Below are positions 1-64,000 of a DNA stretch of 64,000 bases, in pieces (positions within the stretch are counted from its first letter, which is position 1; each line of letters opens with the position of its first letter). The notes beneath the pieces are model-generated. The model saw nothing but the letters and a program-made list of their open reading frames with translations, did no database searches and had not been told where the DNA came from. Source of the stretch: Gemmatimonadales bacterium (lineage in GTDB: Bacteria; Gemmatimonadota; Gemmatimonadetes; Gemmatimonadales; GWC2-71-9); contig DASQIZ010000069.1 in NCBI GenBank assembly GCA_035631315.1, positions 409 to 64,408 on the forward strand, read 5' to 3'. The position numbers were made by a program, and so were the translations under genes.

Positions 1-70
1 CGGTCGCACGGGTCACTGTCAACCGAAACGAGTGGCGTAAGTCTTGATGGCGCCGATATATTGCGCGCCT

Positions 71-631
71 ATGTCGATCAAATCAGACCGCTGGATCCGG
101 CGGATGGCGAAGGAGCACGGAATGATCGAGCCCTTTGCCGAAGATCAGGTCCGCGAGGGCGTAATTTCCTACGGAGTGTCGTCCTACGGCTACGACATGC
201 GGGTGGCCAAGGACTTCAAGATCTTCACCAATGCCCTGTCGGCCATCGTCGACCCGAAGGGTTTCGACCCGAAATCCTTCGTCGAGTTCGCCGGCGACGT
301 TTGCGTGGTTCCCCCCAATTCGTTCGCCCTGGCCCGCTCGGTCGAATACTTCCGGATTCCCCGGGAGATTCTGACCGTGTGCGTCGGCAAGAGCACCTAT
401 GCCCGCTGCGGGATCATCACCAACGTCACGCCCTTTGAGCCGGAGTGGGAGGGCCACGTGACGCTCGAGATTTCGAACACCACGCCCCTGCCCGCCAAGA
501 TCTACGCCAACGAGGGCATCGCGCAGGTGTTGTTCTTCGAGTCGGACAAGGATGACGTCTGCGAGCGGAGCTACAAGGACAAGAAGGGCAAATACCAGGC
601 ACAGCGCGGGATCACTTTGCCCAGGATCTAA
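71..631 (+). CDS. dcd: dCTP deaminase
   Basis: ORF 44..631. From [21 protein letters not shown] the product matches the Dcd family N-terminus as I know it. Start moved to ATG 71, because TTG 44 / ATG 47 add 9 atypical residues. Confidence 0.9.
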
Positions 632-632
632 A

Positions 633-745
633 GGAGTCGAGAAGCAAACCGTCGAGAGGTACTACGTCGAGAAGCACTGCGTGAGCGTTACGCGCCTTGT
701 TTCTCGACGTTTGGCTTCTCGACGCCTTGCATCTCGACGTTTTCT
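633..745. repeat. GTCGAG-phased long imperfect palindrome, copy 1 (probable bidirectional terminator-like hairpin)
   Basis: GTCGAG at 636/651/666 and CTCGAC at 703/718/733, with 15-bp phasing. The arms are mutually complementary around ~687. A T-rich tail GTTTTCTTGCTTG follows on the + strand. Confidence 0.7.
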
Positions 746-3030
746 TGCTTGTGATAAGCGTAGGCGACGCCGAGCGTGATCGCCGCCAGGACGAAGAACG
801 CGCCGATCCGATACAGCGCCTCGAGCTGTGACAGATCGTAGAGGAGCACCTTACCAGTGGCGATGAGCGCCACTGCCAGTCCCGCTGATCGCACCACCTT
901 TTGGTCCCGCCGGAACCCGATCGCCACCGCCCCGGCGGCGAATACCAGCCACCACACCGACAACGCGAGATCCCCCGCGAGCGTCGAGCCCGAGGGCCTC
1001 GCGAAGTAGCGCTGAATGTTCACGGAACCACCTACCAGGAGGGCGGCACCGAAGGCCCACCAGATGGCGTGGCGGGCTTCGCCCTCCCGCTGTTCATCCC
1101 CGACGAACCAACTGGCCATCAAGACCGCGATCACGAGCGCTGCATAGAGTGACAACGCCCAGGGATCGAAAAAGGCAGACGCGAGGTCCACGCGCTCCAC
1201 CAGCGCATACGTAAAGAGCGACAGGAGCCCGACGCCGTAGACGGCGAGCCCGGTCGGCAAGAGCGCCAGGTATTTCCGGCGCGCGTAGACGGCAGTCAGC
1301 CCGGCGGCATAGATCATCCACCACACGCTCACCACCGCGCTCCCGGATGCTGCACCGGAAGCACCGGTGAAGAACGCGAGGATGTTCACGGACATTCCCA
1401 TGAGCAGCGTGGCGCCGCCGATCCACCACACGACCTGACGTGGCACGACGGATTCGCCTTGGTCGGCTTTCCAACACCACACCACAAGCGCGCCTGCCGC
1501 GAGTACGGACCAAAGCCCCATGGCCCAGGCGTCTGTGAACGCCGAAGTGCCGGACGGGCGACTCGGCAACGCGTACAGGAGGAGCGCTCCCGCACCGAGC
1601 GCGTAGAGTCCGACCGCCGAAGCCTGAAGTCCGGGCCGCCTGCCCATCACGTGCGCCCCGGCGGCAGCGCTCGCGAGCAACGCCCACCCCACCGCCGCTC
1701 CGACCGGATCGAACTGGATGCCGATCGCAACGGCCCAGAGCGCGAAGCCAACCATCAACGCGTGTGCGCGGTGGTGGATCCAGCCGTCAATCAGAAATGG
1801 GAGCGCGATCACCGCGGGAATAACCGCCAGATGACGCGCCAGGATACTCGGCGCGAATCCCAGCCCGAACCCAAGCAGCACAACGGGCGAGACGAGATAG
1901 AGCAGCGCCTCATCGAATCGCTGGGCGCGCTCCTTTCCAAAGGCCTCCGTGTCACGGAGGTTCGCGAAGAGCACGGCGGACATCAGAACCATCACTCCGA
2001 GCGCGGGCCAACGCACCGCGTCAGTCGCGTCCTTGGCGTCCGGCATTCCCGCGGTGAGCAGGATCCACGCCCCGAACGCCGTAATGATCCGTGTCTCCCA
2101 CCACGCACGGCGGCGCCGGGAAACCTCGGCACCGAGTGCTACGCCGACGAACAAGAATGAGAGGCCCACGCCACCCACGAGGGCGCTTGGGTCGTGCAAT
2201 GACAGGATGAGCGCGGCAAGCCCCAGGTATCCGAGAGCGGCGATGAGCATGGTGCGACGCCATTCCATGGCGTACGCGACGATCGCGCCGCCAATCCCCA
2301 CGACTTCCGTGTATCCGAGGAACAGCTGAGGATTGGGAGTCGGGGTCCTGAGCGCGAGCGGCGCGCCAAACGCACCGATCAGCGCGCTGATGGCGAGCCC
2401 CTCGATCTCGTAGCGCTGGGCCAGCAGCGCGAAGGCCGTCGCGGTTATCGCGAGGACGATGATGCCGACCCGGCGGTCGATCAGCGCGAAGGGGCCCGCG
2501 GCGGCCCAGATGCCGAGATAGATGAGACCGCCACCGGCCCCAACCACCGGTCCGCCGTACTTACGCATGTCGCGCTGGATGAGGGTGTGACCCCATGCCG
2601 CGAGCCCGATTCCCGCGCCGATCGCGATCACGGATCGCACCAAGGGCGGGATCCAGTGGTGCTCGAAGGCGTAGTCGAGGAAGAACGCGCCCGTCGCGAG
2701 GAGCGCAACGACGCCGACAATCAGGAGGCCCCGTCGTCCGATCCATTCCTCCAGATCGAGCTTGGGGTGGTCCTCCACCGTCTCGGACGACGGTTCACGT
2801 TCAGCGGCCATTGAAAGCGAATGAACCGGGGGCGCTGCTGCTGCGGGGGGGGCACTGGCGGCGGCGTCCAGCTGATGTTCCACGGCGACGACGGGACGGG
2901 CGCGCGGGCGCTCGGGAGCGGCGTCCACACGGGGGGCGCCCGGCATGCGGGCCAGTACCTGCCGAAGGAGTGTTTCGAGCTGCTCGACGCGTCGCTCGAG
3001 CCGCTCGAACCGGCCTTCGAAGTCGGTCAC
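688..3030 (-). CDS. large polytopic membrane protein, DUF2339-like
   Basis: 780-aa ORF with an N-terminal coiled-coil-like segment (FERLERRVEQLETLLRQV), then more than 20 hydrophobic helices. The 3' tail (..VEMQGVEKPNVEKQGA) is encoded by repeat copy 1. Confidence 0.6.
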   Translation of the reverse strand: MTDFEGRFERLERRVEQLETLLRQVLARMPGAPRVDAAPERPRARPVVAVEHQLDAAASAPPAAAAPPVHSLSMAAEREPSSETVEDHPKLDLEEWIGRRGLLIVGVVALLATGAFFLDYAFEHHWIPPLVRSVIAIGAGIGLAAWGHTLIQRDMRKYGGPVVGAGGGLIYLGIWAAAGPFALIDRRVGIIVLAITATAFALLAQRYEIEGLAISALIGAFGAPLALRTPTPNPQLFLGYTEVVGIGGAIVAYAMEWRRTMLIAALGYLGLAALILSLHDPSALVGGVGLSFLFVGVALGAEVSRRRRAWWETRIITAFGAWILLTAGMPDAKDATDAVRWPALGVMVLMSAVLFANLRDTEAFGKERAQRFDEALLYLVSPVVLLGFGLGFAPSILARHLAVIPAVIALPFLIDGWIHHRAHALMVGFALWAVAIGIQFDPVGAAVGWALLASAAAGAHVMGRRPGLQASAVGLYALGAGALLLYALPSRPSGTSAFTDAWAMGLWSVLAAGALVVWCWKADQGESVVPRQVVWWIGGATLLMGMSVNILAFFTGASGAASGSAVVSVWWMIYAAGLTAVYARRKYLALLPTGLAVYGVGLLSLFTYALVERVDLASAFFDPWALSLYAALVIAVLMASWFVGDEQREGEARHAIWWAFGAALLVGGSVNIQRYFARPSGSTLAGDLALSVWWLVFAAGAVAIGFRRDQKVVRSAGLAVALIATGKVLLYDLSQLEALYRIGAFFVLAAITLGVAYAYHKQENVEMQGVEKPNVEKQGA

Positions 3031-3446
3031 CCGGCGGCGGCTGGCTTGCGGCTACCGGCGACGGTGATCACGAGGACGGCGGCCAGGCTGATCAGGAGCT
3101 TCCACTTCCACTCGACTTCAGTCGCCGGTACGAAGACCTGAAGCAGGTCGAACAGGAAATCAAAGGCGCCGATGAGCAGGCCGAGCAGCACGGTGGGCTG
3201 GAGGACGCGGCCGAATTGCATGAGTGCGCCGGCCGCCACCAGCGCAAGGGCACCCTGCCCCGCGGAAATGGCGAGTACCCCGCTCCCCTCATCGAGCAGG
3301 TTGTGGATGATCGCCGCCCGGTGGACCAGGTGGCTGAAGAGGTAGGTGTCGAAGAGGAGGACGACGATCCCCGCCACCGCGGCGCAGACGGTCGCCCACA
3401 CCGCAAACCACACTACCACCCGGGACTGGTCGTTCGCGTCGGCCAT
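3027..3446 (-). CDS. small integral membrane protein (about 4 TM), function unknown
   Basis: 139-aa hydrophobic ORF. Its stop overlaps the start of the DUF2339-like gene (ATGA), implying co-translation. Confidence 0.5.
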   Translation of the reverse strand: MADANDQSRVVVWFAVWATVCAAVAGIVVLLFDTYLFSHLVHRAAIIHNLLDEGSGVLAISAGQGALALVAAGALMQFGRVLQPTVLLGLLIGAFDFLFDLLQVFVPATEVEWKWKLLISLAAVLVITVAGSRKPAAAG

Positions 3447-3496
3447 GAGTCCGTTCCGTAAGGACCGCCCAATCTGCGACTGGACCCGATTTCGCG

Positions 3497-5587
3497 CTAG
3501 CGCAGGGCCGCGCGGGCGTCCTCCAGCGCAGTGCGGGCGCCATCGATGCGGGACGCCAGGTCCGCGATCTCCCGCGCCGTCACCGCCTGATCGCCATACC
3601 GGATCGCCTCGGCCACCGTGGGAAACGCGAGGGTGGCGTACCCGTTGTCCACGTCAGACGCGAACTGCAGGCTCTTGAACCAGCTGCCCGCGTAGGTCAG
3701 CCCCTGCGGCCGGGTGAGACGGCGCTCCACCTGCATCAGCGCGCGCGTGACGCCTGCGGCCTTGGCGGTCGACAACGTCCCGGCAAGGCTCGAATCCCGC
3801 GCTGCCGCGAATGCCCGGGCACTCGTGATGAAGTGGTCGAGGGCCGCCTTCACCGCTTCGGTGTTCACGGACCAGCCTTTGCGGGAAATCCCCGTGTCGA
3901 GCTCGTTGACGAGCTCACGCATTTCCGCTCCAAACGCGGCGTAGTCGAGTGGAGCGACTGGCGCGTTCGCGAGCCGGGCAACAATCACGGCGTCCAGCTG
4001 CGCCGCGGTGCGGTGGGCCCGATACCCCGGGTCGCCGAAGGTCGTCATCCACTCGTAGTCGTCATACATGGAGTGGTAGACGCCTCCCGGGCCTCCGAAG
4101 CCTATTTCCCCGGCCGGGATACCCAAGTGGTGGTAGAACCCGGCGAAGTCCGATCCCCCACCCATGTTGCCGAGATCGAGCGCGGTCGTGTCGCCATGGT
4201 GCGCGGCCAGCCACGCGTCATACAGGGTGCCTGGACCCGAAAGCGCGGGGACGACCCGGGTCGAAGCGCGAATCAGGGGCTTCAGCGAAGGCGAGCCGGC
4301 GCCACCGAAGTTGGTGCCCGTCGCCATGGCGTCTTCGTTGATATAGGCCACGGCGCGGAGCTGGAGCGAGTCCGCCATCTGTTCCACCCACTCGGTCGAT
4401 CCGACATCTCCCCACTCTTCGGCGTCCCAGGTTGCGAAGATGATGGTGCGCGCTGGACGGATTCCCTTCTTCGCCAGCTCCCCGAACGCGCGGGCCGTCG
4501 CGAGTACCGTGGTGGTGCCGGTGATGTTGTCATCGGCCCCCGGTCCCCAGGCATCGCGGTGGGCGCCCATCACGATCCACTGGTCGGGGTACGTCGTGCC
4601 GCGGATCATCCCGAAGGTGTCCCAGATGGGGTGCATGGCGTGCACCCCCTGCTCCACACGGAGCACGAGATGGACCTGCGCCGGTCCGGGACCGACGTGG
4701 TACCGGAAGGGGAGTCCACCCTGCCATGGCTGGGGCACCGACGGGCCGCCGAGGAGGCTCAGGATTTTCTGCGCGTTGCCGTACCCGATGGGGATGACGG
4801 GGATGTGCGGTACGTCCAACGAATCGAACGGTACGCGACGCGCGCCGGGGAGCGACGCGTATCCCGGTGTCGTCGGGTCACCATCGGGGTTCAGCACACT
4901 GCCCCGCTGGATGCCACCCCAGGGCCGCATCGGGCCCTTCGGATAGACGTCGCCGCGAACATATCCGTCCTCGGCGGGATCCGAGTAGAGAATGAGCCCG
5001 AGCGCGCCATGCCGCTCGGCTTCGCGCGCCTTGATGCCGCGGTAGGAGCGCCCGTAGCGGGCGATCACGACCTTGCCTTTGACGCTGATACCGAGCGAGT
5101 CGAGAGTCCGGTAGTCCTCGATCAGCCCATAGCCGACGTAGACGGCATCACCGGTGACGTTGCCGCTCGCCGCGGTGCCGTTGAAGGCGAGAACCCGGGG
5201 TCCCATGGAGGTTGAGTCACCGGGAACGGCAGGCTCGGCGAGTGAGATCGGCTGCGGGGCGGCACCAGGTGCCGGGATGAGCCAGAGTGCCGAGGAATCC
5301 GGCTGAGGCAGAAAGACGTCGTACGTGGTGTACGACGTTTCAAGACCCCACGACTTCATGAGATTCAGCACGTAGTCGCGCGTCACGGCCTGCTGCGGTG
5401 TCCCCGACATGTGCGGGACCTTGCTCAGCGCCTTCGTCCACAGCCGGGCCGACTGCGTATCGGGGCTCGCGATCAGCGCGCGCTCGATCGAATCCTCGCG
5501 GGCGGCAGCGGAGGGAGAGAAGCCGACCTGTTGGGATGCGAGCGTGACGGGGGCGGCGACAAGCAAGGCAAGCACGACTGGGCGCAT
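3497..5587 (-). CDS. exported M28-family metallopeptidase (PA domain plus transferrin-receptor-like dimerisation domain; glutamate carboxypeptidase II-like)
   Basis: Domain order is recognisable by eye (PA-like insert, M28 core ..HRDAWGPGADDN.., C-terminal helical domain). Start set at ATG 5587 (MRPVVLALLVAAPVTLASQQ signal peptide) with GAGAGG 5 nt upstream. Confidence 0.8.
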   Translation of the reverse strand: MRPVVLALLVAAPVTLASQQVGFSPSAAAREDSIERALIASPDTQSARLWTKALSKVPHMSGTPQQAVTRDYVLNLMKSWGLETSYTTYDVFLPQPDSSALWLIPAPGAAPQPISLAEPAVPGDSTSMGPRVLAFNGTAASGNVTGDAVYVGYGLIEDYRTLDSLGISVKGKVVIARYGRSYRGIKAREAERHGALGLILYSDPAEDGYVRGDVYPKGPMRPWGGIQRGSVLNPDGDPTTPGYASLPGARRVPFDSLDVPHIPVIPIGYGNAQKILSLLGGPSVPQPWQGGLPFRYHVGPGPAQVHLVLRVEQGVHAMHPIWDTFGMIRGTTYPDQWIVMGAHRDAWGPGADDNITGTTTVLATARAFGELAKKGIRPARTIIFATWDAEEWGDVGSTEWVEQMADSLQLRAVAYINEDAMATGTNFGGAGSPSLKPLIRASTRVVPALSGPGTLYDAWLAAHHGDTTALDLGNMGGGSDFAGFYHHLGIPAGEIGFGGPGGVYHSMYDDYEWMTTFGDPGYRAHRTAAQLDAVIVARLANAPVAPLDYAAFGAEMRELVNELDTGISRKGWSVNTEAVKAALDHFITSARAFAAARDSSLAGTLSTAKAAGVTRALMQVERRLTRPQGLTYAGSWFKSLQFASDVDNGYATLAFPTVAEAIRYGDQAVTAREIADLASRIDGARTALEDARAALR

Positions 5588-5597
5588 AACCCTCTCA

Positions 5598-5714
5598 GAG
5601 AAAAAGGCGTCGAGCAGAGGCGTCAAGAAAAGACGTCGAGCAAAGACGTAAGAAGCTAATACGTATCTGCTCGACGCCCTTGCTCGACGTCTTCGCTCGA
5701 CGCCTTCGCCGTTT
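5598..5714. repeat. GTCGAG-phased long imperfect palindrome, copy 2 (terminator-like)
   Basis: CGTCGAG/CGTCAAG at 5608/5621/5634 and CTCGACG at 5670/5683/5696, with 13-bp phasing. About 36 of 45 arm positions are complementary by hand alignment. On the minus strand it is followed by CCTTTTTCTCTGAGAGG. Confidence 0.7.
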
Positions 5715-8186
5715 TCAGCCCTTCGGATTCAGAATGCGATCGATCCTCGCCCTGAGATCGGTGAGATGGTTCCTCGTATCCCGGTCTTTGACTCGGGGCA
5801 ACGCGGCCGCGATCCGGCCATCGAGGTCCCGGAGGGCTCCGCGGGTGGCGGCCGTCGCCTCCGGAGGACGCGGGGCCGGCGGGATGAAGCCCGGGAAATT
5901 CGGGAATCGTTGCTCGGGTACCGGCTGGAACTTGAGGCCGAGCTGATCGACGTAGGCTCGCTCCAGATTGCGACGGTAGACGTCGATGGATGCGCCCGTC
6001 GCCAGCTCCGAGAACAACCCGCCGGAGAGGTCCGACAGCAGGTCAGAGAGCTTGTATGCCGGGGCGTCCGCGCTCTGCGTCGCTTCCTGTTCTACCAGGC
6101 GGTTCCAGCGGCTGTCGTTCAACAGGCCGTTCAGAATCCCGGACTGCGCGCGGCCGATCTGATCGACGATTCCATTCTGCTTGGTGAGCCGGATGATCTG
6201 CTCGTCGAGGAGCCAGGTCGGCGTCTTGAACGCGTTATCCGCCAGGAACCGCACCGCGGCCTGCTGACGGGCGCGCGGGGCGGCCGTGAAGATGGCGCCC
6301 GCCTGGTCCGGGTACCGCTCGGCGCGGTACACGCCGCCGACGATGGTGACGACGTGCCCCAGCTCACGCTGCCACTGCCCCACGACCTGGTCGTACATCT
6401 CGTTCAAGTCGTCGTAGTCGGCGAGATGGTCGGCCGTGGTGGCGGGGATCAGCATGGGCACCACGCGCTTCAGGTTCATGATCCCGTAGCGCGTCGACGC
6501 GATGCCGTCGCTCCCCAGATCCTCCGTTTGCGCCTCCGGATCGATCCCATCGGCGTTGCCGAACCGGAGCATCGGGTTGTGATCCTGCAGGCGCGCCAGC
6601 GAATCCAGGTACGGCCGCTCGGACTGTGGCGTCGCGGCGTTCGGGATGAAGTGATAGCCCCAGTTGACGGCGTAGTAGTCGTACGGCCCCTGGGTCGGGA
6701 TGAGCGTCGCACCGTCACCGGGCTGGGCCACGTAGTTGAACCGGCCGTAGTCCATGATGGACGCTTCGTCCGTGTACTTCGCCGTGAAGGTCCTGGATCG
6801 GAGTGAGTCGGTCGGATACGACGACGACGCTTTCATGTTGTGCGGGAAGCCGAGGGTGTGGCCGACCTCGTGGGCAACGACGTACATGAGGAAGCGGCCC
6901 ATCATCGAGTCCGGCATGGGGAGCCGCGCCGTGCGGGGATCATCGGGTCCGACCTGCACGAAGTACCAATCCCGAACCAGGTTCATCACGTTGTGATAGA
7001 ACCCGATCGAGGTCTGCAGGATTTCGCCGGTCCGCGGATCCGAGATGTGCGGGCCGTAGGCGTTCTCGGTCGGCGATGGGAGCCAGCGCACGGATGAATA
7101 CCGTGCGTCTTCGAGCGAGAACTTCGGATCCTCGGACTTGGTGGGGACGTCGCGGGCTTGAATGGCGTTCGACAACCCGGCCGCGCGGAAGAGCGGCTCC
7201 CAGCTCTCGATGCCTTTCTTGAGCCACGGAACCCATTGAGCCGGAGTGGCCGGATCGATGTAGAAGACGATCGGCTTGACGGGATCGCTCACGGCCGCCG
7301 TCGTGTCCTTCGGCTCGAGCCGCCACCGCGCGATGTAGCAGCGCTTCGCCGTCCGCTGTTCGTCGGTGCCGTAATCTTCCTGATTCACCGAGAAATAGCC
7401 GACGCGGTTATCGCAGAGCCGGGCCTTCGCCGGGCGCGCGGGCAGGAGGACCATCGAATAGTGCATCAGCGCCGTCTCGGTGGCTGCCGCGGGATTCACG
7501 TTCGCGCTGTCCGAGCGATACGTCTGCAACGCCTCGACTTCGACGTTCGTCGGGAAGGTCGTCACGCGCTCGATCAGGGACCGGGAGGGATCGATCGCGC
7601 TCGCCCGTAGCTGCCGGCGGGGCGAGAACTCCGGCATGTCGGCCGTGAACAGGCGGCTCACGTCGATGACGGCATTCGAATCGGCGTTGGGGCTGTACGC
7701 GGCGACGTCGAATGCGGCCAGCACCGGCTCGAAGTTCGACATCCGCACCGCGTGCGAGACCGGCTCCGTGGAATCCGCCACCACTGAATAGCTCACGCCG
7801 CGCAGCAGGATCCGGTTGCCCCGCCGCTGCCACCGCACCACACGGTCCGCGTACTCCTCACCTGCGTAGCGCGTCCCGGCCGGGGCGGCCGTGTACCGCA
7901 TCACCAGGAGGAACGGCTTTTCGAGGGCCGCGCGCGGGATCTCGTAGAACAGCTTGTCGCCCAGCTGATGGATGATGAAGACACCCGAGTCGGTGGTCGC
8001 CTTGTCGGTGATCACCTGGCCGTAGGGCTTGGGACCCTCCGGCTGCTGGGGCCGCTCGGCACGGGGCTGGTCACCGGCATTTCCCGGAGCGCCCTGCCCC
8101 GGGCGAGTCGGCGTGGGCTGTTGAGCGGCCAGGCTGACGGGCACGGCGAGTGCCAGGACGCGCAGGAGTGACGGCAAGAAGCGCAT
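5715..8186 (-). CDS. exported zinc-dependent metalloprotease (HExxH..GFPHN type, DUF5117/DUF4953-like architecture)
   Basis: Motif VVAHEVGHTLGFPHN. Start set at ATG 8186 (MRFLPSLLRVLALAVPVSLAAQQ signal). The 31 upstream codons of the track ORF come from repeat copy 3. Confidence 0.8.
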   Translation of the reverse strand: MRFLPSLLRVLALAVPVSLAAQQPTPTRPGQGAPGNAGDQPRAERPQQPEGPKPYGQVITDKATTDSGVFIIHQLGDKLFYEIPRAALEKPFLLVMRYTAAPAGTRYAGEEYADRVVRWQRRGNRILLRGVSYSVVADSTEPVSHAVRMSNFEPVLAAFDVAAYSPNADSNAVIDVSRLFTADMPEFSPRRQLRASAIDPSRSLIERVTTFPTNVEVEALQTYRSDSANVNPAAATETALMHYSMVLLPARPAKARLCDNRVGYFSVNQEDYGTDEQRTAKRCYIARWRLEPKDTTAAVSDPVKPIVFYIDPATPAQWVPWLKKGIESWEPLFRAAGLSNAIQARDVPTKSEDPKFSLEDARYSSVRWLPSPTENAYGPHISDPRTGEILQTSIGFYHNVMNLVRDWYFVQVGPDDPRTARLPMPDSMMGRFLMYVVAHEVGHTLGFPHNMKASSSYPTDSLRSRTFTAKYTDEASIMDYGRFNYVAQPGDGATLIPTQGPYDYYAVNWGYHFIPNAATPQSERPYLDSLARLQDHNPMLRFGNADGIDPEAQTEDLGSDGIASTRYGIMNLKRVVPMLIPATTADHLADYDDLNEMYDQVVGQWQRELGHVVTIVGGVYRAERYPDQAGAIFTAAPRARQQAAVRFLADNAFKTPTWLLDEQIIRLTKQNGIVDQIGRAQSGILNGLLNDSRWNRLVEQEATQSADAPAYKLSDLLSDLSGGLFSELATGASIDVYRRNLERAYVDQLGLKFQPVPEQRFPNFPGFIPPAPRPPEATAATRGALRDLDGRIAAALPRVKDRDTRNHLTDLRARIDRILNPKG

Positions 8187-8197
8187 GGAGACAGACC

Positions 8198-8330
8198 TCA
8201 GAAAAGGAGAATGCGTCGAGAAGCACGGCGTCGAGAAACAAGGCGTCGAGGGGTGAGCCGTCAAGAGATCGATCGTCAACGTTTTGTCTCTCGATCGGCC
8301 TCTCGACGTCGTACTTCTTGACGTCAGTCT
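8198..8330. repeat. GTCGAG-phased long imperfect palindrome, copy 3 (terminator-like)
   Basis: CGTCGAG at 8214/8229/8244, CGTCAAG 8259, CGTCAAC 8274, then CTCGATCG 8289, CTCGACG 8302, CTTGACG 8317, with ~15-bp phasing. On the minus strand it is followed by TTCTCCTTTTCTGAGG. Confidence 0.7.
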
Positions 8331-9583
8331 CTGGTTATCAGGCGGGCACTGCGGTCGTAGAAGAAGTAGTCCCAGGCCCAGTCGAGCAGGACGAACAGCT
8401 TGTTGCGGAACCCGATCAGCTGGATGATGTGCACCACCAGCCAGACCACCCAGGCAGGAAATCCCGTGAATGCCAATCCCCGGATATCGGCGACGGCCGC
8501 GTTCCGCCCGATGGTCGCCAGCACGCCGGGGTCCCGGTACTGGAACGGGCGCGGCTCCTCCCCGGCGATCTGGCGCCGGATGTTCGCGACCACCGACCGG
8601 GCCATCTGAATAGCGACGGGCGCGAGCATGGGCAGCACTTGGCCCTCGATTTCGAGATGGGCCGAATCGCCGATCACGAACGCCCGCTCGTCCCCAGGCA
8701 GGCGAAGGGCGGTATCGACGGCGACGCGCCCCTGCCGGAGCGGCTTCACGCCGACCATGGGAGCGAGCGCGACGGCCTCGACGCCGGCAGCCCAGATGAG
8801 CGTCCTGGTGGGGATCACTTCCCCGCCGGCGATCCGCGCCCGCTCGCCATCGAATCCTTCCACCGCCGTGCCGAACCGTACTTCGACGTGCTTCTTCCAG
8901 AGCATGTCGGCGGTGGGCTGGGAGAATCGGGCGCGCATGCCGGGCAGCAGGCGCTGTCCGGCTTCGAGGAGCAGGATGCGCGTGTCCTGAATGTTGAGGG
9001 CCTGCGTATCCCGAGACAGCACGAGCCGGATCAACTCGGCGAGGGCGCCCGCCATCTCCACGCCGGTCGGTCCCCCGCCCACCACCAGAAACGTGAGCAG
9101 CATCCGCCGCCGTTCGAGGTCAGGCTCGAGGACTGCCTGCTCGATGCAGGAGAGGACGTGATTGCGGATGTTGACGGCATCGGAGAGCCCCTTCAGGCCG
9201 AGGGCATTCCGGGCAAGGCTGTCGATGCCGAAGTAGTTGGTGCGGCCGCCGGTGGCGAGGATGAGGTAGTCGTAGACAACGTCACCCGCGGACGTGTGCA
9301 CTACCCGCGCGGCGCGGTCTACGCCCGTCATCTCGGCCATGCGGAACTCGAAGTTCTTCTGGCCCCGGAGAATCCGGCGCACGGGGCGCGCGATGGATGA
9401 GGGTTCGAGCCCCGCCATGGCGACCTGATAGAGCAGCGGCTGGAAGAGGTGGTAGTTATTGCGGTCGATCAGCACGAGGTGAACCGGAGCCCGGCCGAGG
9501 GCCTTGGCGGCTTCGAGGCCGCCAAAGCCCGCGCCGACGATCACGACTGTCGGAGTTCCAGCGGTCCGGGCCGTGCCGGCCAT
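8324..9583 (-). CDS. ndh: type II NADH dehydrogenase (NDH-2, FAD/NAD(P)-binding oxidoreductase)
   Basis: VVIVGAGFGGLEAAKAL dinucleotide fold, a second GGGPTGVE motif, typical length 419 aa. Confidence 0.85.
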   Translation of the reverse strand: MAGTARTAGTPTVVIVGAGFGGLEAAKALGRAPVHLVLIDRNNYHLFQPLLYQVAMAGLEPSSIARPVRRILRGQKNFEFRMAEMTGVDRAARVVHTSAGDVVYDYLILATGGRTNYFGIDSLARNALGLKGLSDAVNIRNHVLSCIEQAVLEPDLERRRMLLTFLVVGGGPTGVEMAGALAELIRLVLSRDTQALNIQDTRILLLEAGQRLLPGMRARFSQPTADMLWKKHVEVRFGTAVEGFDGERARIAGGEVIPTRTLIWAAGVEAVALAPMVGVKPLRQGRVAVDTALRLPGDERAFVIGDSAHLEIEGQVLPMLAPVAIQMARSVVANIRRQIAGEEPRPFQYRDPGVLATIGRNAAVADIRGLAFTGFPAWVVWLVVHIIQLIGFRNKLFVLLDWAWDYFFYDRSARLITRD

Positions 9584-9586
9584 GGA

Positions 9587-9910
9587 TTACTCGAGGACGA
9601 CCGCCGTCCCGTAACAGAGCACTTCAGTGGCCGCGGAGCGCGCCCCGCCGATCTCGGAGGCGTCGTAGCTGACGCCCAGGATGGCGTTGGCCCCCATTTC
9701 GCGCGCGTGCGTGATCATCAGATCGTACGCGGTCTGCCGCGCCTGCTCGCACATCTCCGTGTAGGCGCCGATGTTGCCGCCCACGATGGACTTCAATCCG
9801 CCCAGGATGCCCTGACTGATGGTGGGTGCGCGGACGATGATGCCTCGCACCAGGCCTTTGTACTCCCGGACGCGCCGCCCTTCGACGGCGAACGTAGTGG
9901 ACACGATCAT
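9587..9910 (-). CDS. ybjQ: YbjQ/UPF0145 family protein
   Basis: The C-terminal 107 aa of track ORF 9587..10375 (MIVSTTFAVEGRRV..YGTAVVLE) match the YbjQ family. The upstream part of that ORF is antisense to panD. Confidence 0.8.
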   Translation of the reverse strand: MIVSTTFAVEGRRVREYKGLVRGIIVRAPTISQGILGGLKSIVGGNIGAYTEMCEQARQTAYDLMITHAREMGANAILGVSYDASEIGGARSAATEVLCYGTAVVLE

Positions 9911-9948
9911 CGAGGACGCGAGGGCCACGAAACCTCCTTGGTGAGGAA

Positions 9949-10350
9949 TCAGTCGGACTCGGACAGGATGGCGATGTCTTTGGATTGGTCGGCGGTGATG
10001 CGCTCGCGAACCTTGTTCTTGGCGTCGAGCAGGACGATGACGGGCTGGTGCGGTTTCGCCTCGTCGGGAGTGTACTGGGCGTAGGCGATGATGATCACGT
10101 GGTCGCCAGGATGCACCAGGCGGGCCGCGGCGCCGTTGACGCAGATGGTGCCCGAGCCCCGCTTGCCCGAGATGGTGTAGGTCTCGAACCGGTTTCCGTT
10201 GTTGACGTCGACCACCTGCACGCGCTCGAAGGGGATGATGCCCGCGGACTCGAGGAGCTCGGCGTCGATGGTGATCGAGCCTTCGTAATGGAGCTCGGCC
10301 TGTGTCACGGTGGCGCGATGAAGCTTGGCCTTGCAGAGCGTCAAGAACAT
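9949..10350 (-). CDS. panD: aspartate 1-decarboxylase
   Basis: [29 protein letters not shown].. is a classic PanD, including the GS self-processing site. Confidence 0.9.
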
Positions 10351-10421
10351 GGATTGAAGATAGCAGGGGGACCAAGTATCATCCGTCGGGCTTTCCTGGA
10401 CGCCCTTTCCGGGGAGACGTG

Positions 10422-11099
10422 ATGTCGTCGACGCAGTCCCTCACCCGCTCGCTCATCGGCCGGAAGGTGCTCATGGCCGTCACGGGCGTGGTGCTTCTGC
10501 TCTTCGTTCTCGCGCACATGGCCGGCAACCTGCATTTCTTCGAGGGCCCCAAGGCCATCGCGGATTATGCGCTGTTCCTGCGCACCGTCGGTGCGCCGGT
10601 GCTCGGCTACGGGCAGGCGCTCTGGATCGTCCGGATCGTGCTCATCGTGTCCGTCCTCGTGCACATCTGGGCGGCCTGGTCCGTGACGCGGGCCTCCCGG
10701 GCCGCCCGACCGGTGGGCTACAAACAGCTCGAGAAGGTCGAAACGACGTACGCCGCGCGCACCATGCGCTGGGGGGGCGTCATCATCTTCGCCTTCGTCG
10801 TATTCCATCTGCTGGACCTGACGTTCGGCTCTGCGAATCCCTCCTACGTGCACCTCGATCCCTATCACAACATGGTCGCGAGCTTTGGCCGGTGGCCGGT
10901 CGCCGTCAGCTACCTGATCGCCATGGGCGTGCTCTGCCTGCACATGTACCACGGGATCTACTCGGGCTTTCAGACGCTGGGACTGAACCATCCCCGGTAT
11001 AACCGGTTCCGGCGGGGGTTGGCGGGCGCGTATGCCATCATCGTGGCGGCCGGGTTCGCCGCGGTGCCCGTTTCGATTCTCGCGGGTTGGATGAGGTAA
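10422..11099 (+). CDS. sdhC: succinate dehydrogenase/fumarate reductase cytochrome b subunit (b558 type)
   Basis: Five-TM haem-b subunit directly upstream of sdhA/B. Start set at ATG 10422 ([15 protein letters not shown]). Confidence 0.8.
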
Positions 11100-11101
11100 T
11101 C

Positions 11102-13012
11102 GTGGAGCTCAAGAGCGCCGTCCCCGAGGGACCGATCGCCGAGAAGTGGGAGCGCCATCGCTTCGAGATGAAGCTGGTGAATCCGGCGAACAAGCGGAAA
11201 CACTCGATCATCGTGGTGGGCTCCGGGCTCGCGGGGGCATCCGCCGCGGCCTCGATGGCGGAGCTGGGCTATCAGGTCTCGTGTTTCTGCTTCCAGGATT
11301 CGCCCCGCCGCGCCCACTCGATCGCGGCGCAGGGCGGCATCAACGCCGCCAAGAACTATCCGAACGACGGCGACTCGGTCTACCGGCTCTTCTATGACAC
11401 GGTGAAGGGCGGTGACTTCCGCTCGCGCGAAGCCAACGTCTATCGCCTGGCGCAGATCTCGGTGCAGATCATCGATCAGTGCGCCGCGCAGGGTGTGCCG
11501 TTCGCCCGCGAGTATGGCGGCCTGCTTGCCAACCGGTCGTTCGGCGGCGCGCAGGTCTCCCGCACGTTCTACGCCCGCGGCCAGACCGGACAGCAGCTCC
11601 TCCTCGGTGCCTACCAGGCGCTGTCCCGGCAAATCGGGCTGGGCGGGGTGAAGATGCACCCGCGCACCGAGATGCTGGACATCATCGTGGTGAACGGCCA
11701 GGCGCGCGGCATCGTGGTCCGGGATCTCGTGTCGGGCCAGATCAGCTCGCACGTCGCCGACGCGGTGGTGCTGGCGACGGGCGGGTACAGCAACGTCTAC
11801 TTCCTGTCGACCAACGCGAAGGGCTGCAACGTCACCGCCACCTGGCGGGCGCACAAGCGCGGCGCGCTCTTTGCGAACCCCTGCTATACGCAGATCCATC
11901 CCACCTGCATTCCCGTGCACGGCGACCATCAGTCCAAGTTGACGCTGATGAGCGAGTCCCTCCGCAATGACGGCCGGGTGTGGGTGCCGAAGGCCAAGGG
12001 AGATTCCCGCTCACCCGCGCAGATTCCAGACGCCGAGCGCGACTACTACCTCGAGCGGATGTATCCGTCGTTCGGCAATCTGGTCCCCCGCGACGTTGCG
12101 AGCCGGCGCGCGAAGGACATGTGCGACGACGGACTGGGGATCGGCGGCGGGCATCAGGTCTACCTGGACTTCCGGGATGCGGTGAAGCGCCTTGGCCCCA
12201 CGGTGGTGGCGGAGCGGTACGGCAACCTCTTCGAGATGTACCAGCGCATCACCGGCGAGGACCCCTATCAGGTGCCGATGCGCATTTACCCCGCCCCGCA
12301 TTACACCATGGGTGGGCTCTGGGTGGACTACAACCTGATGAGCACCATTCCGGGCCTGCACGTCATCGGGGAGGCGAACTTTTCGGATCATGGCGCGAAC
12401 CGGCTCGGCGCGAGCGCGCTGATGCAGGGTCTGGCGGACGGCTACTTCGTGATCCCCTACACCATCGGCAACTATGTCGCGCAGGCCAAGCTGCCTCCCG
12501 TTTCGACGTCGGATCCGGAGGTCAAGAAGGTCGAAGCCGAGGTGACGGAAAAGATCAAGAAGCTCCTGGCCATCAACGGCACCAAGAGCGTCGACGCGTT
12601 CCACCGCGAGCTGGGCCGGCTGATGTGGGATCAGTGCGGCATGTCGCGGAACCGCGCGGGGCTCGAGTCGGCCATCGACAAGGTCCGGGCCATGCGAGAG
12701 CGCTTCTGGAAGGATGTATTTGTGGCGGGCGCCGGTGAGGACCTGAATCAATCGCTCGAGAAGGCGGGCCGCGTGGCGGACTTCTTCGAATTCGCGGAGC
12801 TGATGTGCGAGGACGCGCTGCACCGGGAAGAATCGTGTGGTGCGCACTTCCGCGAAGAGTACCAGACGCCCGACGGTGAAGCCAAGCGCGATGATGCGCG
12901 CTTCTCATTCGTTTCGGCCTGGGAGTTCGCCGGGGTCGGCGCGGCGCCGAAACTCTCCAAGGAGCCGCTCGAGTTCGACTACGTCCATCTGGCCCAACGG
13001 AGCTACAAGTGA
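11102..13012 (+). CDS. sdhA: succinate dehydrogenase/fumarate reductase flavoprotein subunit
   Basis: [17 protein letters not shown] fold and the HPTCIP.. region. GTG 11102 is preferred (GAGG 6 nt upstream); the track start is TTG 11087. Confidence 0.9.
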
Positions 13013-13785
13013 AGCTCGTCCTCCACGTGTGGCGTCAGGCGGGACCACAGGCCAAGGGCGACTTCGTCCGCTACGAGGTGCCCGACGCCTCGCCGGACAT
13101 CTCGTTCCTCGAGCTTTTGGACCTGCTGAACGAGTCTTTGATCGCCCGGCGGATGGAACCGATCGCCTTCGACCACGATTGCCGAGAAGGAATTTGCGGA
13201 AGCTGTGGCGTGGTGATCAATGGCCGGCCCCATGGCCCCCAGCGGCACACGACGGCCTGCCAGCTGCATCTCCGGAGCTTCCAGGACGGCCAGGAGATCT
13301 GGGTCGAGCCCTGGCGCGCGAAGGCATTTCCGCTGGTGAAGGACCTGGTCGTGGACCGGAGCGCATTCGACCGGGTGATCCAGTCGGGGGGCTTCATCAC
13401 TGCGCGGACCGGCAGTGCGCCTGACGCAAATGCGGTGCTCGTGCCCAAGCGGGATTCCGACCTCGCCATGGACGCCGCGCAGTGCATCGGGTGCGGCGCC
13501 TGCGTCGCCGCGTGCCCGAACGCCTCGGCGACCTTGTTCGTGGCGGCCAAGGTGAGCCACCTCGGACTCCTGCCCCAGGGACAGCCCGAGCGGTACTCGC
13601 GCGTGGTGAAGATGGTCGAGACGATGGATGCGGAGGGATTCGGCGCCTGCACCAATCATGGCGAGTGCATGGCTGCCTGCCCGAAGGGCATCAGCGTGGA
13701 CTTCATTGCGCGGCTGAACCGCGACTACCTGAAGGCCACTCTGGCGCCCCCGCCGGAGGGCGCCGGGTGGAGTGGCGCCGCCTAG
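13009..13785 (+). CDS. sdhB: succinate dehydrogenase/fumarate reductase iron-sulfur subunit
   Basis: Cys clusters [38 protein letters not shown] overlap with sdhA. Confidence 0.9.
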
Positions 13786-14711
13786 AGCGACACCGCCTTC
13801 ATCGTATCGAGCACCGATTGGGCCGACTTCGCGAGGTCGGCCTTTTCATTGGCGGACAGCTCGACGGTCACGATCTGCTCGAGCCCCTTCCGGCCGATCT
13901 TGCAGGGCACGCCCGAGTACATCCCCTTGAGTCCGTACTCCCCTTCGAGCCACGCCGAGCACGGCAGGATGCGCTTCTGGTCCTTCACGATCGCCTCGAC
14001 CATCTCGGCCGCGGCGGCCGAGGGAGCGTAGTAGGCCGAGCCGGTCTTCAAGTACTGCACGATCTCCGCGCCCCCATTCCGGGTGCGCGTCACGATCGCG
14101 TCGATCTTGTCCTTGGCCAGGAGTTGGGTGACGGGGATCCCGGCCACCGTCGTGCAGGAGATCAACGGCACCATCGTGTCGCCGTGGCCACCCAGCACCA
14201 TCGCCTGGATGTCCTTCACCGATACATCGAGCGCCTCGGCCAGGAACGCCCGATACCGTGCCGTGTCCAGCACGCCCGCCATTCCGATCACCCGCTCGCG
14301 CGGAAAGCCGGTGACCTGTTTCGTCACCCAGCACATCACGTCCAGGGGATTCGAGATCACGACCACAATCGCGTTCGGTGAAGCCTTCTTGATCTCCCCC
14401 GAAACCGCCTTCACGATATCGGCGTTGGTGCGGACGAGATCGTCACGGCTCATGCCGGGCTTGCGGGCGATCCCGGCGGTGACGACGAAGACCTCACTGC
14501 CCTGCGCCGCCGAGTAGTCGTTCGCTCCGATGACGCGGGTGTCGAAGCCCTCGATGGGCGCGGACTCCCACTGATCGAGCCCCTTCCCCTGCGGCACCCC
14601 TTCGACGACGTCCACCAGAACGATGGTCCGGGCCAGCTCCTTCTCGGCCAGGCGCTGAGCCGCCGTCGCGCCGACGTTGCCCGCACCGACCACCGTGATC
14701 TTGTTCAGCAT
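13782..14711 (-). CDS. mdh: malate dehydrogenase (LDH-like family)
   Basis: [15 protein letters not shown].., [16 protein letters not shown] motifs. Confidence 0.9.
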
Positions 14712-14759
14712 TTGATGAAATCCCTGGAATGGGTGCGCGCGAAAGCTAACATCACGCGC

Positions 14760-15671
14760 CTAGTGATGCGCGCGGAGACTGTCGGCCGCGGGCGTGAGCT
14801 GCGTGACCTGGTAGTTCTCGATCCGGTATGCCACCGAGTCACGGGCCCGCGTGGCCCAGTAAGAACCGGACGTCGAGTCAAGGGTGAGCGACAGCACAGG
14901 CGCCCCTCCCTTCCCGCGCACGGTCACAGTGCGTTGCCCGCGCGCCGACCCATGCCGGAGTGAATCGGCGGTGTGTGGACCGCCGAATCCCTGCGCGTCG
15001 AGGGTCCGGAACTGCGCCAGGAGTACGCCCATCTTCATCGAATCGGCCTTCTGACCCTCCACGGTCCACCCTTTGGCCTGCCGCTGGACTGTGAAATGCC
15101 TGCCATGCAATCCGATCTCGATGGACTCGATGGAATCTGGAGCGATCGTGGCGATGCGACGGTCGCGCCAGACGTCGGGCCCGCGCTGGACGAGGTACGG
15201 CATCGTGCCGCGCCAGAGATATGCCGTATCGGACTTCGGCAGACGGACGTACGCCGTACCGTATTCCGAGCCGGTCTTGCCGATGAGCAACGTGAAGCGG
15301 GGCTGCGCGGCGGGTCCGACGCGGAGGGTCCAAGCCGTGCTGTCCAGCCCCATCCGGCCGAATGACGACGGACTGATGGACGCAACGTCCCGCGGCGACG
15401 TATCACCGATCGCCCTGAGTAGCTCAGTGCCCTTCCCGGGTGTGGCCGGGAAGCCATTTGCCGTCCAGACGCTTGGAGCGACTTGGGCCAACCGGACGGT
15501 GTCACGCCCGTGGATGATGGCGATGGTGTCCGTCAGGGTCGCCGGCAGGGCCGGCAGGGCAAGCGACCCCCGCACCTTGTCGGAGCGATGGCTGGCGAGC
15601 GCCGAGAGACCCCAGAGCGCGAGCAGGACGACGACGGCGATGGCGAGACGACGCAGCTGAACACTGCTCAT
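14760..15671 (-). CDS. DUF4340-like exported protein (accessory to gld-type ABC module)
   Basis: N-terminal TM/signal segment. ATGA-coupled downstream of the GldG-like gene, which is the usual position of DUF4340 proteins. Confidence 0.5.
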   Translation of the reverse strand: MSSVQLRRLAIAVVVLLALWGLSALASHRSDKVRGSLALPALPATLTDTIAIIHGRDTVRLAQVAPSVWTANGFPATPGKGTELLRAIGDTSPRDVASISPSSFGRMGLDSTAWTLRVGPAAQPRFTLLIGKTGSEYGTAYVRLPKSDTAYLWRGTMPYLVQRGPDVWRDRRIATIAPDSIESIEIGLHGRHFTVQRQAKGWTVEGQKADSMKMGVLLAQFRTLDAQGFGGPHTADSLRHGSARGQRTVTVRGKGGAPVLSLTLDSTSGSYWATRARDSVAYRIENYQVTQLTPAADSLRAHH

Positions 15672-17893
15672 GCTGCCGCCTGGGCGAGCGGCCGATAGGG
15701 CTGTCGCGTGCGGGCCCGGCGGCGCGCGAGCCGCAGGAATCCAAATATCGCCACCACGACGGGAACACCGATGATGTTCCCGTAGCGCACTACCCCACGG
15801 AGGGCGGCGCTGGTGAAGGCCAGGGGCGGCGGTGTGCGATCCTTGGACCGGATGCTGATCAGCGCCTCGTCCTGCGCGAGCCAGTCGATGGCGTTCAGGA
15901 CGAAGACGGCATTCTCGGGAGAGTTTTGCGCGAAGTGATCACTCGCAAAGTCCCCGTTGCCTACCACCACGAGGCGGCCTGAACCGGCAGCCTTCGGTTG
16001 TATCTGTACCGCCAGGAGCCGCTGGGCGGTGTTGTTGCGCGAAAAGTCCTGTTGGGGCGACAACATCGCGCTCTGCTGCATCAGCCCGGCGAGCTTCGAG
16101 GTCACGAGCAGCGGGGTCACGGTCCCCTTCGCGGCTCCGGTGGTGTCGATCGAGCTGGTCCACGGCAGGAGTACGGCCGAAAGCTCGGCGTCGATCACCG
16201 ATTTCTTGGTCGAGATGCCGCGGGGCCAGAGCGGATAGGGCAGCACAACCTGTCCGAACTGACTCGGTAAGCCCACCTGCGCGTTGGCTGCGATATCGTA
16301 GACCAGGTCCGACTTGATGGTCACGCCCAGGGGCCGGGTGAGCGCATTCCACCCGACGGGGCGCGACATGGCGAATTGCCCCTGGGGCGCGCGCGACATT
16401 CCCGCTGCCATCAGCAGTACGTTGCCGCCGCGCGCGAGGAACGATTGCAGCGGCGCGAGCTGCGCCGGCGGCAGCGAGTCGACGGACCCCGAAAGCACCA
16501 GCACTTTGGCCTGAGCCGGAATGGTGCTGTCGGTCGCGAGCTGAATGGTGCGCAGGTCGTAACTCCGTCCCAGCGCCTCCTGCACCGCGCCGAAGGTGGC
16601 ATCCTGCGACTGCGGTCCTCCCTCGGCAGGCGCGCGAATCCATCCCAGGACCGGCTTTGTGGTTTGCGTGAGCTCGCGAATGAACGAGGTGAGGCGGTAT
16701 TCCAGGTCGTCGGACTTCCGAATGAAGGGGATCGACCTGGTCCCGTTCGCGAATTGGACCGCGAGGCCGAGGTATCCCTCCTTCATCTGCAGCGACCCCT
16801 GACCAACCACGTTGAACTGCACGGGAGGGATCTGCAGCGCTTCCGCCTGGCGGGCGGCGGCGGAATCGTGCGTCGGATCCATCATGACGATGCGCACGTT
16901 CCCCCGCCCCGCGGACCGGTAGTCGCCCAGCAGGTCGTCGACGTCGCGCTTCAGGAACGCGATTTCGGGAGGCAGCGAGCTCGACGCGAAGAGCTTGATG
17001 GTCACGAGGTCGGGCAGCTGATGCAGCATGTCCTTGGTTGCGCGCGAGAGGCTGAACTGACCACCGGGCGTGAGATCGAGCCGGCCTCCGATGTGCCGGC
17101 CGAACAAGTTCAGCACCACGAGTCCAATCACCGCGAGGCTCGTCCCGAGCCGCAGCCGCCGGATCTCCTCCCCGGCAGGCGCAAGCTTTCGAGCGGCGAT
17201 GGCGAGGTATGCGAGCGCCAGGAACACGCCAGCGAGCGTCACGAAGTAGATCCCATCACGAAGATCGATCACCCCCCGTGCGATCTGCTGGAAGTGCGGC
17301 AGCACTCCGAGTGAAGCCGCGATATCCCCCAGGGCGGCGGGCAGACCAACCAGCAGCGGATCGAGTCCGAGCAAGATCAGGGCGAACATCACGAGCACAC
17401 TCACGATGAACGCCGTCACCTGGTTCCTGGTTACACTCGACGACCAGACCCCGACTCCAGCCAGTCCGGCGCTCATGAGGAACGCCCCGAAGTACTGGGC
17501 GATGAGCACGCCGATATCCTGATGGGCCCCAAATGCCAGGCCGAGGGGAATCGTGATCGTCGCGGCGAGGGCGATCCACAGGAAGAACACCTGCCCGAGG
17601 TACTTCCCGATCAGCAGCTCGAGCTCGGTGACCGGCTGCGCCAGAACCACCTCGATGATTCCCGACCGCGTGTCCTCGGCCAGCGCACGCATCGTGACCG
17701 CGGGCACCAGGAACAGGAGAAGCCACGGCAACAAGTCGAGCATGGGCCGAAGGGACGCGGCACCGTAGAGCTCGATCTGACGGAAGCAGAGGAAGTCGTT
17801 TACGCCCAGGAAGACGACCAGCAGGATGTAGGCGGTGGGCTGGTCGAACAGCGCGCGGAGCTCGCGGCGGGCGATGGCTTTGATGGCGTTCAT
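15668..17893 (-). CDS. fused ABC-2 permease (GldF-like) / GldG-like auxiliary component
   Basis: N-terminal 6-TM ABC-2 permease, a large periplasmic domain, and a C-terminal TM. Start set at ATG 17893 (MNAIKAIARREL), ATGA-coupled to the ATPase gene. Confidence 0.7.
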   Translation of the reverse strand: MNAIKAIARRELRALFDQPTAYILLVVFLGVNDFLCFRQIELYGAASLRPMLDLLPWLLLFLVPAVTMRALAEDTRSGIIEVVLAQPVTELELLIGKYLGQVFFLWIALAATITIPLGLAFGAHQDIGVLIAQYFGAFLMSAGLAGVGVWSSSVTRNQVTAFIVSVLVMFALILLGLDPLLVGLPAALGDIAASLGVLPHFQQIARGVIDLRDGIYFVTLAGVFLALAYLAIAARKLAPAGEEIRRLRLGTSLAVIGLVVLNLFGRHIGGRLDLTPGGQFSLSRATKDMLHQLPDLVTIKLFASSSLPPEIAFLKRDVDDLLGDYRSAGRGNVRIVMMDPTHDSAAARQAEALQIPPVQFNVVGQGSLQMKEGYLGLAVQFANGTRSIPFIRKSDDLEYRLTSFIRELTQTTKPVLGWIRAPAEGGPQSQDATFGAVQEALGRSYDLRTIQLATDSTIPAQAKVLVLSGSVDSLPPAQLAPLQSFLARGGNVLLMAAGMSRAPQGQFAMSRPVGWNALTRPLGVTIKSDLVYDIAANAQVGLPSQFGQVVLPYPLWPRGISTKKSVIDAELSAVLLPWTSSIDTTGAAKGTVTPLLVTSKLAGLMQQSAMLSPQQDFSRNNTAQRLLAVQIQPKAAGSGRLVVVGNGDFASDHFAQNSPENAVFVLNAIDWLAQDEALISIRSKDRTPPPLAFTSAALRGVVRYGNIIGVPVVVAIFGFLRLARRRARTRQPYRPLAQAAA

Positions 17894-18834
17894 TCCGCGG
17901 CCCCCGGCGCGGCCGTCAGCTGCCGGAAGAGCGCTTCGAGGCTCCCCTGCTCCTGATGAAGCTCGTACAGGGTCCACCCTTCGCGGGTGGCCAGCGCGAA
18001 GATCTCGGGGCGGAGGTCCTGGTCCGAGCTGACCGACAGGGTCACCCGGGTGCGGCCCGACGGTGTGGTCAGGGGCTCCGCAGCGGTGACGCCGGCGAGG
18101 GTGCCCAGCTTCTGGGCGATGCCGGCACCCGCCGCCTCCACCGTGATCTGTACTCCTCCTTCGGCCCGCTGCAGCAACGTATCCACGCCGCCATCGGCCA
18201 CGATCTTCCCCTGACTGATGATCAGGAGTCGCGAACAGCTCTGCCGGACCTCCGACAGAACATGCGTCGAGAGCACGACCGTGCGGTCGCGCCCCAGATC
18301 GGAAATGAGATGTCGGATTTCCACGCGTTGATTCGGATCCAGGCCTTCGGTCGGCTCGTCCAGCACGAGTAGATCGGGCTTGTGGAGGATGGCCTGCGCC
18401 AACCCGGTCCGTTGCCGGAATCCCTTCGAGAGCTCGCCAATGGGACGGTAGAACACCGGTTCGAGACCGGTCGACGCGACCGCCTCATCCAGGGCCCGGA
18501 TTCGCTCGGCACCTCTGATCTCACGCAAATCCGCAATGAATGACAGGTAATCGGCGACCAGCATGTCGGCATAGAGCGGGTTGCTTTCCGGCAGGTAGCC
18601 GATGCGGCGCTTCGACGCGATGGCGTCGGTGCCGACCGCCGTGCCGTCGAGCGCGATGGTGCCGCGATCGGGTTCGAGGAACTGGGTGATCATCCGCATG
18701 GTGGTCGATTTCCCGGCACCATTCGGGCCGAGAAAGCCCACCACTTCACCGCGGTCGACCGTGAACGAGATATCGTCGACCGCGGTCACACCATCGAACC
18801 GCTTCGCGACGTTTTGCAATGTGAGCAAGGACAT
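17890..18834 (-). CDS. ABC transporter ATP-binding protein (GldA-like)
   Basis: Walker A GPNGAGKST, signature LSKGFRQR, Walker B LLVLDEP. Start at ATG 18834; the 117 Arg-rich upstream codons are rejected. Confidence 0.85.
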   Translation of the reverse strand: MSLLTLQNVAKRFDGVTAVDDISFTVDRGEVVGFLGPNGAGKSTTMRMITQFLEPDRGTIALDGTAVGTDAIASKRRIGYLPESNPLYADMLVADYLSFIADLREIRGAERIRALDEAVASTGLEPVFYRPIGELSKGFRQRTGLAQAILHKPDLLVLDEPTEGLDPNQRVEIRHLISDLGRDRTVVLSTHVLSEVRQSCSRLLIISQGKIVADGGVDTLLQRAEGGVQITVEAAGAGIAQKLGTLAGVTAAEPLTTPSGRTRVTLSVSSDQDLRPEIFALATREGWTLYELHQEQGSLEALFRQLTAAPGAAE

Positions 18835-18929
18835 GGCGTGTGGAGTTACCGGTGGAGTCGCCGAGCATCGTAACCAGTCCCGGCGCTGGATGGAAGGCGT
18901 TTCGAGCCGAAGCGGCGGCCCGTGCGCGA

Positions 18930-19964
18930 CTATCCGCCCCGGGTATGCATCTCCCGGTGGGGGTTCGCCCGCAACACGTCGGTGGGAACGAGCGGCGCCC
19001 GGTTCACGACCCGCAGCCGGTCCTCGGCACCGCGATCGGTCCGGCCCAGCCACGCGTCCCGAACGAGCGCCCCCAGCTCGCCGTCGCCGACGCCCCGGCG
19101 GAGGGCGTCGCGAAGATCGAGCCCCTGCTCCGCATACAGGCACAGGAACCACGTACCGTCGGCGGTAAGGCGGCTGCGGTCGCACGACCCGCAGAATGGT
19201 GCGGTCGTGGACGCGATGATCCCGAAGCGAGTGCCGTCCGACAGCCGGTACCGCTCCGCGGGCGCCGAGGGATTCCTGGGATCGGGGTCAGGCGTGGCGC
19301 TGCCGAACCGCGTCGCAATTCGCTCCAGGATCTCGGAACGGGACACCACCTGATCGCCCGACCAACGGGTCGCGCCGCCGACGTCCATGTACTCGATGAA
19401 CCGGACTTCCAGCCCGCGGCTCTGCCCGAACTCGATCAAGGCGGCGACCTCGTCATCGTTGAATCCGCGGATGACTACGGCGTTGAGCTTGATCTGTTCG
19501 AACCCCGCCCGCCGCGCCGCGTCGATTCCCTGCAGCACCGACAGGTGCCGGTCCGACTTGGCGAATGCCTCCATGCGGTCCGGATGGAGCGTATCGAGGC
19601 TGACCGTGACGCGGTCCAGTCCGGCCGCTTTGAGATCCTCGGCGTTCTTGGCGAGGAGCAGCCCATTCGTCGTCAGCGCGACGTCGGTGAGCCGACCGTC
19701 GCGCTTCAAGAGCTGAATGAGCTGCGCGAGGCCATGGCGCAGGAGGGGCTCCCCGCCGGTGAGCCGGATCTTGGTCACGCCCAACCCCGCGAAGACTCCG
19801 GTGAGCCTCGTGAGTTCTTCAAACGACAGAATCGATTCGCGCGGCAGCCAGACGTATTCGTCCTCCGGCATGCAGTACCGGCAGCGCAAGTTGCAGCGGT
19901 CCGTCACGGAGATCCGAAGACTCTTGAGGGGCCGCTGGAGGCGGTCGAGGACCGGGAGATTCAC
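18930..19964 (-). CDS. moaA: GTP 3',8-cyclase (radical SAM, molybdenum cofactor biosynthesis A)
   Basis: CNLRCRYCMP radical-SAM motif and C-terminal CGSCDRSRLTADG. GTG 19964 forms a GTGA overlap with the moaE stop. Confidence 0.85.
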   Translation of the reverse strand: MNLPVLDRLQRPLKSLRISVTDRCNLRCRYCMPEDEYVWLPRESILSFEELTRLTGVFAGLGVTKIRLTGGEPLLRHGLAQLIQLLKRDGRLTDVALTTNGLLLAKNAEDLKAAGLDRVTVSLDTLHPDRMEAFAKSDRHLSVLQGIDAARRAGFEQIKLNAVVIRGFNDDEVAALIEFGQSRGLEVRFIEYMDVGGATRWSGDQVVSRSEILERIATRFGSATPDPDPRNPSAPAERYRLSDGTRFGIIASTTAPFCGSCDRSRLTADGTWFLCLYAEQGLDLRDALRRGVGDGELGALVRDAWLGRTDRGAEDRLRVVNRAPLVPTDVLRANPHREMHTRGG

Positions 19965-20398
19965 TGCGGCCCCACCATGGACGGATGGCCCGACGGGTCC
20001 ACCCAGGTCGCGGTTCCGTCGGCGCGCAGCTCCTTCTTCCAGACCGGGAGGCGTTTCTTGACCTCTTCGATCACATGACGGCAGGCCGCGAACGCGTCGG
20101 CTCGATGGGGCGTAGCGACGGCGATCGCGATGCTCGCCTCCTCGGCGGCCACCAGCCCGAGCCGGTGCCGCACGGCCACGCGCGCGTCGGGCCACCGGCG
20201 ACGGGTCTCGGAAACGATGCGGTCCATCTCCGCCTCGGCCATCGCGTCATAGGCCGAGTACTCGATTGCGGTGACGCCTCCGTCTTCGGGGCCGTCGCGG
20301 ACCGTGCCCAGGAACGCACAGGTGCCCCCGCAATGCGGGGCCGCGACCTCGGCCAACAGCGCGTCGAGGGAGAGGGGCGCGGTCGAGAGGTAGGTCAT
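19961..20398 (-). CDS. moaE: molybdopterin synthase catalytic subunit
   Basis: ..GAVCAFLGTVRD-like region, RLPVWKKE. The ATG 20398 start overlaps the moaD stop (TGATG). Confidence 0.85.
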   Translation of the reverse strand: MTYLSTAPLSLDALLAEVAAPHCGGTCAFLGTVRDGPEDGGVTAIEYSAYDAMAEAEMDRIVSETRRRWPDARVAVRHRLGLVAAEEASIAIAVATPHRADAFAACRHVIEEVKKRLPVWKKELRADGTATWVDPSGHPSMVGPQ

Positions 20399-20685
20399 CA
20401 GCCGCCGGCGAGGGGAGGCAGGAACGCCAGCTCGTCGCCGTCGGCGACTGCCGCATCGAGTCGTACGTGCCGGAGGTTCAGTGCGGCCAGGGGCTGAGCC
20501 GGAAGGGCGGCGGTACCAGGCCACTCGTCGCGGATCCGGCTCATCACGTCCGAGACGGTGGCGGGGAGATGGACAGTCAACGTTCCCTCGCTGCGCCCCA
20601 CCAGCTCGGCGTAGCGCGCGAAGAACCGTACCCGCAGCGTCCCCACCGTCCCGGCCGTCCCGGCCGTCCCCGATACCCGGTTCAT
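20398..20685 (-). CDS. moaD: molybdopterin synthase sulfur-carrier subunit (MoaD/ThiS fold, C-terminal GG)
   Basis: Ends ..LPPLAGG and lies directly upstream of moaE. An alternative GTG start at 20646 would remove the (GTA)n N-terminal repeat. Confidence 0.8.
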   Translation of the reverse strand: MNRVSGTAGTAGTVGTLRVRFFARYAELVGRSEGTLTVHLPATVSDVMSRIRDEWPGTAALPAQPLAALNLRHVRLDAAVADGDELAFLPPLAGG

Positions 20686-20705
20686 CGGGGAGAACCTACA
20701 GGTTT

Positions 20706-22490
20706 CTACCGGCTGGTGGTACCCGTCGCGAGTCCGTGCCAGATCCGGGCCTGTTTCGCGGTCGGCGACCTCACCAGATCGAGAGTGATGTTCTCGACGT
20801 CACGCTCACGGACCGTGGCGTGCAAGGTGAGCTGTCGCCCTGCCCGATGCACCACGAGGTCGAGTGGTGCGCCCGCCTTCCCGTGGTACCGGCCGCGGAA
20901 CTCGGGACCGAAGTCCGCGGTGGCCGATGGAACCACGTCACCGATACGGATCAGCGTGTCGCCGGGCTCGAGTCCCGCGGCTGCAGCAACGCTCCCGGGA
21001 TTCACGCCGGTCAGGACCGCGAAGTTGGCGCCTGAAGTCGATACGCCAAGAGTGGGCACCGAGGAGTGCTCGACGTGGTAGTCGAGCCCCGCCTTGGCGA
21101 AGACCGCCGCGTACGGCAGCGAGTCCCGGCCATTGATGTAGCGCTGGTAGAACGTAGCCACGTCGGGTGCACCGTTCTCGCGCAGGAGGTCGAGTAATTC
21201 GGCGGTCGAGAATCCCTTCCCGGCCTGGTAGTAGCGGGTCCAGAGCCCGCGCATCACGTCATCCAGGGAGTGCCCGTTGTCGGTCGCATCGCGGATGGAG
21301 ATGTCGAGCAGGAGACCGGTGAGCGAGCCCTTGGGATAGTAGAGCTGGGAGCTGTTGACGTAGACCTCGTCGATCCACGTCGCCTCGGAGCCGTCCTCCT
21401 CACTCCACGGCTCGGGCGCCGAATTCACCTGGTCGATGTTCTGATGCACGTGATCGATGAAGTCGGAATCGGTCCAGATGTGGGCTCGCCAGTTCGTGAG
21501 GTCGGCGTAGTAGTCGGTGACGCCTTCCGACCACCAGAGCAGCGGCGTGTACTGCTCGTCGCGGTATTCATAGGGCCACATCTCGACAGGCCGGATCCGC
21601 TTCACGTTCCAGAGATGGAAAAACTCGTGGGCCATCAGCGGATTCATGAACCCGCCCAGCGTTCCATCCGGCGCGGCGAAACCGGGCCCGGCGGGCATGA
21701 TGTCGAACTGGCTGTAGAGGTGCTCGAGGCCCCCCGCCCAGTTGATGGTATCCCGCACGACGTCGAAGAAAATCGTGTAGACGTCGTAGGGCGCCCCGCC
21801 CATCAAGCGGTCCTGCACGTCCGCCATCTTCGACACCGATGCACGCATCGAGGCCTGGACCGCCGGCGTGTAGTCGGAGGCGGGCCATACCGCGATGCGG
21901 ATCCACTTCCCTCCCACCTGCAGCGAGTCGACGTTGAAATGTCCGAGGAATGTTTCGGCATCAGCGAGCACGTCGTAGTTCGGCGCGGTGTAGACACCGC
22001 TCCCGGCCGACTTGAGCGCCGTCGTCACGCGCCACCCATCGGGCACCGAGAACCGGACTTCCGCGGGGCGATCGAGATGACCTGGCTGGTACAGGAACAG
22101 GTTGGTGCCGAGGAACTGCGCCAGATCGCCGTGGATGCGCGCCATCGAGAGATCGATCGTGTCCGTCAACTCTTCAAACGACACGCTCACCGCTTGCGCG
22201 CCGCCCGTCGGCACGCGCCACGTCGTCTTGTCGGCGCGGTCCCAGAACAACGTGCGGCCCGAACCGTCCCGCGCGCCGAAGTGGCGAACGAAGCGGGCGT
22301 AATTCTGGATCGCGTAATTGCCGGGGCTCCACGCGGGCAGGGCGACGTACAGGGTATCCACTCCGGCGGTCGGGAACGTGGCCTCGACGCGGAACAGCTT
22401 GGTGCTGGGATCGGGAACTGAGACCTCATACCGGACGGTCTGAGCGGAGAGCGGTAAAGCAATGAGGGCAAAGAAGATTTGGCGCACCAC
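20706..22490 (-). CDS. M61 family glycyl aminopeptidase with C-terminal PDZ domain, exported
   Basis: HEFFHLWNVKRIRP motif and a PDZ-like GLEPGDTLIRIGD. GTG 22490 is preferred (GGGAG 5 nt upstream, signal VVRQIFFALIALPLSAQ); the track start is 22574. Confidence 0.8.
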   Translation of the reverse strand: MVRQIFFALIALPLSAQTVRYEVSVPDPSTKLFRVEATFPTAGVDTLYVALPAWSPGNYAIQNYARFVRHFGARDGSGRTLFWDRADKTTWRVPTGGAQAVSVSFEELTDTIDLSMARIHGDLAQFLGTNLFLYQPGHLDRPAEVRFSVPDGWRVTTALKSAGSGVYTAPNYDVLADAETFLGHFNVDSLQVGGKWIRIAVWPASDYTPAVQASMRASVSKMADVQDRLMGGAPYDVYTIFFDVVRDTINWAGGLEHLYSQFDIMPAGPGFAAPDGTLGGFMNPLMAHEFFHLWNVKRIRPVEMWPYEYRDEQYTPLLWWSEGVTDYYADLTNWRAHIWTDSDFIDHVHQNIDQVNSAPEPWSEEDGSEATWIDEVYVNSSQLYYPKGSLTGLLLDISIRDATDNGHSLDDVMRGLWTRYYQAGKGFSTAELLDLLRENGAPDVATFYQRYINGRDSLPYAAVFAKAGLDYHVEHSSVPTLGVSTSGANFAVLTGVNPGSVAAAAGLEPGDTLIRIGDVVPSATADFGPEFRGRYHGKAGAPLDLVVHRAGRQLTLHATVRERDVENITLDLVRSPTAKQARIWHGLATGTTSR

Positions 22491-22592
22491 GCTGGCTCCC
22501 AGGTCTTGGCAATTGTCACAGAAAGGGCTTAAAACAATGCGGCCCCAACGTTTAGTCGGGGCCAGGAGTTTCACTCATGCGACGAACCGCGA

Positions 22593-22910
22593 TTACGAAA
22601 CGACTTCCTGACCGCTCGCGTCCGCGACCATCGCACGCAACTCTTTGCTGGGCTTGAAGACAGGCACCGGCCGAGCTGCGACTTCTACCGGGTCACCGGT
22701 ACGGGGGTTCCGGGCCATGCGGGTCTTCCGCTGGCGGATCTTGAAGGTCCCAAAGCCACGTATCTCAATGTTATGCTGCTCAGATAGCGCTGCCTTGACT
22801 GCGTCCAAGAAGGAATCCACCACGCGTGCGCAGTCCTTCTTGGAAATCAAAGGACCAGCGGTACGCGCGATTTGGGCGGTCACCTTCTCGACGAGATCTG
22901 CCTTCGTCAT
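22593..22910 (-). CDS. HU/IHF family nucleoid-associated DNA-binding protein
   Basis: ..IEIRGFGTFKIRQRKTRMARNPRTGDPVEV.. is canonical for the IHF/HU arm. Start at ATG 22910. Confidence 0.85.
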   Translation of the reverse strand: MTKADLVEKVTAQIARTAGPLISKKDCARVVDSFLDAVKAALSEQHNIEIRGFGTFKIRQRKTRMARNPRTGDPVEVAARPVPVFKPSKELRAMVADASGQEVVS

Positions 22911-22966
22911 CCGTTCCCCCTGAGGGCACAAGGGTCCCAAGACCGGGGGGCATATTACGAGCTAGC

Positions 22967-24046
22967 CTATTGACTGTCAAGAGCTTGGAGGAACTCTCGG
23001 AAGTGTCCTTGGGCATCATGCGGGCCTGGCGACGCCTCAGGATGGTACTGGACGGCGAAAATCGGGGCGTCGCGGTGACGCACCCCTTCGACCGTTCCGT
23101 CGTTGAGGTTGAGGTGGGTGACCTCAAGTGACTTCGCACCGGGCACCCCGCTGGTGTCACCCTTCACTGCAAATCCGTGGTTCTGGGACGTGATAAGTAC
23201 TTGTCCTGTCTTCACATCCCTCACAGGATGGTTCCCGCCACGGTGCCCGTAGGGGAGCTTCACGGTTTCCCCACCCAGCGCGAGACCGAGCAACTGATGG
23301 CCGAGGCAGATGCCGAAAATGGGGAGCTTCCCGTCGGCCAAGGTGCGGATCGTGTTGATGGCGTACCCCACCGCGGCGGGGTCGCCAGGACCGTTGGAGA
23401 GGAACACCCCGTCCGGTGCGAGCTCCCGGACCTGCGCGGCGGTGGTTGCCGCAGGGACCACGGTGACGCGGCAGCCGTTCTGCACGAACAGACGAAGAAT
23501 ATTCCGCTTCATGCCGAAGTCGTACGCCACGACGTGGTGATTGGCGTCCTTCGGTCCCTCTGCATACCGCTGCTCGACCGTCGCTTTGCTGGCGAGATCG
23601 AGTCCGTTCATGTCCGGTGAAGATGCGAGCAACCGGCGGACGTCGTCGGTCGGCTGATCACCGAGCGCGAGCGCCCCACGCATCGCGCCCTTCGAGCGGA
23701 TGTGTCGCGTGAGTTGACGGGTGTCGACGTCCGTGATCAGTGGGACCCGCGCTTCGGAGAGCCACTCGAGCAATGGACCGGTGGCGCGCCAGTTCGACGG
23801 CTGCACCGACAGCTCGCGCACGACCACGCCCGCTACGCGCGGCCGGTCCGATTCGACGTCCTCGGGATTGATCCCGTAGTTGCCGATCATCGGTGCCGTC
23901 ATCACGACGAGCTGACCGAGATACGAGGGGTCCGTAAAGACCTCCTGATATCCGCTCAGATTCGTGGTAAAGACGACTTCGGCGCACGTGGTCTCGAATG
24001 GGAGTGGCGCGGTTCCAGGGAACCAGGCGCCATCCTCGAGCAGCAC
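22967..24046 (-). CDS. carA: carbamoyl-phosphate synthase small (glutamine amidotransferase) subunit
   Basis: LEDG..F.G.., [21 protein letters not shown] catalytic Cys, [11 protein letters not shown]. Confidence 0.9.
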
Positions 24047-24062
24047 GTAAGCCGGTTTCAGA

Positions 24063-24431
24063 TCAGGGGCGCGGTGTGGGGTTGTTTGGAGCCGCGGGTT
24101 GCGACGTGGTGGTCGGAGCGGGCGCGCTCTGCAGCGGCAGCGGAGCCGGCTGCGTCGCCGGCGCCTGGATCTGTCCCTGGAGGACCGAGCGCGGCGCCGC
24201 GTTGTGGGACGACATGAAGGCCAGGACGAGTGCCAGGAACAGGAAGATCCCGGCGCACCACCAGGTCGCCTTGGTCAGCAGGGTGACCGTCTGCCGGCCC
24301 CCCATGAACATGTCGGTGCCCGCTCCCCCGCCCAGGGACGCGAGTCCTCCGCCCTGACCGGCCTGGAGGAGAACCGCAGTGCCAAGGATGAGCGCGTCGA
24401 GCAGCAGGAGGACAAGAAAAAAGGTGTACAT
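24063..24431 (-). CDS. secG: preprotein translocase subunit SecG (with Pro/Ala/Gln-rich tail)
   Basis: [30 protein letters not shown].. is a typical SecG. Start at ATG 24431 inside the longer track ORF. Confidence 0.8.
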
Positions 24432-24448
24432 GTCGGGGCGTATGATAC

Positions 24449-25198
24449 CTAGGGGGCGCCAGTTCGCACAAGTTGTGCCCAGCCATCGGGTTCCAGCGAG
24501 GCGCCGCCCACCAAAACGCCGTCGACTTCGGCCTCTCCCAGGAGGGCAGCGATGTTTCCGAGGTTCACGCTCCCACCATAGAGGATCTGGGGGCGCTGAG
24601 CGCCATGCCCGGAGAGCCACTTCCTGATCTCCCGGTGGACCTCCCCGGCGTCCTGCGGGGTTGCGTTCCGTCCCGTTCCGATGGCCCATACCGGCTCATA
24701 GGCCAGCACGACCTTTTGCACGTCAGCGGCACCGAGACCGTCCAAGGCGCCCGCCAATTGTCTGGTGACCACGGTGAGCGTATTCCCCGCCTCCCGCTCC
24801 TTCAACTCCTCCCCGACGCACAGCATCGGCGTCAGACCCGCGGCGAGCGCCGCCCGCACCTTCTTCGCGGTATCCGCATCGGTCTCGCCGAAGATCTTCC
24901 GGCGCTCGGAGTGACCGACCAGCGTGGCGCGAGCGCCCGCCTGCGACACGATTCCGGCGGATTGGGCGCCCGTGTAGGCGCCCTTCGGGTCCCAGTGAAT
25001 GTCCTGGGCGCCGACGCGAATGTCGCTCCGGCCCTGCACGGCACCCGCCACCGCCTCCAGCGACGCGGCAGGCGGAAAAAACCAGACTTCACGTCCGGGA
25101 ATGGGAGCCGACTTGGCGAGAAAGGTGGCGCAGTACGCCCGGGCATCGGTCGGCCCGAGGTGCATCTTCCAGTTTGCCGCAAAGAGCAGTTGCTTCAC
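24449..25198 (-). CDS. tpiA: triose-phosphate isomerase
   Basis: [25 protein letters not shown] motifs. GTGA overlap with pgk. Confidence 0.9.
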
Positions 25199-26375
25199 GC
25201 GCCTTCGAGCGCAACGACGCCGGGGAGGGGCTTTCCTTCCAGAAACTCGAGGGACGCGCCGCCACCGGTCGAGACGTGCGAGAGCTTGTCCTCAAGACCG
25301 GCGACCGCGGCCGCCGAATCACCGCCACCGACGATGGTGACGGCCCCCTTGGCTCCCGCTTCGACCAGCGCATTCGCGACCGCGCGTGTGCCCGCATCGA
25401 ATGGCGGCGTCTCGAAAACGCCCATCGGACCGTTCCAGAGCACCGTCTTGGCCTTGAGGATCCGGGCCCGGAAGTCCGCGGCCGTCGCCTGATCGATGTC
25501 ATAGACTGCCCATCCGGCGGGAATCGCGTCCGACGCGACACTCTTCCGCTCCGCCGACCGATCGAGTGCGGGCGCGATCACCGCGCCGCGGGGGAGAATG
25601 AGCTTCTTCCCGGCCTTCGTCAGGAGGGCCTTGGCGAGATCGATCCGGTCCCGTTCCACGAGGGACGACCCGATCTCAAAACCCATCGCGGCGAAGAACG
25701 TGCAAGCCATCGCGCCGCCGATCAGCACTTCGTCGACGCGCGGGAGGAGCGACTCGATGACGTCAATCTTGCCCGAGATCTTCGCGCCGCCGAGCACCGC
25801 GACGAAGGGTCGCTTGGGAGACGCGAGCGCCTCGCCGAGGTACTTCAGCTCCTTCTGCATCAGGAATCCGGCCACCGCCGGCTTCAGGAGGTGCGCGACC
25901 GCTTCGGTAGAGCTGTGCGCGCGATGTGCCGACCCAAACGCGTCGTTCACGTAGAAGTCGCCGAGGGCGGCGAACGTCTTGGCGAGCTCCGGATCATTTT
26001 TCTCCTCCCCGGGCCAGAAGCGCGTGTTCTCCACCAGCGCGACTCCGCCCCGGGGCATGCGCTTGGTCGCCGCCACGCCGGCCACGGGATCCGGGATGAA
26101 CTCGACGGGTGCGCCGAGCAACTTCTCGAGCGTCGGGACGACCTGCGTGAGGGAGTATTGCGGGTCGGGGCCACCCTTCGGACGCCCCAGGTGTGAGAGG
26201 AGAACGACCCGGGCGCCGCCATCGCGGAGATACTTGATGGTGGGAAGCGCGGCCCGGATGCGCGTATCGTCCGTCACCGCGCCGTTCTTGAGCGGCACGT
26301 TGAAGTCGACCCGCACCAGTGCCCGCTTTCCGTCGAGCGCTTCCTTGGGGAGGTCGCTCAGCGCCCGCTTCGCCA

Positions 26376-26376
<1 letters not shown>
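25195..26376 (-). CDS. pgk: phosphoglycerate kinase
   Basis: [34 protein letters not shown] 26376 overlaps the gap TAG stop by 1 nt. Confidence 0.9.
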
Positions 26377-27386
<1,010 letters not shown>

Positions 27387-27395
27387 CGCGCGCTC

Positions 27396-28118
27396 CTACG
27401 TGAAGTCGGGGATAACGGCGCGGCCGAATGTGATGGCCGCGATGTGAGTGGTGCCTGCTTGCGCCGCTGCGTGAGCTGCAGCCGCCAGCGTTGCGCCAGT
27501 CGTAAAGACGTCGTCGACCAGAACGAGTGCGGGCTGACCGCCACTCCGCACTCCGCGCTCGCCACTTCGCACTCGGAATGCCCCCGCCACGTTCGCCAGA
27601 CGCGAGGCCGGTGTCAACGTGGTCTGTGTCTCGGTCTCACGCGCTCTGGTCAGCCACCCAGTCAACACTGGAATCCGCCACGCCGTTCCCAGCGCCCGCG
27701 CCAGCACTTCGCTCTGATTGTATCCGCGCCGCGCCAGTCGTTTCGGAGCGAGCGGGATGGGCACCAGCGCCGCGCCGGTCGGCGGCGCGGCCAGACGCCG
27801 GATCATCACGGCCGCGAGGTCCGCCGCGATGCGCGGGAGTCCTCCGTATTTCAGGGCGTGGACCGCCCGTCGGGCCGGCACGTCGAGCCAGACGGCGGAC
27901 CGGGCGCGCTCGAATGCCGGAACCCACTCGTGGCAGAGCCGGCACGGACCGAAGTGAGGCTCAGGTTGCCCGCAGCGGTCGCACCAGGGGGGCGACACGG
28001 CCCGCCAGCGATGACGACAGATGGCGCAGACGACGTCGTTGGCTTTCGGGAATGGCAGGAGGGCATGGCAGAGGAGGCATTCGGCGGGGAGAAAGAGCTG
28101 GGCCAGGGCTTCACGCAC
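27396..28118 (-). CDS. comF: ComF family phosphoribosyltransferase-like protein
   Basis: N-terminal Cys4 zinc-ribbon pattern (C..C ... C..C) and the C-terminal PRT motif [13 protein letters not shown]. Confidence 0.75.
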
Positions 28119-28932
28119 GAAGGGCGCGCTCCACGGCGGCCCGCATCACCTCCACCGGGGCATGCACGTCGGGAAAAAATCGCTCGAACGCGGCGGCACC
28201 TTGCGCCACCAACATCGCGCGCCCGTCACTCACCCGCCGGCCACCCTTCCCCAGCGCCTTGACCCACGCAGTGCCGCCGCGCCGGTACACGAGGTCGAGG
28301 ACCACGGAGCTCTTCCCGACCTGCTCCGCCTGTAGTGGGAGCGGATCGTTCTCCCGGAGCCCGAGCGGCGTCGCGTTGATCACCACTTCGGCCGCACCAT
28401 CAGGCTCGGGGCTCGCCTCGAGCGCAAGACTCTTCCTGGCCCACTCGACGAACCGCCGCGCGGTCTCGTGCATCCGGGACTTCACGTGGAGGATGGCGCC
28501 CCGGTCGGCGGCGGCGGCCGCCACGGCACGCGCCGAGCCGCCCGTGCCAAGCACCAGCCATCGGCCGCCTCGCGCGACGCCGAGCTGGTCCAGCGCCTGC
28601 AAGACGCCGGCCACATCCGTGTTGTCTCCAACCAGCTCGCCGTGCTCCACCCAGAACGTATTGCACGCACCCGTGCGGGTGCACGCATCCGTTTTCCGCG
28701 CGACGTATCCCGCGGCTGCTTCCTTGTGCGGGACCGTGATGTTGCCGCCGGCGCCAACGGTGGTGAGTGCGGAGAGTACGGAGCCCAGCGCCTGGGCCGG
28801 GGTCCTCAACGCGACGTAAGTCCCGGGAATGCCGAGGGCATGCATCGCAGCGTTGTGCATGGCGGGAGACAGGGAGTGGGACACAGGATCTCCCACGATG
28901 GCGAGCAGCCGTGGGTCAGCGAGGGGAGCCAC
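28111..28932 (-). CDS. aroE: shikimate dehydrogenase
   Basis: IVGDPVSHSLSPAMHNAA.., NVTVPHK, GTGGSARAV. Confidence 0.85.
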   Translation of the reverse strand: MAPLADPRLLAIVGDPVSHSLSPAMHNAAMHALGIPGTYVALRTPAQALGSVLSALTTVGAGGNITVPHKEAAAGYVARKTDACTRTGACNTFWVEHGELVGDNTDVAGVLQALDQLGVARGGRWLVLGTGGSARAVAAAAADRGAILHVKSRMHETARRFVEWARKSLALEASPEPDGAAEVVINATPLGLRENDPLPLQAEQVGKSSVVLDLVYRRGGTAWVKALGKGGRRVSDGRAMLVAQGAAAFERFFPDVHAPVEVMRAAVERALRA

Positions 28933-29392
28933 CGGCGGCCTCCCGGGCCAGCCGTTCGACCACGGCGGTGATCAGCGCGTCCAGCTCCGCGCACGTCTCG
29001 CGATAGACCTCGAGGTCTCCGCCGAAGGGGTCACTCACCTCGGCGTCGCCGGACCGGCCCGCGAACTCCCCGAGCACGAACACCCGGCCGTCGCCACCCA
29101 GCTCATCCACCCGCGCGCGATGGTGGCGCGCCATGGTGAGGATGAGATCCGACTCCTCCACGAGCTCGCGCGTAAGCAGCCGGGCACGGTGACTGGAGAG
29201 ATCGAGGCCACGCTCCAGCGCCACGAGGTAAGCGCCTTCGGAGGCGGGCGCGCCGTCCCACGCCCCCGTCCCCGCCGACGAGACATCCATGTGGTTCAGC
29301 TCACGGTCCTTGAGGGCCTTGGTGAGCAGCGCCGCGGCGAGGGGACTGCGGCAGATATTCCCGGTGCACACGAGGAGGACGCGCTTGGTCAT
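28916..29392 (-). CDS. low-molecular-weight protein-tyrosine phosphatase
   Basis: VLLVCTGNICRSP (CX5R-S P-loop) and DPFGG. The ATG 29392 start is ATGA-coupled to the upstream gene. Confidence 0.8.
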   Translation of the reverse strand: MTKRVLLVCTGNICRSPLAAALLTKALKDRELNHMDVSSAGTGAWDGAPASEGAYLVALERGLDLSSHRARLLTRELVEESDLILTMARHHRARVDELGGDGRVFVLGEFAGRSGDAEVSDPFGGDLEVYRETCAELDALITAVVERLAREAAGGSPR

Positions 29393-30045
29393 GGGGCCAG
29401 TGCTCCGACCGCCGCGCGCAGCTCCGCCCGGGACAACGCACCAGGGCGAACCAGCCGGGGAGTCGGAGTCGTGCAATCGACCACGGTGGAGGGCGGCCGG
29501 TTCCCGAGCACGCCCCCGTCCAGCACCAGGAGCCGGCCATCCTTCACGGCCGTGGCGAAGTCCCGGACGATCGCGGCCGCACCGGGTTCCGGGGGCTGGC
29601 CCGGCAGGTTGGCGGAGGTGGACGTCAACGGCTCACCGAGATGCGCCACCAGGGCGGCGATGAGCGGGTGCGATGTCCACCGCACCGCGATCCCTCCTTC
29701 CGGGCCGCGCAGCAGATCGGGGAGCCGGCCACTGCCGCCGGGCAGCACGAGCGTGATTGGCCCCGGCCAGAACGCACGAGCCAACGCGTCCGCCGCGTCG
29801 CTGAACGCCAGCCCATACGACTCGGCCATCTCGCGGTTCGACACGAGCAGCAGGAAGGGCTTTCCGGGTTCGCGGCCTTTGAGCTGCGACAGCGCGTTCA
29901 CCGGCTCCGCGCGGGCGACGGAGCCCAGTCCGTAGACGGTCTCTGTCGGATACGCGAGCAATCCGCCGGAGCGCACATGCGCCGCTACCCGGGGCGTCGA
30001 GGACGAGGCGCTCTGGAGTGAATCGAAGGGCACTACACCGGTCAT
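29389..30045 (-). CDS. tsaC: L-threonylcarbamoyladenylate synthase (TsaC/YrdC/Sua5 family)
   Basis: YPTETVYGLG, SANLPG.., about 218 aa YrdC-domain protein. Confidence 0.8.
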   Translation of the reverse strand: MTGVVPFDSLQSASSSTPRVAAHVRSGGLLAYPTETVYGLGSVARAEPVNALSQLKGREPGKPFLLLVSNREMAESYGLAFSDAADALARAFWPGPITLVLPGGSGRLPDLLRGPEGGIAVRWTSHPLIAALVAHLGEPLTSTSANLPGQPPEPGAAAIVRDFATAVKDGRLLVLDGGVLGNRPPSTVVDCTTPTPRLVRPGALSRAELRAAVGALAP

Positions 30046-30749
30046 CGCAGCTCACGAGCGAGGGCGTCGGCGATCCGGAAATCGTCGGGTGTGGTCACCT
30101 TGAAGTTATGCGGAGTATCGGGCACCACGTCTACGGGGAACCCGGCGCGCTCACACAGTTCCCCATCGTCGGTCGGAGGGGGGTCCGCCAGCTTGAGGCG
30201 GTTGAAGGCTTCCAGGAGCATGGTTCGCGGGAACCCCTGAGGTGTCTGCGCGCGCCAGAGTCCATTCCGGGGAACGGTCCGGGTCACGCGGGCCTCTCCC
30301 GACACTTCCTTGACCGTGTCCGACAGCGGGACCGCCGCCACCGCCCCCACCCCGCTCCGCGCCCGGGCGATCACCGCGTCGATCGTCGTCCGGCTGGGAA
30401 AGGGACGGGCCGCGTCGTGGACCAGGATGAAACGGCAGTCGGCCCGCAGTGCTTTCACGCCCGAGCGCACCGAGTCGGTCCGGCTCTCTCCACCGCGGGC
30501 GAGGATCAGCCGGTCCCCCGTCACCTTCGCGAGCCACTCGGGGGGATGTTCGACGAACGCCCGGGGCAGTACGACGGACACCTGCGACACCTCAGGGTGC
30601 GACGTGAAGGGGCGCAGGGCGCGCAGGAGCATCGGGATGCCGAGGATGGGGCGGAACTGCTTGGGCTCTCCGGGACCTGCCCGGAGCCCTGCACCAGCCG
30701 CGACGATGACGGCGCCGACGTCAGGCGGCGAGGCGCCGGGCGAGCTCAC
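30042..30749 (-). CDS. ispD: 2-C-methyl-D-erythritol 4-phosphate cytidylyltransferase
   Basis: AVIVAAGAGLR.G...K.F, LVHDAARP, TPQGF motifs. Start is uncertain: GTG 30749 is the closest canonical start to the conserved N-terminus; the track start is 30887. Confidence 0.75.
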   Translation of the reverse strand: MSSPGASPPDVGAVIVAAGAGLRAGPGEPKQFRPILGIPMLLRALRPFTSHPEVSQVSVVLPRAFVEHPPEWLAKVTGDRLILARGGESRTDSVRSGVKALRADCRFILVHDAARPFPSRTTIDAVIARARSGVGAVAAVPLSDTVKEVSGEARVTRTVPRNGLWRAQTPQGFPRTMLLEAFNRLKLADPPPTDDGELCERAGFPVDVVPDTPHNFKVTTPDDFRIADALARELR

Positions 30750-32088
30750 CAATGTGCTCCAGACCGATGACGTCGAGCCCGTCCACGCGCACGCGGGACC
30801 GCGCCGACAGGAAGGCCCGCCGGAATCCCTGACGACTCGCTTCGGCCAAGCGGCGTTCGATTCCGGCCACGGGGCGGATCTCGCCACCCAATCCCACTTC
30901 GCCGAGAAAGAGGGCGTCGGCGGGCGCGGGGCGGTCGTGAATGCTCGACACGAGTGCGGCGGTGACGGCGAGGTCGGTCGAGGGCTCCAGGAGGCGAACC
31001 CCGCCCGTCACATTGACGAAGACATCGAGATCGGAGAATGGGAGCCCGCCGCGACGCTCGAGGACGGCGAGCAGCACGGCGAGGCGGCGCTGATCGAATC
31101 CGGTTGCGACCCGCTGCGGCGTGCCGAACCCGGCCTTGGAGGCGAGTGCCTGGATCTCGACCAGCAGCGGGCGCGTCCCTTCCATCAGCGCCGTGACCGC
31201 GGACCCGGATACGCCGGTTTGCCGGCCGGCGAGGAACAGGGCAGCGGGATCGGGGACCGCTTCCAGTCCCGACGCCGTCATGCGGAAGACGCCGATCTCG
31301 TCCACGGATCCGAAGCGGTTCTTCACGGCACGGAGAATCCGGTGGTCGAGTGTCGCTTCGCCTTCGAAGTAGAGCACGGTGTCGACGATGTGTTCGAGGG
31401 TGCGCGGACCGGCGATACCGCCGCCCTTCGTGACGTGCCCGACGAGCACCACCGCGGGCCCCGCGTCCTTGGCGAACCGCATCATGCGCGCGGCGCACTC
31501 ACGGACTTGCCCGACGTTGCCGGGAGCGCCTTCCAACTCGTCTGTGTACGTGGTCTGAATCGAATCGACGAAGACGACCTGTGCGTTCAGCGCGGCGGCG
31601 TGGGCGACGAACGACTCGAGGCGCGTTTCGCCGAGGGCGTGCACCGCGTGGGCGTCGGCGCCCAGACGGTCGGCGCGGAGTCGAAGTTGATCCGGGGACT
31701 CTTCGCCGGAGACGTACATCGTGCGGATGCCGTTCTTCTCGAGCTGGGCGGCGGCCTGCAGCAGGAGCGTCGACTTGCCGATCCCCGGCTCGCCACCAAC
31801 CAGGACGAGGGACCCGGGGACGATCCCGCCACCGAGGACAAAGTCGAACTCGGCGATGCCGGTTTTCCAGCGTTCACGGCTGTTTCCGACGACGTCACCC
31901 AGGCGGGTCGGAGAGGTTCCGGCGAGGAGCGACGGCTGACGCCTGACGTCCGCAGCCTGACGTCGTTTCTCGGCCATCGGCTCCTCGACCAGCGAATTCC
32001 ACGCACTGCACGAATCACAGCGCCCCGCCCATTTCGGCTGCTCGGCGCCGCACTCGGTACAGCGAAATACCGAGCGGGCCTTAGCCAC
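30721..32088 (-). CDS. radA: DNA repair protein RadA (Sms)
   Basis: Zinc ribbon FRCTECGAEQPKWAGRCDSCSAWNS, Walker A GGEPGIGKST, KNRFG, Lon-like C-terminus. GTG 32088 or the track start 32115. Confidence 0.9.
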   Translation of the reverse strand: MAKARSVFRCTECGAEQPKWAGRCDSCSAWNSLVEEPMAEKRRQAADVRRQPSLLAGTSPTRLGDVVGNSRERWKTGIAEFDFVLGGGIVPGSLVLVGGEPGIGKSTLLLQAAAQLEKNGIRTMYVSGEESPDQLRLRADRLGADAHAVHALGETRLESFVAHAAALNAQVVFVDSIQTTYTDELEGAPGNVGQVRECAARMMRFAKDAGPAVVLVGHVTKGGGIAGPRTLEHIVDTVLYFEGEATLDHRILRAVKNRFGSVDEIGVFRMTASGLEAVPDPAALFLAGRQTGVSGSAVTALMEGTRPLLVEIQALASKAGFGTPQRVATGFDQRRLAVLLAVLERRGGLPFSDLDVFVNVTGGVRLLEPSTDLAVTAALVSSIHDRPAPADALFLGEVGLGGEIRPVAGIERRLAEASRQGFRRAFLSARSRVRVDGLDVIGLEHIGELARRLAA

Positions 32089-33502
32089 CAAGCACTTCCC
32101 CCGGAGGCCCGCCACTCCGTTCCGTGTAGTTGTCGAAGCGCGTGTATTCCTTCTTGAAGTACAGCTTCACGGTGCCGGTGGGCCCGTTCCGCTGCTTTCC
32201 GACGATCAGCTCGGCCAGCCCTTCGATGTTCTCGTCCGTCTTGGGATCCACCGGGCCATCGTAGAACTCCTGGCGGTAGATGAAACAGACCAGGTCGGCG
32301 TCCTGCTCGATGGCGCCGGATTCGCGGAGGTCCGACAGCTGAGGCCTGCGGTGTTCCCCGCCCCGCTGCTCCGGCGCCCGCGACAGCTGCGAAAGCGCCA
32401 GGACGGGGACGTTCAGCTCCTTGGCCAGCGCCTTGAGCGCCCGAGAGATGTACGAGATCTCCTGCTGGCGGCTCTCTACGTTGGTCGGGCCGGCCATCAG
32501 CTGCAGATAGTCCACCACCACGAGCCCGATGTCATGCTCAGCCTTGAGGCGCCGTGCCTTCGAGCGCATGGCGAGGGGCGTCAGAGCCGCGGAGTCGTCG
32601 ATCCAGATGGGCGCGGTGCCAAGGAGGCCGGCCGCGCGGGCGAGCTTGGGATAGTCGTCGTCCCGGAGGGCGCCGCGCCGGAGCCGTTGGGCATCGACGA
32701 GACCTTCGGAGCACAGGAGCCGCTGGACCAGCGCGTCCTTCGACATTTCCAGTGAGAAGATCGCCGTGCCGATGTTGTGCTCGATCGCGGCGTGCTGCAC
32801 CACGTTGAGCACGAACGCTGTCTTGCCCATCGAGGGGCGCGCCGCGATGATGACGAGATCAGCCTTCTGGAATCCGGCGGTCAGCCGATCCAGATCGACG
32901 AATCCGGATGCGACGCCGGTCACCGCGCCGGCACCGGCCTGCAGCTGCTCGATGCGCTCCATGGCGGGCCACACCAGCTCCTTCAGCCGGCTGAATTCCT
33001 CGGAGCGGCGGAGCTGGGCTACCTGGAAGACGCGGTGCTCGGCGTTGTCCAGCACCTCGCTCGACTCGGAGCCCGAATCGTAGACGTCCTGAATAATCTC
33101 CGTCGCCGCTTCCACCAGACGGCGGAGCACGGCCTTGTCGCGGACAATCCTGGCGTGATAAGTGACGTTCGCGGCGGTGGGTACCACATCGATGAGCGCG
33201 CCGACGTATTCCATTCCGCCGATGCGGTCGAGATCGCCGCGCCGCGTCAGCTCGTCGCCGAGCGTGACGGGATCGATGACCTCACGCTTCTCGGTGAGGC
33301 TGGACATCGCGCGGAACAGCACGCGATGGGCCTCCCGGTAGAACATGGTGTCGTCCAGCACCTCGACCGCCGACAGCGCCGCGTCCTGCGACAGCATCAT
33401 CGCACAGAGCACGGCTTGTTCGGCTTCGTTGCTCCAGGGCGGTTGCCGTCCGCCGAAGGTACGGTCAGGCGTCGAGGAGACGGCGGGCGAAGCGGACGTC
33501 AT
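32081..33502 (-). CDS. dnaB: replicative DNA helicase
   Basis: PPWSNEAEQAVLCAMM, ARPSMGKTAF, SQLSRAPEQR. Normal length (473 aa), so no intein. Confidence 0.9.
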   Translation of the reverse strand: MTSASPAVSSTPDRTFGGRQPPWSNEAEQAVLCAMMLSQDAALSAVEVLDDTMFYREAHRVLFRAMSSLTEKREVIDPVTLGDELTRRGDLDRIGGMEYVGALIDVVPTAANVTYHARIVRDKAVLRRLVEAATEIIQDVYDSGSESSEVLDNAEHRVFQVAQLRRSEEFSRLKELVWPAMERIEQLQAGAGAVTGVASGFVDLDRLTAGFQKADLVIIAARPSMGKTAFVLNVVQHAAIEHNIGTAIFSLEMSKDALVQRLLCSEGLVDAQRLRRGALRDDDYPKLARAAGLLGTAPIWIDDSAALTPLAMRSKARRLKAEHDIGLVVVDYLQLMAGPTNVESRQQEISYISRALKALAKELNVPVLALSQLSRAPEQRGGEHRRPQLSDLRESGAIEQDADLVCFIYRQEFYDGPVDPKTDENIEGLAELIVGKQRNGPTGTVKLYFKKEYTRFDNYTERSGGPPGEVLGG

Positions 33503-34283
33503 CCCAGGTCGGTTTCTTCCAATTCGGGTTTCTGAGCAGTGCGGCCGGGTGGTATGTCACCACGACGGGAATTCCCCGGAAACGATGCACCTTATTTCGC
33601 ATCGCGCCTAGTGCCTGCTTGGCGTCGAGCAAACTCTGCGCCGCGGTCCCACCCATTGCCAAAATCACTTTGGGTCGAACCAGGCCGATCTGGCGCCAGA
33701 GGTACGGCAGGCAGGAGGAGATTTCGTCGAACTGCGGCACGCGATTTTCCGGCGGCCGGCACTTCACGATATTGCAGATGTATACCTGCTCTCGTGGCAG
33801 CTGAATCGCCGCGAGAATCTTCGTCAACAATTCCCCCGCCTGTCCCACGAACGGACGGCCCGTTTCATCCTCGGTTCGTCCGGGCCCTTCCCCGACCACC
33901 ATCAGGCGCGCATCCTCCGCTCCCTCTCCGGGAACGGTGTTTGTCCGCGTCTCGCAGAGACGGCACTTTTGGCACTCTTTGACGAGCGTGGCCACGGCGG
34001 CCAGGCTCGGCGCCTCGCGGATCGGGTCCTTGGTGAACAGGTCGCCGGCGGGGGGATCGTAGATGATGCCGGGGGGAGCAGCCGGCATCTCCTCACTCTT
34101 CGACCCCGGGCTTGCGCCCGGGGTTATGAACGGCGTGTCTGCCTTTGATAACCCCGGACGGGAGTCCGGGGTGTCTGGTGGCGGAAATGCGTTTCTCGGA
34201 ATCACCACCTCGCCAGTCCCCAGCTTCTTCTGTTGTTCGAGATAGGCCCGCGCGAGCGCGCGCGGATCCCTGCCGTCAGTCAC
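33465..34283 (-). CDS. uracil-DNA glycosylase, family 4, with N-terminal Pro-rich extension
   Basis: CQKCRLCETRTNTVPGEGAEDARLMVVGEGPG and HPAALLRNP motifs. Confidence 0.8.
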   Translation of the reverse strand: MTDGRDPRALARAYLEQQKKLGTGEVVIPRNAFPPPDTPDSRPGLSKADTPFITPGASPGSKSEEMPAAPPGIIYDPPAGDLFTKDPIREAPSLAAVATLVKECQKCRLCETRTNTVPGEGAEDARLMVVGEGPGRTEDETGRPFVGQAGELLTKILAAIQLPREQVYICNIVKCRPPENRVPQFDEISSCLPYLWRQIGLVRPKVILAMGGTAAQSLLDAKQALGAMRNKVHRFRGIPVVVTYHPAALLRNPNWKKPTWDDVRFARRLLDA

Positions 34284-35470
34284 GAGAGCTTGGACTCCAC
34301 GGCGTCGAGGATCTTTTCAGCCACTTCACGCTTGGAGAGGAGAGGAAGGGCCTGCACGTCCCCGTCGCGGGTAATGATCGTCACCTTGTTCGTGCTGACT
34401 TCGAATCCGGCGCCCGGCTCGGTGGCATCGTTGAGCACGATCGCATCGAGGTTCTTCTCCTTCAGCTTCCGCTCGGCGTGCTTCATCCCGTCCCCGGTCT
34501 CGAGCGCGAACCCTACCATCAGGCACTCCTTCGGCCTCCTGAGAGAAGCGAGGACATCGGGGGTCGGGGCGAGGGCCAGGGTCAGCTTGCCCTTGGCGCG
34601 CGGCCGCTTGGTCTTTTCGGCCTTTGCGGGCTTGAAGTCGGCCGGAGCCGCGGCCATGAAGAGCGCCGAGGCGCCGCCGAGCACGCGCTGAACTTCGTTG
34701 TGGAGATCGTCGGTCGATTCGATGCGGATGACGGTGGCCCCGGACGGGGGAGCCAGGTCGGTCGGCCCGGCCACGAGCGTCACCACCGCGCCGCGGGCGA
34801 GCGCGGCTTCGGCGAGCGCATACCCCATCCGGCCTGACGAGGGGTTCGTGATCACCCGAACCGGATCCAGGTGTTCGCGCGTGGGCCCGGCGGTGACCAC
34901 CACGTGCCGCCCCCGCCACGGCCCCGCGGGCGCGAGGAGCCGGCGCACTTCACTGAGGATCGCCTCCGGCTCACTCATCCGGCCGGGGCGCTCACTCGGT
35001 CCTTCGGCCAGCGCGCCGACCTCGGGACCGACGAAGTGCCAGCCGCGGTCCCGCAGCGTCTGGAGGTTGGACTGGGTGGCGGGGTGCGCATACATCCCGT
35101 CGTTCATCGCAGGTGCCGCGAGAATCGGCGCGCTCCGGGCGACCAGAAGGGACGTGAGGAAATCATCGGCGAGCCCCTGCGCCGCGCGGGCGAGAAGCTG
35201 CGCGGTGGCCGGGGCTACGACCACGAGGTCGGGATGCTTGGCGAGATCGACGTGGGCCAGGGCGCGGCCCGGCTCCCAGAGGGAGGTAATCACCTTGCGG
35301 CCGGTGAGGGCTTCGAAGGTGAGGGGCCGCACGAACTCCGTCGCCGCCTGGGTCATGACCACGTCCACGATGGCGCCATCTTCGGTGAGGCGCCGGGCGA
35401 GGATGCAGGACTTGTAACAGGCGATACCGCCCGACACGCCGAGCACGACGTGGCGGCCGGCGAGTCGCAT
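34280..35470 (-). CDS. coaBC: bifunctional phosphopantothenoylcysteine decarboxylase / phosphopantothenate-cysteine ligase
   Basis: LGVSGGIACYK, PAMN..M, ITNPSSGRMG, AAPADFKP. Confidence 0.9.
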   Translation of the reverse strand: MRLAGRHVVLGVSGGIACYKSCILARRLTEDGAIVDVVMTQAATEFVRPLTFEALTGRKVITSLWEPGRALAHVDLAKHPDLVVVAPATAQLLARAAQGLADDFLTSLLVARSAPILAAPAMNDGMYAHPATQSNLQTLRDRGWHFVGPEVGALAEGPSERPGRMSEPEAILSEVRRLLAPAGPWRGRHVVVTAGPTREHLDPVRVITNPSSGRMGYALAEAALARGAVVTLVAGPTDLAPPSGATVIRIESTDDLHNEVQRVLGGASALFMAAAPADFKPAKAEKTKRPRAKGKLTLALAPTPDVLASLRRPKECLMVGFALETGDGMKHAERKLKEKNLDAIVLNDATEPGAGFEVSTNKVTIITRDGDVQALPLLSKREVAEKILDAVESKLS

Positions 35471-35682
35471 CAGCCTTCCTGGCGGCGCCGCCGCACCATC
35501 TTGAACTGCAGGTGCCCCTGCACCAGCTCCTGCAGGGCCCGGGTGGTGAGCTTCTCTTCGAACTCCACCGAGCGATCCCGGGGGAACTCGTTGACGAATC
35601 GCGCGAACTTCGCCGCGACCAGGACGCCGAGGTATTTGTTCTGGGTCTGATTCGCGACTTCAATCGGGGTGATGATCCGCAT
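35470..35682 (-). CDS. rpoZ: DNA-directed RNA polymerase subunit omega
   Basis: 70 aa; ..NKYLGVLVAAKFARF.. at the conserved position between gmk and coaBC. Confidence 0.8.
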   Translation of the reverse strand: MRIITPIEVANQTQNKYLGVLVAAKFARFVNEFPRDRSVEFEEKLTTRALQELVQGHLQFKMVRRRRQEG

Positions 35683-35691
35683 TGCTGCTCC

Positions 35692-36345
35692 TTATTCGGC
35701 CCCGGTCTGCTCCAGGGCCTCTGAGAGTCCAGTCAAGAACTCGTTCACGAGTGCCTGATATTGCGGCGGCCGCTCCGGAACGTCCTTCCCGTCGCGCGCG
35801 ATGCTCGCCACGGCCTTCACCGCCAAGTCCAGCTGATCATTCATGACCACGTAGTCGTACGTCTTCGATTCGAGCACTTCCCCGCGGGCGATCTCGAGCC
35901 GTTCGCGGATCTTTCCGATCCGGTCGGTGCGCCGGAACGTCAGCCGGCTCACCAAGGCCGCCGCACTCGGCGGGAGGATGAAGATGGCGACAGAGGCGGG
36001 CCGGTGGTATGCCTCCCGGACGGCGTGGGCGCCTTGAATCTCGATGTCCAGCACCACGTGACGGCCCGACGCCAGCACCCGGTCCACTTCGGCCTTCAGC
36101 GTGCCGTACCGCTCTCCCGCGTACTCCGCCCATTCCAGGAATTCGCCGGCCCCCACCTTGGCCTCGAACTCCGCCCGGCTCAGGAAGTGATAGGCCTCCC
36201 CGTTCACTTCCCCCGCACGCGGCGCGCGCGTGGTCGCGGACACCGAGTAGCCGAACTCCCTGGGCCAATCGGCCAGCAGCCGTTTCGCGATGGTCGTCTT
36301 GCCGCCACCCGAAGGCGACGACAGCACCACGACCTTCGGCGTCAC
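35692..36345 (-). CDS. gmk: guanylate kinase
   Basis: VVLSSPSGGGKTT, SATTRAPR.GE.NG..Y.F. Confidence 0.9.
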   Translation of the reverse strand: MTPKVVVLSSPSGGGKTTIAKRLLADWPREFGYSVSATTRAPRAGEVNGEAYHFLSRAEFEAKVGAGEFLEWAEYAGERYGTLKAEVDRVLASGRHVVLDIEIQGAHAVREAYHRPASVAIFILPPSAAALVSRLTFRRTDRIGKIRERLEIARGEVLESKTYDYVVMNDQLDLAVKAVASIARDGKDVPERPPQYQALVNEFLTGLSEALEQTGAE

Positions 36346-37220
36346 TCGAGATTCTCGAGCTGCTCCCGGAACCGTTCCAGCTCACCCTTCATGGCGATCA
36401 CCGTCTGCGTGATCTGCGCGTCGTTGGCTTTGGAGCCCATCGTGTTCACCTCGCGGAGGAGCTCCTGCGCGAGAAAGCCAAGCTGCTTGCCGACCGCCGC
36501 CGAACCCCGTAGCGCGTCGCGACAGGCAGCGACGTGGGTCCGGAACCGGACCAGCTCTTCGGTGATGTCGACCCGGTCCGCCATCAGCGCGATTTCGAGG
36601 GCCAACCGCTGCTCGTCGACGCGAACACCTGCCGCCAGCTCCGTCACCGACGCCTTCAATCGCTTCATCTCGGCGCTGAGCCGCTCGGGGGCTCGGACTT
36701 CGACTTTCTTGGCCCCCGCTTCGAGCGCATCGAGACGCGACAGAAGGTCACGCGCGAGCGCTTTGCCTTCCCGCTCTCGCATCGCCAAGACGTCCTTCGC
36801 GGCCGCCTCGACGATGGGCTGGATGTCGGCCCATTCGATGTCGGGCGAGCTCCCGTTCCCACCCGATCGCAGCACCTCGGGGTGCCGCGCCACGAGCCCG
36901 ACGTCCGGGTCCCCCTTCAGGCGGAGCTTCTTCTTCAAGTCGCGCATCGCGTCCACCACCGCGCGAGCCCGATCGAGGTCCACCGTGACGCCGTCCACGC
37001 CCGCAGGCGCCTCCACCCACCGCGCGGAGACCGACACGTGCCCGCGGTCGAGCAGCTGCCGGAGCCGCTCCCGCAGCTCACCCTCGGCGCCGGACAGCTC
37101 GCCGGGCAGCTTGAGCTGAGGGTTGTAGTAGCGGTGATTCACGGTGCGGATGTCGATCCGCAGCCGTCCACCCGCCACTGCCCCATCGGCGGAACCGAAC
37201 CCCGTCATGCTTCTTGGCAC
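36342..37220 (-). CDS. yicC: YicC family stress-induced protein
   Basis: MTGFG.. N-terminus and the C-terminal EVNTMGSKAND..I motif. Confidence 0.85.
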   Translation of the reverse strand: MPRSMTGFGSADGAVAGGRLRIDIRTVNHRYYNPQLKLPGELSGAEGELRERLRQLLDRGHVSVSARWVEAPAGVDGVTVDLDRARAVVDAMRDLKKKLRLKGDPDVGLVARHPEVLRSGGNGSSPDIEWADIQPIVEAAAKDVLAMREREGKALARDLLSRLDALEAGAKKVEVRAPERLSAEMKRLKASVTELAAGVRVDEQRLALEIALMADRVDITEELVRFRTHVAACRDALRGSAAVGKQLGFLAQELLREVNTMGSKANDAQITQTVIAMKGELERFREQLENLE

Positions 37221-39082
37221 AGTCCAGAAAGCTACCCGGGGAGCTCAATTATTGAAGGTCCAGCGGACTCCATAGACCTGCGCGTTCTTGGGGTAGTCCG
37301 AGCCGACGACGTACTGGGACCGCATGTAGTTGTTGTTGCGGATCTGCCAGAAGACCACCACCCCCGCGATCTGCATCTCGAGGTTGGTCTCGGTGAACGC
37401 GGCGCCATGGACCGGCTGCTGGCCGGCCACGGAAATCCCGCCCAGCGGTGACCGGCTCCACGATTCCGCCGCGTATTCCGCGCGCAGCCGGAAGATGCCA
37501 CTTCGGAACACCCGCCAGAACTTGGAGTCGAAGGTGAGTGAGTAGCGGCCGTGCGTGGGCGGCATGAAGGCGCCCCCACCGATCCGTGGCTGGTAGTACC
37601 AGCCGGAAAGCGTGAACCCCGGATAGGGCCGGATGCTGGCCTGAAAGGTCGCGACCGTGGTCTGCGGCGTGGGCGGCAGTGACCGCACCGCCGGGACTCC
37701 CAGCGCAAAGCCGATGGGCCTGTAAGGGTCGAGCCGTGCGGTCCCCGCTTCGACCGACGCGAAGCGGCTGTCCCAGCGTACCGCTCCGGAGTAGTCGACC
37801 GTGGTCTGCACTGAATCCTGCGCCAGCGCCGGCGCCTGGAGGTCCCGCGCCCAGGCAGCGTCACCTCGCAGGGAGAACCCGAGGGGAAGCGCGATTCCTG
37901 CCGAGCCGTGGGCGCGCGTGCCATGGCGTCCGCCACGGTACGCCGAGTGGCGGGCGTCGGCAGCCAGGGTGATCCACGGGAGCGGCGTCAGCGACGCGCG
38001 ACCGTCGAATCGCAGTGGCCACGTGCGATCAGAGAACGTGGCCGTCACGCCGACGGCCGCCCGATCGAGCGTCTCACTGAAATCGAACTGATCCTGCCAC
38101 ATCGACCGACTCACTTCCAACGCCGTGTCCCCACTCGCCGTCGTGGCAGAGAGCGCCGCCTGCGCGCGGAAGCCGAGTCCGTCGTCACGCTGTGCGTAGA
38201 AAGCGCGGAACATCGCATCCGAGCGCTTGGCCTTCCAATGTTGGATGGCGAGCGTCGTGTCCGTGACTCCCTGAACCTGCGGACTCTGGTCCCAACTCGA
38301 CACGATCAGCTCGTACTCGGCACCGTACTGGGGGCTCGGGATGTAGTCGCCCTTGAGCCAGACGTCGACGCCGTTGAACGGCGTGGTCGTCGTTCCCGGA
38401 TTGCCGTTGGTGTTGTTGTAGTCGGCGCCGAGAGTCAAACCGAATCCGGAGAGCCAGCGCTTTGCGAACCCGCCGCGGTATCCGGTGGTGGAGAACTGCC
38501 CCGTCTTCACGTCCACTTCGCTGGTCGCGAACGTCGACCGTTGTCGCATCGTGACGAGATAGACGCGCAGGGATCCCGGGAGCACCTGGACCTCAACCCG
38601 TTCCATGGGACCGAGAGGAATGCGCGCCGGGTCCAGCCACACGGAGTCGCGGCCGAGGGGCACGTACGGGACGCCGTCGAGGTAGACCTCGAGGGCGGCC
38701 GGTCCCCTGCCCGCGTAGAGCACGGGTTCTACCGCGCCGTAGAAACCCGGACGCGCGATGAACACGCCGGGGATGTGGTTCAACAAGTCCGACAGCGTGA
38801 CGATGTTCGAGAAGACGATCGAGTCGTGCGGGAAGACGTACCGGTCCCCGCGTGGCAGCGCCCCGCTCGGCACAGTGGCCGGCATCACCGGCAGGTAATG
38901 CGGGATCGTGTCCTTCGGTGTCGTGTCCTTCTTGGCGCCGAGCGTATCGGGGGGCGTCGTGTCACCCGGAGCCTGCGCGTGAGCCGTGTCCGCCGGTGGA
39001 CGCACCGGCTTCCGAGTGGTGTCGCTCTGTGCGCGAAGGGGCGCCGCTGCGGCTAAGCCTGCAGCGATTGCCAGCGCGAGCT

Positions 39083-40572
<1,490 letters not shown>

Positions 40573-40576
<4 letters not shown>

Positions 40577-41805
40577 TTGAGGTGCGCGATGATCGCGTCG
40601 GCGAAAGTGGAGGTCGGGACTTCGGTGGCGCCGGGCATCTGCCGGGCGAGGTCGTACGTGACCTTCTTGGCGGCGAGCGCCCCTTCGATGCCGGCGATGA
40701 TCGCCTTGCCGGCCGCTCCCCAGCCGATCTCCTCGAGCATCATCACGCCCGACAAGATCACACTGCCGGGGTTCACCTTGTCCTGCCCGGCGTACTTCGG
40801 CGCGGTCCCGTGCGTGGCCTCGAACACCGCGAAGCCGTCCCCGACATTCGCCCCGGGCGCCATGCCCAACCCGCCGACCTGCGCGGCGCAGGCATCCGAC
40901 AGATAGTCACCGTTCAGATTCGACGTCGCGATCACCGAGTACTCGTCAGGGCGCAGCAGGACCTGCTGGAACATCGCGTCGGCGATGCGGTCCTTCATGA
41001 CGATCTTGCCCTTCCCGCCCTCCGCTTCCGTAACCGTCTGCGTGGCGAACTTCTCCTTCGCGAGCTGGTAGCCCCAATCGCGGAACGCGCCCTCGGTGAA
41101 TTTCTGAATGTTCCCCTTGTGGACGAGGGTCACCGAGGCCTTGCCATGATCCACGGCGTATTGAATCGCCTTGGCCACCAGACGCTGAGATCCGAACTTG
41201 GACATCGGCTTCACGCCGATGGCGCTACCCTGCCGCAGCGTCTTCACGCCGAGCTGGTCGACGAGAAAGTCCCGCAACTTGTCTGCTTTCTCGCTCCCCG
41301 CTTCGAATTCGATCCCGGCGTACACATCCTCGATGTTCTCGCGGAAGATCACGACGTCGAGCCTCTGCGGCTCGCGCACCGGAGCCGGGACGCCGGCGAA
41401 CCACCGCACCGGCCGGATGCAGGCGTAGAGGTCGAGGAGCTGACGGAGGGCGACGTTGAGGGACCGCATCCCGCCACCCACCGGCGTGGTCAGTGGTCCC
41501 TTTATGGCGACCCGGTTCTCGCGGATCACCGCCAGCGTCTCGTCGGGCAGCCAGTTGCCGGTCGCCTTGAACGCCTTCTCGCCGGCCAGGACTTCCTTCC
41601 AGACGATGGCCCGCTTGCCGCCGAACGCCTTGGCGACGGCCGCGTCGAGCACGCGCTGCGAGGCCCGCCAGATGTCGGGACCGGTGCCGTCGCCTTCGAT
41701 GAATGGGATGATAGGGTGATCGGGAACGACCCAACGGCCACTCTGGTAGTCGATCTTGCCGCCGGCTTGAGGCACCGCGACCTCATCTCGAAGGGTTAGG
41801 GCCAT
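40573..41805 (-). CDS. icd: NADP-dependent isocitrate dehydrogenase
   Basis: [39 protein letters not shown]. Start at ATG 41805 (MALTLRDEV); the 61 upstream codons are rejected. Confidence 0.9.
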
Positions 41806-41823
41806 CCACAGGAAGCATGAGTC

Positions 41824-41831
41824 TATATATT
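41824..41831. promoter_or_regulatory. AT-rich TATATATT box in the 35-bp icd / small-ORF divergent gap (possible shared -10 element)
   Basis: It is the only AT-rich octamer in an otherwise GC-rich region. It lies 10 nt upstream of ATG 41841 and ~19 nt upstream of the icd ATG on the other strand. Confidence 0.25.
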
Positions 41832-41840
41832 CCCCTACCG

Positions 41841-42206
41841 ATGCCGCAACGACGGTCGCCGCTTCTCGCGCTGATCCTGACCCTGGCCCTGGTGGCGTAC
41901 CCCGCCACGATGCCTCTGGCCATGGCCGCCGAAGTGCCGGCGTCCATGCCGATGTCGATGGATGGGCACACCCCGTGCCCTCACGCACATCAGCCCGCGC
42001 ACCATCACCACGCCATCAGCACGTGTTGCGCGGGTGCCTGCGGCACCTGCCCCATCATCTCCGTCTCCGCAGGCGTTCCCCCCCGGATCGGCCCTTCCGC
42101 CCGGGTGATGGTGTTCCAGAACGACCTCCCCGCGTCGCCTGAACAGTCTGCCGTTCGTCGTCTCCCCTATTCCATCGGTCCTCCTCCCGCTTCCAGTCTC
42201 GCCTAG
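41841..42206 (+). CDS. secreted Met/His/Cys-rich small protein (DUF2946-like, putative copper-binding)
   Basis: Signal-like [29 protein letters not shown], then [22 protein letters not shown] and [12 protein letters not shown]. High GC3 in this frame; lies directly upstream of the TonB receptor. Confidence 0.5.
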
Positions 42207-42279
42207 CACACCCACAACTGGGCCGTCTGGACTCCGGGACCGCGCGCTCGCGCTCCCGCTGACTTGCGTGAGGACACAC

Positions 42280-44280
42280 ATGAAGAAGACGTTGCTGAGC
42301 CTGGGCACGCTGTGCGCGTGCGCCACGTTCTCTTTGCCGGCGCAACAGAGCGACACGCTCCATGTGCACGGTGACAGCCTCAATCACCACCCCATCACCC
42401 TTGACGCGATCACGGTGACGGCGGCGCCCGTCAAACCGCACGAGCCCGCGACGACGGTGAAGATCTCGCCGTCCGTCATTCAGCAGACGCCGGCCACCGA
42501 CGCCTACGACCTGCTCCGGCAGGTCTCGGGGATCGAGGTGCACGAGCAGGGCCAGGGGCCCGGTTTCGCGTCGGACGCGTCGGTGCGCGGCTTTTCGTCG
42601 GACCACTCGACCGACATCGCGCTCTGGGTGGATGGCGTGCCGAACAACGAGCCCGTGAACGGACACGCCGAGGGCTACAACGACTGGAATCTGCTCTTTC
42701 CGGAGGCGATCTCGGAGATCGACGTCCTCAAAGGACCCACGAGTGCGGTGTACGGCAACTTCGCCTTCGCCGGCGTGGTGAACGTCCAGACGCTCGAGCG
42801 CACCGACGGAACGTCTCTCTATCTGGATCCCGGCTCGTACGGTCATTGGGGTGGAACGCTGCTCACGGGCTACGACCGGGGAACGAATGGCGGAGTCTTC
42901 GGCCTGCGCGGTGAGCATGAGGATGGCTGGCGGCCCAACAGCGCCTACGACCTCGGCCAGGCGCACGCGCGCGTGGTTCAGGGGCTCTCGTCCGTGACGA
43001 CGCTCGACGCCGGCGTCGAGCTGTACTCCACCCAGTGGAAATCCCCGGGCTTCCTCTCCGACAGCGCGTTCCAGGCCAGTGATTTCGGCCGGGTCGAGAA
43101 CCCGACCGACGGTGGCTACAAGCATCGCGCGCAGGAACGTGTGAGCTTCCGCGTGCTGGCGGGTCCCTCACTGCTCTGGCGGACGACGTTCTACTCCACA
43201 CAAGGCCGCTGGCAGCTCTACCTCACCATTCCTCCGGAGTCTGGTGGCGGCGAAGGCACGGGCAGTCAGACCGAGGAAGAGGACAAGCGGTACGGCCTGG
43301 GCATGACGAGCGCGCTGACCTGGTATCTCGATCGCGCGGAGATCACCGTGGGCACCGAAACGCGGTACGATCACTCGCGGTATGAAAACTGGTTCACGAC
43401 GGACCGCGTTCGCGATTCCGCCCAGACGCTGGTGAATGCGCATCAGGGCTCGGCCGCGCTCTTCGCCCAATCGAGCGAGGACCTCGGCCCGCACTTCCGC
43501 CTGTCCCTCGGTGGCCGGATCGATTTCCAGAATACCGGCGCAACACCGGACAGCGGCCCGGCCGCGAGTCACGGCAAGGCCATCTTCTCACCGAAGCTCG
43601 GCCTGCTCTATCACCTCCCGGTGGCGGGTGACGTCTACGCCAACGTGTCTCGCGGGTTCCGGCAGACCGACGGCGTGATCGAAAACCCATACCTGCCGTT
43701 CATTACGGTCTGGGCGTACGAGGCAGGCTTCAAGGTGGACGGGAGCGTCGTGAACGCGAGCATCGCGCTCTTTCGGAACGACGTGAGCAATGAGCAGACC
43801 TTCAATCCCATCCTCCTCACCAGCGTGAGCGGAGGCTCGAGCCGGCGCCAAGGCGTCGAGGTGGATTTCCTCGCGCGTCTGGCACCGTCGGTGCACCTCA
43901 CCGGTGACTGGACGGTCACAGACGCGAAGTACGACCACCTGATCACCGAGACCGGTGACACGCTGAACGGCGCGCGCGTCTTCAATACGGCGAAGTTCAC
44001 CGGCATCTCGGCGCTCGAAGTGGCGCCCGACAGCGCCCCCTGGCGGCTGCGGCTGTCGACGAACGTCGTCGGTCCATACAGCCCCCTTGATGAGCCGGGC
44101 GTGACTCTCCCGACCTATGCGCTGTTCCATCTGTCTGGTGGGCTACGGGTCGGGCGTTCCGAGCTGCAGGTGGGAGTCCGGAATCTCTTGAACCACGAGT
44201 ATCCGGAGCTGGAAGCGGGCGGGTTTGTGACGCCGGGTGAGCCGAGGTCCGTTTTCGGGACGATCCGCTACACGTTCTAA
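42280..44280 (+). CDS. TonB-dependent outer-membrane receptor (metal/chelate type suspected)
   Basis: Signal MKKTLLSLGTLCACATFSLPAQ, plug (DAITVTA..VSGIEV..VRGF..), barrel, and terminal ..GTIRYTF. There is a His run HVHGDSLNHH at the mature N-terminus. Confidence 0.85.
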   Translation: MKKTLLSLGTLCACATFSLPAQQSDTLHVHGDSLNHHPITLDAITVTAAPVKPHEPATTVKISPSVIQQTPATDAYDLLRQVSGIEVHEQGQGPGFASDASVRGFSSDHSTDIALWVDGVPNNEPVNGHAEGYNDWNLLFPEAISEIDVLKGPTSAVYGNFAFAGVVNVQTLERTDGTSLYLDPGSYGHWGGTLLTGYDRGTNGGVFGLRGEHEDGWRPNSAYDLGQAHARVVQGLSSVTTLDAGVELYSTQWKSPGFLSDSAFQASDFGRVENPTDGGYKHRAQERVSFRVLAGPSLLWRTTFYSTQGRWQLYLTIPPESGGGEGTGSQTEEEDKRYGLGMTSALTWYLDRAEITVGTETRYDHSRYENWFTTDRVRDSAQTLVNAHQGSAALFAQSSEDLGPHFRLSLGGRIDFQNTGATPDSGPAASHGKAIFSPKLGLLYHLPVAGDVYANVSRGFRQTDGVIENPYLPFITVWAYEAGFKVDGSVVNASIALFRNDVSNEQTFNPILLTSVSGGSSRRQGVEVDFLARLAPSVHLTGDWTVTDAKYDHLITETGDTLNGARVFNTAKFTGISALEVAPDSAPWRLRLSTNVVGPYSPLDEPGVTLPTYALFHLSGGLRVGRSELQVGVRNLLNHEYPELEAGGFVTPGEPRSVFGTIRYTF

Positions 44281-44291
44281 GCTTCGCGGCG

Positions 44292-44389
44292 AACAGCGCC
44301 GGGCCCTTCCGTCGTCTGCCGTGCGCGTTCAGGATCAAATCGGACCCCGTGAAAGGCGCACAGAGGCCGACTCCGGGCCCGGCGCTGTT
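44292..44389. terminator. perfect 15-bp inverted repeat (AACAGCGCCGGGCCC / GGGCCCGGCGCTGTT) spanning the convergent gene gap
   Basis: Arms at 44292..44306 and 44375..44389, 68 nt apart, with partial inner complementarity. They fill the gap between the TBDR stop (44280) and the B2-like stop (44396). Confidence 0.4.
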
Positions 44390-44395
44390 TACGTC

Positions 44396-44911
44396 TTAGC
44401 GAGTTGCCTCAAGCGGTTCAGGAAACCGGGCAATTGGCGTGTGGACTGCTGCATGGTCCTCGTCAGCTTCCAAGTATGGTCTGTCGCTCGATGTCAGCCA
44501 CGCGTGGGCGCTCACGTCGCCACCCCCACGAACGCCGATCCACAACTGAACTGGCCTGCCGGCGTGCCGCAGGAGCGCGTACAGCACCACGGCGCGCCGG
44601 AGGCAGGTTCGCCGCCAGGGCCACGGGAGTGCATTGAGGATCTTGTCGACCCACACGGCGAGTGCCTGGTCATCAAGAGACACCGAAGCCGGCGAGCTTG
44701 CCGAGATCAGCGGGAGGAGGCGGGACAGCGAGAAGATTTCGAGCAGCGGTGGCGCTGCGAGGGCGACGAGTAGTGCCCGGAGGCGCCAGACCGGCGGGAG
44801 CGTCAGTGCTCCGCGACGGGTGCGGGCTTCAGCGTCTTGAGCAGATCGACGGCGTGGTACCCGTTCAGGTCCGCAATGTAGAGCGAGTCGCCGTAGTTCA
44901 CGGTGGGCCAC
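44396..44911 (-). CDS. orphan lasso-peptide-type B2 protein homologue (Transglut_core3-like cysteine protease)
   Basis: ..WPWRRTCLRRAVVLYALLRHAGRPVQLWIGVR....SAHAWLT....YLEADED shows the Cys/His/Asp order and context typical of B2/McjB-C-terminal-domain proteins. The start is unresolved (GTG 44911, CTG 44806 or GTG 44683). Confidence 0.55.
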   Translation of the reverse strand: MAHRELRRLALHCGPERVPRRRSAQDAEARTRRGALTLPPVWRLRALLVALAAPPLLEIFSLSRLLPLISASSPASVSLDDQALAVWVDKILNALPWPWRRTCLRRAVVLYALLRHAGRPVQLWIGVRGGGDVSAHAWLTSSDRPYLEADEDHAAVHTPIARFPEPLEATR

Positions 44912-45837
44912 CGCTCTGGGTGATCGGGCACGAAGAGCGCCATCATCTCGCCCATCACGTCCCGCAGCGTGTCCCTGGTCGGATTCTCGTATGTCGCAAT
45001 CAGTCGATACGGATGCCCGGCATGGATTCTCAAGCCCCGGTCCCACAGCGCGAGGACATGGAACGGGAGCTCCTTGATCTCGCCCGAATCGCCGAGGACC
45101 GCATTGGTCTGCACCAGGACCTTGCCGGTCTCCGCATCTTCGAGCCGAACTCCCCGGCCATAGTCATGCAGGTGACCACCTGCGCCCAGGAGCCACCCTG
45201 AGAGCGGGAACGTAATGATCGCGGACTTCTCGTGGCGGCCGGGCGGCACATCGTAGGTGTTCGACTGACCGTAGTGCGCGTTCACGTCCAGGTTCACCGG
45301 GAACGTGGACAGTGGCTGTGGCAATTCGTTCGCCGGCAACCACAGGAGGTTGATCCGGAGATAGACGCCGTGCTGCGCGGTGGTCCCGCCGTTGTGCCAC
45401 ATGATGTACAGCGCGAGTCGCTGGCCCGGAGACAACGGCGTCCCGACCGACGCGGGAGCTACCACCGCCGCCGGCGTCAGCCCCGCCGCCGCCATCCGCT
45501 CGGCCACCGGATCGAAGAGCGTGCGGCGATCGAGGTTGATCAGGGTGAAGTGATGGAGCAGATCGCGCGGGAGCGGCTTGCCGTGCGCGTCGATCACCTC
45601 CGACTCGAATCCACGGAACCAACCCTTCACGGGCCAGGCGAACGCCTGCGCCAAGGTGTCGGGCATCATCGCATCCATCGACATGCCTTCCATCGGCGGC
45701 ATCGGCTCCAGGTCGAACGGACCGGCGACGACCACCACACGGTGATGTTTCTCGTCGAGGGTCACGCCCGGCTTCGGCGCCTGCGCGGACGCCGTGGCGC
45801 CCGCGAGCAGCAGTCCGATGGTCAGGAGACGACGCAT
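44803..45837 (-). CDS. secreted Met-rich protein, paralogue 1, with a PHM/DBH-like copper-ligand motif pattern
   Basis: Signal MRRLLTIGLLLAGATASAQA. Met-rich LEPMPPMEGMSMDAMMPD. HH95-96 (DLLHHFTL), H148, H222xH224 (GGHLHDYG), M295/298/299 (VMGEMMALF). The CDS call is solid; the function is inference. Confidence 0.5.
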   Translation of the reverse strand: MRRLLTIGLLLAGATASAQAPKPGVTLDEKHHRVVVVAGPFDLEPMPPMEGMSMDAMMPDTLAQAFAWPVKGWFRGFESEVIDAHGKPLPRDLLHHFTLINLDRRTLFDPVAERMAAAGLTPAAVVAPASVGTPLSPGQRLALYIMWHNGGTTAQHGVYLRINLLWLPANELPQPLSTFPVNLDVNAHYGQSNTYDVPPGRHEKSAIITFPLSGWLLGAGGHLHDYGRGVRLEDAETGKVLVQTNAVLGDSGEIKELPFHVLALWDRGLRIHAGHPYRLIATYENPTRDTLRDVMGEMMALFVPDHPERWPTVNYGDSLYIADLNGYHAVDLLKTLKPAPVAEH

Positions 45838-45838
45838 G

Positions 45839-46888
45839 CTAGCGACGGCTCCCTTGCATCGCGGCTCGGGAGGCCTGCGTCAGCGAGTCGGGCAACGTGG
45901 TGATGCCGTATGTCGCGAGGTCTGCCCAGAGATCTTTGCTCGCGTAGTCCATCTTCGGCCACTTCGAGAGGTCATCCGGCGCAAAGATCGCCATGATCTC
46001 GCCCATGGCTTCCGACAACGTGTCCTTCGTGGTGTTGTCGTATGCGGCGGTCATCGTGTAGGGATGATCGGCCTCGATGTGCAATCCCTGCCCGGTCACC
46101 GCGAAGAGTTTCCGCGTCATCCCGAGCATCTGTCCGGCCGAGTCGAGTACCGGGCGCAGCTCGAAGAGCACCTTCCCCGTCACGGAGTCCTGGAGCTTAA
46201 TGTAGGAGCCGTACTCGTGGAGGTGGCCACCGGCGCCGAGCATCCGTCCGGAAATCGGGAAGCGGAACGTGCGTGTGCGCTCGGTCCTGCCGGGGGGCAC
46301 GGGATACATGTTGTCCGCACCCGGGAAGAGGTCCACATCCATCACCACGGGGAGTGCCGAGGTGGGGGGCGGTTGCATGTTCGCCGGCATATAGAGAAGG
46401 GTGAGCTTGACGTACACCCCCTTCACGGTATCGGGGTGACTATTGAACCACATCATGTACACACCCATCCGGGTCCCGCGCGTGAGCGGAGCGCCGATCG
46501 ACTTGGGCGCGACGATGTCTTCGTTCTGGTAACGTGCCGAGGCGAGACGTTCGGCGAAAGCGTCAAAGAGCGTGCGGCGGTCGAAGTTGAGAAGAGTGAA
46601 ATGGTGGATCAGGTCGCGCGGCATGTCGCCGCCGGCGCCATTGATGGCCCTCACGTGGAAGCCGTAGAACCACCCCTGCTCCGGCCAGACGAAATACGAC
46701 GCCATCTCGCCCATGTGGTCCATGGACATGTCCATCCCCATCATCTCCATCCGGTGCCCCATCGGCGGCAGCGTGTAGGGTCCGGCGGTGATGGTGATGG
46801 TGTGGTGCTTCCGGTCGACGACGACTCCGGTCTTGATGGAGTCCGTCGCGGGAGCTAGGAGGGTCAGCGCAGCAAGTAGTGGCAGCAT
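45839..46888 (-). CDS. secreted Met-rich protein, paralogue 2, with a PHM/DBH-like copper-ligand motif pattern
   Basis: Alignable over its full length with paralogue 1. PPMGHRMEMMGMDMSMDHMGEM; HH95-96 (DLIHHFTL), H151, H222xH224 (GGHLHEYG), M295/299 (AMGEIMAIF). Its stop is 1 nt from the paralogue 1 start. Confidence 0.5.
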   Translation of the reverse strand: MLPLLAALTLLAPATDSIKTGVVVDRKHHTITITAGPYTLPPMGHRMEMMGMDMSMDHMGEMASYFVWPEQGWFYGFHVRAINGAGGDMPRDLIHHFTLLNFDRRTLFDAFAERLASARYQNEDIVAPKSIGAPLTRGTRMGVYMMWFNSHPDTVKGVYVKLTLLYMPANMQPPPTSALPVVMDVDLFPGADNMYPVPPGRTERTRTFRFPISGRMLGAGGHLHEYGSYIKLQDSVTGKVLFELRPVLDSAGQMLGMTRKLFAVTGQGLHIEADHPYTMTAAYDNTTKDTLSEAMGEIMAIFAPDDLSKWPKMDYASKDLWADLATYGITTLPDSLTQASRAAMQGSRR

Positions 46889-46896
46889 GTCAGCCT

Positions 46897-46922
46897 AACG
46901 CGTTGGTCGGGAGTCGGGTTCC
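46897..46922 (-). promoter_or_regulatory. ECF-sigma-like promoter candidate GGAAC-N17-CGTT immediately upstream of the paralogue operon
   Basis: The minus strand reads GGAACccgactcccgaccaacgCGTTaggctgacATG. The -10-like box ends 8 nt before the ATG and no SD is visible, so the transcript may be leaderless. Confidence 0.2.
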
Positions 46923-46972
46923 AGGCACGAAAATACAACGGAAGGGTGTTTCCCTGCAGTCCCAAGCACAGA

Positions 46973-46998
46973 GGCCCGGAAGCTTTCGCTCCCGGGCC
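46973..46998 (-). terminator. short GC hairpin downstream of the lipoprotein gene (GGCCCGG-N12-CCGGGCC)
   Basis: A 7-bp GC stem 20 nt after stop 47018 on the minus strand. The tail is only weakly T-rich. Confidence 0.3.
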
Positions 46999-47017
46999 CT
47001 TACGATCTAAGAGGACT

Positions 47018-47839
47018 TCAGGTCGTCTGGCTCAGCTGCACGCAGCGGCCCAGGAGTACGGGATCGCCAAAGGCGGTGCCATTACCGTCCGTGAAGGCTG
47101 CGAAGATCCATGGGTTTCCCCCCACCCCCCCGAGGACCGGTTGCTTCGGGAACGAGAAGTCCATGCCCGCCGGAAGAATCGTCATGGTCTGACTCCGCAC
47201 CGCGGAATGCGTCAGCTTCACGTTGTTGCTGAAGATCATCTGCATGCCCAGCCCTTCGAACGCCATGTCGGCATCCATGCTGATGAAGGGACCGGGATTG
47301 TTGTTGCACTCGGAGACCGCGAAGTCCGCGGAGACGTCGGCGCGCGGGTCTTGCGCGGAGGCAAAGTCGAGGCGCGAGCCCTGCACGCAGCGCCCCACAA
47401 AGATCGCGTCGCTTGCCGGCGCGCCGCTCGCGTCGATGAACTGCACCCAGATAAAGGGGTTGCCACCCACGCCGCCGAGCACCGGCTGCTTTGGGATGAC
47501 GATGTCCGTGCCCGCCGGCTGCAGAACGGTCTCGACATCCTTGTCCACCGTATACGTGTGGGTGTCCTTCAGATTGTTGCTGAAGAGCATGTCGACGCCG
47601 AACCCCGCCAACGCTGCGGTGCCGGAGAGCGTGATCTGCGGGCCGGGACTGTTGCTGCAGCCATCGATCGTGAGCGCGAAGTTCACGGGGACGGCAACTC
47701 CAGTGAGGCTGACATGCGGCAAGGACGACACGTTGCTCAGCGTAGACGTGCGGCTGGGGGCGGTTGGCAGGGCCGAATGCGGATTTTCACACGCGGCCAG
47801 CAGCAACACCCCAACTCCGAGATACAGGGTCCTCAACAT
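47018..47839 (-). CDS. lipoprotein with two tandem ~100-115 aa repeats of an unrecognised domain
   Basis: Lipobox LLLAAC. Start at ATG 47839 with GGGAGGA upstream. Repeat motifs: C-(S/N)N(S/N)PGP .. FSNN(L/V)K..TH .. PKQPVLGGVGGNP(F/W)I .. GRCVQ. Confidence 0.7.
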   Translation of the reverse strand: MLRTLYLGVGVLLLAACENPHSALPTAPSRTSTLSNVSSLPHVSLTGVAVPVNFALTIDGCSNSPGPQITLSGTAALAGFGVDMLFSNNLKDTHTYTVDKDVETVLQPAGTDIVIPKQPVLGGVGGNPFIWVQFIDASGAPASDAIFVGRCVQGSRLDFASAQDPRADVSADFAVSECNNNPGPFISMDADMAFEGLGMQMIFSNNVKLTHSAVRSQTMTILPAGMDFSFPKQPVLGGVGGNPWIFAAFTDGNGTAFGDPVLLGRCVQLSQTT

Positions 47840-48025
47840 TGGTTCCTCCCAAGTGGTGTGGTCCGTCACGGGACGCACCGCCGTGGGGGGCAATCGGCAT
47901 GCCTAGGGAAATACCTCCGAGTATTCCGCCTAACGCGCCGACGCATCGCGCGCACGCCACGGGGCAGCGCGGCAGCAGACGCGCTGCGGCGTTCTCAGAG
48001 AAATGGGTCAGACGTCCGAGTGGGG

Positions 48026-48088
48026 TGCCCGAGGAGAGAGTCGAACTCTCACGGCGTTGCCCCTCCTCCGCGAATGCCATTCCGGCGG
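48026..48088 (-). pseudogene. decayed tRNA-Leu copy (T-arm, variable arm and 3' acceptor retained; anticodon arm and 5' acceptor lost)
   Basis: 48026..48054 is identical to 49119..49147. 37 of 38 nt are identical through the variable arm, and the D-loop GGAATGGCA is also retained. No anticodon stem-loop and no complementary 5' acceptor strand. Confidence 0.7.
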
Positions 48089-49065
48089 CGCGTGGCGGGG
48101 GGCGCGAAGTTAGGCCGCTTGGGAGGACAGGTTGTGATGGGGACGGAGCCCGACCCGGCACAGAACACGCCTTTCAGGCCGTCTGCAAACATACCGGTGA
48201 GGGTACTGAGGTAGAAGGACGCGCCCGCCCCGATCGTGCTGCATAGTGTTCCACCGTTGAGCGACACATCGGCCGACTCGAGATCGGTCAGAGTGACGTT
48301 GGTGACGTAGACCTCGTCCACACCCTGCCCCGTGTTCTCCAGGCGCCCGAAATCCAGGTGCGCCGTCAACCCGACGGTGGGGATGGACCCGGCCGCGGTA
48401 TTCACCGCGAGGCCGCACTGGATGCCCGCGGCTTCGAGCGGGATATCCACGGTGGTCGACACGGCCAGGCGGGCCGTGATGTCGACCTGGAGCGCGACAG
48501 GATTCCCCGCCACCGCCAGGCTCTCTCGGACCACGGTCACCGCGACCGGAGACCCGGGAACGCCGCCGGAGCAATTGACGGTGATGGTTCCGCCGCAATT
48601 TGCCGCGACGGTGAACGCCGATCCGGTGAGAAACTCGCCCACGGCGTACGCGGTGACGGAGTCCGCCGACAGCGGGCGCGCGTAAGCGAAGGCCTTGAAC
48701 GTCGTGCTCTCCGCTCGGACCGCCAGAACCGCCACCGCCCGCTGGAGGCCCACCGTGTCCCCCATGGTCCAGAGGGTCGTCGCTCGACCCAGCGAGTCGG
48801 TGGAAGCCGATGGGGTGCCGACGCTCCCGCCCCCCGACAGTACGGCAAAGGACACCGGGACATTCGGCACGCCGTGGCCGCTCGAGTCCATCACCACGGC
48901 CACGAGCGGCTTCGCCAGTGACGCAGCCCAGTAACCGGTCTGCGTGTCCCCTGCCGCCGTGACGACGGCGACGGGCACGTGCGACGTGTTGGAGGGACCG
49001 GTGGCGGTCGAGGAGCACCCACCGAGGACGAACCCGACGAGAGTGGCAGTGAGTTTGGCGCGCAT
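48049..49065 (-). CDS. lipoprotein with N-terminal Ig-like (Big-type) domain, function unknown
   Basis: Lipobox FVLGGC. Ig-like segment ..VAVVMDSSGHGVPNVPVSFAVLSGGGSVG..TDSLGRATTLWT... The last 13 codons and the stop lie inside the tRNA relic. Confidence 0.65.
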   Translation of the reverse strand: MRAKLTATLVGFVLGGCSSTATGPSNTSHVPVAVVTAAGDTQTGYWAASLAKPLVAVVMDSSGHGVPNVPVSFAVLSGGGSVGTPSASTDSLGRATTLWTMGDTVGLQRAVAVLAVRAESTTFKAFAYARPLSADSVTAYAVGEFLTGSAFTVAANCGGTITVNCSGGVPGSPVAVTVVRESLAVAGNPVALQVDITARLAVSTTVDIPLEAAGIQCGLAVNTAAGSIPTVGLTAHLDFGRLENTGQGVDEVYVTNVTLTDLESADVSLNGGTLCSTIGAGASFYLSTLTGMFADGLKGVFCAGSGSVPITTCPPKRPNFAPPATRRRNGIRGGGATP

Positions 49066-49118
49066 GTCGGGCAGGATGGAGACGACCCGTCACCTGCGCG
49101 TCACTGGAGGTCGCTGGA

Positions 49119-49201
49119 TGCCCGAGGAGAGAGTCGAACTCTCACGGGGTTGCCCCCGGGGGATTTTGAGTCCCCTGCGTCTGCCATTCCGCCACTCGGG
49201 C
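49119..49201 (-). tRNA. tRNA-Leu (anticodon CAA)
   Basis: Hand-folded cloverleaf: acceptor GCCCGAG/CTCGGGC, anticodon stem GGGGA/TCCCC with loop CTCAAAA, long variable arm CGGGG-GCAA-CCCCG, T-arm GAGAG-TTCGACT-CTCTC, discriminator A. No encoded CCA. Confidence 0.9.
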
Positions 49202-49286
49202 GACTGAACTGCGAAACGACAACTTAGCTACCTCCCGCCCCATGCTCTAGACCGGCGGGTGGACCTACCGACTAAGTTCGATAACA

Positions 49287-49718
49287 GTGGAACGCAGAGC
49301 AGATGGCATGACCGGGGCGCGGTGGCTCAGAAGTGGACCCCCGTTCCCCGAGGCCGAGTTGATGATCGTGGCAACGTATCGTCGTGGCATTTCGTCCGAC
49401 GTCTACATCTCCACGCTCGACCCGATTCTCGCCCCGCGCCTCGGCGGCGCCCTGGTGCGGTCCGCGGTGCACCTCTACACCCCGGAGCCCGTCCCTTTCC
49501 CCTCCCCAGCCCAGATGCGGGTCGGGGGATGGGACTGGTCTTTCGTTCCCGTGGTGCTGGAAGCGAAGCAAGTCGCCGTGGCCGCGCGACACGCCGACCA
49601 GGGATTCGAGTTCTTGAAGATTTATTCGCCCACCCGACTGGTGGAAGGGCTGGGATTGACCGAGGGGTGCCTGGTGAACGTCGAGTTCCTCTCGGGGGTC
49701 CATCTCGACATGCCCTAG
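49287..49718 (+). CDS. hypothetical protein (no recognisable family)
   Basis: High GC3 in this frame and a non-Arg-biased composition. The likely start is ATG 49362 (MIVATYRRG..). Its stop overlaps the kinase stop in the palindrome CTAG. Confidence 0.45.
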   Translation: MERRADGMTGARWLRSGPPFPEAELMIVATYRRGISSDVYISTLDPILAPRLGGALVRSAVHLYTPEPVPFPSPAQMRVGGWDWSFVPVVLEAKQVAVAARHADQGFEFLKIYSPTRLVEGLGLTEGCLVNVEFLSGVHLDMP

Positions 49719-51625
49719 GTGAGCAGGTCCTCGATCCCGGCCGTGCGCAGGAGCCGTGCGTAACGCGGATCGCGGGCCAATCCATGGTGGTCGTACGGAA
49801 GGTCGTTCAACACGCGGCGCAGCCGCCCTGGCCGCCGGTGATAGGCCCGTTCCACCCAATCCATGGCCTGCGTCCATTCCCCAAGCTCCGCGAGCACGAT
49901 GAGGATCTTGTCGGCCAACTGGCGCGTGCTGCTGCGGTCCTCGAAGGCATCTTCCTGCTGCGCGCGAGCCTGAAGCTCCGCGAGCTCCCGCCGCAAGTCA
50001 CGATCGCGCGCCTCGATCCAGCCGAACTCGGTCGCGTCAGCGGTCACCTGGGCGATCCGCTCTTTCGCGCCACGCACTCCCAGCAGCATCCGGCGCGCGT
50101 CCAGCGCGTCGTCGTGACGGCCGGCGCGATGACAGCTCATCTCGAGACGCTCCAGAGCGGCGTCGTACCGCGGCAGCAGCCGGAGGGCCTGACGCAGCGG
50201 ACCGATCGCCTCGTCGTAGCGGCCCATCGCCATGAGTACGTCGGCCAGACCGACGTGCATGAACGGCGCCTTCGGAGCGAGGTGCGTCGCCTCCCGCATG
50301 TGTTCCAGAGCTTCGGGCAGGCGTCCCGCGATCCGGAGCCAAGCACCGTAGAGGCGATGTCCCTCGGCCAGGTCGGGGGCCAGCTCGACACCCCGCGCGA
50401 GCTCGGTGCCGGCCATCTCGAAATCGTCTTCCCAATACAGGAACATCGTCCCGAGAGCCACGTGCAAGTCGCCGAGGGAGTCGTCGACCGCGAGCGCGCG
50501 CAGCCTGAGCTCACGGACCTTCGGCTTCATCTCCTCCGGATCGCTGAACCCCCTGACGCCAAGGAGGAGCAGAATGTCGGCGAGTGCGACCAACGCCGCG
50601 GCGCTGCCCGGTGCCAACGCCACCGCCTTCTCCCCGTACACCCGCGCCATCAACAGTTTGTCCTGGGCGCCCTCCCCACCCTGCATCCCGTTGCGGAATA
50701 ACTCGCGCACCTTCGCCGTCAGCTCGCGGACCTCGGGTGGGTCCCCCGGCTTCTCGGGGGCCGGGCGCTTCACGGGCGCCGAAGGACGACGCGGACCCGG
50801 CGCATCGAGGGGACGCAGGGCGTCCAGCACAGCCGCCGCATCCTTGGGACGCTGATCGCGATCCTTGGCGAGGAGTTGCTCCACGAGGGCCGCGAGCCCG
50901 GCATCGACGTCGGCGCGAGTGTCCCGCAGCGGTGGGACGTCGTCGGTGAGGTGCGCCGCGAGCGTGGCCATGGCGGTCGGACGCACGAACGGCGGCTGCC
51001 CGGCGAGCAGCTCGTACGCCACGCATCCGAGGCTATACAGATCGGCGCGTCCATCGACCGCCTGGTCACCGGACGCCTGCTCGGGGCTCATGTAGAAGAC
51101 GGTGCCGACGATCGTGCCCGTGGCGGTGAGCGGTGTATCGGCGAGAGCGACCCGCTCCTGCGTCGCGATCCCGAAATCCGCGAGCAGCGCGCGTCCACCG
51201 TACCAGAAAATGTTTTCAGGCTTCACATCGCGGTGGACGACACCCATCCCGTGCGCATAGGCCAGGGCTTCCGCGGTATCGGCCAGGATTCGGGTGACGA
51301 CGCGGGGTTCGAGGGCCTTCTTCCCTTCGAGCTGCGCACGCAGCGTAGCGCCGTCGATAAACGGCATCACGTAATACAGCCAACCGTCCGACTCGCCGGA
51401 GTCGAAGAGCGGCACGATGTTCGGATGGACGAGCTGCGCGGTGAGGCGGATCTCGCGCAGGAAGCGCTCGGCACCGAGCGCCTTCGAGAGATCGGGCGTA
51501 AGCACCTTGATGGCCACGTCCCGCTCGAGCGCGTTGTCCCGCGCCAGCAGCACCGTGCCCATCCCGCCGCGCCCCAGCTCCCGCGACACCGTGAATCGGC
51601 TGGGAAGGACCGGGCGGAGCGTCAC
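49715..51625 (-). CDS. serine/threonine protein kinase with C-terminal TPR repeats
   Basis: GRGGMGTV, AIKVL, HRDVKPENI, DFG, SPEQ motifs, then about 300 aa of TPR-like helices. The GTG start is GTGA-coupled to the upstream gene. Confidence 0.85.
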   Translation of the reverse strand: MTLRPVLPSRFTVSRELGRGGMGTVLLARDNALERDVAIKVLTPDLSKALGAERFLREIRLTAQLVHPNIVPLFDSGESDGWLYYVMPFIDGATLRAQLEGKKALEPRVVTRILADTAEALAYAHGMGVVHRDVKPENIFWYGGRALLADFGIATQERVALADTPLTATGTIVGTVFYMSPEQASGDQAVDGRADLYSLGCVAYELLAGQPPFVRPTAMATLAAHLTDDVPPLRDTRADVDAGLAALVEQLLAKDRDQRPKDAAAVLDALRPLDAPGPRRPSAPVKRPAPEKPGDPPEVRELTAKVRELFRNGMQGGEGAQDKLLMARVYGEKAVALAPGSAAALVALADILLLLGVRGFSDPEEMKPKVRELRLRALAVDDSLGDLHVALGTMFLYWEDDFEMAGTELARGVELAPDLAEGHRLYGAWLRIAGRLPEALEHMREATHLAPKAPFMHVGLADVLMAMGRYDEAIGPLRQALRLLPRYDAALERLEMSCHRAGRHDDALDARRMLLGVRGAKERIAQVTADATEFGWIEARDRDLRRELAELQARAQQEDAFEDRSSTRQLADKILIVLAELGEWTQAMDWVERAYHRRPGRLRRVLNDLPYDHHGLARDPRYARLLRTAGIEDLLT

Positions 51626-52107
51626 CCCTTTTTCAAAGCGGCCTTGATCCGCGCCAGATGATGGAAGCTGTGCCGCATCGCGTGGTCTTCGATGAAGAAC
51701 TGCGCCGTGACCGGCGCGCCACCGTAGAGGGACACCGGCGCGGCACGGTCCAGCTGCGCATCAGTGAGCTCGCGAATCGCCCTCGCGGCGGCTCCCGAAT
51801 TCTTGCCGAGAAGCTCCAGGGCCTCCACCTTGGACGTCGTTCCATGGTCGTGCGCGTGCTTCGCGTTCATCTGCGCGACGACACCCCAGCTGAGATCGTC
51901 GATGGATTTCCCCATCGCGAGCGCCTGCGCGAGCTGGACCTCGGCAGGATACATGCTCGCAACGTGATGGATCATCACGCCCACCGCGCGCCCATCGGGC
52001 GCCACCGTGGCCCGCCACTCGGCGTCCGACAAACCGTTGGCGAACTTGGTGAGGGCAGATGCTCCCTGCTCGAGACGCTCGGCGAGGGCGTCGGCTCGGG
52101 CGCTCAT
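51622..52107 (-). CDS. DinB-family (DinB_2-like) four-helix-bundle metalloprotein
   Basis: 161 aa with His residues at helix ends (..MIHHVAS.., ..AKHAHDH.., ..EDHAMRHSFHH..), typical of the DinB/YfiT fold. Confidence 0.55.
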   Translation of the reverse strand: MSARADALAERLEQGASALTKFANGLSDAEWRATVAPDGRAVGVMIHHVASMYPAEVQLAQALAMGKSIDDLSWGVVAQMNAKHAHDHGTTSKVEALELLGKNSGAAARAIRELTDAQLDRAAPVSLYGGAPVTAQFFIEDHAMRHSFHHLARIKAALKKG

Positions 52108-52168
52108 GGGTCACGTCCTGGGATTGGGGTGACCCGGAATATAGTCACAAACTGGGACGACGTTTCAG

Positions 52169-52672
52169 CTAGACAGCGGGCCCGACTCTCTCCCGCAGCA
52201 CCTCGCCCAGGGCCGTCGCATCAGGCATGAACCGTTTCGGTACGACGTGATAGGTCCCGTCGGGCGCGTAGATCAGGTAGAGCAGCTCTCCTTGCGTCCA
52301 TCGTTTGACATCTTCCCACCGTTGCGACGGGGGCGCGTACGCCGACGTGCGCACGCCGAAGTCGGACACTTCCACCGTGTATGGACGCTGGATGTTGGGA
52401 TCGTGCTTGAAGGCGCGTCGAGTTCGTATCCAGAGCCAGATTCGATCAACGACGACGTAGCCGTTCATCAAGAACACCAGGAAGAATGGCCCGACCCACA
52501 CGTCGGCCGGCAGGAAAATGACGGAGTAGATGGCGAGGAAATGGACTACGAGCAGCGTCACCCACAAGGCCGACGCGTGACGGCCGACCCACGTGGTTCT
52601 CGAACGGTTCAGGCGCCGGGCCTGAGCGATGTCTTCGGGAGTGAGTTGAACGGTGACGGTGATGGAGTCCAT
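52169..52672 (-). CDS. YcxB-like membrane protein
   Basis: Two central TM helices (ALWVTLLVVHFLAIYSVIFL / PFFLVFLMNGYVVV) flanked by soluble segments. The assignment is weak. Confidence 0.4.
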   Translation of the reverse strand: MDSITVTVQLTPEDIAQARRLNRSRTTWVGRHASALWVTLLVVHFLAIYSVIFLPADVWVGPFFLVFLMNGYVVVDRIWLWIRTRRAFKHDPNIQRPYTVEVSDFGVRTSAYAPPSQRWEDVKRWTQGELLYLIYAPDGTYHVVPKRFMPDATALGEVLRERVGPAV

Positions 52673-52681
52673 CGGCGGTGC

Positions 52682-53170
52682 TTACCGCGACAGACCCCCA
52701 CGCACTTCCTGCGGATCCCCTTCATCCAGCACGATGGCTTCGGCCTCGATCAAGCGGGCGCGCAGCGCGTACTGGAACTCAGTGCTCGCTTCGACTTGGT
52801 GAATGAAATCCTTCAGCGACCCGACGTCGCTCGCCCAGATCTCGACTTCGTCCATCTCGGCGGGCGCGCCTTCGAACCGGAAATCGATCCCCACCACGCG
52901 GGCCGTCGATCCCCAGCCGCCTTTCGCGTCGGTCACCTGCCGGCACAGACGAATTTCGAAGACCGGGTCGAGCGCGTTCTCCCGGACCCACGTGGTCTGG
53001 AAGCCCGCGATATCGGCCTGGGCATCGGAGGGCACCGCGAGATATTTCTGGAAGACGTCCCAGGCGGCCCGAAACGAAAAATGCGGGGCCGTAAGCCCCG
53101 CATCCGCCAGCATATACTGGAGCGCGGGGAGGGCGGTGAGCGTGTTCACTCGGAGCTCGATCATGGTCAT
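52682..53170 (-). CDS. hypothetical cytoplasmic protein
   Basis: 162-aa ORF with coding-like composition and no recognisable motif. Confidence 0.45.
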   Translation of the reverse strand: MTMIELRVNTLTALPALQYMLADAGLTAPHFSFRAAWDVFQKYLAVPSDAQADIAGFQTTWVRENALDPVFEIRLCRQVTDAKGGWGSTARVVGIDFRFEGAPAEMDEVEIWASDVGSLKDFIHQVEASTEFQYALRARLIEAEAIVLDEGDPQEVRGGLSR

Positions 53171-53214
53171 AAGAACTTAGCTCCTGCCCATCCTAGCCGC
53201 TTGTACCGATTCTG

Positions 53215-53712
53215 TTACCGGAACCTCCGGGGACGCATCGGCCGGCCCTGCTGGCGTCGCTCCCGCGCCTGCTGAATCTGCCCCTTCAGCCACTCCCGCT
53301 GCCGCTGATATCGCACGCGCTGCACCGGAGTCAGGTAACCCGCCATTTCCCGATCCTGCTGCCGGTCCAGATCCTGGATCTTCGCGCGGTTGTCCTCCCG
53401 CTCGGCCAGGAGCCGTGTGACCGCGTCATTGTCGGCCGCCACGCCCGGCTGCAGCTGCTGGTTCAGCTGACGCGCAATCTCCACTTGCCGCCGTTGAATC
53501 GGCCGGCGCTGCTCATCGAACTTGTCTTCGGTTGCCTGCAGTTTCCCCGCCTGATCCGAGTTCAACTGGAGCTGGGTCACGATGTGCTGGTGCCACCGCT
53601 CTCGAAGTTGCTTCTGAAGATTTTCGACTTCCGTGGCGCTATCCGCCCCGGCCTGCGCGCTGAGCGCGACCGGCACTACCGCCAGTAGAAAGGCTACCAC
53701 GAATCGGCGCAT
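53215..53712 (-). CDS. periplasmic Spy/CpxP-like (LTXXQ-type) helical protein
   Basis: Signal MRRFVVAFLLAVVPVALSAQA. Gln/Arg-rich helices with L..DQ / LTPVQ motifs. Overlaps the anti-sigma stop by 1 nt. Confidence 0.55.
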   Translation of the reverse strand: MRRFVVAFLLAVVPVALSAQAGADSATEVENLQKQLRERWHQHIVTQLQLNSDQAGKLQATEDKFDEQRRPIQRRQVEIARQLNQQLQPGVAADNDAVTRLLAEREDNRAKIQDLDRQQDREMAGYLTPVQRVRYQRQREWLKGQIQQARERRQQGRPMRPRRFR

Positions 53713-54146
53713 CAGCTCCCCATGGCGCTCAGCACGGAGCGTAACTCGTCCGGCGTGAGCCCCTCCAACCCGGCGTCACTCGCCGTGGTCTCGACCTCGG
53801 GTGTGTGCTCCACACTGGGCAGAATCGCCTGCAACTGATCCTCGGACAACCCCTCGAGGCCCGCATCCATGGCTTCGACGGTCGCCACCTGCTGGGTGAG
53901 GTGATGTCGGTGTTCGTAGGTCTCCATCCCGGCCACCAGCAGCACGACCGCCGCGGCCACCCGGAGCGTGCCCGGCGACGCCCAGAACGGCCGGTGCACC
54001 TGCCGCTGCTCGTTCCGCCATCGCGCGACGACGCCGCGCGCCGTCCGCTCCATGTCGAGCTGACCGGCCGCCCTGACGCCGAGCTCGCGCGCGGTCGCGA
54101 CCAGCTCCTCGTCATGGAGGTCCTCGTCCCGGATGTCATCGATCAT
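53712..54146 (-). CDS. anti-sigma factor (single TM) with duplicated C-terminal DAGLEGL(S/T)xD(Q/E)L motif
   Basis: ATGA-coupled to the ECF sigma gene. Cytoplasmic N-terminal segment, TM LRVAAAVVLLVAG, periplasmic tail. Confidence 0.6.
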   Translation of the reverse strand: MIDDIRDEDLHDEELVATARELGVRAAGQLDMERTARGVVARWRNEQRQVHRPFWASPGTLRVAAAVVLLVAGMETYEHRHHLTQQVATVEAMDAGLEGLSEDQLQAILPSVEHTPEVETTASDAGLEGLTPDELRSVLSAMGS

Positions 54147-54688
54147 TGCAGACGCTCCTTCAACCGCTTCACCGCGTGATGGTAGTGCACGCGGGCCGCT
54201 CCCGGTGTCGTGTCCAGTGCGGACGCGATCTCCTCGTACTCCATGCCCTGCTGGGCCCGTAGCAGGAACACTTCCCGTTGCAGCCTCGGCAGGTCCGTCA
54301 GCGCCTCTCGCAGTCTCGCTTCGGCCTCCCATGCCACCGCCTCTTCGTGGGGAGACCCCCCCGAGGCCTGCAGCGTCTCATCGAGTGGCACCACTTTCCG
54401 CTTCGCCGCCCGTCGCCCTTCATCCTTCAGCACGTTGCTCCCGATGGTCAGGAGCCAGGTGCGGAACTGACATTGGCCCCGGAACCCCGCGATGGACCGG
54501 AACGCCCGCAGAAACGTCTCCTGCACGAGGTCGTCCAGATCCTCCTGCTGCGCCCCACTGGCCGCCAGAAACCGGGCGAGCGGGGTCCCATGCCGCAGCA
54601 CCAGCTCCGTAGCCGCGCGTTCATCAGCCCCCCGCCAGCGGGCGATCAGGTCCGCATCGGTGGCGGCGGCCGACTGGGGGGAAGCCAT
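54143..54688 (-). CDS. ECF-type RNA polymerase sigma-70 factor
   Basis: Region 2 (..DLVQETFLRAF..) and region 4 (..REVFLLR..QGMEYEEIA..L....GAARVHYHHA) are recognisable. Confidence 0.85.
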   Translation of the reverse strand: MASPQSAAATDADLIARWRGADERAATELVLRHGTPLARFLAASGAQQEDLDDLVQETFLRAFRSIAGFRGQCQFRTWLLTIGSNVLKDEGRRAAKRKVVPLDETLQASGGSPHEEAVAWEAEARLREALTDLPRLQREVFLLRAQQGMEYEEIASALDTTPGAARVHYHHAVKRLKERLQ

Positions 54689-54747
54689 GGGGGTTGTGTC
54701 AGTTGACGCAGGAGTTGCGGGAATATTAAGCCCCGGCTAGCTTGGTT

Positions 54748-54765
54748 TTCGAACGATCGTTCGAA
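54748..54765. promoter_or_regulatory. perfect 18-bp palindrome TTCGAACGATCGTTCGAA, probable TetR operator
   Basis: Exact self-complement. It ends 4 nt upstream of the TetR ATG (54770), in the divergent gap to the ECF sigma gene. Confidence 0.6.
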
Positions 54766-54769
54766 CCCT

Positions 54770-55363
54770 ATGCGCCCCTACGACGAGCGGTTAGAGCACC
54801 TCTTGGCTGAGGCCGCCAAGGTCTTCGCCGAGGCGGGGTACCACTCCACCTCGATGCGGGACTTGGCGGCTGCCAGCGGGATGTCGCTCGCCGGCATGTA
54901 TTACTACGTCCGGTCCAAGGAAGATCTCCTCGCACTGATCCAGGAGCGGTGCTTTACCAACGTGCTCGACGGCGCGCGGAAAGCCCTCGAAGGCCGTACC
55001 GACCCCCAAGACCGCCTCGAGGCCTTCATTCGTCACCACGTCACATACTTCACGGCTCACATGGCCGAAATGAAGGTGCTGTCGCACGAATCGAGCGTGT
55101 TATCGGGCGACCCCCGTCGCAAGGTGAACCACATCAAGCGCCGGTACGTCGACCTCCTCGAATCCCTGTTGAAAGACGCCGCTCCTTACGAGCGCCCGGT
55201 GGACCGGAGCGCCGCGGCGTACGCCCTCTTCGGAATGATGAACTGGATTTACAACTGGTACGACCCCGCGGGTGAAATCGACCCCGAACGGCTCGCGGGC
55301 CTGATCGCGCGAATCTTCCTCGGCGGGTTCGCCGAGGCGCGCTCCACGGTACACGGAGGCTAG
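54770..55363 (+). CDS. TetR/AcrR family transcriptional regulator
   Basis: N-terminal HTH ..FAEAGYHSTSMRDLAAASGMSLAGMYYYV.. and typical ~197 aa length. Confidence 0.85.
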   Translation: MRPYDERLEHLLAEAAKVFAEAGYHSTSMRDLAAASGMSLAGMYYYVRSKEDLLALIQERCFTNVLDGARKALEGRTDPQDRLEAFIRHHVTYFTAHMAEMKVLSHESSVLSGDPRRKVNHIKRRYVDLLESLLKDAAPYERPVDRSAAAYALFGMMNWIYNWYDPAGEIDPERLAGLIARIFLGGFAEARSTVHGG

Positions 55364-55371
55364 AGGCTGTT

Positions 55372-56193
55372 ATGGCGACGATGACCAAACCCACTCAGGA
55401 AACGAAGTCGGGCGACCTCGTGCTCTACAGCGTGGCGGACGGTATCGCCACCATCGAGCTGAACGATCCGCCGGCCAACACCTACACGTATGAAATGAAT
55501 CGCGCGCTCGACGAGGCGATCCTCCAGGCGCGCTTCGACGACTCGGTCCACGTCATCATGCTCCGCGGCCACGGCGACAAGTTCTTCTCCGCCGGCGCGA
55601 ACATCGGGATGCTGAACAAAGTGACCCCCCGCTTCAAGTACTTCTTCTGTCTGCACGCCAACGAAACTCTCAACCGCCTCGAGCACACGCCCAAGCTCAC
55701 CATCGCCGCGCTCAACGGGCACACGGTGGGCGGCGGGCTCGAGATCGCCATGGCGTGCGACATCCGCCTCGCCAAGGAGAACGCCGGCAAGATCGGTCTC
55801 CCCGAAGTGAACCTTGGCGTCCTCCCGGGCACCGGCGGGACGCAGCGGCTCGGCCGGCTGGTCGGCAAGGCGATGGCGATCGAGATGATGGTGAAGGGCG
55901 AGACCTTCTCGTTCGACAAGGCGAAGGAAATCGGCCTGGTGAACGAGGTCTTCCCCGCGGACAGCTACTGGGAGCAGGTGATGCTCTACGCCAAGCAGTT
56001 CTGCCCCCCGCACAAGGCGTCCAAGGCGGTGGGTCTCATCAAACGCTCGGTGCAGTCGGGGCTCGAGGTACCGTTCGAATCCGCCCTCGCCATCGAGCGG
56101 GAGCTCCAGCAGCAGCTCTTCCAGTCGGATGACGCGAAGGAAGGCATCGCGGCGTACAACGAGAAGCGTGTGGCGGAGTTCAAAGGGAAGTGA
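55372..56193 (+). CDS. enoyl-CoA hydratase/isomerase family protein
   Basis: Crotonase motifs FSAGANI.., NGHTVGGGLEIAMACDIR, and a C-terminal ..EGI.AY.EKR. Confidence 0.85.
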   Translation: MATMTKPTQETKSGDLVLYSVADGIATIELNDPPANTYTYEMNRALDEAILQARFDDSVHVIMLRGHGDKFFSAGANIGMLNKVTPRFKYFFCLHANETLNRLEHTPKLTIAALNGHTVGGGLEIAMACDIRLAKENAGKIGLPEVNLGVLPGTGGTQRLGRLVGKAMAIEMMVKGETFSFDKAKEIGLVNEVFPADSYWEQVMLYAKQFCPPHKASKAVGLIKRSVQSGLEVPFESALAIERELQQQLFQSDDAKEGIAAYNEKRVAEFKGK

Positions 56194-57626
56194 AAACCGA
56201 TCTCTTCATTAATAACGAGTGGCGCCCCGCCCGCTCCGGGAAGCGCTTCCCGGTCGAGAACCCGGCCACCGAGGAAATCATCGCCGAGGTCGCGCTGGGC
56301 GATGCGGCGGATGCGGATAACGCGGTCACGGCGGCGCGGACGTGCTTCGAATCCGATGCCTGGCGAGGGTTGTCGGCGCGGAAGCGGGGGCGGCTGCTCT
56401 TCAAGACCGCCGACCTGCTCGAGGCCCGTCTCGAAGAGTTCGCCCGGCTCGAGACAGCGCACAACGGCAAGACGCTTTTCGAGTCGAAGATCGAGATCTC
56501 CATGACGGTGAACACCCTCCGCTACTACGCGGGGTGGTGCGACAAGATCACCGGCGAGACACTGCCCGTCGAAGGACCGTTCTTTACCTACACACTGCGT
56601 GAACCGATCGGCGTCGTCGGCGCGATCACGCCGTGGAACTTCCCGCTGAACATCGCGAGCTGGAAGTTCGCGCCGGCGTTGGCCGCCGGCTGCACCATCG
56701 TCCTCAAGCCGGCATCCGAGACACCCCTCACTGCCCTGCTCTTTGCGGAGCTGATCGTCGAGGCGGGGTTCCCGGCCGGCGCGTTCAACGTCCTTTCCGG
56801 TGGTGGGTCGACCGCGGGTGCAGCGCTGGTCCGGCACCCCGACGTCGACAAGATCTCTTTCACGGGTTCGACGGAAGTCGGCCGGCAGATCATGAAGATG
56901 GCCGCCGAGACCAACAAGCGGATCACGCTCGAGCTCGGCGGCAAGAGTCCGAATGTGATCTTCGCCGATGCAGACCTGAAGGCCGCCGTGCGCGGCGCTC
57001 AGACCGGGATTTTCTACGGGAAGGGTGAAGTTTGCGCCGCCGGGTCGCGGCTCCTGGTCGAGCAGAGCGTTCACGATCAGGTCGTGGAGCAGCTCGCCGA
57101 GAACGCGAAGAAGCTCACCCCCGGCGATCCGTTGGATAAGAACACGCGGATGGGTGCCGTCGTCTCCCGGAAGCAGCAGGAGACGGTGATGGGCTACATC
57201 AGGAAGGGCGTCGACGAAGGCGCGGCGCTGGTCGTGGGTGGCAAGGCCGTCAAGCCGAACGGCAAAGGCTACTTCGTCGAGGCGACGGTGTTCGACAAGG
57301 TGCAGCCCGAGATGACGATTGCCCGTGAAGAGATTTTTGGACCCGTACTCGCCGTGATGTCGTTCGATGACTACGACGCCGGCGTGGCCCTTGCGAACAA
57401 TACCATCTACGGACTCGCCGCCGGGATCTGGACCAAGGATGTGGGCAAAGCGCACCGCGCGGCGAAGGCCATTCGCGCGGGCACCGTCTGGATCAACTCG
57501 TACAACTTCTACGATTCCGGTGCGGCGTTCGGCGGCTTCAAGGCTTCCGGCTTTGGGCGCGACCTCGGTGTCGACGCGCTCGACGGATATCTGGAGACCA
57601 AGACGGTCTGGACGTCGCTCGGATGA
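56190..57626 (+). CDS. NAD(P)-dependent aldehyde dehydrogenase
   Basis: ITPWNFPL, FTGSTEVG, LELGGKSP, catalytic-Cys region (VCAAGSR), EEIFGPV. GTGA-coupled. Confidence 0.9.
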   Translation: MKTDLFINNEWRPARSGKRFPVENPATEEIIAEVALGDAADADNAVTAARTCFESDAWRGLSARKRGRLLFKTADLLEARLEEFARLETAHNGKTLFESKIEISMTVNTLRYYAGWCDKITGETLPVEGPFFTYTLREPIGVVGAITPWNFPLNIASWKFAPALAAGCTIVLKPASETPLTALLFAELIVEAGFPAGAFNVLSGGGSTAGAALVRHPDVDKISFTGSTEVGRQIMKMAAETNKRITLELGGKSPNVIFADADLKAAVRGAQTGIFYGKGEVCAAGSRLLVEQSVHDQVVEQLAENAKKLTPGDPLDKNTRMGAVVSRKQQETVMGYIRKGVDEGAALVVGGKAVKPNGKGYFVEATVFDKVQPEMTIAREEIFGPVLAVMSFDDYDAGVALANNTIYGLAAGIWTKDVGKAHRAAKAIRAGTVWINSYNFYDSGAAFGGFKASGFGRDLGVDALDGYLETKTVWTSLG

Positions 57627-58789
57627 AAGACGCGTTCATCGAGGTCGCGCTCAGGACCCCGGTGGGGAAGCATGGGGGTTCGCTCGCGGGCGTTCGGCCC
57701 GATGATCTGGCGGCCGTGCCGATCAAGGCTGTCCTCGAAAAGAGCGGCGTCGATCCGAAGCAGATCGACGACGTGATTCTCGGCTGCGCGAATCAGGCCG
57801 GCGAAGACAACCGCAACGTCGCGCGCATGGCCCTGCTCCTCGCCGGACTCCCGGTGGAGGTCCCTGGTCAGACCGTGAACCGGCTGTGTGGATCGGGTCT
57901 CCAGGCGGTGGTGTCCGCAACACACGCGATCAAGGCCGGCGAGGGCGAGCGGTTCATCGCCGGCGGCATCGAATCCATGACGCGGGCGCCGACGGTGATG
58001 CTCAAGTCCGCCGAGCCCTGGAGCCGGAAAGCTCCCGAGATCGCGGACACGACGGTTGGCTGGCGGTTCATCAATCCCAAGCTCAAGCCCGACTGGACCA
58101 TCTCCCTCGGCGAAACGGCCGAGAAGGTGGCGGAGCAATACAAGATTTCGCGGGGGGAGCAGGACGCCTTTTCCGCGGAGAGCCAGCGTCGGGCCGAGGC
58201 CGCGCAGAAGGCGTGCGTGTTTACCGACGAGCTGGTGCCGGTGACACTCGCCGACGGGTCCACGTTTGCGAAGGACGAATATCCCAGAGCGGGCACGACG
58301 GCTGAGAAGCTCGCGGCCCTCAAGCCCGCCTTCAAGAAGAACGGGACGGTCACGGCGGGATCGTCGAGCGGCATCAATGACGGCGCTGCCGCGATTTTCG
58401 TCACGTCGTCTCCGGCCCAGCCCCTCGCGCGCATCGTTTCCAGCGCGGTGGCCGGCGTCGATCCGAGTGTGATGGGGCTGGGACCGATCCCCGCGACTCA
58501 GAAGGCGCTGGCGCGCGCGGGCCTCAAGGCCAATCAGCTCGACCTGGTGGAGCTGAACGAGGCGTTCGCGGCTCAAGCCCTCGCCTGCATCCGCGACCTC
58601 TCCCTCGACCCGGCGAAGGTCAACATTTACGGCGGCGGCATCGCCCTGGGTCACCCCCTCGGCTGCACGGGCGCCAAGATCCTCGCGACGCTGGCGCATG
58701 CGCTGAAGCGCACCGGCGGCCGCTATGGCCTCGTGACGATGTGCATCGGCGTGGGCCAAGGGATCGCCGTCATCGTGGAGCGCCTGTAG
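57623..58789 (+). CDS. acetyl-CoA C-acyltransferase (thiolase; 3-oxoadipyl-CoA thiolase-like)
   Basis: VNRLCGSGLQAV, NEAFAAQ, GGIALGHPLGCTGA, MCIGVGQG. ATGA-coupled. Confidence 0.9.
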   Translation: MKDAFIEVALRTPVGKHGGSLAGVRPDDLAAVPIKAVLEKSGVDPKQIDDVILGCANQAGEDNRNVARMALLLAGLPVEVPGQTVNRLCGSGLQAVVSATHAIKAGEGERFIAGGIESMTRAPTVMLKSAEPWSRKAPEIADTTVGWRFINPKLKPDWTISLGETAEKVAEQYKISRGEQDAFSAESQRRAEAAQKACVFTDELVPVTLADGSTFAKDEYPRAGTTAEKLAALKPAFKKNGTVTAGSSSGINDGAAAIFVTSSPAQPLARIVSSAVAGVDPSVMGLGPIPATQKALARAGLKANQLDLVELNEAFAAQALACIRDLSLDPAKVNIYGGGIALGHPLGCTGAKILATLAHALKRTGGRYGLVTMCIGVGQGIAVIVERL

Positions 58790-59529
58790 TGGCGGCGTAC
58801 GAGAAGGTGCTGGTGGAGATCGCGGATCGCGTCGCGACTCTCACCCTGCACCGCCCCGACAAGCTGAATGCGCTGGACGTCGAGCTGTGCCAGGACCTGA
58901 TCGCGGCGCTGGAAACCGTCTCCGGCTCGAGTCAGGTCCGCGTGGTCGTGATTACGGGCGCGGGCCGGGGGTTCTGCGCCGGCGCCGACTTGAAGGTGCT
59001 GGGCCACCAGGGGAATCAGCTGGTCGAAGGTGGTGCTCGCATCGCCCAGTTGATCCGCAACGCGCCCCAGCCCGTGATCGCGGCCGTGAATGGCGCAGCC
59101 GCCGGCGGCGGCGCGAACCTGGCGCTCGCGTGTGATTACCGGATCGCCTCGGACCAGGCGAAGATCGGCCAGGTCTTTCACAAGTTGGGACTCGGCGTGG
59201 ATTGGGGGGGGAGCTTTTTTCTTCCCCGCGCCGTTGGGACCGCGCGGGCCCTCGAGCTGGTATGGAGCGCGCGGATGGTGGGCGCCCCGGAAGGGCTGGC
59301 GCTCGGACTGTTCCAGGAAGTGGTCGCGGCCGACGCGCTGACGGCGCGGGTCTGCGAGCTGGCGAAGCTGTGGGCCAGTCAGCCCACCGAAGCGGTGCGG
59401 CGTACCAAAGCCGCCATCTACGCCAGCGAAGCGCGCACCCTCGCCCAGATGCTCGAATTGGAATTGACTACGCAACGAGAGTTGTTCGTTACGCCGGACG
59501 CGCGCGAGCGCATCGCCCGGTCACTCTAG
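58789..59529 (+). CDS. enoyl-CoA hydratase/isomerase family protein
   Basis: VVITGAGRGFCAGADL, AVNGAAAGGGANLALACD. GTG 58789 overlaps the thiolase TAG stop by 1 nt. Confidence 0.85.
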   Translation: MAAYEKVLVEIADRVATLTLHRPDKLNALDVELCQDLIAALETVSGSSQVRVVVITGAGRGFCAGADLKVLGHQGNQLVEGGARIAQLIRNAPQPVIAAVNGAAAGGGANLALACDYRIASDQAKIGQVFHKLGLGVDWGGSFFLPRAVGTARALELVWSARMVGAPEGLALGLFQEVVAADALTARVCELAKLWASQPTEAVRRTKAAIYASEARTLAQMLELELTTQRELFVTPDARERIARSL

Positions 59530-59541
59530 GAGGAACGGCTG

Positions 59542-60660
59542 ATGGTACGGAAGATCGGCAATTTCGACGACTGGAAGGACTACTTCCGGTATTGGCAGGA
59601 TTCCATCGGGCTGCCTCAGGGCGAGATACGCAATTTCAAGTTCGAGGAGAAGTTCGGCGATCCCGAAGTCCCTCACATCGAGTTCGGACATTACAAGGGC
59701 CAGCGCAAATGGCCGACGGTGATGCACATCCCCGACCAGCGCATTCGTGACGCCCTGCTCAATCTCATCGTCTACCAGGGTGACACGGAGTTCGCGTCCG
59801 TCGAGCAGCAGCGGAACCTGCTCACCCACGCACCCTCCGATTATGACCTGCTCTCCCTGATGCGCGTCATGACCGAGGAAATGCGGCACGGCTGGCAGAT
59901 GTCCTATCTCCTGGTCACGCACTTCGGCGACGAAGGCAAGCGCGAGGCCGCGAAACTCCTCGAGCGGCGCGCCGACGAGGGCGAGCGGCTCCTGGGCTCG
60001 TTCAATGAGATCGTGAACAACTGGTTGGACTTCTTCACGTACACGCAGTTCATCGACCGCGACGGCAAGTTCCAGCTCAAGATGCTCTCCTACTCGGCCT
60101 TCGACCCGCTGTCGCGCTCCATGGGGCCGATGCTGAAGGAGGAGTCGTTCCACCTGGGCACCGGCAACAACGGCCTCCTCCGGATCGTCAAGGCCGGCAA
60201 GATGCCCCCCGAGGTGATCCAGCGCTTCTTCTATAAGTGGATCCCGACGGCCTTCGACCTCTTTGGCACCGACCACTCGTCGTCGGCCCACTGGGCCTAC
60301 GTATGGGGTCTGAAGGGCCGGTACGACGAGCGCGAGCACCTGAGTGAACCCGACAAGGCGAAACTGAACGAGCTCTCGCGCGAGTTGTACCGTCAGGAGA
60401 TCTCGAAGCTCGTCGAGCGGCTCAACATGTTCATCCCCGACAAGGAACGGCAGCTGAAGGTCCCGTCCCTCAAGTTCAACCGCCGAATCGGGATGTACGC
60501 CAAGCAGTACTGGACCGTGGACGGCGAGCCGATCGACGCCGAGAAGTACCAGGCGTATCTCGCGTCGGTGCTGCCGCGCGCGGAGGACATCCAGTTCGTG
60601 AAGGATCTCGAGAAGGAGCCGAACTGGATCGAACCCAAGAAAGCCGACTCGCTGGCGTGA
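59542..60660 (+). CDS. BoxB-like diiron acyl-CoA oxygenase (benzoyl-CoA 2,3-epoxidase subunit B family, short form)
   Basis: GGAGGA SD. IVYQGDTEFASVEQQR, two ExxH motifs (TEEMRHGW, KEESFHLG), FIDRDGKFQL, SAFDPL. These match my recollection of BoxB sequence blocks. Confidence 0.6.
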   Translation: MVRKIGNFDDWKDYFRYWQDSIGLPQGEIRNFKFEEKFGDPEVPHIEFGHYKGQRKWPTVMHIPDQRIRDALLNLIVYQGDTEFASVEQQRNLLTHAPSDYDLLSLMRVMTEEMRHGWQMSYLLVTHFGDEGKREAAKLLERRADEGERLLGSFNEIVNNWLDFFTYTQFIDRDGKFQLKMLSYSAFDPLSRSMGPMLKEESFHLGTGNNGLLRIVKAGKMPPEVIQRFFYKWIPTAFDLFGTDHSSSAHWAYVWGLKGRYDEREHLSEPDKAKLNELSRELYRQEISKLVERLNMFIPDKERQLKVPSLKFNRRIGMYAKQYWTVDGEPIDAEKYQAYLASVLPRAEDIQFVKDLEKEPNWIEPKKADSLA

Positions 60661-61352
60661 CCGCAGCCGACAAGCCGCTGGTGATCGCGCACCGGGGAGC
60701 CTCGGGCGCGGAATACGAGAACTCGCTCGCCGCCTTCAAGAAGGCCGGCGAGCTGGGCGCGGACGGCATCGAGCTCGATATCCACGCCACCACCGACGGC
60801 ACGCTGATCGTGCATCATGATCCCGCGATCGACGGGACCGTCATCGCCAAGTCGTCGGCGGCGGACATCGCCAAGCTCAAGCTGCCGAACGGCGAGCCCG
60901 TCCCCACCCTCGCACAGGCGTTCGTCGCCGCGGGGGCGAGGCTCCGGGTCTATGTGGAAGTGAAAACGCTCCCGCCGCAGTGGGACGGCCAGCTGTTCGC
61001 CACGCTCGATGCGGGCCCGAATCCCGCCGGGTACGCGGTCCACGCCTTCGACCACCGCATCATCCAGCGCCTCCGCCGGCAGCGCCCCAAGTTGCAGGCC
61101 GGTGTGCTCTCCGCATCCTACCTGGACGACAACGTCGCCCCCGTCCGCGCCGCGGGTGCCCAGATCCTCTGGCAGGATGAGGCGATGATCGATGCGGCGC
61201 TGGTCGAGGAAGTCCAGGACGCGGGGTTCGGCGTGATCGCCTGGACGCCCAACGAGATGTCCGATCTCACCCGGCTCGCGTCCCAGGGCGTGAACGGGCT
61301 CTGCACCAATTATCCGGACCGCGCCCGTCGCGTCGTCGACGCGCTCACGTGA
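60657..61352 (+). CDS. glycerophosphodiester phosphodiesterase family protein
   Basis: VIAHRGASG...ENSL.AF..A...GADGIELD.H.T.DG.L.V.HD. GTGA-coupled. Confidence 0.85.
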   Translation: MTAADKPLVIAHRGASGAEYENSLAAFKKAGELGADGIELDIHATTDGTLIVHHDPAIDGTVIAKSSAADIAKLKLPNGEPVPTLAQAFVAAGARLRVYVEVKTLPPQWDGQLFATLDAGPNPAGYAVHAFDHRIIQRLRRQRPKLQAGVLSASYLDDNVAPVRAAGAQILWQDEAMIDAALVEEVQDAGFGVIAWTPNEMSDLTRLASQGVNGLCTNYPDRARRVVDALT

Positions 61353-62227
61353 CATCTCCGACCGCACCCGACACGACCTGGGAAGTCACGGTGATCGGCG
61401 CCGGGACCATGGGTCACGGCATCGCCTACGTCTCGGCACTCGCCGGCTGCCGCGTGACCCTCACCGACCTCCGTGCAGACGCCCTCGAGGGCGCGCGTAC
61501 CAAGATCGAGTCCCTGCTCGCCGGTGGCCTGAAACGCGGCAAGCTCACCGAGGAACAGCGCGCCGGCGTACATGAGCGGCTCCATTTCGAGCCCGCGCTC
61601 GCCGCCGCCGTCCGGCACGCCGACGTCGTGATCGAAGCGGTGATCGAGCAGATGCCGGTGAAGCAGCGGATTTTCGCCGAGGTGGAGCGGGAGGGACCGG
61701 ACGGCGCGCTGTTCGCCACGAACACCTCCTCCCTCTCCGTCGGCCAGATCGCCGCCGCCCTGAAGGAGCCCTGGCGGCTCCTGGGCATGCACTTCTTCAA
61801 TCCCGTGCACCTGATGAAGCTGGTCGAAATCGTCACGCATGGGCGGACGGGTGCCCCGCAGGTCGAGCGTGCCACGGCACTCGCGCACGTCCTCGGCAAG
61901 GAGCCCATCCTGGTGAAGGACTCGCCGGGATTCGCCTCCAGCCGGCTCGGGGTGGTCCTGGGCCTCGAAGCCATGCGGATGCTCGAACAGGGCGTGGCCT
62001 CGGCGGCCGACATCGACAAGGCGATGGAGCTCGGCTACAACCACCCGATGGGCCCGCTCAAGCTCACCGATCTGGTGGGCCTCGACGTCCGCCTAGCGAT
62101 CGCGAATTACCTCCATCAGGAGCTGAAGCTCCCCCATTACGCGCCCCCGAAGATCCTCAAGGACAAGGTGGCCAAGGGCGACCTGGGCAAGAAATCCGGC
62201 CAGGGGTTCTATTCGTGGACCGACTGA
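61349..62227 (+). CDS. 3-hydroxyacyl-CoA (3-hydroxybutyryl-CoA) dehydrogenase
   Basis: VTVIGAGTMGHGIA, NTSSLS, HFFNPV, and C-terminal G..GKKSGQGFY.W. GTGA-coupled. Confidence 0.9.
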   Translation: MTSPTAPDTTWEVTVIGAGTMGHGIAYVSALAGCRVTLTDLRADALEGARTKIESLLAGGLKRGKLTEEQRAGVHERLHFEPALAAAVRHADVVIEAVIEQMPVKQRIFAEVEREGPDGALFATNTSSLSVGQIAAALKEPWRLLGMHFFNPVHLMKLVEIVTHGRTGAPQVERATALAHVLGKEPILVKDSPGFASSRLGVVLGLEAMRMLEQGVASAADIDKAMELGYNHPMGPLKLTDLVGLDVRLAIANYLHQELKLPHYAPPKILKDKVAKGDLGKKSGQGFYSWTD

Positions 62228-63090
62228 CGCGCATCACCGACGTCCACATCCACATTCAGCCCTGGCGTGACCTGAAGCCCGCGGTCCAGGACGCGATGCG
62301 AAAGGGAAAGGAAGACCACTGGGCCTTCCTGCTGTCGATCATGGACGACCCCAAAGCGCTCCTCGAGGTCATGGACCGGTCGGGCGTCTGGCGGGTGGGC
62401 ATGGTCAACTACACGAGTCCCGACGTGATGGGATTCACCGAGACCACGAACACCTTCATCGCGAAATACTCGCTGGCCAACCCCGAGCGGCTCATGCCGT
62501 ACGGAGGCGTCCACGCGCGGTTCACGAAGGACCCCAAGGGCGACGTCGACCAGCTCGTGGATCTCGGCATCCGGTGCCTCAAGATCCATCCACCGCACCA
62601 GCTCTTCACGGCCAACGCATACACCGAGGGTCTCGACGCACTCGCCGCCATTTACCGCCGCTGTGAGGAGCGGGGACTCCCGGTGATGGTGCATACCGGG
62701 ACGAGCATTTTCCCGGGGGCGCGCTCAAAGTACGGCAACCCGATGGAGCTGGACGACGTCGCGATCGATTTTCCCGACCTCCAGATCGTCATGGCTCACG
62801 GCGGACGGCCGCTGTACATGGAGGAGGCGTTCTTCGTCCTCCGGCGTCATCGAAATGTGTGGCTCGATGTTTCCGGGATTCCGCCCGCGAAACTCCTGGA
62901 GTACTTTCCGCGTCTCGGAGAGATTTCCCGGAAGACGCTGTGGGGCACGGACTGGCCCAGCCCGGGCGTGAAGGATTTAAAGCTGAACATCGATCAGTTT
63001 CTGGGGCTGTCCCTCCCGGACGACCAGAAACGGGCGATTCTCGAAACCAACCCGCTGGCGCTCTTTCCCGCCGTCCCCCAGCGGACCTGA
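62215..63090 (+). CDS. amidohydrolase-2 (TIM-barrel metal-dependent hydrolase) family protein
   Basis: DVHIHI.. N-terminal metal motif, ..VMVHTG.., ..IVMAHGG.., ..GTDWP.. motifs. The GTG start overlaps the upstream gene by 13 nt. Confidence 0.75.
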   Translation: MDRLTRITDVHIHIQPWRDLKPAVQDAMRKGKEDHWAFLLSIMDDPKALLEVMDRSGVWRVGMVNYTSPDVMGFTETTNTFIAKYSLANPERLMPYGGVHARFTKDPKGDVDQLVDLGIRCLKIHPPHQLFTANAYTEGLDALAAIYRRCEERGLPVMVHTGTSIFPGARSKYGNPMELDDVAIDFPDLQIVMAHGGRPLYMEEAFFVLRRHRNVWLDVSGIPPAKLLEYFPRLGEISRKTLWGTDWPSPGVKDLKLNIDQFLGLSLPDDQKRAILETNPLALFPAVPQRT

Positions 63091-63128
63091 AGTACCCAAC
63101 CGCTTTTCTTTCGAGGGAGCGCGCTCCA

Positions 63129-64000
63129 ATGCGTGTCGCACGGGTTTCCCTTTTCATGGCCATCCTGGCGGCCGCGCCAGCCACCGCGCAACAGGTGGTC
63201 GGGTCCGTCACGATCGACTCGTTCCGCCTGGCGAACGGGTTGCAGGTGCTCTACGCCGAGCAGCACGCCACGCCGGTGGTGACGGTGGACCTCTGGTATC
63301 GAGTCGGCGCCCGCAATGAGCGCCCCAAGCTCTCCGGGTTCGCGCACCTCTTCGAGCACATGATGTTCCAGGGATCGGCGCACGTCGGGAAGGCCGAACA
63401 CTTCAAGTACGTGGAGCGTGCCGGCGGCGACGAGAATGGCTCGACCCACGACGACTACACGAACTACTTCGAAACCCTGCCCTCCAATCGCCTGAACCTG
63501 GCGCTCTGGCTCGAAGCCGACCGGATGCGTTCTCTCGCCGTCACGCAGCAGAATCTCGAGAACCAGCGGCAGGCGGTGGAAGAGGAGAAGCGGCTGCGCG
63601 TGGACAACCAGCCCTACGCCGGCGCGCTCCGGGCCTCGTTGATCTGGCCGTACGACAGCACCAACTGTTTCGCGTATGCACATCCGGGCATCGGCGTGAT
63701 GGAGGATCTCGATTCCGCCAAGCTGGCCGATGTCCAGGCGTTCCATGACACGTACTACGCGCCCAACAACACCACGCTCGTCGTCGCCGGCGACTTCAAA
63801 CCGGCCGACCTCAAGCAGCTGGTGACTCGGTACTTTTCGGACATTCCGAGCAAACCGGCCCCGGCGGCGGTCACCTGCAACTACAAGCTGTCTCCCGGAA
63901 TCGTCGAGCGCGTGGTGGCGGACTCACATGCCACTCTGCCCGCGGTCATTCGCGTGTACCGCATTCCCGCGGCAGCCGACGGCGATACGCCGGCGCTCGA
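63129..64000 (+). CDS. exported M16 (pitrilysin/insulinase) family zinc peptidase, 5' partial (runs off the window)
   Basis: Not in the track because there is no stop in the window. ATG 63129 with GAGGGAG upstream; signal MRVARVSLFMAILAAAPATAQQ; inverted zinc motif HLFEHMMFQG. Confidence 0.85.
   Translation, partial: MRVARVSLFMAILAAAPATAQQVVGSVTIDSFRLANGLQVLYAEQHATPVVTVDLWYRVGARNERPKLSGFAHLFEHMMFQGSAHVGKAEHFKYVERAGGDENGSTHDDYTNYFETLPSNRLNLALWLEADRMRSLAVTQQNLENQRQAVEEEKRLRVDNQPYAGALRASLIWPYDSTNCFAYAHPGIGVMEDLDSAKLADVQAFHDTYYAPNNTTLVVAGDFKPADLKQLVTRYFSDIPSKPAPAAVTCNYKLSPGIVERVVADSHATLPAVIRVYRIPAAADGDTPAL

Follow-up and report, generated by a model that had tools for sequence, protein, structure and literature searches.

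Exported PHM-fold paralogues adjoin a candidate copper-sensing leader ORF, a TonB-dependent transporter and an orphan lasso-type B2 protease gene in a Gemmatimonadales genome

The most interesting part of the block described here is an unannotated bacterial protein family with the fold of peptidylglycine alpha-hydroxylating monooxygenase (PHM). Two members, paralogues C and D, are encoded with three other genes in a 64,000-nucleotide window from a soil Gemmatimonadales genome, in a variable slot with tRNA-Leu(CAA) on one side and icd on the other (Table 1). An initial annotation had read the block as one system joining PHM-like proteins, a B2-type protease and TonB-dependent uptake, and this interpretation was partly supported. 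All five genes and every feature it listed, including the copper-type motifs on all the exported proteins, were recovered at the coordinates it gave. Direct computation covered gene content, the fold, conservation of the ligands, statistics on the gene neighbourhoods, and selection. We infer copper binding and catalysis, as well as how regulation would work and any passage of copper from the leader-transporter unit to the C/D pair. On balance we favour, with moderate confidence, a reading of the block as three neighbouring units (leader ORF and transporter, the C/D pair, and the orphan B2 gene) and not as one pathway.

Table 1. Features of the block, in window coordinates
Feature	Coordinates	Strand	Basis
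Small exported ORF, 121 aa, candidate CruR/CutF-like copper-sensing leader	41841..42206	+	Motif architecture, position
C-rich, G-poor tract, possible Rho-utilisation site	42140..42259	+	3' end of small ORF and spacer
TonB-dependent outer-membrane transporter, 666 aa	42280..44280	+	Pfam Plug and barrel domains
Lasso-type B2 cysteine protease gene, orphan	44396..44806	-	NCBIfam and Pfam matches
PHM-fold paralogue D, 344 aa, exported	44803..45837	-	AF2 model, Foldseek, ligand columns
PHM-fold paralogue C, 349 aa, exported	45839..46888	-	AF2 model, Foldseek, ligand columns
Met-rich disordered loop of C, residues 38-64	46697..46777	-	9 Met and 2 His in 27 residues

PHM and dopamine beta-hydroxylase (DBH) are noncoupled binuclear copper monooxygenases. 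C and D are 45% identical (E 7e-103), and their genes lie 1 nt apart. Both had been described as secreted; export held for both, with a canonical signal peptide in D and one in C that has no charged n-region. AF2 models were obtained for C (pLDDT 87.8, pTM 0.84) and D (pLDDT 84.9), and when these were compared with the PDB using Foldseek, the top 31 matches of each were all PHM or DBH (best E 6.9e-11 for C and 5.6e-10 for D). This check, proposed in the initial annotation, therefore returned the two-domain beta-sandwich fold of PHM and DBH for both proteins. Pfam and NCBIfam searches of C gave zero matches; unlike PHM and DBH, the paralogues show no detectable membership of Cu2_monooxygen or Cu2_monoox_C, and an HMM search of the PDB gave zero matches for their family. 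Alignment to PHM using hhalign, with a PHM sequence checked against 4e4z, was insignificant at the sequence level (E 0.05); it placed H222 and H224 of C on PHM H242 and H244, and VPPG on IPPG, the PPG motif ahead of the CuM strand.

All six PHM-type ligand positions are filled in D (H95, H96 and H148; H222, H224 and M295), while C keeps the HH, HxH and M ligands and has Phe148 where the third CuH histidine would be. We aligned 88 diverse relatives with a mean column identity of 25%, and found H95 in 87, H96 in 86, H222 in all 88, and H224 and M295 in 87 each. The third CuH histidine was present in 47 and missing from 41, C among them. The suggestion that the motifs are those of the CuH and CuM sites of PHM thus stands for five ligands (86-88 of 88), the third CuH histidine being variable in this family. 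Since the ligand positions are conserved across relatives this diverse, the PHM-like pattern is, judged from the sequences, not a product of chance. The order HH...(H)...HxH...M is common to C/D and PHM, with 71 residues from HxH to M in the family (70 in PHM) and 126 from HH to HxH (134 in PHM). Like PHM and DBH, C and D are exported; they differ from those enzymes in being bacterial and periplasmic, in lacking cysteines and therefore disulfides, and in carrying an inserted Met/His-rich loop. Residues 49-58 of C, within this loop, have pLDDT values below 50, and the equivalent loop of D is encoded at 45646..45717. Across the family the loop varies in length, its Met+His fraction is 0.159 vs 0.068 in the remaining protein, and it holds at least 4 Met+His in 40 of the 88 members.

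The family comprises 1,273 clusters (50% identity) at E<=1e-3. No Pfam or NCBIfam model was found for it, and the 10 cluster names looked up were all 'hypothetical protein' or blank. In 79 genome loci the PHM-like gene was solitary in about 95%, among housekeeping genes on the opposite strand; it was adjacent to B2 in 4, to a related receptor in 3 and to the small protein in 1, and every one of these loci belongs to a clade of Gemmatimonadales with 84-91% identity. Conservation of the neighbourhood across genomes, which the initial annotation had suggested checking, was not found outside this narrow clade, to which co-occurrence is confined, and the claim of one system was not supported. Within the clade, every member keeps the five genes together, through three rearranged architectures (full cassette, TMEM175 with B2, and B2 only), which is compatible with a functional link beyond the reach of distant-relative synteny statistics.

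The small ORF, whose product includes [22 protein letters not shown] as well as [12 protein letters not shown], lies directly upstream of the receptor with a 73-nt spacer, as the first gene of a proposed two-gene operon, and looks like a regulatory leader ORF and not a metallophore or a substrate. Its homologues form 20 clusters, all within the clade, with invariant residues H57, C62C63xGxC67GxC70P and L108PxxI112GPP115; CXXC and IGPP are always 41 residues apart, with IGPP itself 4-6 aa from the C-terminus. The DUF2946 match proposed earlier was detected weakly (7 of 15 members, with DUF6153 in 9 of 15) and fell below Pfam's cut-off. CruR (DUF2946) of Bordetella pertussis (PMC9426467) and CutF of Rhodobacter capsulatus (PMC9973294) are copper-sensing leader ORFs, and control of the downstream gene by such an ORF has been shown for CruR-CrtA and CutF-CutO (PMC9426467, PMC9973294). 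As in those systems, the first gene is small and exported, here directly upstream of a TonB-dependent transporter, and encodes CXXC/CXXXC cysteines, a fixed spacer and a Pro-Pro motif only a few residues from the C-terminal end. Unlike CruR and CutF, it falls under the DUF2946 cut-off, has IGPP in place of RAPP and a spacer of 41 vs 45 residues, carries an extra CC pair and an HHHH run, comes from Gemmatimonadota, a phylum absent from those authors' list (PMC9426467, PMC9973294), and has no PepSY_TM gene after the transporter in the window. By analogy, the nascent leader peptide, with its His run and CCxGxCGxCP, would bind copper during export; this would alter ribosome pausing at the invariant IGPP, and pausing would govern whether transcription or translation continues into the transporter gene, as in CruR-CrtA and CutF-CutO. 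The C-rich tract has the strongest GC skew in the region (-0.49 and -0.35 in 80-nt windows) and could possibly be a Rho-utilisation site, as in the Rho-dependent attenuation of CruR. The predicted RNA fold of 42150-42300 was no better than that of shuffled sequences (z -0.9).

The transporter gene starts with an ATG at 42280 preceded by a GAGGA Shine-Dalgarno sequence. Matches to the Plug (E 1.6e-21) and barrel (E 1.3e-27) domains bore out its description as a TonB-dependent receptor with a His-bearing N-terminus, as did a His-rich extension before the TonB box, DTLHxHGDxLxHHP, in 8 of 8 orthologues; its dN/dS was 0.16-0.17. It reached no NCBIfam subfamily cut-off, that of TonB-copper among them (27 bits vs 472), and its best PDB sequence matches were BtuB, ShuA, Cir and CntO. 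We considered and rejected OprC and CrtA as identities, neither being among the PDB matches and the score lying far under the TIGR01778 cut-off; the clade-specific His-rich extension is a further difference from both. A CruR-like ORF precedes crtA in >40% of crtA operons (PMC12914433, PMC8610252), as one precedes the transporter here; the transporter has 666 aa, compared with 707-911 for CrtA (PMC12914433, PMC8610252). A copper link for the small protein and receptor is plausible by analogy with CruR and CutF, and the transporter would import copper or a copper chelate under copper scarcity.

The third minus-strand gene was correctly called a B2-type protease, as it scored 61.5 bits against NCBIfam lasso_biosyn_B2 (NF033537, cut-off 33) and 55.6 bits against Pfam Transglut_core3 (PF13471). 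C68, H101 and E113, the last lying 12 residues past the His, are invariant. Some clade members carry, at the same spot between D and the receptor, two short precursor-like ORFs, an HprK-like kinase, PqqD, B2 and NTP_transf_5; the precursors are duplicated, with a leader in common and hypervariable cores. More distant B2 homologues are all in kinase-PqqD-B2-NTase cassettes. A search of the window found no homologues of the precursors, RRE, kinase or nucleotidyltransferase, and its B2 would be the sole survivor of such a cassette. The earlier suggestion of a RiPP thus had grounds in what the relatives carry at this exact position, and not in the gene content of the window. Lasso clusters of the paeninodin and pseudomycoidin type comprise A, C, B1, B2, kinase K and nucleotidyltransferase N (review PMC8498205). 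The relatives' cassette resembles these in its HprK-like P-loop protein, PqqD-type B1, B2 and NTP_transf_5 gene, and in a Thr at -2 before the predicted cleavage site of its precursors. It differs in having cores of 7-14 residues, most without a ring-forming Asp/Glu or C-terminal Ser, and in lacking a lasso cyclase or exporter in the loci examined; the window retains B2 alone.

Most likely, we infer, C and D are periplasmic copper-dependent O2-activating hydroxylases, with a CuM site (HxH...M) in the C-terminal sandwich, a CuH site (HH, with or without the third H) in the N-terminal sandwich, and a flexible Met/His-rich loop that would capture Cu(I). Their substrate, as read from the sequences, is not peptidyl-glycine, because the carboxylate-binding residues of PHM are absent (R240, N316 and Y318 correspond to G220 and to variable positions 297 and 299). 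It is rather unlikely that they are instead non-enzymatic copper-binding or sequestering proteins, serving resistance or as chaperones, that reuse the PHM scaffold. The flexible loops are typical of Cu(I) handling, and this reading would also accommodate the variable CuH histidine, the missing substrate anchors, CopD near a family member and the lack of any evident reductant partner or DOMON/cytochrome domain. However, both metal sites are near-invariant across relatives of about 25% identity, and further family-specific residues are conserved in both domains (R105, R114, Y277, R278, Y283, N285), a pattern more typical of a catalytic pocket; purifying selection is also strong (dN/dS 0.05-0.13 for C and 0.09-0.14 for D).

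That B2 and PHM-like oxidases of this kind mature a peptide which the receptor imports, with the small protein as partner or substrate, in one integrated copper-dependent RiPP/chalkophore pathway, is improbable. The cohesion of the five genes in the clade, the relatives' genuine RiPP-like cassette, the copper-type motifs on every exported protein and a selected B2 gene abutting D's stop codon are in its favour. Against these stand the missing cassette partners, the largely solitary PHM-like gene, cassettes without an upstream PHM-like gene (L108, L109) or a downstream receptor (L107), and the absence of a cyclase or exporter. Moreover, C and D are exported but B2 carries no signal peptide, the small protein is in keeping with a regulatory leader, C/D lack the peptidyl-glycine-binding residues of PHM, and Gly is not the last residue of the relatives' precursor cores. 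It is also improbable, even with its partners gone, that the window's B2 is a pseudogene left from the lost cassette and has no role. Neither B2 nor the small ORF was among the genes called on the source contig, and no ATG, GTG or TTG occurs in the B2 frame from D's stop to codon -23, counted from the RRTCLRR catalytic motif, a stretch of 41 codons; a canonical start at -59 is found only in L094 (ATG) and L016 (GTG) and reads GTC in the window. However, at least 10 loci of three architectures retain an intact frame, the catalytic Cys and His show no variation, and, with dS at about 0.9, dN/dS comes to 0.16-0.24 for the whole gene and 0.05-0.13 for the catalytic core. Given this purifying selection, B2 is probably still translated. 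The sole candidate start before codon -23 is a CTG overlapping D's TGA (CTGA, 44806..44803), which is conserved at codon -64 in loci of the same architecture (the window, L013, L016, L092, L093) and in L094, and lies at -66 in L014/L010 and -70 in L015/L002. This CTG is probably the start; the native start would have been lost while selection persisted, and translation is likely coupled to D's stop codon.

Returning to the PHM-like family as a whole, the opposite-strand neighbours of its lone genes, named from representative sequences and the Pfam calls of L008, include groES/groEL, DUF1207-like and NlpC/P60-like genes. CopD was seen near one lone member, and AhpC/TSA adjoins another.

All five genes claimed for the block by the initial annotation are present in the sequence, and their positions are listed in the table. 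The minus-strand paralogues C and D, which resemble peptidylglycine alpha-hydroxylating monooxygenase (PHM), share 45% identity (E 7e-103) and converge on the transporter, and a spacer of 73 nt separates the transporter from the small ORF. The window forms part of a 224-kb metagenome contig (ENA ERZ27257174) on which both the B2 ORF and the small ORF were left uncalled by the gene caller, and its close relatives are Gemmatimonadales MAGs. A scan for sigma-70 promoters and terminators gave nothing above background.

Positions of features in the window and at the loci of relatives (designated L with a number)
Feature	Sequence	Position	Strand	Remarks
Small ORF	window	41841..42206	+	121 aa, signal-like N-terminus
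TonB-dependent transporter	window	ATG 42280 to 44280	+	GAGGA before start; Plug and barrel domains
B2-type ORF	window	end 44396	-	NCBIfam lasso_biosyn_B2, Pfam Transglut_core3
Paralogue D	window	44803..45837	-	344 aa
Paralogue C	window	45839..46888	-	349 aa
Lipoprotein-like gene 1	window	47018-47839
Lipoprotein-like gene 2	window	48049-49065		weak Big_1 match
TMEM175-family potassium-channel gene	L014	2790-3360		between D and B2 (one sub-lineage)
TMEM175-family potassium-channel gene	L010	5345-5914		between D and B2 (one sub-lineage)
TMEM175-family potassium-channel gene	L094	3425-3994		between D and B2 (one sub-lineage)
Precursor-like ORFs	L002	4376-4483, 4745-4834
Precursor-like ORFs	L101	3017-3124, 3387-3473
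Precursor-like ORF	L100	139-228

The main result is that a large bacterial family lacking annotation belongs to the fold class of PHM and dopamine beta-hydroxylase (DBH). These are textbook enzymes of animal neuropeptides and catecholamines, whose chemistry counts, to our knowledge, as essentially eukaryotic. AlphaFold2 models built with family alignments had a pLDDT of 87.8 and a pTM of 0.84 for paralogue C, and a pLDDT of 84.9 for paralogue D. When the PDB was searched with Foldseek, the top 31 matches for each paralogue were PHM or human DBH, with best E-values of 6.9e-11 (C) and 5.6e-10 (D); the TM-score of about 0.5 and the high rmsd are as would be expected of two rigid domains modelled at an altered hinge angle. 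The next-best matches, to viral double-jelly-roll capsids, GH172 and PNGase F, all had E >= 1e-6. Models and matches together place C and D in the two-domain beta-sandwich fold of the PHM catalytic core, and the PHM-like assignment proposed initially is well supported by this fold and by ligand conservation.

No Pfam or NCBIfam model matched C or D, and the Cu2_monooxygen and Cu2_monoox_C profiles, by which the assignment was to have been checked, found no match in C, D or 88 relatives even at E <= 10. Neither phmmer nor hmmsearch with the family profile found a PHM among PDB sequences, and C and D matched no other PDB sequence either. Alignment of the family by hhalign to the single rat PHM sequence, using a core query 100% identical to 4e4z, was weak (E 0.05), and hhalign was therefore used for residue mapping only. 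A profile search of 1.84 billion representatives yielded 1,273 members at E <= 1e-3, of which 247 also passed E <= 1e-30, and every cluster looked up was a 'hypothetical protein' or nameless. The family comprises more than 1000 clusters of exported bacterial sequences sharing the PHM/DBH fold and His/His/Met and His-His ligands, and it has no database model or name. It offers a testable entry point to the role of such copper centres in bacteria, and lets one ask what reductant serves in place of ascorbate and how the third ligand of CuH, one of the two copper sites of PHM, is dispensable. A literature search on bacterial PHM-like enzymes, or on PHM in RiPP clusters, found nothing relevant, and the fusions to GT2 and PAP2 domains in longer members pointed to no function. 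The Pfam model SURNod19, the plant 'stress up-regulated Nod19', matched 3 of 88 members weakly (best E 0.0095). Nod19 is a reported target of miR398, a microRNA studied in copper homeostasis that also targets Cu/Zn superoxide dismutase (PMC3882225); given this and the weak matches, plant Nod19 may be a distant relative of the family and also a copper protein. The MAG that carries L015 has, on another contig (L090), a third PHM-like gene that is more distant (40% identity), so that genomes of the C-D clade carry at least three family members.

From known PHM/DBH enzymes the family differs in its substrate anchors, its third CuH ligand and a Met-rich loop. Ligands were counted across the 88 diverse full-length sequences aligned in A2, with a mean column identity of 25%. 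CuH of PHM-type enzymes comprises an HH pair and a third His on a later strand; in the pair, H95 was conserved in 87 members and H96 in 86. At CuM, the second copper site, the His-x-His pair with a Met about 70 residues downstream is formed by H222 (88/88), H224 (87/88) and M295 (87/88). The spacing from HxH to M is 71 residues compared to 70 in PHM, and that from HH to HxH is 126 compared to 134. In the hhalign alignment, weak overall (E 0.05), H222 and H224 map to PHM H242 and H244, and VPPG maps to IPPG. Position 148, that of the third CuH histidine, was equated with PHM H172 by ungapped extension of the strand alignment rather than by superposition; it is His in 47 of the 88 members and in D, and Phe in C and all C-type orthologues.

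Structures of PHM with substrate established R240, N316 and Y318 as the anchors of the peptidyl-glycine carboxylate. Motif-anchored alignment placed G220 (Gly in 71/88) at R240, the variable position 297 at N316, and position 299, which is Gly, Ala or Val, at Y318. Since these anchors are not conserved, we conclude that members of the family are not peptidyl-glycine hydroxylases. The residues R105, R114, Y277, R278, Y283 and N285 are near-invariant and specific to the family, suggesting a pocket unlike that of PHM. Met and His are enriched (0.159 vs 0.068) in the loop that follows the first strands; this loop is disordered and its length varies, and in paralogue C it holds 9 Met within 27 residues.

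One genome per GTDB species was scanned for relatives with alignment A1, since the sequences in A2 diverge too much for such a scan. At least 401 loci with relatives of the PHM-like genes were found, and the best 79 were almost all from Gemmatimonadales. Among these best 79 of at least 401 loci, tblastn detected B2 at 4, a related transporter at 3 and the small protein at 1, all within a clade of 84-91% identity. The PHM-like gene at other loci typically stood alone; recurrent neighbours were housekeeping genes on the opposite strand (a DUF1207-like gene, groES/groEL, L27/L21 and one for an NlpC/P60-like protein), named by inspection of representative sequences and with the help of Pfam calls at one locus (L008), and further contexts included CopD and AhpC/TSA. 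The conserved system of PHM-like, B2 and TonB-dependent proteins that had been proposed was not borne out by this comparison, the genes occurring together only in the one clade. Within it three architectures were seen, all between tRNA-Leu(CAA) and icd. One comprises C, D, two precursor-like ORFs, an HprK-like P-loop protein, PqqD, B2, NTP_transf_5 and the convergent transporter with the small ORF (L001/L015, L002, L100, L101); another comprises C, D, TMEM175, B2 and the transporter (L010, L014, L094-L098); and the window type has C, D, B2 and the transporter (L013, L016, L092, L093). Both D and TMEM175 end in CACTGA, and a deletion between these 6-bp repeats would give exactly the D-B2 junction of the window.

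The small ORF has 20 homologue clusters in all and lies directly upstream of the orthologous transporter wherever the context is visible; in the window and at seven further loci (L015, L092, L093, L094, L095, L100 and L101) it was found 5' of the transporter and in the same orientation. An export signal, a His run, C62C63xGxC67GxC70P and I112GPP115 are invariant in it, with a spacer from CXXC to IGPP of exactly 41 residues in 15 of 15 homologues and IGPP 4-6 residues before the C-terminus. CruR of Bordetella is a DUF2946 upstream ORF whose CXXC senses copper and whose RAPP arrest motif, 45 +/- 2 residues after CXXC and 3 before the end, controls Rho-dependent termination before a TonB-dependent transporter (PMC9426467). 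CutF of Rhodobacter combines CxxxC with a Sec signal and a C-terminus rich in proline (PMC9973294). The signal, Cys motif and Pro-containing C-terminus of the small ORF may correspond to those of both, and like them it is the first gene of its operon, here before a TonB-dependent transporter; it differs from CruR in having IGPP in place of RAPP and a spacer 4 residues shorter. The DUF2946 assignment that had been put forward for checking did not reach the gathering score (7 of 15 homologues, best E 0.0016), and DUF6153 gave weak, sub-threshold matches in 9 of 15 (best E 9.8e-5). A strongly C-rich, G-poor stretch, with GC skew reaching -0.49, covers the final 60 nt of the small ORF and the beginning of the spacer, which is compatible with a candidate Rho-utilisation site; folding of the spacer RNA gave no significant structure. 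By analogy with CruR and CutF, the leader ORF and transporter are a probable divergent member of this recently described regulatory class, and the locus would extend copper-sensing leader ORFs of this type to Gemmatimonadota, with a variant of the arrest motif. The small protein was rejected as a metallophore precursor on its export signal, length, fixed motif spacing and leader position.

The transporter itself scored below every NCBIfam subfamily cut-off, and carries a clade-invariant DTLHxHGDxLxHHP just before the TonB box. Its identification as an OprC or CrtA copper transporter was rejected: the OprC model TIGR01778 gave 27 bits vs a cut-off of 472, and neither OprC nor CrtA was among its PDB matches at E <= 1e-5.

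The description of the third operon gene as B2-type was confirmed by NCBIfam NF033537 (61.5 bits, cut-off 33) and by Transglut_core3 (PF13471; 55.6 bits, cut-off 26). Its catalytic set, C68 (RRTCLRR), H101 (AHAW) and E113 (12 residues after the His), is invariant in 6 orthologues; the third catalytic residue of McjB is Asp, unlike the Glu of the window B2. A tblastn search of the 64-kb window for the precursors, the kinase, PqqD and the nucleotidyltransferase found no homologue, and PqqD and precursors are present in the relatives L015, L100 and L101. Distant B2 homologues (43-55% identity) all lie in kinase-PqqD-B2-nucleotidyltransferase cassettes (L099, L103-L110), including two without an upstream PHM-like gene (L108, L109) and one without a downstream transporter (L107). 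We conclude that B2 is what remains in the window of a tailoring cassette of lasso-like type. As seen in relatives, that cassette, running from two tandem precursor-like ORFs through the HprK-like P-loop protein, PqqD and B2 to NTP_transf_5, is cyclase-less: no lasso cyclase (asparagine-synthetase-like C) was present among the called genes around it in L001 and L002, and no exporter was seen in the cassette loci examined. The precursors share a leader, (M/V)KKPF(V/I)EPxLxEEASLADVTL, followed by hypervariable cores of 7-14 residues (SSGGGYDLGKNGGA, SSGPGIAN, SSGGGSAE, SSGGTIS). The cassette may represent a class of linear RiPP not yet described, assembled from leader-processing components of lasso type, and its enzymes resemble the kinase and nucleotidyltransferase tailoring genes of the paeninodin and pseudomycoidin lasso clusters (PMC8498205).

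A canonical B2 start, at codon -59 relative to RRTCLRR, is found only in L094 (ATG) and L016 (GTG), i.e. in 2 of 9 genomes, despite purifying selection on the gene; the window has GTC. That B2 is a pseudogene is nevertheless a reading of very low probability, and it was rejected on dN/dS, which is 0.16-0.22 against same-architecture orthologues at dS of about 0.9 and falls to 0.05-0.13 over the catalytic core. As it concerns B2 alone, this reading overlaps the others. At every locus a CTG overlapping the TGA of the upstream gene (CACTGA; window 44803-44806) precedes the B2 domain, whether that gene is D or TMEM175. This CTG is codon -64 in window-type loci and L094 and -66 in L014 and L010, and L015 and L002 have the same Leu-Thr codons (CTG ACT) at -70. 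We infer that B2 would be translated by termination-reinitiation at the CTG/TGA junction. A frameshift fusion with D was rejected, as the junction shows no slippery sequence and occurs behind TMEM175 as well in other genomes. The loci form a natural cassette-reduction series in which selection maintains B2 even where it has neither its recognition partner nor a start codon of its own.

Taking the block as a whole, we lean, by no wide measure, towards three units in a variable chromosomal slot. The first would be an import operon that responds to copper: the leader peptide, while still being made and exported, would sense copper in the periplasm and thereby control whether the transporter is expressed. 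The second would be two predicted periplasmic PHM-fold cuproproteins, probably oxygen-activating hydroxylases with a substrate other than peptidyl-glycine, D having a complete predicted ligand set and C a modified CuH site; the third would be an orphan B2 protease kept from the lost peptide cassette. The import operon could plausibly supply copper to the cuproproteins. A non-catalytic copper-binding role for C and D is unlikely, but deserves more weight than the remaining alternatives. An integrated RiPP or chalkophore pathway, as suggested initially, is improbable. A further reading, to which we give very little credence, joins the parts: C and D would be true oxygen-activating copper monooxygenases of the periplasm and would establish a large prokaryotic branch of the PHM/DBH superfamily that has gone unrecognised; they would ancestrally have tailored the short peptides of the adjacent kinase/RRE/B2/nucleotidyltransferase cassette, the copper-bound product would be re-imported through the copper-regulated TonB-dependent transporter, and the window would be a reduced version in which B2, C/D and the transporter still serve a peptide whose gene lies elsewhere.

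Regarding the slot itself, tRNA-Leu(CAA) lies at most about 130 bp from gene C in the relatives L002, L092 and L094. The window has two lipoprotein-like genes inserted between C and the tRNA (49119-49201; interval 47018-49201), L013 has a 2.2-kb insert at the same position, and the tRNA-Leu-proximal site looks like an insertion hot spot. Between tRNA-Leu and the ECF sigma/anti-sigma cluster (49715-53200), the window and its source contig carry an extra Ser/Thr kinase with TPR repeats, DinB_2 and a YcxB-like gene, which are absent from this interval in L092, L094 and L002. Downstream of pepA, a 700-aa ORF (37245-39347, minus strand) apparently encodes a large outer-membrane beta-barrel-like protein, and its counterpart in L001 has a weak Plug match.

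Follow-up and report, generated by a model that had tools for sequence, protein, structure and literature searches.

The question raised by this locus is how a gene for a lasso-type (B2) peptidase homologue came to stand behind two copper-enzyme-like genes, with none of the expected biosynthetic partners nearby and no canonical start codon where its orthologues begin, and whether such a gene is still in use. Throughout, the window denotes the whole 64-kb stretch of DNA that was analysed.

Family membership and catalytic residues

The B2-type (Transglut_core3) cysteine peptidase gene lies on the minus strand at 44396..44806 (136 codons, from CTG 44806 to the TAA at 44396-44398). An earlier note on this DNA had recognised this family from the sequence and asked for a profile search. 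The search bore out the assignment: the open reading frame scored over the curated cut-offs of both PF13471 (Transglut_core3; 55.6 bits, cut-off 26, E 6e-15) and the NCBIfam model NF033537 (lasso_biosyn_B2; 61.5 bits, cut-off 33, E 1e-16), the latter match spanning model positions 4-132 of 132 (129 of 132 positions). The profile-matched part follows immediately on the stop codon (TGA, 44803-44805) that ends the upstream PHM-like gene, and orthologues are 124-147 aa long. The AF2 model reached a pLDDT of 88.7, N-terminal helix included, and transglutaminase-like cysteine proteases, which its predicted fold may resemble, were the best Foldseek matches. We considered whether the N-terminal helix might be a signal peptide, and rejected this on the grounds that it lies inside the Pfam and NCBIfam matches and packs into the AF2 model; since the helix belongs to the fold, B2 has no signal peptide. 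Judged by its sequence, the window gene is a genuine lasso-type (B2) cysteine peptidase homologue. The likeness to the split lasso B2 proteins (NF033537 / PF13471, MEROPS C96; BsfB2, FusB, PadeB2 and the McjB C-terminal domain) extends over about 135 aa: N-terminal helices come first, then Cys, His and an acidic residue at spacings of 33 and 12.

The conserved Cys-His-acid residues of lasso B2 proteins are present in the window protein, the acid being Glu and not Asp. Cys68 (TGC, 44603..44605, WRRTCLRR motif) is the putative catalytic nucleophile, His101 (CAC, 44504..44506) falls in an AHAWL motif, and Glu113 (GAA, 44468..44470, PYLE motif) is the presumed third triad residue; the three codons are on the minus strand, and each residue is invariant in 47/47 homologues. 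Conservation of Cys and His across orthologues, a check named in the earlier note, was thereby confirmed. Of the triad that the note had proposed, the Cys-His spacing of 33 residues stood, but an Asp at His+14 to +16 did not: D115 and D117 vary among orthologues, and the conserved acid is Glu113 at His+12, which is invariant also in alignments A1 and A2. The same spacing of +12 separates H182 and D194 of McjB. The McjB triad has been described as Cys-His-Asp (PMC11420955), and it is in this Asp that it differs from the Glu of the window B2.

Neighbouring genes and related loci

Unlike the known split lasso B2 genes, the window gene closes a row of cistrons that begins with two genes for secreted, copper-enzyme-like proteins. 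This co-directional row opens with PHM-like paralogue 2 (349 aa, 45839..46888, minus strand) and continues with PHM-like paralogue 1 (PHM1; 344 aa, 44803..45837, minus strand), whose stop overlaps the B2 start. No Pfam match was found for PHM1. It carries an invariant HH..H..HxH..M pattern, and the top Foldseek matches of its AF2 model were PHM/DBH (E 5e-9), so that the label "PHM-like" used in the earlier note holds; paralogue 2 is 43% identical to it. On the other side, a convergent TonB-dependent receptor gene (42268..44280, plus strand; Plug and TonB_dep_Rec_b-barrel domains) forms a conserved right-hand border. A long hairpin (44281..44400, not assigned to either strand) with a 15-bp perfect outer stem (MFE -69.6 kcal/mol, z -5.3, 0/200 shuffles folding as well) separates the stops of the convergent B2 and receptor genes. 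It probably marks transcript ends, and was missed by a simple terminator scan because it has no T-run.

The absence of a cyclase, RRE or precursor from the window, as claimed in the earlier note, was upheld by motif, tblastn and profile searches over six frames. The SGGxDS PP-loop motif of the cyclase occurred in none of the six frames, and the Asn-synthase-like protein of locus L005, used as query, gave a best E of 0.12 in the window. The profile of the cassette PqqD RRE (see below) gave a best E of 0.32 against the six-frame window and tblastn nothing at E < 0.01, while the cassette precursor profile gave a best E of 0.2 and a leader-motif regular expression matched nothing in six frames. 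In all, neither tblastn nor HMM searches for cassette precursor, HprK-like kinase, PqqD, NTP_transf_5 and Asn-synthase found a match in the window (best E 0.12-1.3). The window thus differs from split lasso B2 loci in having no RRE, precursor or cyclase within 64 kb: a complete lasso cluster (cyclase, B1, precursor with a YxxPxL...T(-2) leader) is absent, and a single copy of B2 is all that it holds of the five-gene kinase-type cassette, of which L086 and L010 have all five.

In these two loci, from related Gemmatimonadales, the PHM-like genes and the convergent TonB receptor enclose precursor(s), HprK-like kinase, PqqD RRE, B2 and NTP_transf_5, at the very site that B2 occupies in the window; compared by tblastn, the cassette genes of L086 and L010 are 49-84% identical. 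About 40 further loci hold a B2 of the same subfamily inside a precursor-HprK-PqqD-B2-NTP cassette. In an NJ tree of 47 B2 sequences, the PHM-locus B2s without a cassette (orphans) formed one clade, sister to L010 and L086 and nested among cassette B2s; the closest relatives of the window B2 adjoin a PqqD RRE and a precursor with a lasso leader motif. Contigs of MAGs with an orphan B2 include DATNDQ010000187, DATBCM010000394, DATEGY010000309 and DATMOQ010000039. No remnants of the L010/L086 cassette genes were found in the window, in L001, in L006-L009 or in any other orphan locus. Read from these comparisons, the window lineage and its relatives kept only B2 from the cassette. The order PHM2-PHM1-(...)-B2 is kept in all related loci, and the TonB receptor adjoins B2 or NTP_transf_5 in L001, L007-L010, L086 and L093-L097.

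In about half of the orphan loci (TMEM175-type), a TMEM175 gene lies between PHM1 and B2. The gap of ~590 nt between PHM1 and B2 in L007 and L009 had been a candidate for PqqD/HprK remnants, given similar 'IES..*' ends, but consists of an intact 189-aa TMEM175 gene. This gene is flanked by the repeats GAGCACTGA and GTCCACTGA, and its removal in silico from L009 or L007 recreates the window junction collinearly. The present junction may therefore have arisen by deletion of a 588-nt TMEM175 gene between two CACTGA repeats.

Since B2 came to lie next to the PHM-like genes through deletions, this adjacency is a by-product and is not evidence of function. The suggestion in the earlier note that B2 works on the Met-rich PHM-like paralogues, or on the small protein at 41817, is not supported. 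We consider it very improbable that B2 is a protease dedicated to this operon, with the PHM-like proteins or a 129-aa Cys/His-rich protein as substrates. It is true that orphan-clade B2s always lie downstream of the PHM pair, that window-type B2s would be translationally coupled to PHM1, and that L092 keeps PHM2-PHM1-B2 though its TonB receptor is gone. However, the adjacency was inherited from one ancestral locus, L086 and L010 hold a full cassette between the PHM pair and the receptor, and TMEM175 separates PHM1 from B2 in the other orphan set. As to the co-occurrence that the note proposed to examine, 80 PHM-like loci were taken from genomes of GTDB species, and 75 of them have no B2. Moreover, the PHM-like proteins carry Sec signal peptides, and their N-termini, like that of the 129-aa protein, are of the signal-peptide or membrane type, whereas B2 has no signal peptide and B2 enzymes act in the cytoplasm; nor does the window contain a lasso-type leader motif.

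The ancestral cassette itself can be compared with two known systems. Kinase-type (paeninodin or Bsf-like) lasso clusters have the gene set A, K, B1, B2, N, C, D, and the cassette shares with them the order precursor, HprK-like kinase, B1, B2, nucleotidyltransferase. Spacing in the cassette precursor leaders (F-17, P-14, L-12, T-2) matches the lasso leader rule YxxPxL / Thr-2 (PMC10368454). In contrast to these clusters, all cassette loci with enough flank have no adjacent cyclase, except L005, which has an extra Asn-synthase-like gene and an ABC exporter, and most cassette precursor cores have no Asp/Glu at positions 7-9. The linear polyphosphorylated peptide (LPP) clusters of Bacillota likewise combine RRE, HprK-like kinase and NTP transferase without a macrolactam cyclase, and encode precursors whose leader motif is lasso-like and whose C-termini vary (Popov et al. 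2026, PMC13381572). The Gemmatimonadales cassette shares this set but differs by using B2; the window itself has no LPP core gene.

The CTGA junction and the start codon

All four start options named in the earlier note exist in the sequence (GTG 45046, GTG 44911, CTG 44806 and GTG 44683, all in frame), and its statement that a canonical start is missing at the expected position was correct: the window B2 frame has none where orthologues begin, and no ATG, GTG or TTG occurs from the PHM1 stop to B2 codon 42. At this place the TGA stop of PHM1 overlaps a CTG, giving a CTGA stop-start overlap (44803..44806, minus strand) in which the CTG stands where orthologues have Met (P0009, P0016 and P0024 have Met at this alignment column). 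An xTGA overlap was present in most loci examined at the junction. It reads CTGA in all orphan loci examined (L001/2, L006, L008, L092, L095 and the TMEM175-type orphans) and also in five intact cassettes (L010, L104, L106, L112 and L117), most cassettes having ATGA, GTGA or TTGA at the PqqD stop.

The N-terminal 31 codons (LTLPPVWRLRALLVALAAPPLLEIFSLSRLL; 44714..44806, minus strand), which precede any canonical start downstream of the junction in the window, gave pN/pS values of 0.23-0.62 when read in the B2 frame, whereas neither of the other frames fell below 0.93. They fall within the PF13471 match, and AF2 predicts a helix at residues 5-24 (pLDDT about 90). The codons upstream of any canonical start thus evolve as coding sequence. 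This evidence also weighs on the choice of another start, which we regard as unlikely. GTG 44911, in a 109-nt overlap with PHM1, would add a 35-aa Arg-rich extension, and GTG 44683 would give a 95-aa form without the first two helices; both are canonical and in frame, and gene callers do choose downstream canonical starts in orthologues. However, the position of GTG 44911 reads CTG in L001 and L008, and the L006 frame is already closed 27 codons ahead of the junction, leaving a stretch that contains no canonical start. Downstream canonical starts lie at inconsistent positions in different species (+5, +8, +13, +16 and +41 codons), and the codons skipped by them are under purifying selection and encode a confidently predicted helix within the Pfam domain.

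The B2 products of gene callers are truncated (79-132 aa; P0001 to P0004, 124-132 aa; P0041, 79 aa), and these short calls are artefacts because the canonical start is missing. P0041 and P0039 (98 aa) were considered as decayed B2 fragments and ruled out by their loci, L092, which has a full-length open B2 frame with a CTGA junction, and L091, which is a cassette locus. A fusion of PHM1 and B2 by frameshifting was also rejected: there is no slippery sequence ahead of the stop, the upstream gene differs in related loci (TMEM175 or PqqD), and PHM1 is a secreted protein.

Among the starts listed in the earlier note, CTG 44806 is the best supported by these comparisons and is the likely start of B2. 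In the CTGA overlap, termination of PHM1 would be coupled to initiation at this CTG, an arrangement that may derive from an ancestral ATGA overlap of PqqD stop and B2 start. In those bacteria for which measurements exist, translation starts inefficiently at CTG, and the lack of a canonical start codon is an observation against a live gene.

Selection on B2 and its likely fate

Among orphans, the NG86 dN/dS of B2 ranged from 0.10 to 0.29 (L001-L008: dS 0.49, omega 0.21), compared with 0.26 for the cassette pair L010-L086, dS being near saturation for several pairs. On the window branch we counted 48 changes at 86 synonymous sites versus 25 at 226 nonsynonymous sites, which makes a ratio of 0.20. 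At least 11 distinct orphan loci, with pairwise dS from 0.5 to above 1, have kept the frame intact, and the core motifs of orphan B2s are unaltered. Purifying selection acts on orphan B2 genes, and the branch leading to the window is no exception.

Three other observations point away from a live gene. GC3 of the window B2 is 0.74, versus 0.84-0.85 in its neighbours, while B2 GC3 matches the neighbours in cassette loci; the lower value may reflect weak expression of orphans or a relaxation of their codon selection. Relative to that of PHM1, the dN of B2 in orphan comparisons is about double the value for L010-L086. Finally, W7, invariant in 36/36 cassette B2s, is lost in TMEM175-type orphans; A14, L27 and R81 are further positions at which orphans are relaxed.

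The window copy could accordingly be a dead or dying relic, whose expression has ceased for want of a start codon and of partners and in which disabling mutations have not yet accrued. The stretch from the PHM1 stop to codon 42 without ATG, GTG or TTG, the loss of every partner gene, the dependence of B2 enzymes on B1 and the GC3 below that of the neighbours would all fit, and a genome of 66% GC readily contains long open frames, many spurious long ORFs being found in the window. We nevertheless judge a relic improbable. The window branch shows a strong bias to synonymous substitutions, the frame has stayed open in the orphan loci over the divergence given above, all core and catalytic residues are invariant, and the CTGA junction is shared by intact cassettes, which presumably require B2.

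We favour, with somewhat better than even confidence, a live, stand-alone B2 peptidase that is the remnant of a precursor/HprK-like kinase/PqqD/B2/NTP_transf_5 cassette. Such an enzyme would still cut peptides after a lasso-type leader (FxxPxL...T-2), and its substrate and any RRE it needs would lie outside the window, unless it has become RRE-independent. Dependence on B1 speaks against a live gene, as no RRE lies within 64 kb: BsfB2 does not cleave without BsfB1, and the characterised split B2 enzymes need B1/RRE (PMC10368454). Purifying selection on B2 without a nearby RRE suggests either that partners are used in trans or that the activity is RRE-independent. That B2 is an RRE-independent enzyme with a new, non-RiPP substrate, acting as last cistron of a periplasmic copper-enzyme operon with a coupled CTG start, seems as improbable to us as the relic; if true, it would be the first known lasso-type leader peptidase outside peptide natural-product maturation.

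Papers on the genome mining of lasso peptides use PF13471, among other Pfam families, as a query or marker. A match to it can be a long-lived survivor of a vanished cassette, and an orphan match should therefore be taken neither for a hidden cluster nor for a mis-assembly. The locus also makes a comparative-genomics case for conserved initiation at a CTG that lies in a 4-nt overlap of stop and start, in a gene that is consistently mis-annotated by gene callers. The cyclase-less ancestral cassette extends the concept of linear phosphorylated peptides to Gemmatimonadota, with B2 as the peptidase.

Reading frame, family and catalytic residues

The B2 gene lies on the minus strand, in an open frame that the ORF listing starts at GTG 45046 (216 aa) and that closes with the TAA at 44396-44398. 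Sequence matches are confined to the last ~136 codons of this frame (44396-44806), and the matched segment starts directly after the TGA (44803-44805) that closes the upstream gene. The earlier note had read this segment as a lasso-type B2 cysteine peptidase, and the profile search that it proposed bore this out: the protein scored 55.6 bits against PF13471 Transglut_core3 (cut-off 26) and 61.5 bits against NCBIfam NF033537, 'lasso peptide biosynthesis B2 protein' (cut-off 33), the latter over model positions 4-132 of 132. Forty-one relatives were found among 5.8 billion proteins, all with PF13471; three short calls excepted, they have 124-147 aa, and the named few are all Gemmatimonadales.

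In alignments A1 and A2 and a wider set (n=47), L60, P61, P63, W64, T67, C68, L69, R71, G83, G91, V92, A100, H101, A102, W103, L104 and E113 are invariant. A Cys-His-Asp triad had been proposed, with 33 residues from Cys to His and the Asp at His+14 to +16. The alignment confirmed the spacing and the invariance of C68 and H101; positions +14 and +16, however, vary, and the invariant acidic residue is Glu113, at His+12. The H101/E113 spacing equals that of H182 and D194 in McjB. The McjB triad is described as Cys-His-Asp (PMC11420955). An AlphaFold2 model built on A2 (pLDDT 88.7, pTM 0.85) has a confident N-terminal helix (5-24). Foldseek searches of the PDB with this model gave weak matches only, the best being the transglutaminase-like cysteine proteases 3isr, TglA, TgpA and LapG, and a sequence search retrieved no solved structure of any B2 homologue. 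Length change is tolerated in the B2 loop that immediately precedes the catalytic His: locus L092 has a short tandem expansion there, SAVSAVSAVPAVSAH (7040-7140), and the loop of the window B2 is 6 residues shorter than those of L001 and L008.

Asn-synthetase-like lasso cyclases are recognisable by an SGGxDS PP-loop motif, and the 64-kb window has none in any of its frames. Related loci supplied the partner genes (precursor, HprK-like kinase, PqqD RRE and NTP_transf_5) for a set of profiles. With one Asn-synthase-like protein added, they matched nothing in the six-frame translation of the 64 kb (best E-values 0.12-1.3), and the window holds one B2 copy. The gene is an orphan within the window, as had been noted. 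Judged by its sequence and conserved residues, it is a B2-family member outside any lasso cluster.

The same-site cassette and the origin of the orphan locus

Locus L086, whose B2 is 57% identical to that of the window, has the order cupredoxin-like gene, two PHM-like genes, 34-aa ORF, 304-aa HprK-like protein, PqqD, B2, NTP_transf_5, convergent TonB receptor, isocitrate dehydrogenase and leucyl aminopeptidase. The window flanks mirror this arrangement: aminopeptidase, isocitrate dehydrogenase, small protein, receptor, B2, PHM1 and PHM2 (the PHM-like paralogues). The precursor-HprK-PqqD-B2-NTP cassette spans 4194-7091 in L086. The five-gene cassette also occupies this place in L010 (2394-5631), with two precursor copies, and the cassette recurs in ~40 further loci (L003, L005, L087, L089, L101-L138). 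By tblastn, the L086 cassette proteins were all found in L010, L003, L005, L087 and L089, and only B2 was found in the window, L001, L002 and L006-L009.

We surveyed B2 context in 64 loci, which fell into three groups: B2 within the cassette (~40 loci); PHM2-PHM1-B2, comprising the window, its 100%-identical metagenome contig L094, L001/2, L006, L008, L092 and L095; and PHM2-PHM1-TMEM175-B2 (L007, L009, L093, L096-L100). In a neighbour-joining tree, all PHM-locus orphan B2s form one clade, sister to L010 and L086 and nested among cassette B2s, indicating that the cassette came first and was then reduced to B2 in one ancestor. A further orphan B2, 141 aa long (PF13471, 70 bits) and of independent origin, occurs in L135 (743-2607), where its ATG and the stop codon of a Peptidase_M48 gene upstream overlap; the 8.5-kb locus has neither kinase nor RRE nor nucleotidyltransferase. 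Stranded B2 genes are therefore not unique to the PHM locus.

The TMEM175 (DUF1211) channel-like gene between PHM1 and B2 encodes 189 aa (L007 1589-2158; L009 2791-3360; L093 6420-6989; also L096-L100). Its TGA overlaps the B2 CTG, as the PqqD stop does in cassettes, except in L093 and L097, where B2 has its own ATG shortly past the TMEM175 stop. In L009, PHM1 ends in ...GAGCAC TGA and the TMEM175 gene, 588 nt downstream, in ...GTCCAC TGA, overlapping the B2 CTG. When the segment between the CACTGA repeats was removed in silico, the product was collinear with the window junction, GAGCACTGACGCTCC; derivation from the TMEM175 type is thus the simplest account of the window type. The junction would have formed by a microhomology deletion between these repeats in a TMEM175-type locus.

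Eight cassette precursors share M-K-K-x-F-V-x-P-x-L-x-E-E-A-S-L-x-x-L-T-L, followed by 8-18 variable residues. Counted back from TL, the leader has F-17, P-14, L-12 and T-2, the spacing of the lasso leader rule YxxPxL / Thr-2 of the Bsf study (PMC10368454). Kinase-type lasso clusters, bsf and paeninodin among them, share the gene order K, B1, B2, N. Only L005/L110 have an Asn-synthase-like gene and an ABC exporter beside the cassette; no cyclase-type SGGxDS protein was present in 17 other cassette loci checked (3.9-20 kb), and most cores have no Asp/Glu, the ring-forming residue, at positions 7-9. Given this general absence of cyclase and acidic residue, the closest parallel to the cassette is the linear polyphosphorylated peptides of Bacillota, reported in 2026 (PMC13381572), which also lack a cyclase but use a signal-peptidase-like enzyme instead of B2. 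The cassette may be their B2-dependent counterpart.

Translation start

All start options listed in the earlier note, GTG 44911 and CTG 44806 among them, occur in the sequence. GTG 44911 is not conserved among loci, and L006 has no upstream start for B2 at all; downstream, the positions of canonical codons differ by species (+5, +8, +13, +16; +41 in the window). Three orthologues (P0009, P0016, P0024) begin with Met at the exact column of CTG 44806. The usual cassette junction is an xTGA in which the PqqD stop shares bases with a B2 ATG, GTG or TTG; CTGA stands at the junction in L010 and all orphan loci examined and, independently, in cassette loci L104, L106, L112 and L117. The first 31 codons from the CTG, which form the confidently modelled first helix, have pN/pS of 0.23-0.62 in the B2 frame versus at least 0.93 in other frames, and GGAG lies two bases upstream of the CTG. 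This codon, or one very near it, is the most likely point of initiation, presumably by termination-reinitiation coupling. Gene callers mis-annotate these B2 genes, giving products of 79-132 aa.

Neighbouring genes, selection and function

The tandem PHM-like paralogues (minus strand, 44803-45837 and 45839-46888) are 43% identical and have no Pfam match. Their homologues number more than 674; the named few and all 80 loci fetched from GTDB genomes are Gemmatimonadales or Gemmatimonadota, and the gene is single-copy in most of these 80. The proteins carry a Sec signal and, N-terminally, a Met-rich motif, and their HH...H...HxH...M residues are invariant. The top 30 PDB matches of an AlphaFold2 model (pLDDT 85) are peptidylglycine alpha-hydroxylating monooxygenase (PHM) and dopamine beta-hydroxylase (E down to 5e-9). 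The label 'PHM-like' is sound, and the pair are probably periplasmic two-copper monooxygenases. A 129-aa protein (41817-42206, plus strand) with a hydrophobic N-terminus, a Met/His/Cys-rich stretch and a weak DUF6153 match is encoded directly upstream of the TonB-dependent receptor (42268-44280, plus strand). With these two genes, the PHM-like pair and the cupredoxin-like gene of L086, the neighbourhood looks copper-related. The 120 nt between the convergent B2 and receptor stops (44281-44400) fold into a long hairpin whose outer stem is perfect over 15 bp (dG -69.6 kcal/mol, z -5.3), not called by the terminator scan because it has no T-run. A 291-aa lipoprotein-like ORF (47018-47893, minus strand), without Pfam match, has an obvious internal duplication, its halves sharing FSNN.K.TH ... 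PKQPVLGGVGGNP(F/W)I ... GRCVQ.

The earlier note offered the Met-rich PHM-like paralogues as possible B2 substrates, and PHM2-PHM1-B2 does persist in L092, where the receptor is replaced. The adjacency of B2 to the pair is nevertheless secondary, created by deletion where sister loci keep the cassette; about half of the orphan loci have TMEM175 in between, signal peptides are present on the PHM-like proteins, and the co-occurrence count that the note called for found no B2 in 75 of the 80 PHM-like loci taken from species genomes in GTDB. Processing of these proteins by B2 is not supported, the L092 arrangement leaving it a low probability, and the earlier interpretation stands only in part.

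Orphan B2 pairs have dN/dS of 0.10-0.29 (Nei-Gojobori), with omega 0.21 in the least saturated pair, L001-L008 (dS 0.49); the cassette pair L010-L086 gives 0.26, and B2 dN over the dS of a neighbouring gene is still ~0.25. Substitutions unique to the window branch comprise 48 synonymous (86 sites) versus 25 nonsynonymous (226 sites), a ratio of 0.20, similar to L001, L008 and L092. In orphan comparisons, B2 dN relative to PHM1 dN is about double that of L010-L086; orphan B2 GC3 is 0.08-0.12 below that of neighbours, whereas cassette B2 GC3 equals it; and W7, invariant in 36/36 cassette B2s, is replaced in TMEM175-type orphans. These three features suggest some relaxation. On balance, a maintained protein, possibly weakly expressed, is favoured.

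Since all residues for peptidase chemistry are kept, the orphan B2 has most likely remained a peptide-cleaving enzyme. Split B2s that have been characterised require their RRE, BsfB2 having cleaved nothing without BsfB1 (PMC10368454); this B2 either relies on an RRE and substrates encoded at other sites in the genome or has become independent of both. The window B2 is what selection has kept of a kinase-type cassette that mostly lacks a cyclase, and the non-canonical CTGA at its probable start is conserved.

Follow-up and report, generated by a model that had tools for sequence, protein, structure and literature searches.

The textbook examples of non-coupled binuclear copper monooxygenases, PHM, DBH and TBM, are regarded as eukaryotic. 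Met-rich Cu(I)-binding segments are known from CueO, PcoA/CopA, CusF and Ctr1. SURNod19, or MtN19 (PF07712), is the family of plant NOD19, a miR398 target that is co-regulated with Cu/Zn-SOD. A 2022 survey of double-jelly-roll proteins placed PHM and PNGase F in one clan, of which the former was described as the eukaryotic and the latter as the bacterial branch (PMC8812541). The identities of the PHM copper ligands and a Cu–Cu separation of ~11 Å have been reported (PMC9064607).

We analyzed a stretch of 64,000 nucleotides from a Gemmatimonadales bacterium (hereafter the window), which carries two tandem paralogous genes, A and B (Table 1). Our preferred explanation, held with moderate confidence, is that A and B belong to an exported (periplasmic) family with the two-domain double-jelly-roll core of PHM, DBH and TBM, and that they are predicted two-copper, PHM-type oxygenases. 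The basis for this reading is the predicted fold, a near-invariant HH pair in the N-domain with HxH...M in the C-domain, and a PHM-like spacing of these residues. The family would then suggest that enzymes of a type usually seen as eukaryotic also have a bacterial branch, one that is phylum-wide.

Table 1. Features of the A/B locus (positions counted from the first nucleotide of the window).
Feature	Position	Strand	Remarks
His/Cys/Met-rich ORF for an exported 129-aa protein, upstream of the receptor	41817-42206	plus	ORF; weak DUF6153 match
TonB-dependent receptor, convergent with the operon	42268-44280	plus	Plug and beta-barrel domains
Lasso-peptide-B2-like transglutaminase-core protein, putative Cys protease	44396-44806	minus	PF13471 E 6e-15; NF033537 61.5 bits, cut-off 33
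Paralogue A, PHM-fold protein (predicted)	44803-45837	minus	ORF, 344 aa; six PHM-type ligand positions H95, H96, H148, H222, H224, M295
A codon M295, proposed CuM methionine (= PHM M314)	44953-44955	minus	81/82 kept; position by spacing
A codons H222-L-H224, proposed CuM histidines (= PHM H242/H244)	45166-45174	minus	82/82, 81/82 kept; hhalign to PHM HTH
A codon H148, proposed third CuH ligand (= PHM H172)	45394-45396	minus	44/82 kept
A codons H95-H96, proposed CuH pair (= PHM H107/H108)	45550-45555	minus	81/82, 80/82 kept; hhalign in register with PHM HH
A Met-rich loop, residues 43-60, LEPMPPMEGMSMDAMMPD	45658-45711	minus	pLDDT ~56-79
Paralogue B, PHM-fold protein (predicted)	45839-46888	minus	ORF, 349 aa; HH95/96, F148, H222/H224, M295
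B codon M295	46004-46006	minus	sequence position
B codons H222-L-H224	46217-46225	minus	sequence position
B codons H95-H96	46601-46606	minus	sequence position
B Met/His-rich loop, residues 41-62, PPMGHRMEMMGMDMSMDHMGEM	46703-46768	minus	pLDDT <50 at residues 46-58; identical in B orthologues

The gene pair and its predicted fold

A preliminary description of this DNA had reported two ORFs, and both were recovered with exactly the lengths and ends it gave. B precedes A; over an alignment of 324 residues, the two proteins share 45% identity (E 2e-98). With a GC3 of 0.85 in each and large numbers of homologues, A and B are real genes. Because the stop codon of B and the start codon of A are adjacent, the pair is probably co-translated. 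We found no sigma-70-like promoter or intrinsic terminator in 44200-47200, and no Rfam element except tRNA near the operon. Both proteins had been described as carrying a Sec signal. This holds for A, whose N-terminus, MRRLLTIGLLLAGATASAQA, is of the classical Sec type; for B, however, a signal peptide is only plausible because its N-terminus, MLPLLAALTLLAPATD, is missing a basic n-region.

AlphaFold2 yielded confident models of A (pLDDT 84.6, pTM 0.81) and B (pLDDT 87.6, pTM 0.84). When these models were compared with the PDB using Foldseek, PHM or DBH accounted for all of the top 26 matches of A (best E 5.8e-9) and all of the top 31 matches of B (best E 1.1e-9), with a probability of 1.00 in both cases. 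The E-values of these PHM/DBH matches ranged from ~1e-9 to 3e-7, with TM-scores of at most 0.53 despite the inter-domain hinge. The best PDB match of both paralogues was PHMcc (1PHM, 1SDW, 3MLJ; PF01082 + PF03712), and the top query-normalised TM-score for A (0.53) was obtained with DBH/TBM (4ZEL). That is, a two-domain double-jelly-roll catalytic core, i.e., the PHM double beta-sandwich that the preliminary description had proposed to look for by AlphaFold and Foldseek, is predicted for both proteins. The structural alignments to PHM showed ~11% identity. PHM lies outside the cytoplasm, as A and B are predicted to do. A and B resemble DBH/TBM in the predicted catalytic-core fold and the candidate ligand set but have no DOMON domain, dimerisation domain or disulfides.

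Searches at the sequence level gave little. Membership in Cu2_monooxygen or Cu2_monoox_C, for which a Pfam check had been proposed, was not found in A, B, 82 family members or the family consensus: neither Pfam nor NCBIfam gave a match to A or B (PF01082 and PF03712 absent at E ≤ 1), and neither of these two families matched any of the 82 members or the consensus at E ≤ 10. Searching PDB sequences with A or with the family profile did not find PHM either; the one match obtained, 6-pyruvoyl-tetrahydropterin synthase at E 1.4, was discarded as due to chance. Whole-length hhalign against the PHM family profile was collinear, with HH on HH and HxH on HTH, and weak (probability 8-9%, P 0.004). The N-domain alone gave P 2.8e-4 versus 0.069 for a reversed-profile control, and the C-domain alone was not significant against PHM (P 0.33). 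A forced global profile alignment with PHM was rejected as meaningless. Because the profile-profile comparison is weak, we do not claim sequence homology to PHM; the case is built on the predicted fold together with the candidate ligands.

Candidate copper ligands and variable regions

PHMcc carries HH...H in domain 1 and HxH...M in domain 2, and the same arrangement was proposed for this pair at near-equal spacing. Checked by script, HH at 95-96 and H222-L-H224 are present in both proteins, and the methionines reported at 295-299 are M295, M298 and M299 in A and M295 and M299 in B. The spacing also agrees with that of PHM: 127 residues separate HH from HxH in A and B versus 135 in PHM, and 71 residues separate the last histidine of HxH from the methionine versus 70. 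M295 is assigned by spacing only; hhalign does not place it exactly on the PHM methionine.

We then considered conservation in 82 diverse family representatives with 24-46% identity to A. Five of the six positions are kept in 80-82 of the 82 (Table 1), whereas the third CuH histidine, in the column of A H148, is kept in 44 and missing from 38; conservation of the ligands across homologues, suggested earlier as a check, therefore applies to five of them and not to the sixth. Because the His/Met pattern is kept across 82 representatives at this level of identity, it is, judged from the alignment, far beyond chance. A sister clade linked to a cupredoxin differs in the sixth position: in the alignment of its 26 sequences (A7), all six ligand positions are invariant, H148 included. 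For the third CuH histidine, A H148 had been paired with B H151. Both residues exist, but we rejected their equivalence because the B residue aligned with A H148 is Phe, as it is in all 5 B orthologues checked (6/6 of the B orthologue group). One of these 5 orthologues has Arg in place of B H151. Since B is missing the third CuH histidine, its electron-transfer site may be altered, and B may serve as a partner subunit or a specialised one.

Two further features set the pair apart from PHM. PHM has several disulfides, whereas neither A nor B contains a cysteine, so that the conserved disulfide framework of PHM is absent from both; 65 of the 82 relatives likewise have none in the mature region. 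The other feature concerns PHM Arg240, which forms a salt bridge to the peptide carboxylate of the substrate (PMC9064607). The equivalent position lies two residues N-terminal to the first CuM histidine and is Gly in A and in 68/82 representatives, and Ser in 11/82. Because this position is Gly, the A/B family is predicted not to be a peptide-amidating enzyme and to act on a substrate other than peptidyl-glycine.

In A and B, unlike in PHMcc, the second strand is followed by an inserted loop that is rich in Met and His and predicted to be disordered, which bears out the Met-rich insertion noted earlier in each protein. The MPPM...M motif of the A loop recurs in close relatives (39-43 of 45), and the overall Met content of B is 7.4%. 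Loops rich in Met and His (≥3 Met+His) occur in 49/82 relatives and C-terminal tails with ≥3 His in 43/82. Loops and tails are the variable parts of the family; the core ligands are not. By analogy, the MxM, MxxM and MH clusters in a flexible exported segment resemble those of CueO, PcoA/CopA, CusF and Ctr1, although in A and B the segment would be a loop in a PHM-type core and not part of a multicopper oxidase or transporter. An extra HH pair near the mature N-terminus was also described; the KHH is indeed present at residues 30-32 of A and 27-29 of B, but it is not conserved across the 82 representatives.

Genomic neighborhood and alternative explanations

Disordered Met/His-rich loops and His-rich tails are typical Cu(I)-handling features, and half of the family has a degenerate CuH site. 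One alternative is that A and B are non-catalytic periplasmic copper binders on a PHM-like scaffold, which would buffer, sequester or hand over the metal and, together with the adjacent TonB receptor and the small His/Cys-rich protein, take part in its uptake or in copper tolerance. Neither a cupredoxin nor a reductant system, based on ascorbate or otherwise, is encoded in the window, and the absence of a reductant partner fits such a role. The TonB-dependent receptor adjoins the pair in the related loci L002 and L004-L007, and the receptor and the His/Cys/Met-rich exported ORF are kept beside the pair in close relatives. However, the receptor synteny is limited to closely related genomes, and the main clade lies amid housekeeping genes without copper-homeostasis neighbors. 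An exact CuM triad that is near-invariant over deep divergence also exceeds the needs of a metal sponge, and the variation sits in the loops and tails instead of the core ligands. We consider copper binding without catalysis rather unlikely.

The neighborhood also bears on the suggestion that the pair stands in an operon with a protease. The B2-like gene overlaps the stop codon of A, its putative start being a CTG within a CTGA overlap, and this junction is kept in L003 and L005; the linkage is nevertheless limited to some close relatives. The gene resembles the lasso-peptide B2 protease (NF033537/PF13471), with its domain above the curated cut-off, is 67% identical to the B2 protein of L002, and has candidate catalytic residues in a Cys (TCLRRA) and a His (AHAWL). 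At L002 and L007, a RiPP-like set comes after the pair, i.e., a 34-aa ORF, an HprK-like protein, PqqD, B2 and a nucleotidyltransferase. As peptides are the substrates of PHM itself, A and B could be RiPP tailoring oxygenases that hydroxylate or oxidise a ribosomal peptide, which the B2-like protease would process before export. In tblastn searches of the window with the L002 proteins, however, only B2 matched; the PqqD, the kinase-like protein, the nucleotidyltransferase and the 34-aa ORF had no counterpart, and no precursor homologue is present. In L004 and L006, an unrelated gene follows the pair and the B2 linkage is missing. Most of the family is monocistronic, without RiPP genes. A is exported, yet B2-type enzymes are cytoplasmic, and the Arg with which PHM binds the peptide carboxylate is missing. 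This role in peptide tailoring appears improbable. A lasso-peptide cluster in particular was rejected because the window holds no B1/PqqD partner, lasso cyclase or precursor; a lasso cyclase is missing even at L002.

PNGase F, GH172/DUF2961 and viral double-jelly-roll capsid proteins were also among the fold matches, following PHM and DBH at E 1e-5 or worse, and PHM shares the Pfam clan CL0612 with PNGase F, its bacterial branch (PMC8812541). It is nevertheless highly improbable that A and B work without a metal, as double-jelly-roll proteins of the PNGase F/DUF2961 type (e.g., a glycan- or envelope-binding amidase or hydrolase) with a merely structural His/Met pattern, as these matches are 10^4 to 10^5 times weaker than those to PHM/DBH and have lower TM-scores (PNGase F, which is not the closest structure, E ~1.5e-4 or weaker and TM ~0.35; PNGase F and the viral capsids 4-5 orders of magnitude behind), and conservation falls on precisely the metal ligands of PHM, with PHM order and spacing.

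Family distribution and proposed function

We retained the predicted two-copper PHM-type oxygenase as the best explanation after weighing against it the missing PF01082/PF03712 match, the weak hhalign result, the loss of the third CuH histidine, the lack of cysteines and of Arg240, and the absence from the window of a reductant system or cupredoxin. In the mechanism that we propose, the C-domain triad H222, H224 and M295 would bind the O2-activating CuM, and the N-domain HH pair, with H148 in A, would bind the electron-accepting CuH. At CuM, a Cu(II)-superoxo species would take a hydrogen from a C-H bond of the substrate in the inter-domain cleft. The disordered Met/His-rich loop may capture periplasmic Cu(I) and load or protect the sites, a task that Met-rich segments have in CueO, PcoA/CopA and Ctr1. 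Ascorbate is unlikely as the reductant of A and B; the two electrons would come from an external periplasmic donor, and the sister clade encodes a plastocyanin-type cupredoxin in its cluster. This cupredoxin is a lipoprotein of the plastocyanin family (PF00127; TIGR02656 E 1e-19) encoded on the same strand in the same gene cluster.

The sister-clade gene sits with the cupredoxin and a type-I phosphodiesterase, and adjoins an operon of serine-palmitoyltransferase, reductase, GNAT-like and PAP2_3 genes; another family member is fused to a PAP2 domain. Because of this cluster, the serine-palmitoyltransferase operon neighbors and the PAP2 fusion, the context suggests that the head groups of sphingolipids or phospholipids are oxidatively modified. 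A broader proposal, which is possible but which we put forward tentatively, is a large Gemmatimonadota family of periplasmic PHM-type copper monooxygenases that are fed by cupredoxin instead of ascorbate and act on cell-envelope molecules, with A/B as a two-subunit variant in which B has no canonical electron-transfer site.

The family is large. One search gave at least 674 homologues and another at least 1,258 representatives at 50% identity, and tandem copies recur. All named members are "hypothetical protein" and all are from Gemmatimonadota; a homologue search seeded with remote clades likewise returned only Gemmatimonadota hypotheticals, none with a Pfam label. A search of a plasmid collection gave no match, and literature searches on bacterial PHM-like proteins found nothing relevant. 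The family thus differs from PHM in being bacterial and, as found so far, restricted to Gemmatimonadota, and it appears not to have been named before. For an abundant soil phylum, more than 1,000 clusters now listed as "hypothetical proteins" would gain a name. A conserved 308-aa "divergent upstream gene" in the neighborhood clustering was dismissed; at least where loci were inspected, it appears to be an antisense ORF that overlaps the target gene.

If copper is bound as predicted, the family would provide a disulfide-free set of CuM-triad proteins whose expression in E. coli could be tried, and a simpler model for the long-standing problems of how electrons cross the cleft between the coppers and why the Met ligand is essential. 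The absence of the third CuH histidine in about half of the family would be a natural experiment on CuH, and a new copper-dependent hydroxylation in the bacterial periplasm would be possible.

The family may also help explain the function of the plant NOD19 proteins. SURNod19 proteins are likewise secreted, with ~380-400 aa, and SURNod19 (PF07712) is the only Pfam family with a recurrent sequence signal here, matching 3/82 members weakly; no such match was found in A, B or the family consensus. With the best match below the gathering score, the relationship is a candidate one. This match, in family member P0246, covers 27 residues (15.2 bits versus a gathering score of 25, E 0.0095) and aligns residues 86-112, which form the strand that runs up to the HH motif, to positions 34-62 of the PF07712 profile.

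Proposed copper-ligand residues and predicted fold of the pair

The two paralogues, B and A, are arranged head-to-tail, and the ATG of A directly follows the TAG stop of B, suggesting that they are co-translated (Table). Both genes have a GC3 of 0.85, and their GC content varies over the codon positions as expected for true coding sequences of this 66% GC genome. The proteins share 45% identity and neither contains a cysteine. The preliminary description had given each a Sec signal; A indeed has a classical Sec-type N-terminus (MRRLLTIGLLLAGATASAQA), whereas that of B, although hydrophobic, lacks any basic residue, which makes export of B plausible but not certain.

A script check recovered the residues on which a type II copper monooxygenase pattern, as in peptidylglycine alpha-hydroxylating monooxygenase (PHM) and dopamine beta-hydroxylase (DBH), had been proposed: HH95/96, H222-x-H224 and M295 in both proteins, with M298/299 in A and M299 in B, as well as KHH close to the mature N-terminus and the Met-rich inserts (43–60 in A, 41–62 in B). 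The third histidine claimed for the CuH site, H148 in A and H151 in B, also exists; however, H151 lies three residues downstream of the H148 column, which is Phe in B and in 5/5 orthologues checked, and is itself Arg in one orthologue, i.e., the assignment does not hold for B.

In an alignment of 82 representatives, 24–46% identical to A, the conservation that the preliminary description had proposed as a check was evident for H95 (81/82), H96 (80/82), H222 (82/82), H224 (81/82) and M295 (81/82). The order and spacing of these residues match H107/H108 (CuH) and H242/H244/M314 (CuM) of PHM, whose two coppers lie 11 Å apart (PMC9064607). The third CuH position (H148 of A, in MWHN) was kept in only 44/82 members, and all six ligand positions were invariant in the sister clade represented by protein P0530. 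Copper binding at the conserved residues is probable.

AlphaFold2 with family alignments yielded confident all-beta two-domain models (pLDDT 84.6 and pTM 0.81 for A; 87.6 and 0.84 for B), in which poor order was confined to the signal region and the Met-rich loop. When the models were compared with the PDB using Foldseek, the first 26 matches of A and the first 31 of B were all PHM or human DBH (E 1e-9 to 3e-7, probability 1.00, TM up to 0.53); other double-jelly-roll proteins, namely PNGase F, DUF2961/GH172 and viral capsid proteins, matched at E 1e-5 or worse. This ranking agrees with the PHM double beta-sandwich expected earlier rather than another fold, and the models make a PHM-type fold in A and B very likely. 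A rival reading, a metal-free PNGase-F-like protein, would share the double jelly roll, yet PNGase F ranks behind PHM and DBH here.

A profile of the PHM family, made from the authentic 1SDW sequence together with homologues, aligned collinearly with the window family, placing HH on the PHM HH and HxH on the PHM HTH. The profile–profile statistics were weak: the whole length gave a probability of 8–9% (P 0.004), the N-domain alone P 2.8e-4 versus 0.069 for the reversed-profile control, and the C-domain alone P 0.33. Therefore, the relation to PHM rests on fold and ligand conservation, not on sequence homology. A and B failed sequence membership of PF01082/PF03712; both have the predicted fold (AlphaFold2/Foldseek) and the CuM ligand residues (sequence), and the CuH ligand residues are complete in A, not in B or half of the family.

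Family distribution and candidate function

Pfam and NCBIfam scans gave no match for A or B, and phmmer and family-profile searches of all PDB sequences returned nothing meaningful. The family, which has no Pfam or NCBIfam name, comprised at least 674 relatives in one search and 1,258 representatives at 50% identity in a full HMMER scan. Named members are "hypothetical protein" from Gemmatimonadales, Gemmatimonadaceae, Candidatus Palauibacterales or unclassified Gemmatimonadota, except for one fusion protein named after its PAP2 domain; 79/79 genome loci retrieved were Gemmatimonadota MAGs. Our searches of the open literature turned up no account of a PHM-type family in bacteria, and within the clan a 2022 survey assigned PHM to the eukaryotic branch. 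The whole case for such a family is computational.

The only recurrent Pfam signal was a sub-threshold match to SURNod19 (PF07712) in 3/82 members, covering the strand leading into the HH motif. The plant protein NOD19 is secreted and has no assigned function. In bean, where miR398 targets it, it is lowered by copper deficiency and raised by copper excess, as is Cu/Zn-SOD (PMC3882225; PMC10326430). The match and this copper response might point to a larger superfamily of PHM-like copper proteins.

Unlike PHM and DBH, A and B have no disulfides, and 65/82 relatives are free of cysteine in the mature region. The family also carries a disordered Met/His-rich loop after the second strand (MPPMEDHAMMDLGMSHD in the main clade). 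Loops with at least three Met+His occurred in 49/82 relatives and C-terminal tails with at least three His in 43/82; these segments presumably resemble the Met motifs with which CueO, PcoA/CopA, CusF and Ctr1 bind Cu(I). In PHM, Arg240 salt-bridges the peptide carboxylate (PMC9064607), whereas this position is Gly or Ser in 79/82 representatives, so peptidyl-glycine would not be the substrate.

From the models and conserved residues, A and B are best supported as exported PHM-type two-copper proteins. They would most likely be O2-activating monooxygenases with a substrate other than peptidylglycine, and we give monooxygenase chemistry itself an even chance. The Met-rich loop would capture copper, and in B, as a variant form, the electron-transfer site would be altered. 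A rival reading, a non-catalytic copper-handling protein, would accommodate the Met/His-rich segments and the incomplete CuH site in half of the family; the near-invariance of the CuM triad weighs against it.

Gene neighborhoods of the pair and its relatives

We retrieved 80 metagenome loci of the P0530 clade. The PHM-like gene shares its strand with the gene for a cupredoxin lipoprotein of the plastocyanin family (PF00127; TIGR02656 E 1e-19; C-x2-H-x4-M), just the type of one-electron donor that would be required by a CuH site in a periplasm without ascorbate. The phosphodiesterase of the same group (type I) was the upstream same-strand neighbor in 41/68 loci. The convergent operon contains PAP2_3, the downstream neighbor in 67/69 loci, an SDR reductase/epimerase, a GNAT-like protein and a serine-palmitoyltransferase-like enzyme (NF047600 E 3.5e-161, below the equivalog cut-off); it resembles sphingolipid synthesis. 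As these loci come from related organisms, the synteny may be inherited gene order. Four assemblies encode a PHM-like domain fused to a C-terminal PAP2 phosphatase (P0126/P0413), and the protein P0210 is a putative fusion of an N-terminal GT2 glycosyltransferase with a PHM-like domain. None of the sister-clade partner genes has a homologue in the window.

The product of the gene 3' of A is a transglutaminase-core protein that resembles lasso B2 (PF13471; NF033537 above cut-off). No ATG, GTG or TTG follows the A stop codon; the CTGA overlap between the A TGA stop and the B2-like start is conserved in the close relatives L003 and L005. The protein sequence TLPPVWRL at the N-terminus is conserved as well, and the two observations together suggest a CTG start at 44806. 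L005 has an additional in-frame TTG 21 nt downstream.

The operon with a protease noted in the preliminary description stands insofar as the B2-like gene adjoins the pair in the window, L003 and L005, but the linkage is shallow. In L004 and L006, the pair is followed by an unrelated gene with no NCBIfam match, which we take to resemble a DUF1211/TMEM175-type protein, and the main clade (40–45% identical to A) is monocistronic in conserved housekeeping surroundings (L21/L27, NlpC/P60 protein, pantothenate kinase). Tandem duplication to two or three copies recurred in several lineages. In L002 and L007, the pair precedes a RiPP-like set that lacks a lasso cyclase and is reminiscent of the 'HPr-rel-A system'; of this set, the window, L003 and L005 retain B2 alone. 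The rival reading of the pair as RiPP-tailoring enzymes associated with the B2-like gene would fit this set, and the shallow linkage weighs against it.

Other features of the window

The TonB-dependent receptor and the 129-aa ORF are syntenic with the pair in close relatives. Their look is suggestive of a metal-uptake pair, and this synteny does not evidence a functional link to the PHM-like pair. The 291-aa putative lipoprotein had no Pfam or NCBIfam match, and in L005, the closest relative, its gene is not conserved in front of the pair. The tRNA gene lies between the Ser/Thr kinase-TPR and Big_1-like lipoprotein genes. The isocitrate dehydrogenase ORF probably has its true start near MALTLRDEV.

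Table. Coordinates of the pair, its neighbors and related loci (window positions unless a locus is named)
Feature	Position	Strand	Description
B	45839-46888	minus	ORF, 349 aa
A	44803-45837	minus	ORF, 344 aa
CTGA overlap	44803-44806	minus	A stop / B2-like start
Small ORF	41817-42206	+	129 aa, exported, His/Cys/Met-rich; weak DUF6153 match
TonB-dependent receptor	42268-44280	+	directly 3' of 129-aa ORF, convergent to operon
Isocitrate dehydrogenase ORF	40573-41988	minus	as listed, ~60-aa N-terminal extension overlapping small His-rich ORF on opposite strand
Putative lipoprotein	47018-47893	minus	291 aa, LLLAAC lipobox; two internal repeats, each ending ...GRCVQ
Big_1-like lipoprotein gene	48049-49065		338 aa
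tRNA gene	49119-49201	minus	Rfam RF00005, 54 bits
Ser/Thr kinase-TPR gene	49715-51625		
P0530-clade cluster	L083 5381-12785; L084; L085-L164	mixed, convergent	cupredoxin + PF01663 phosphodiesterase versus PAP2_3 / SDR / GNAT-like / serine-palmitoyltransferase-like
PHM-like–PAP2 fusion	L165 6001-7674		
Cyclase-less RiPP-like set	L002 9199-12102; L007 2896-5637		34-aa ORF ending ...GTPGPNS, HprK/ScmC-like protein, PqqD, B2, nucleotidyltransferase (NTP_transf_5)
Gene after pair in relatives	L004 1589-2158; L006 2791-3360		189 aa, starts MHKGRLEAFSD..., replaces B2-like gene
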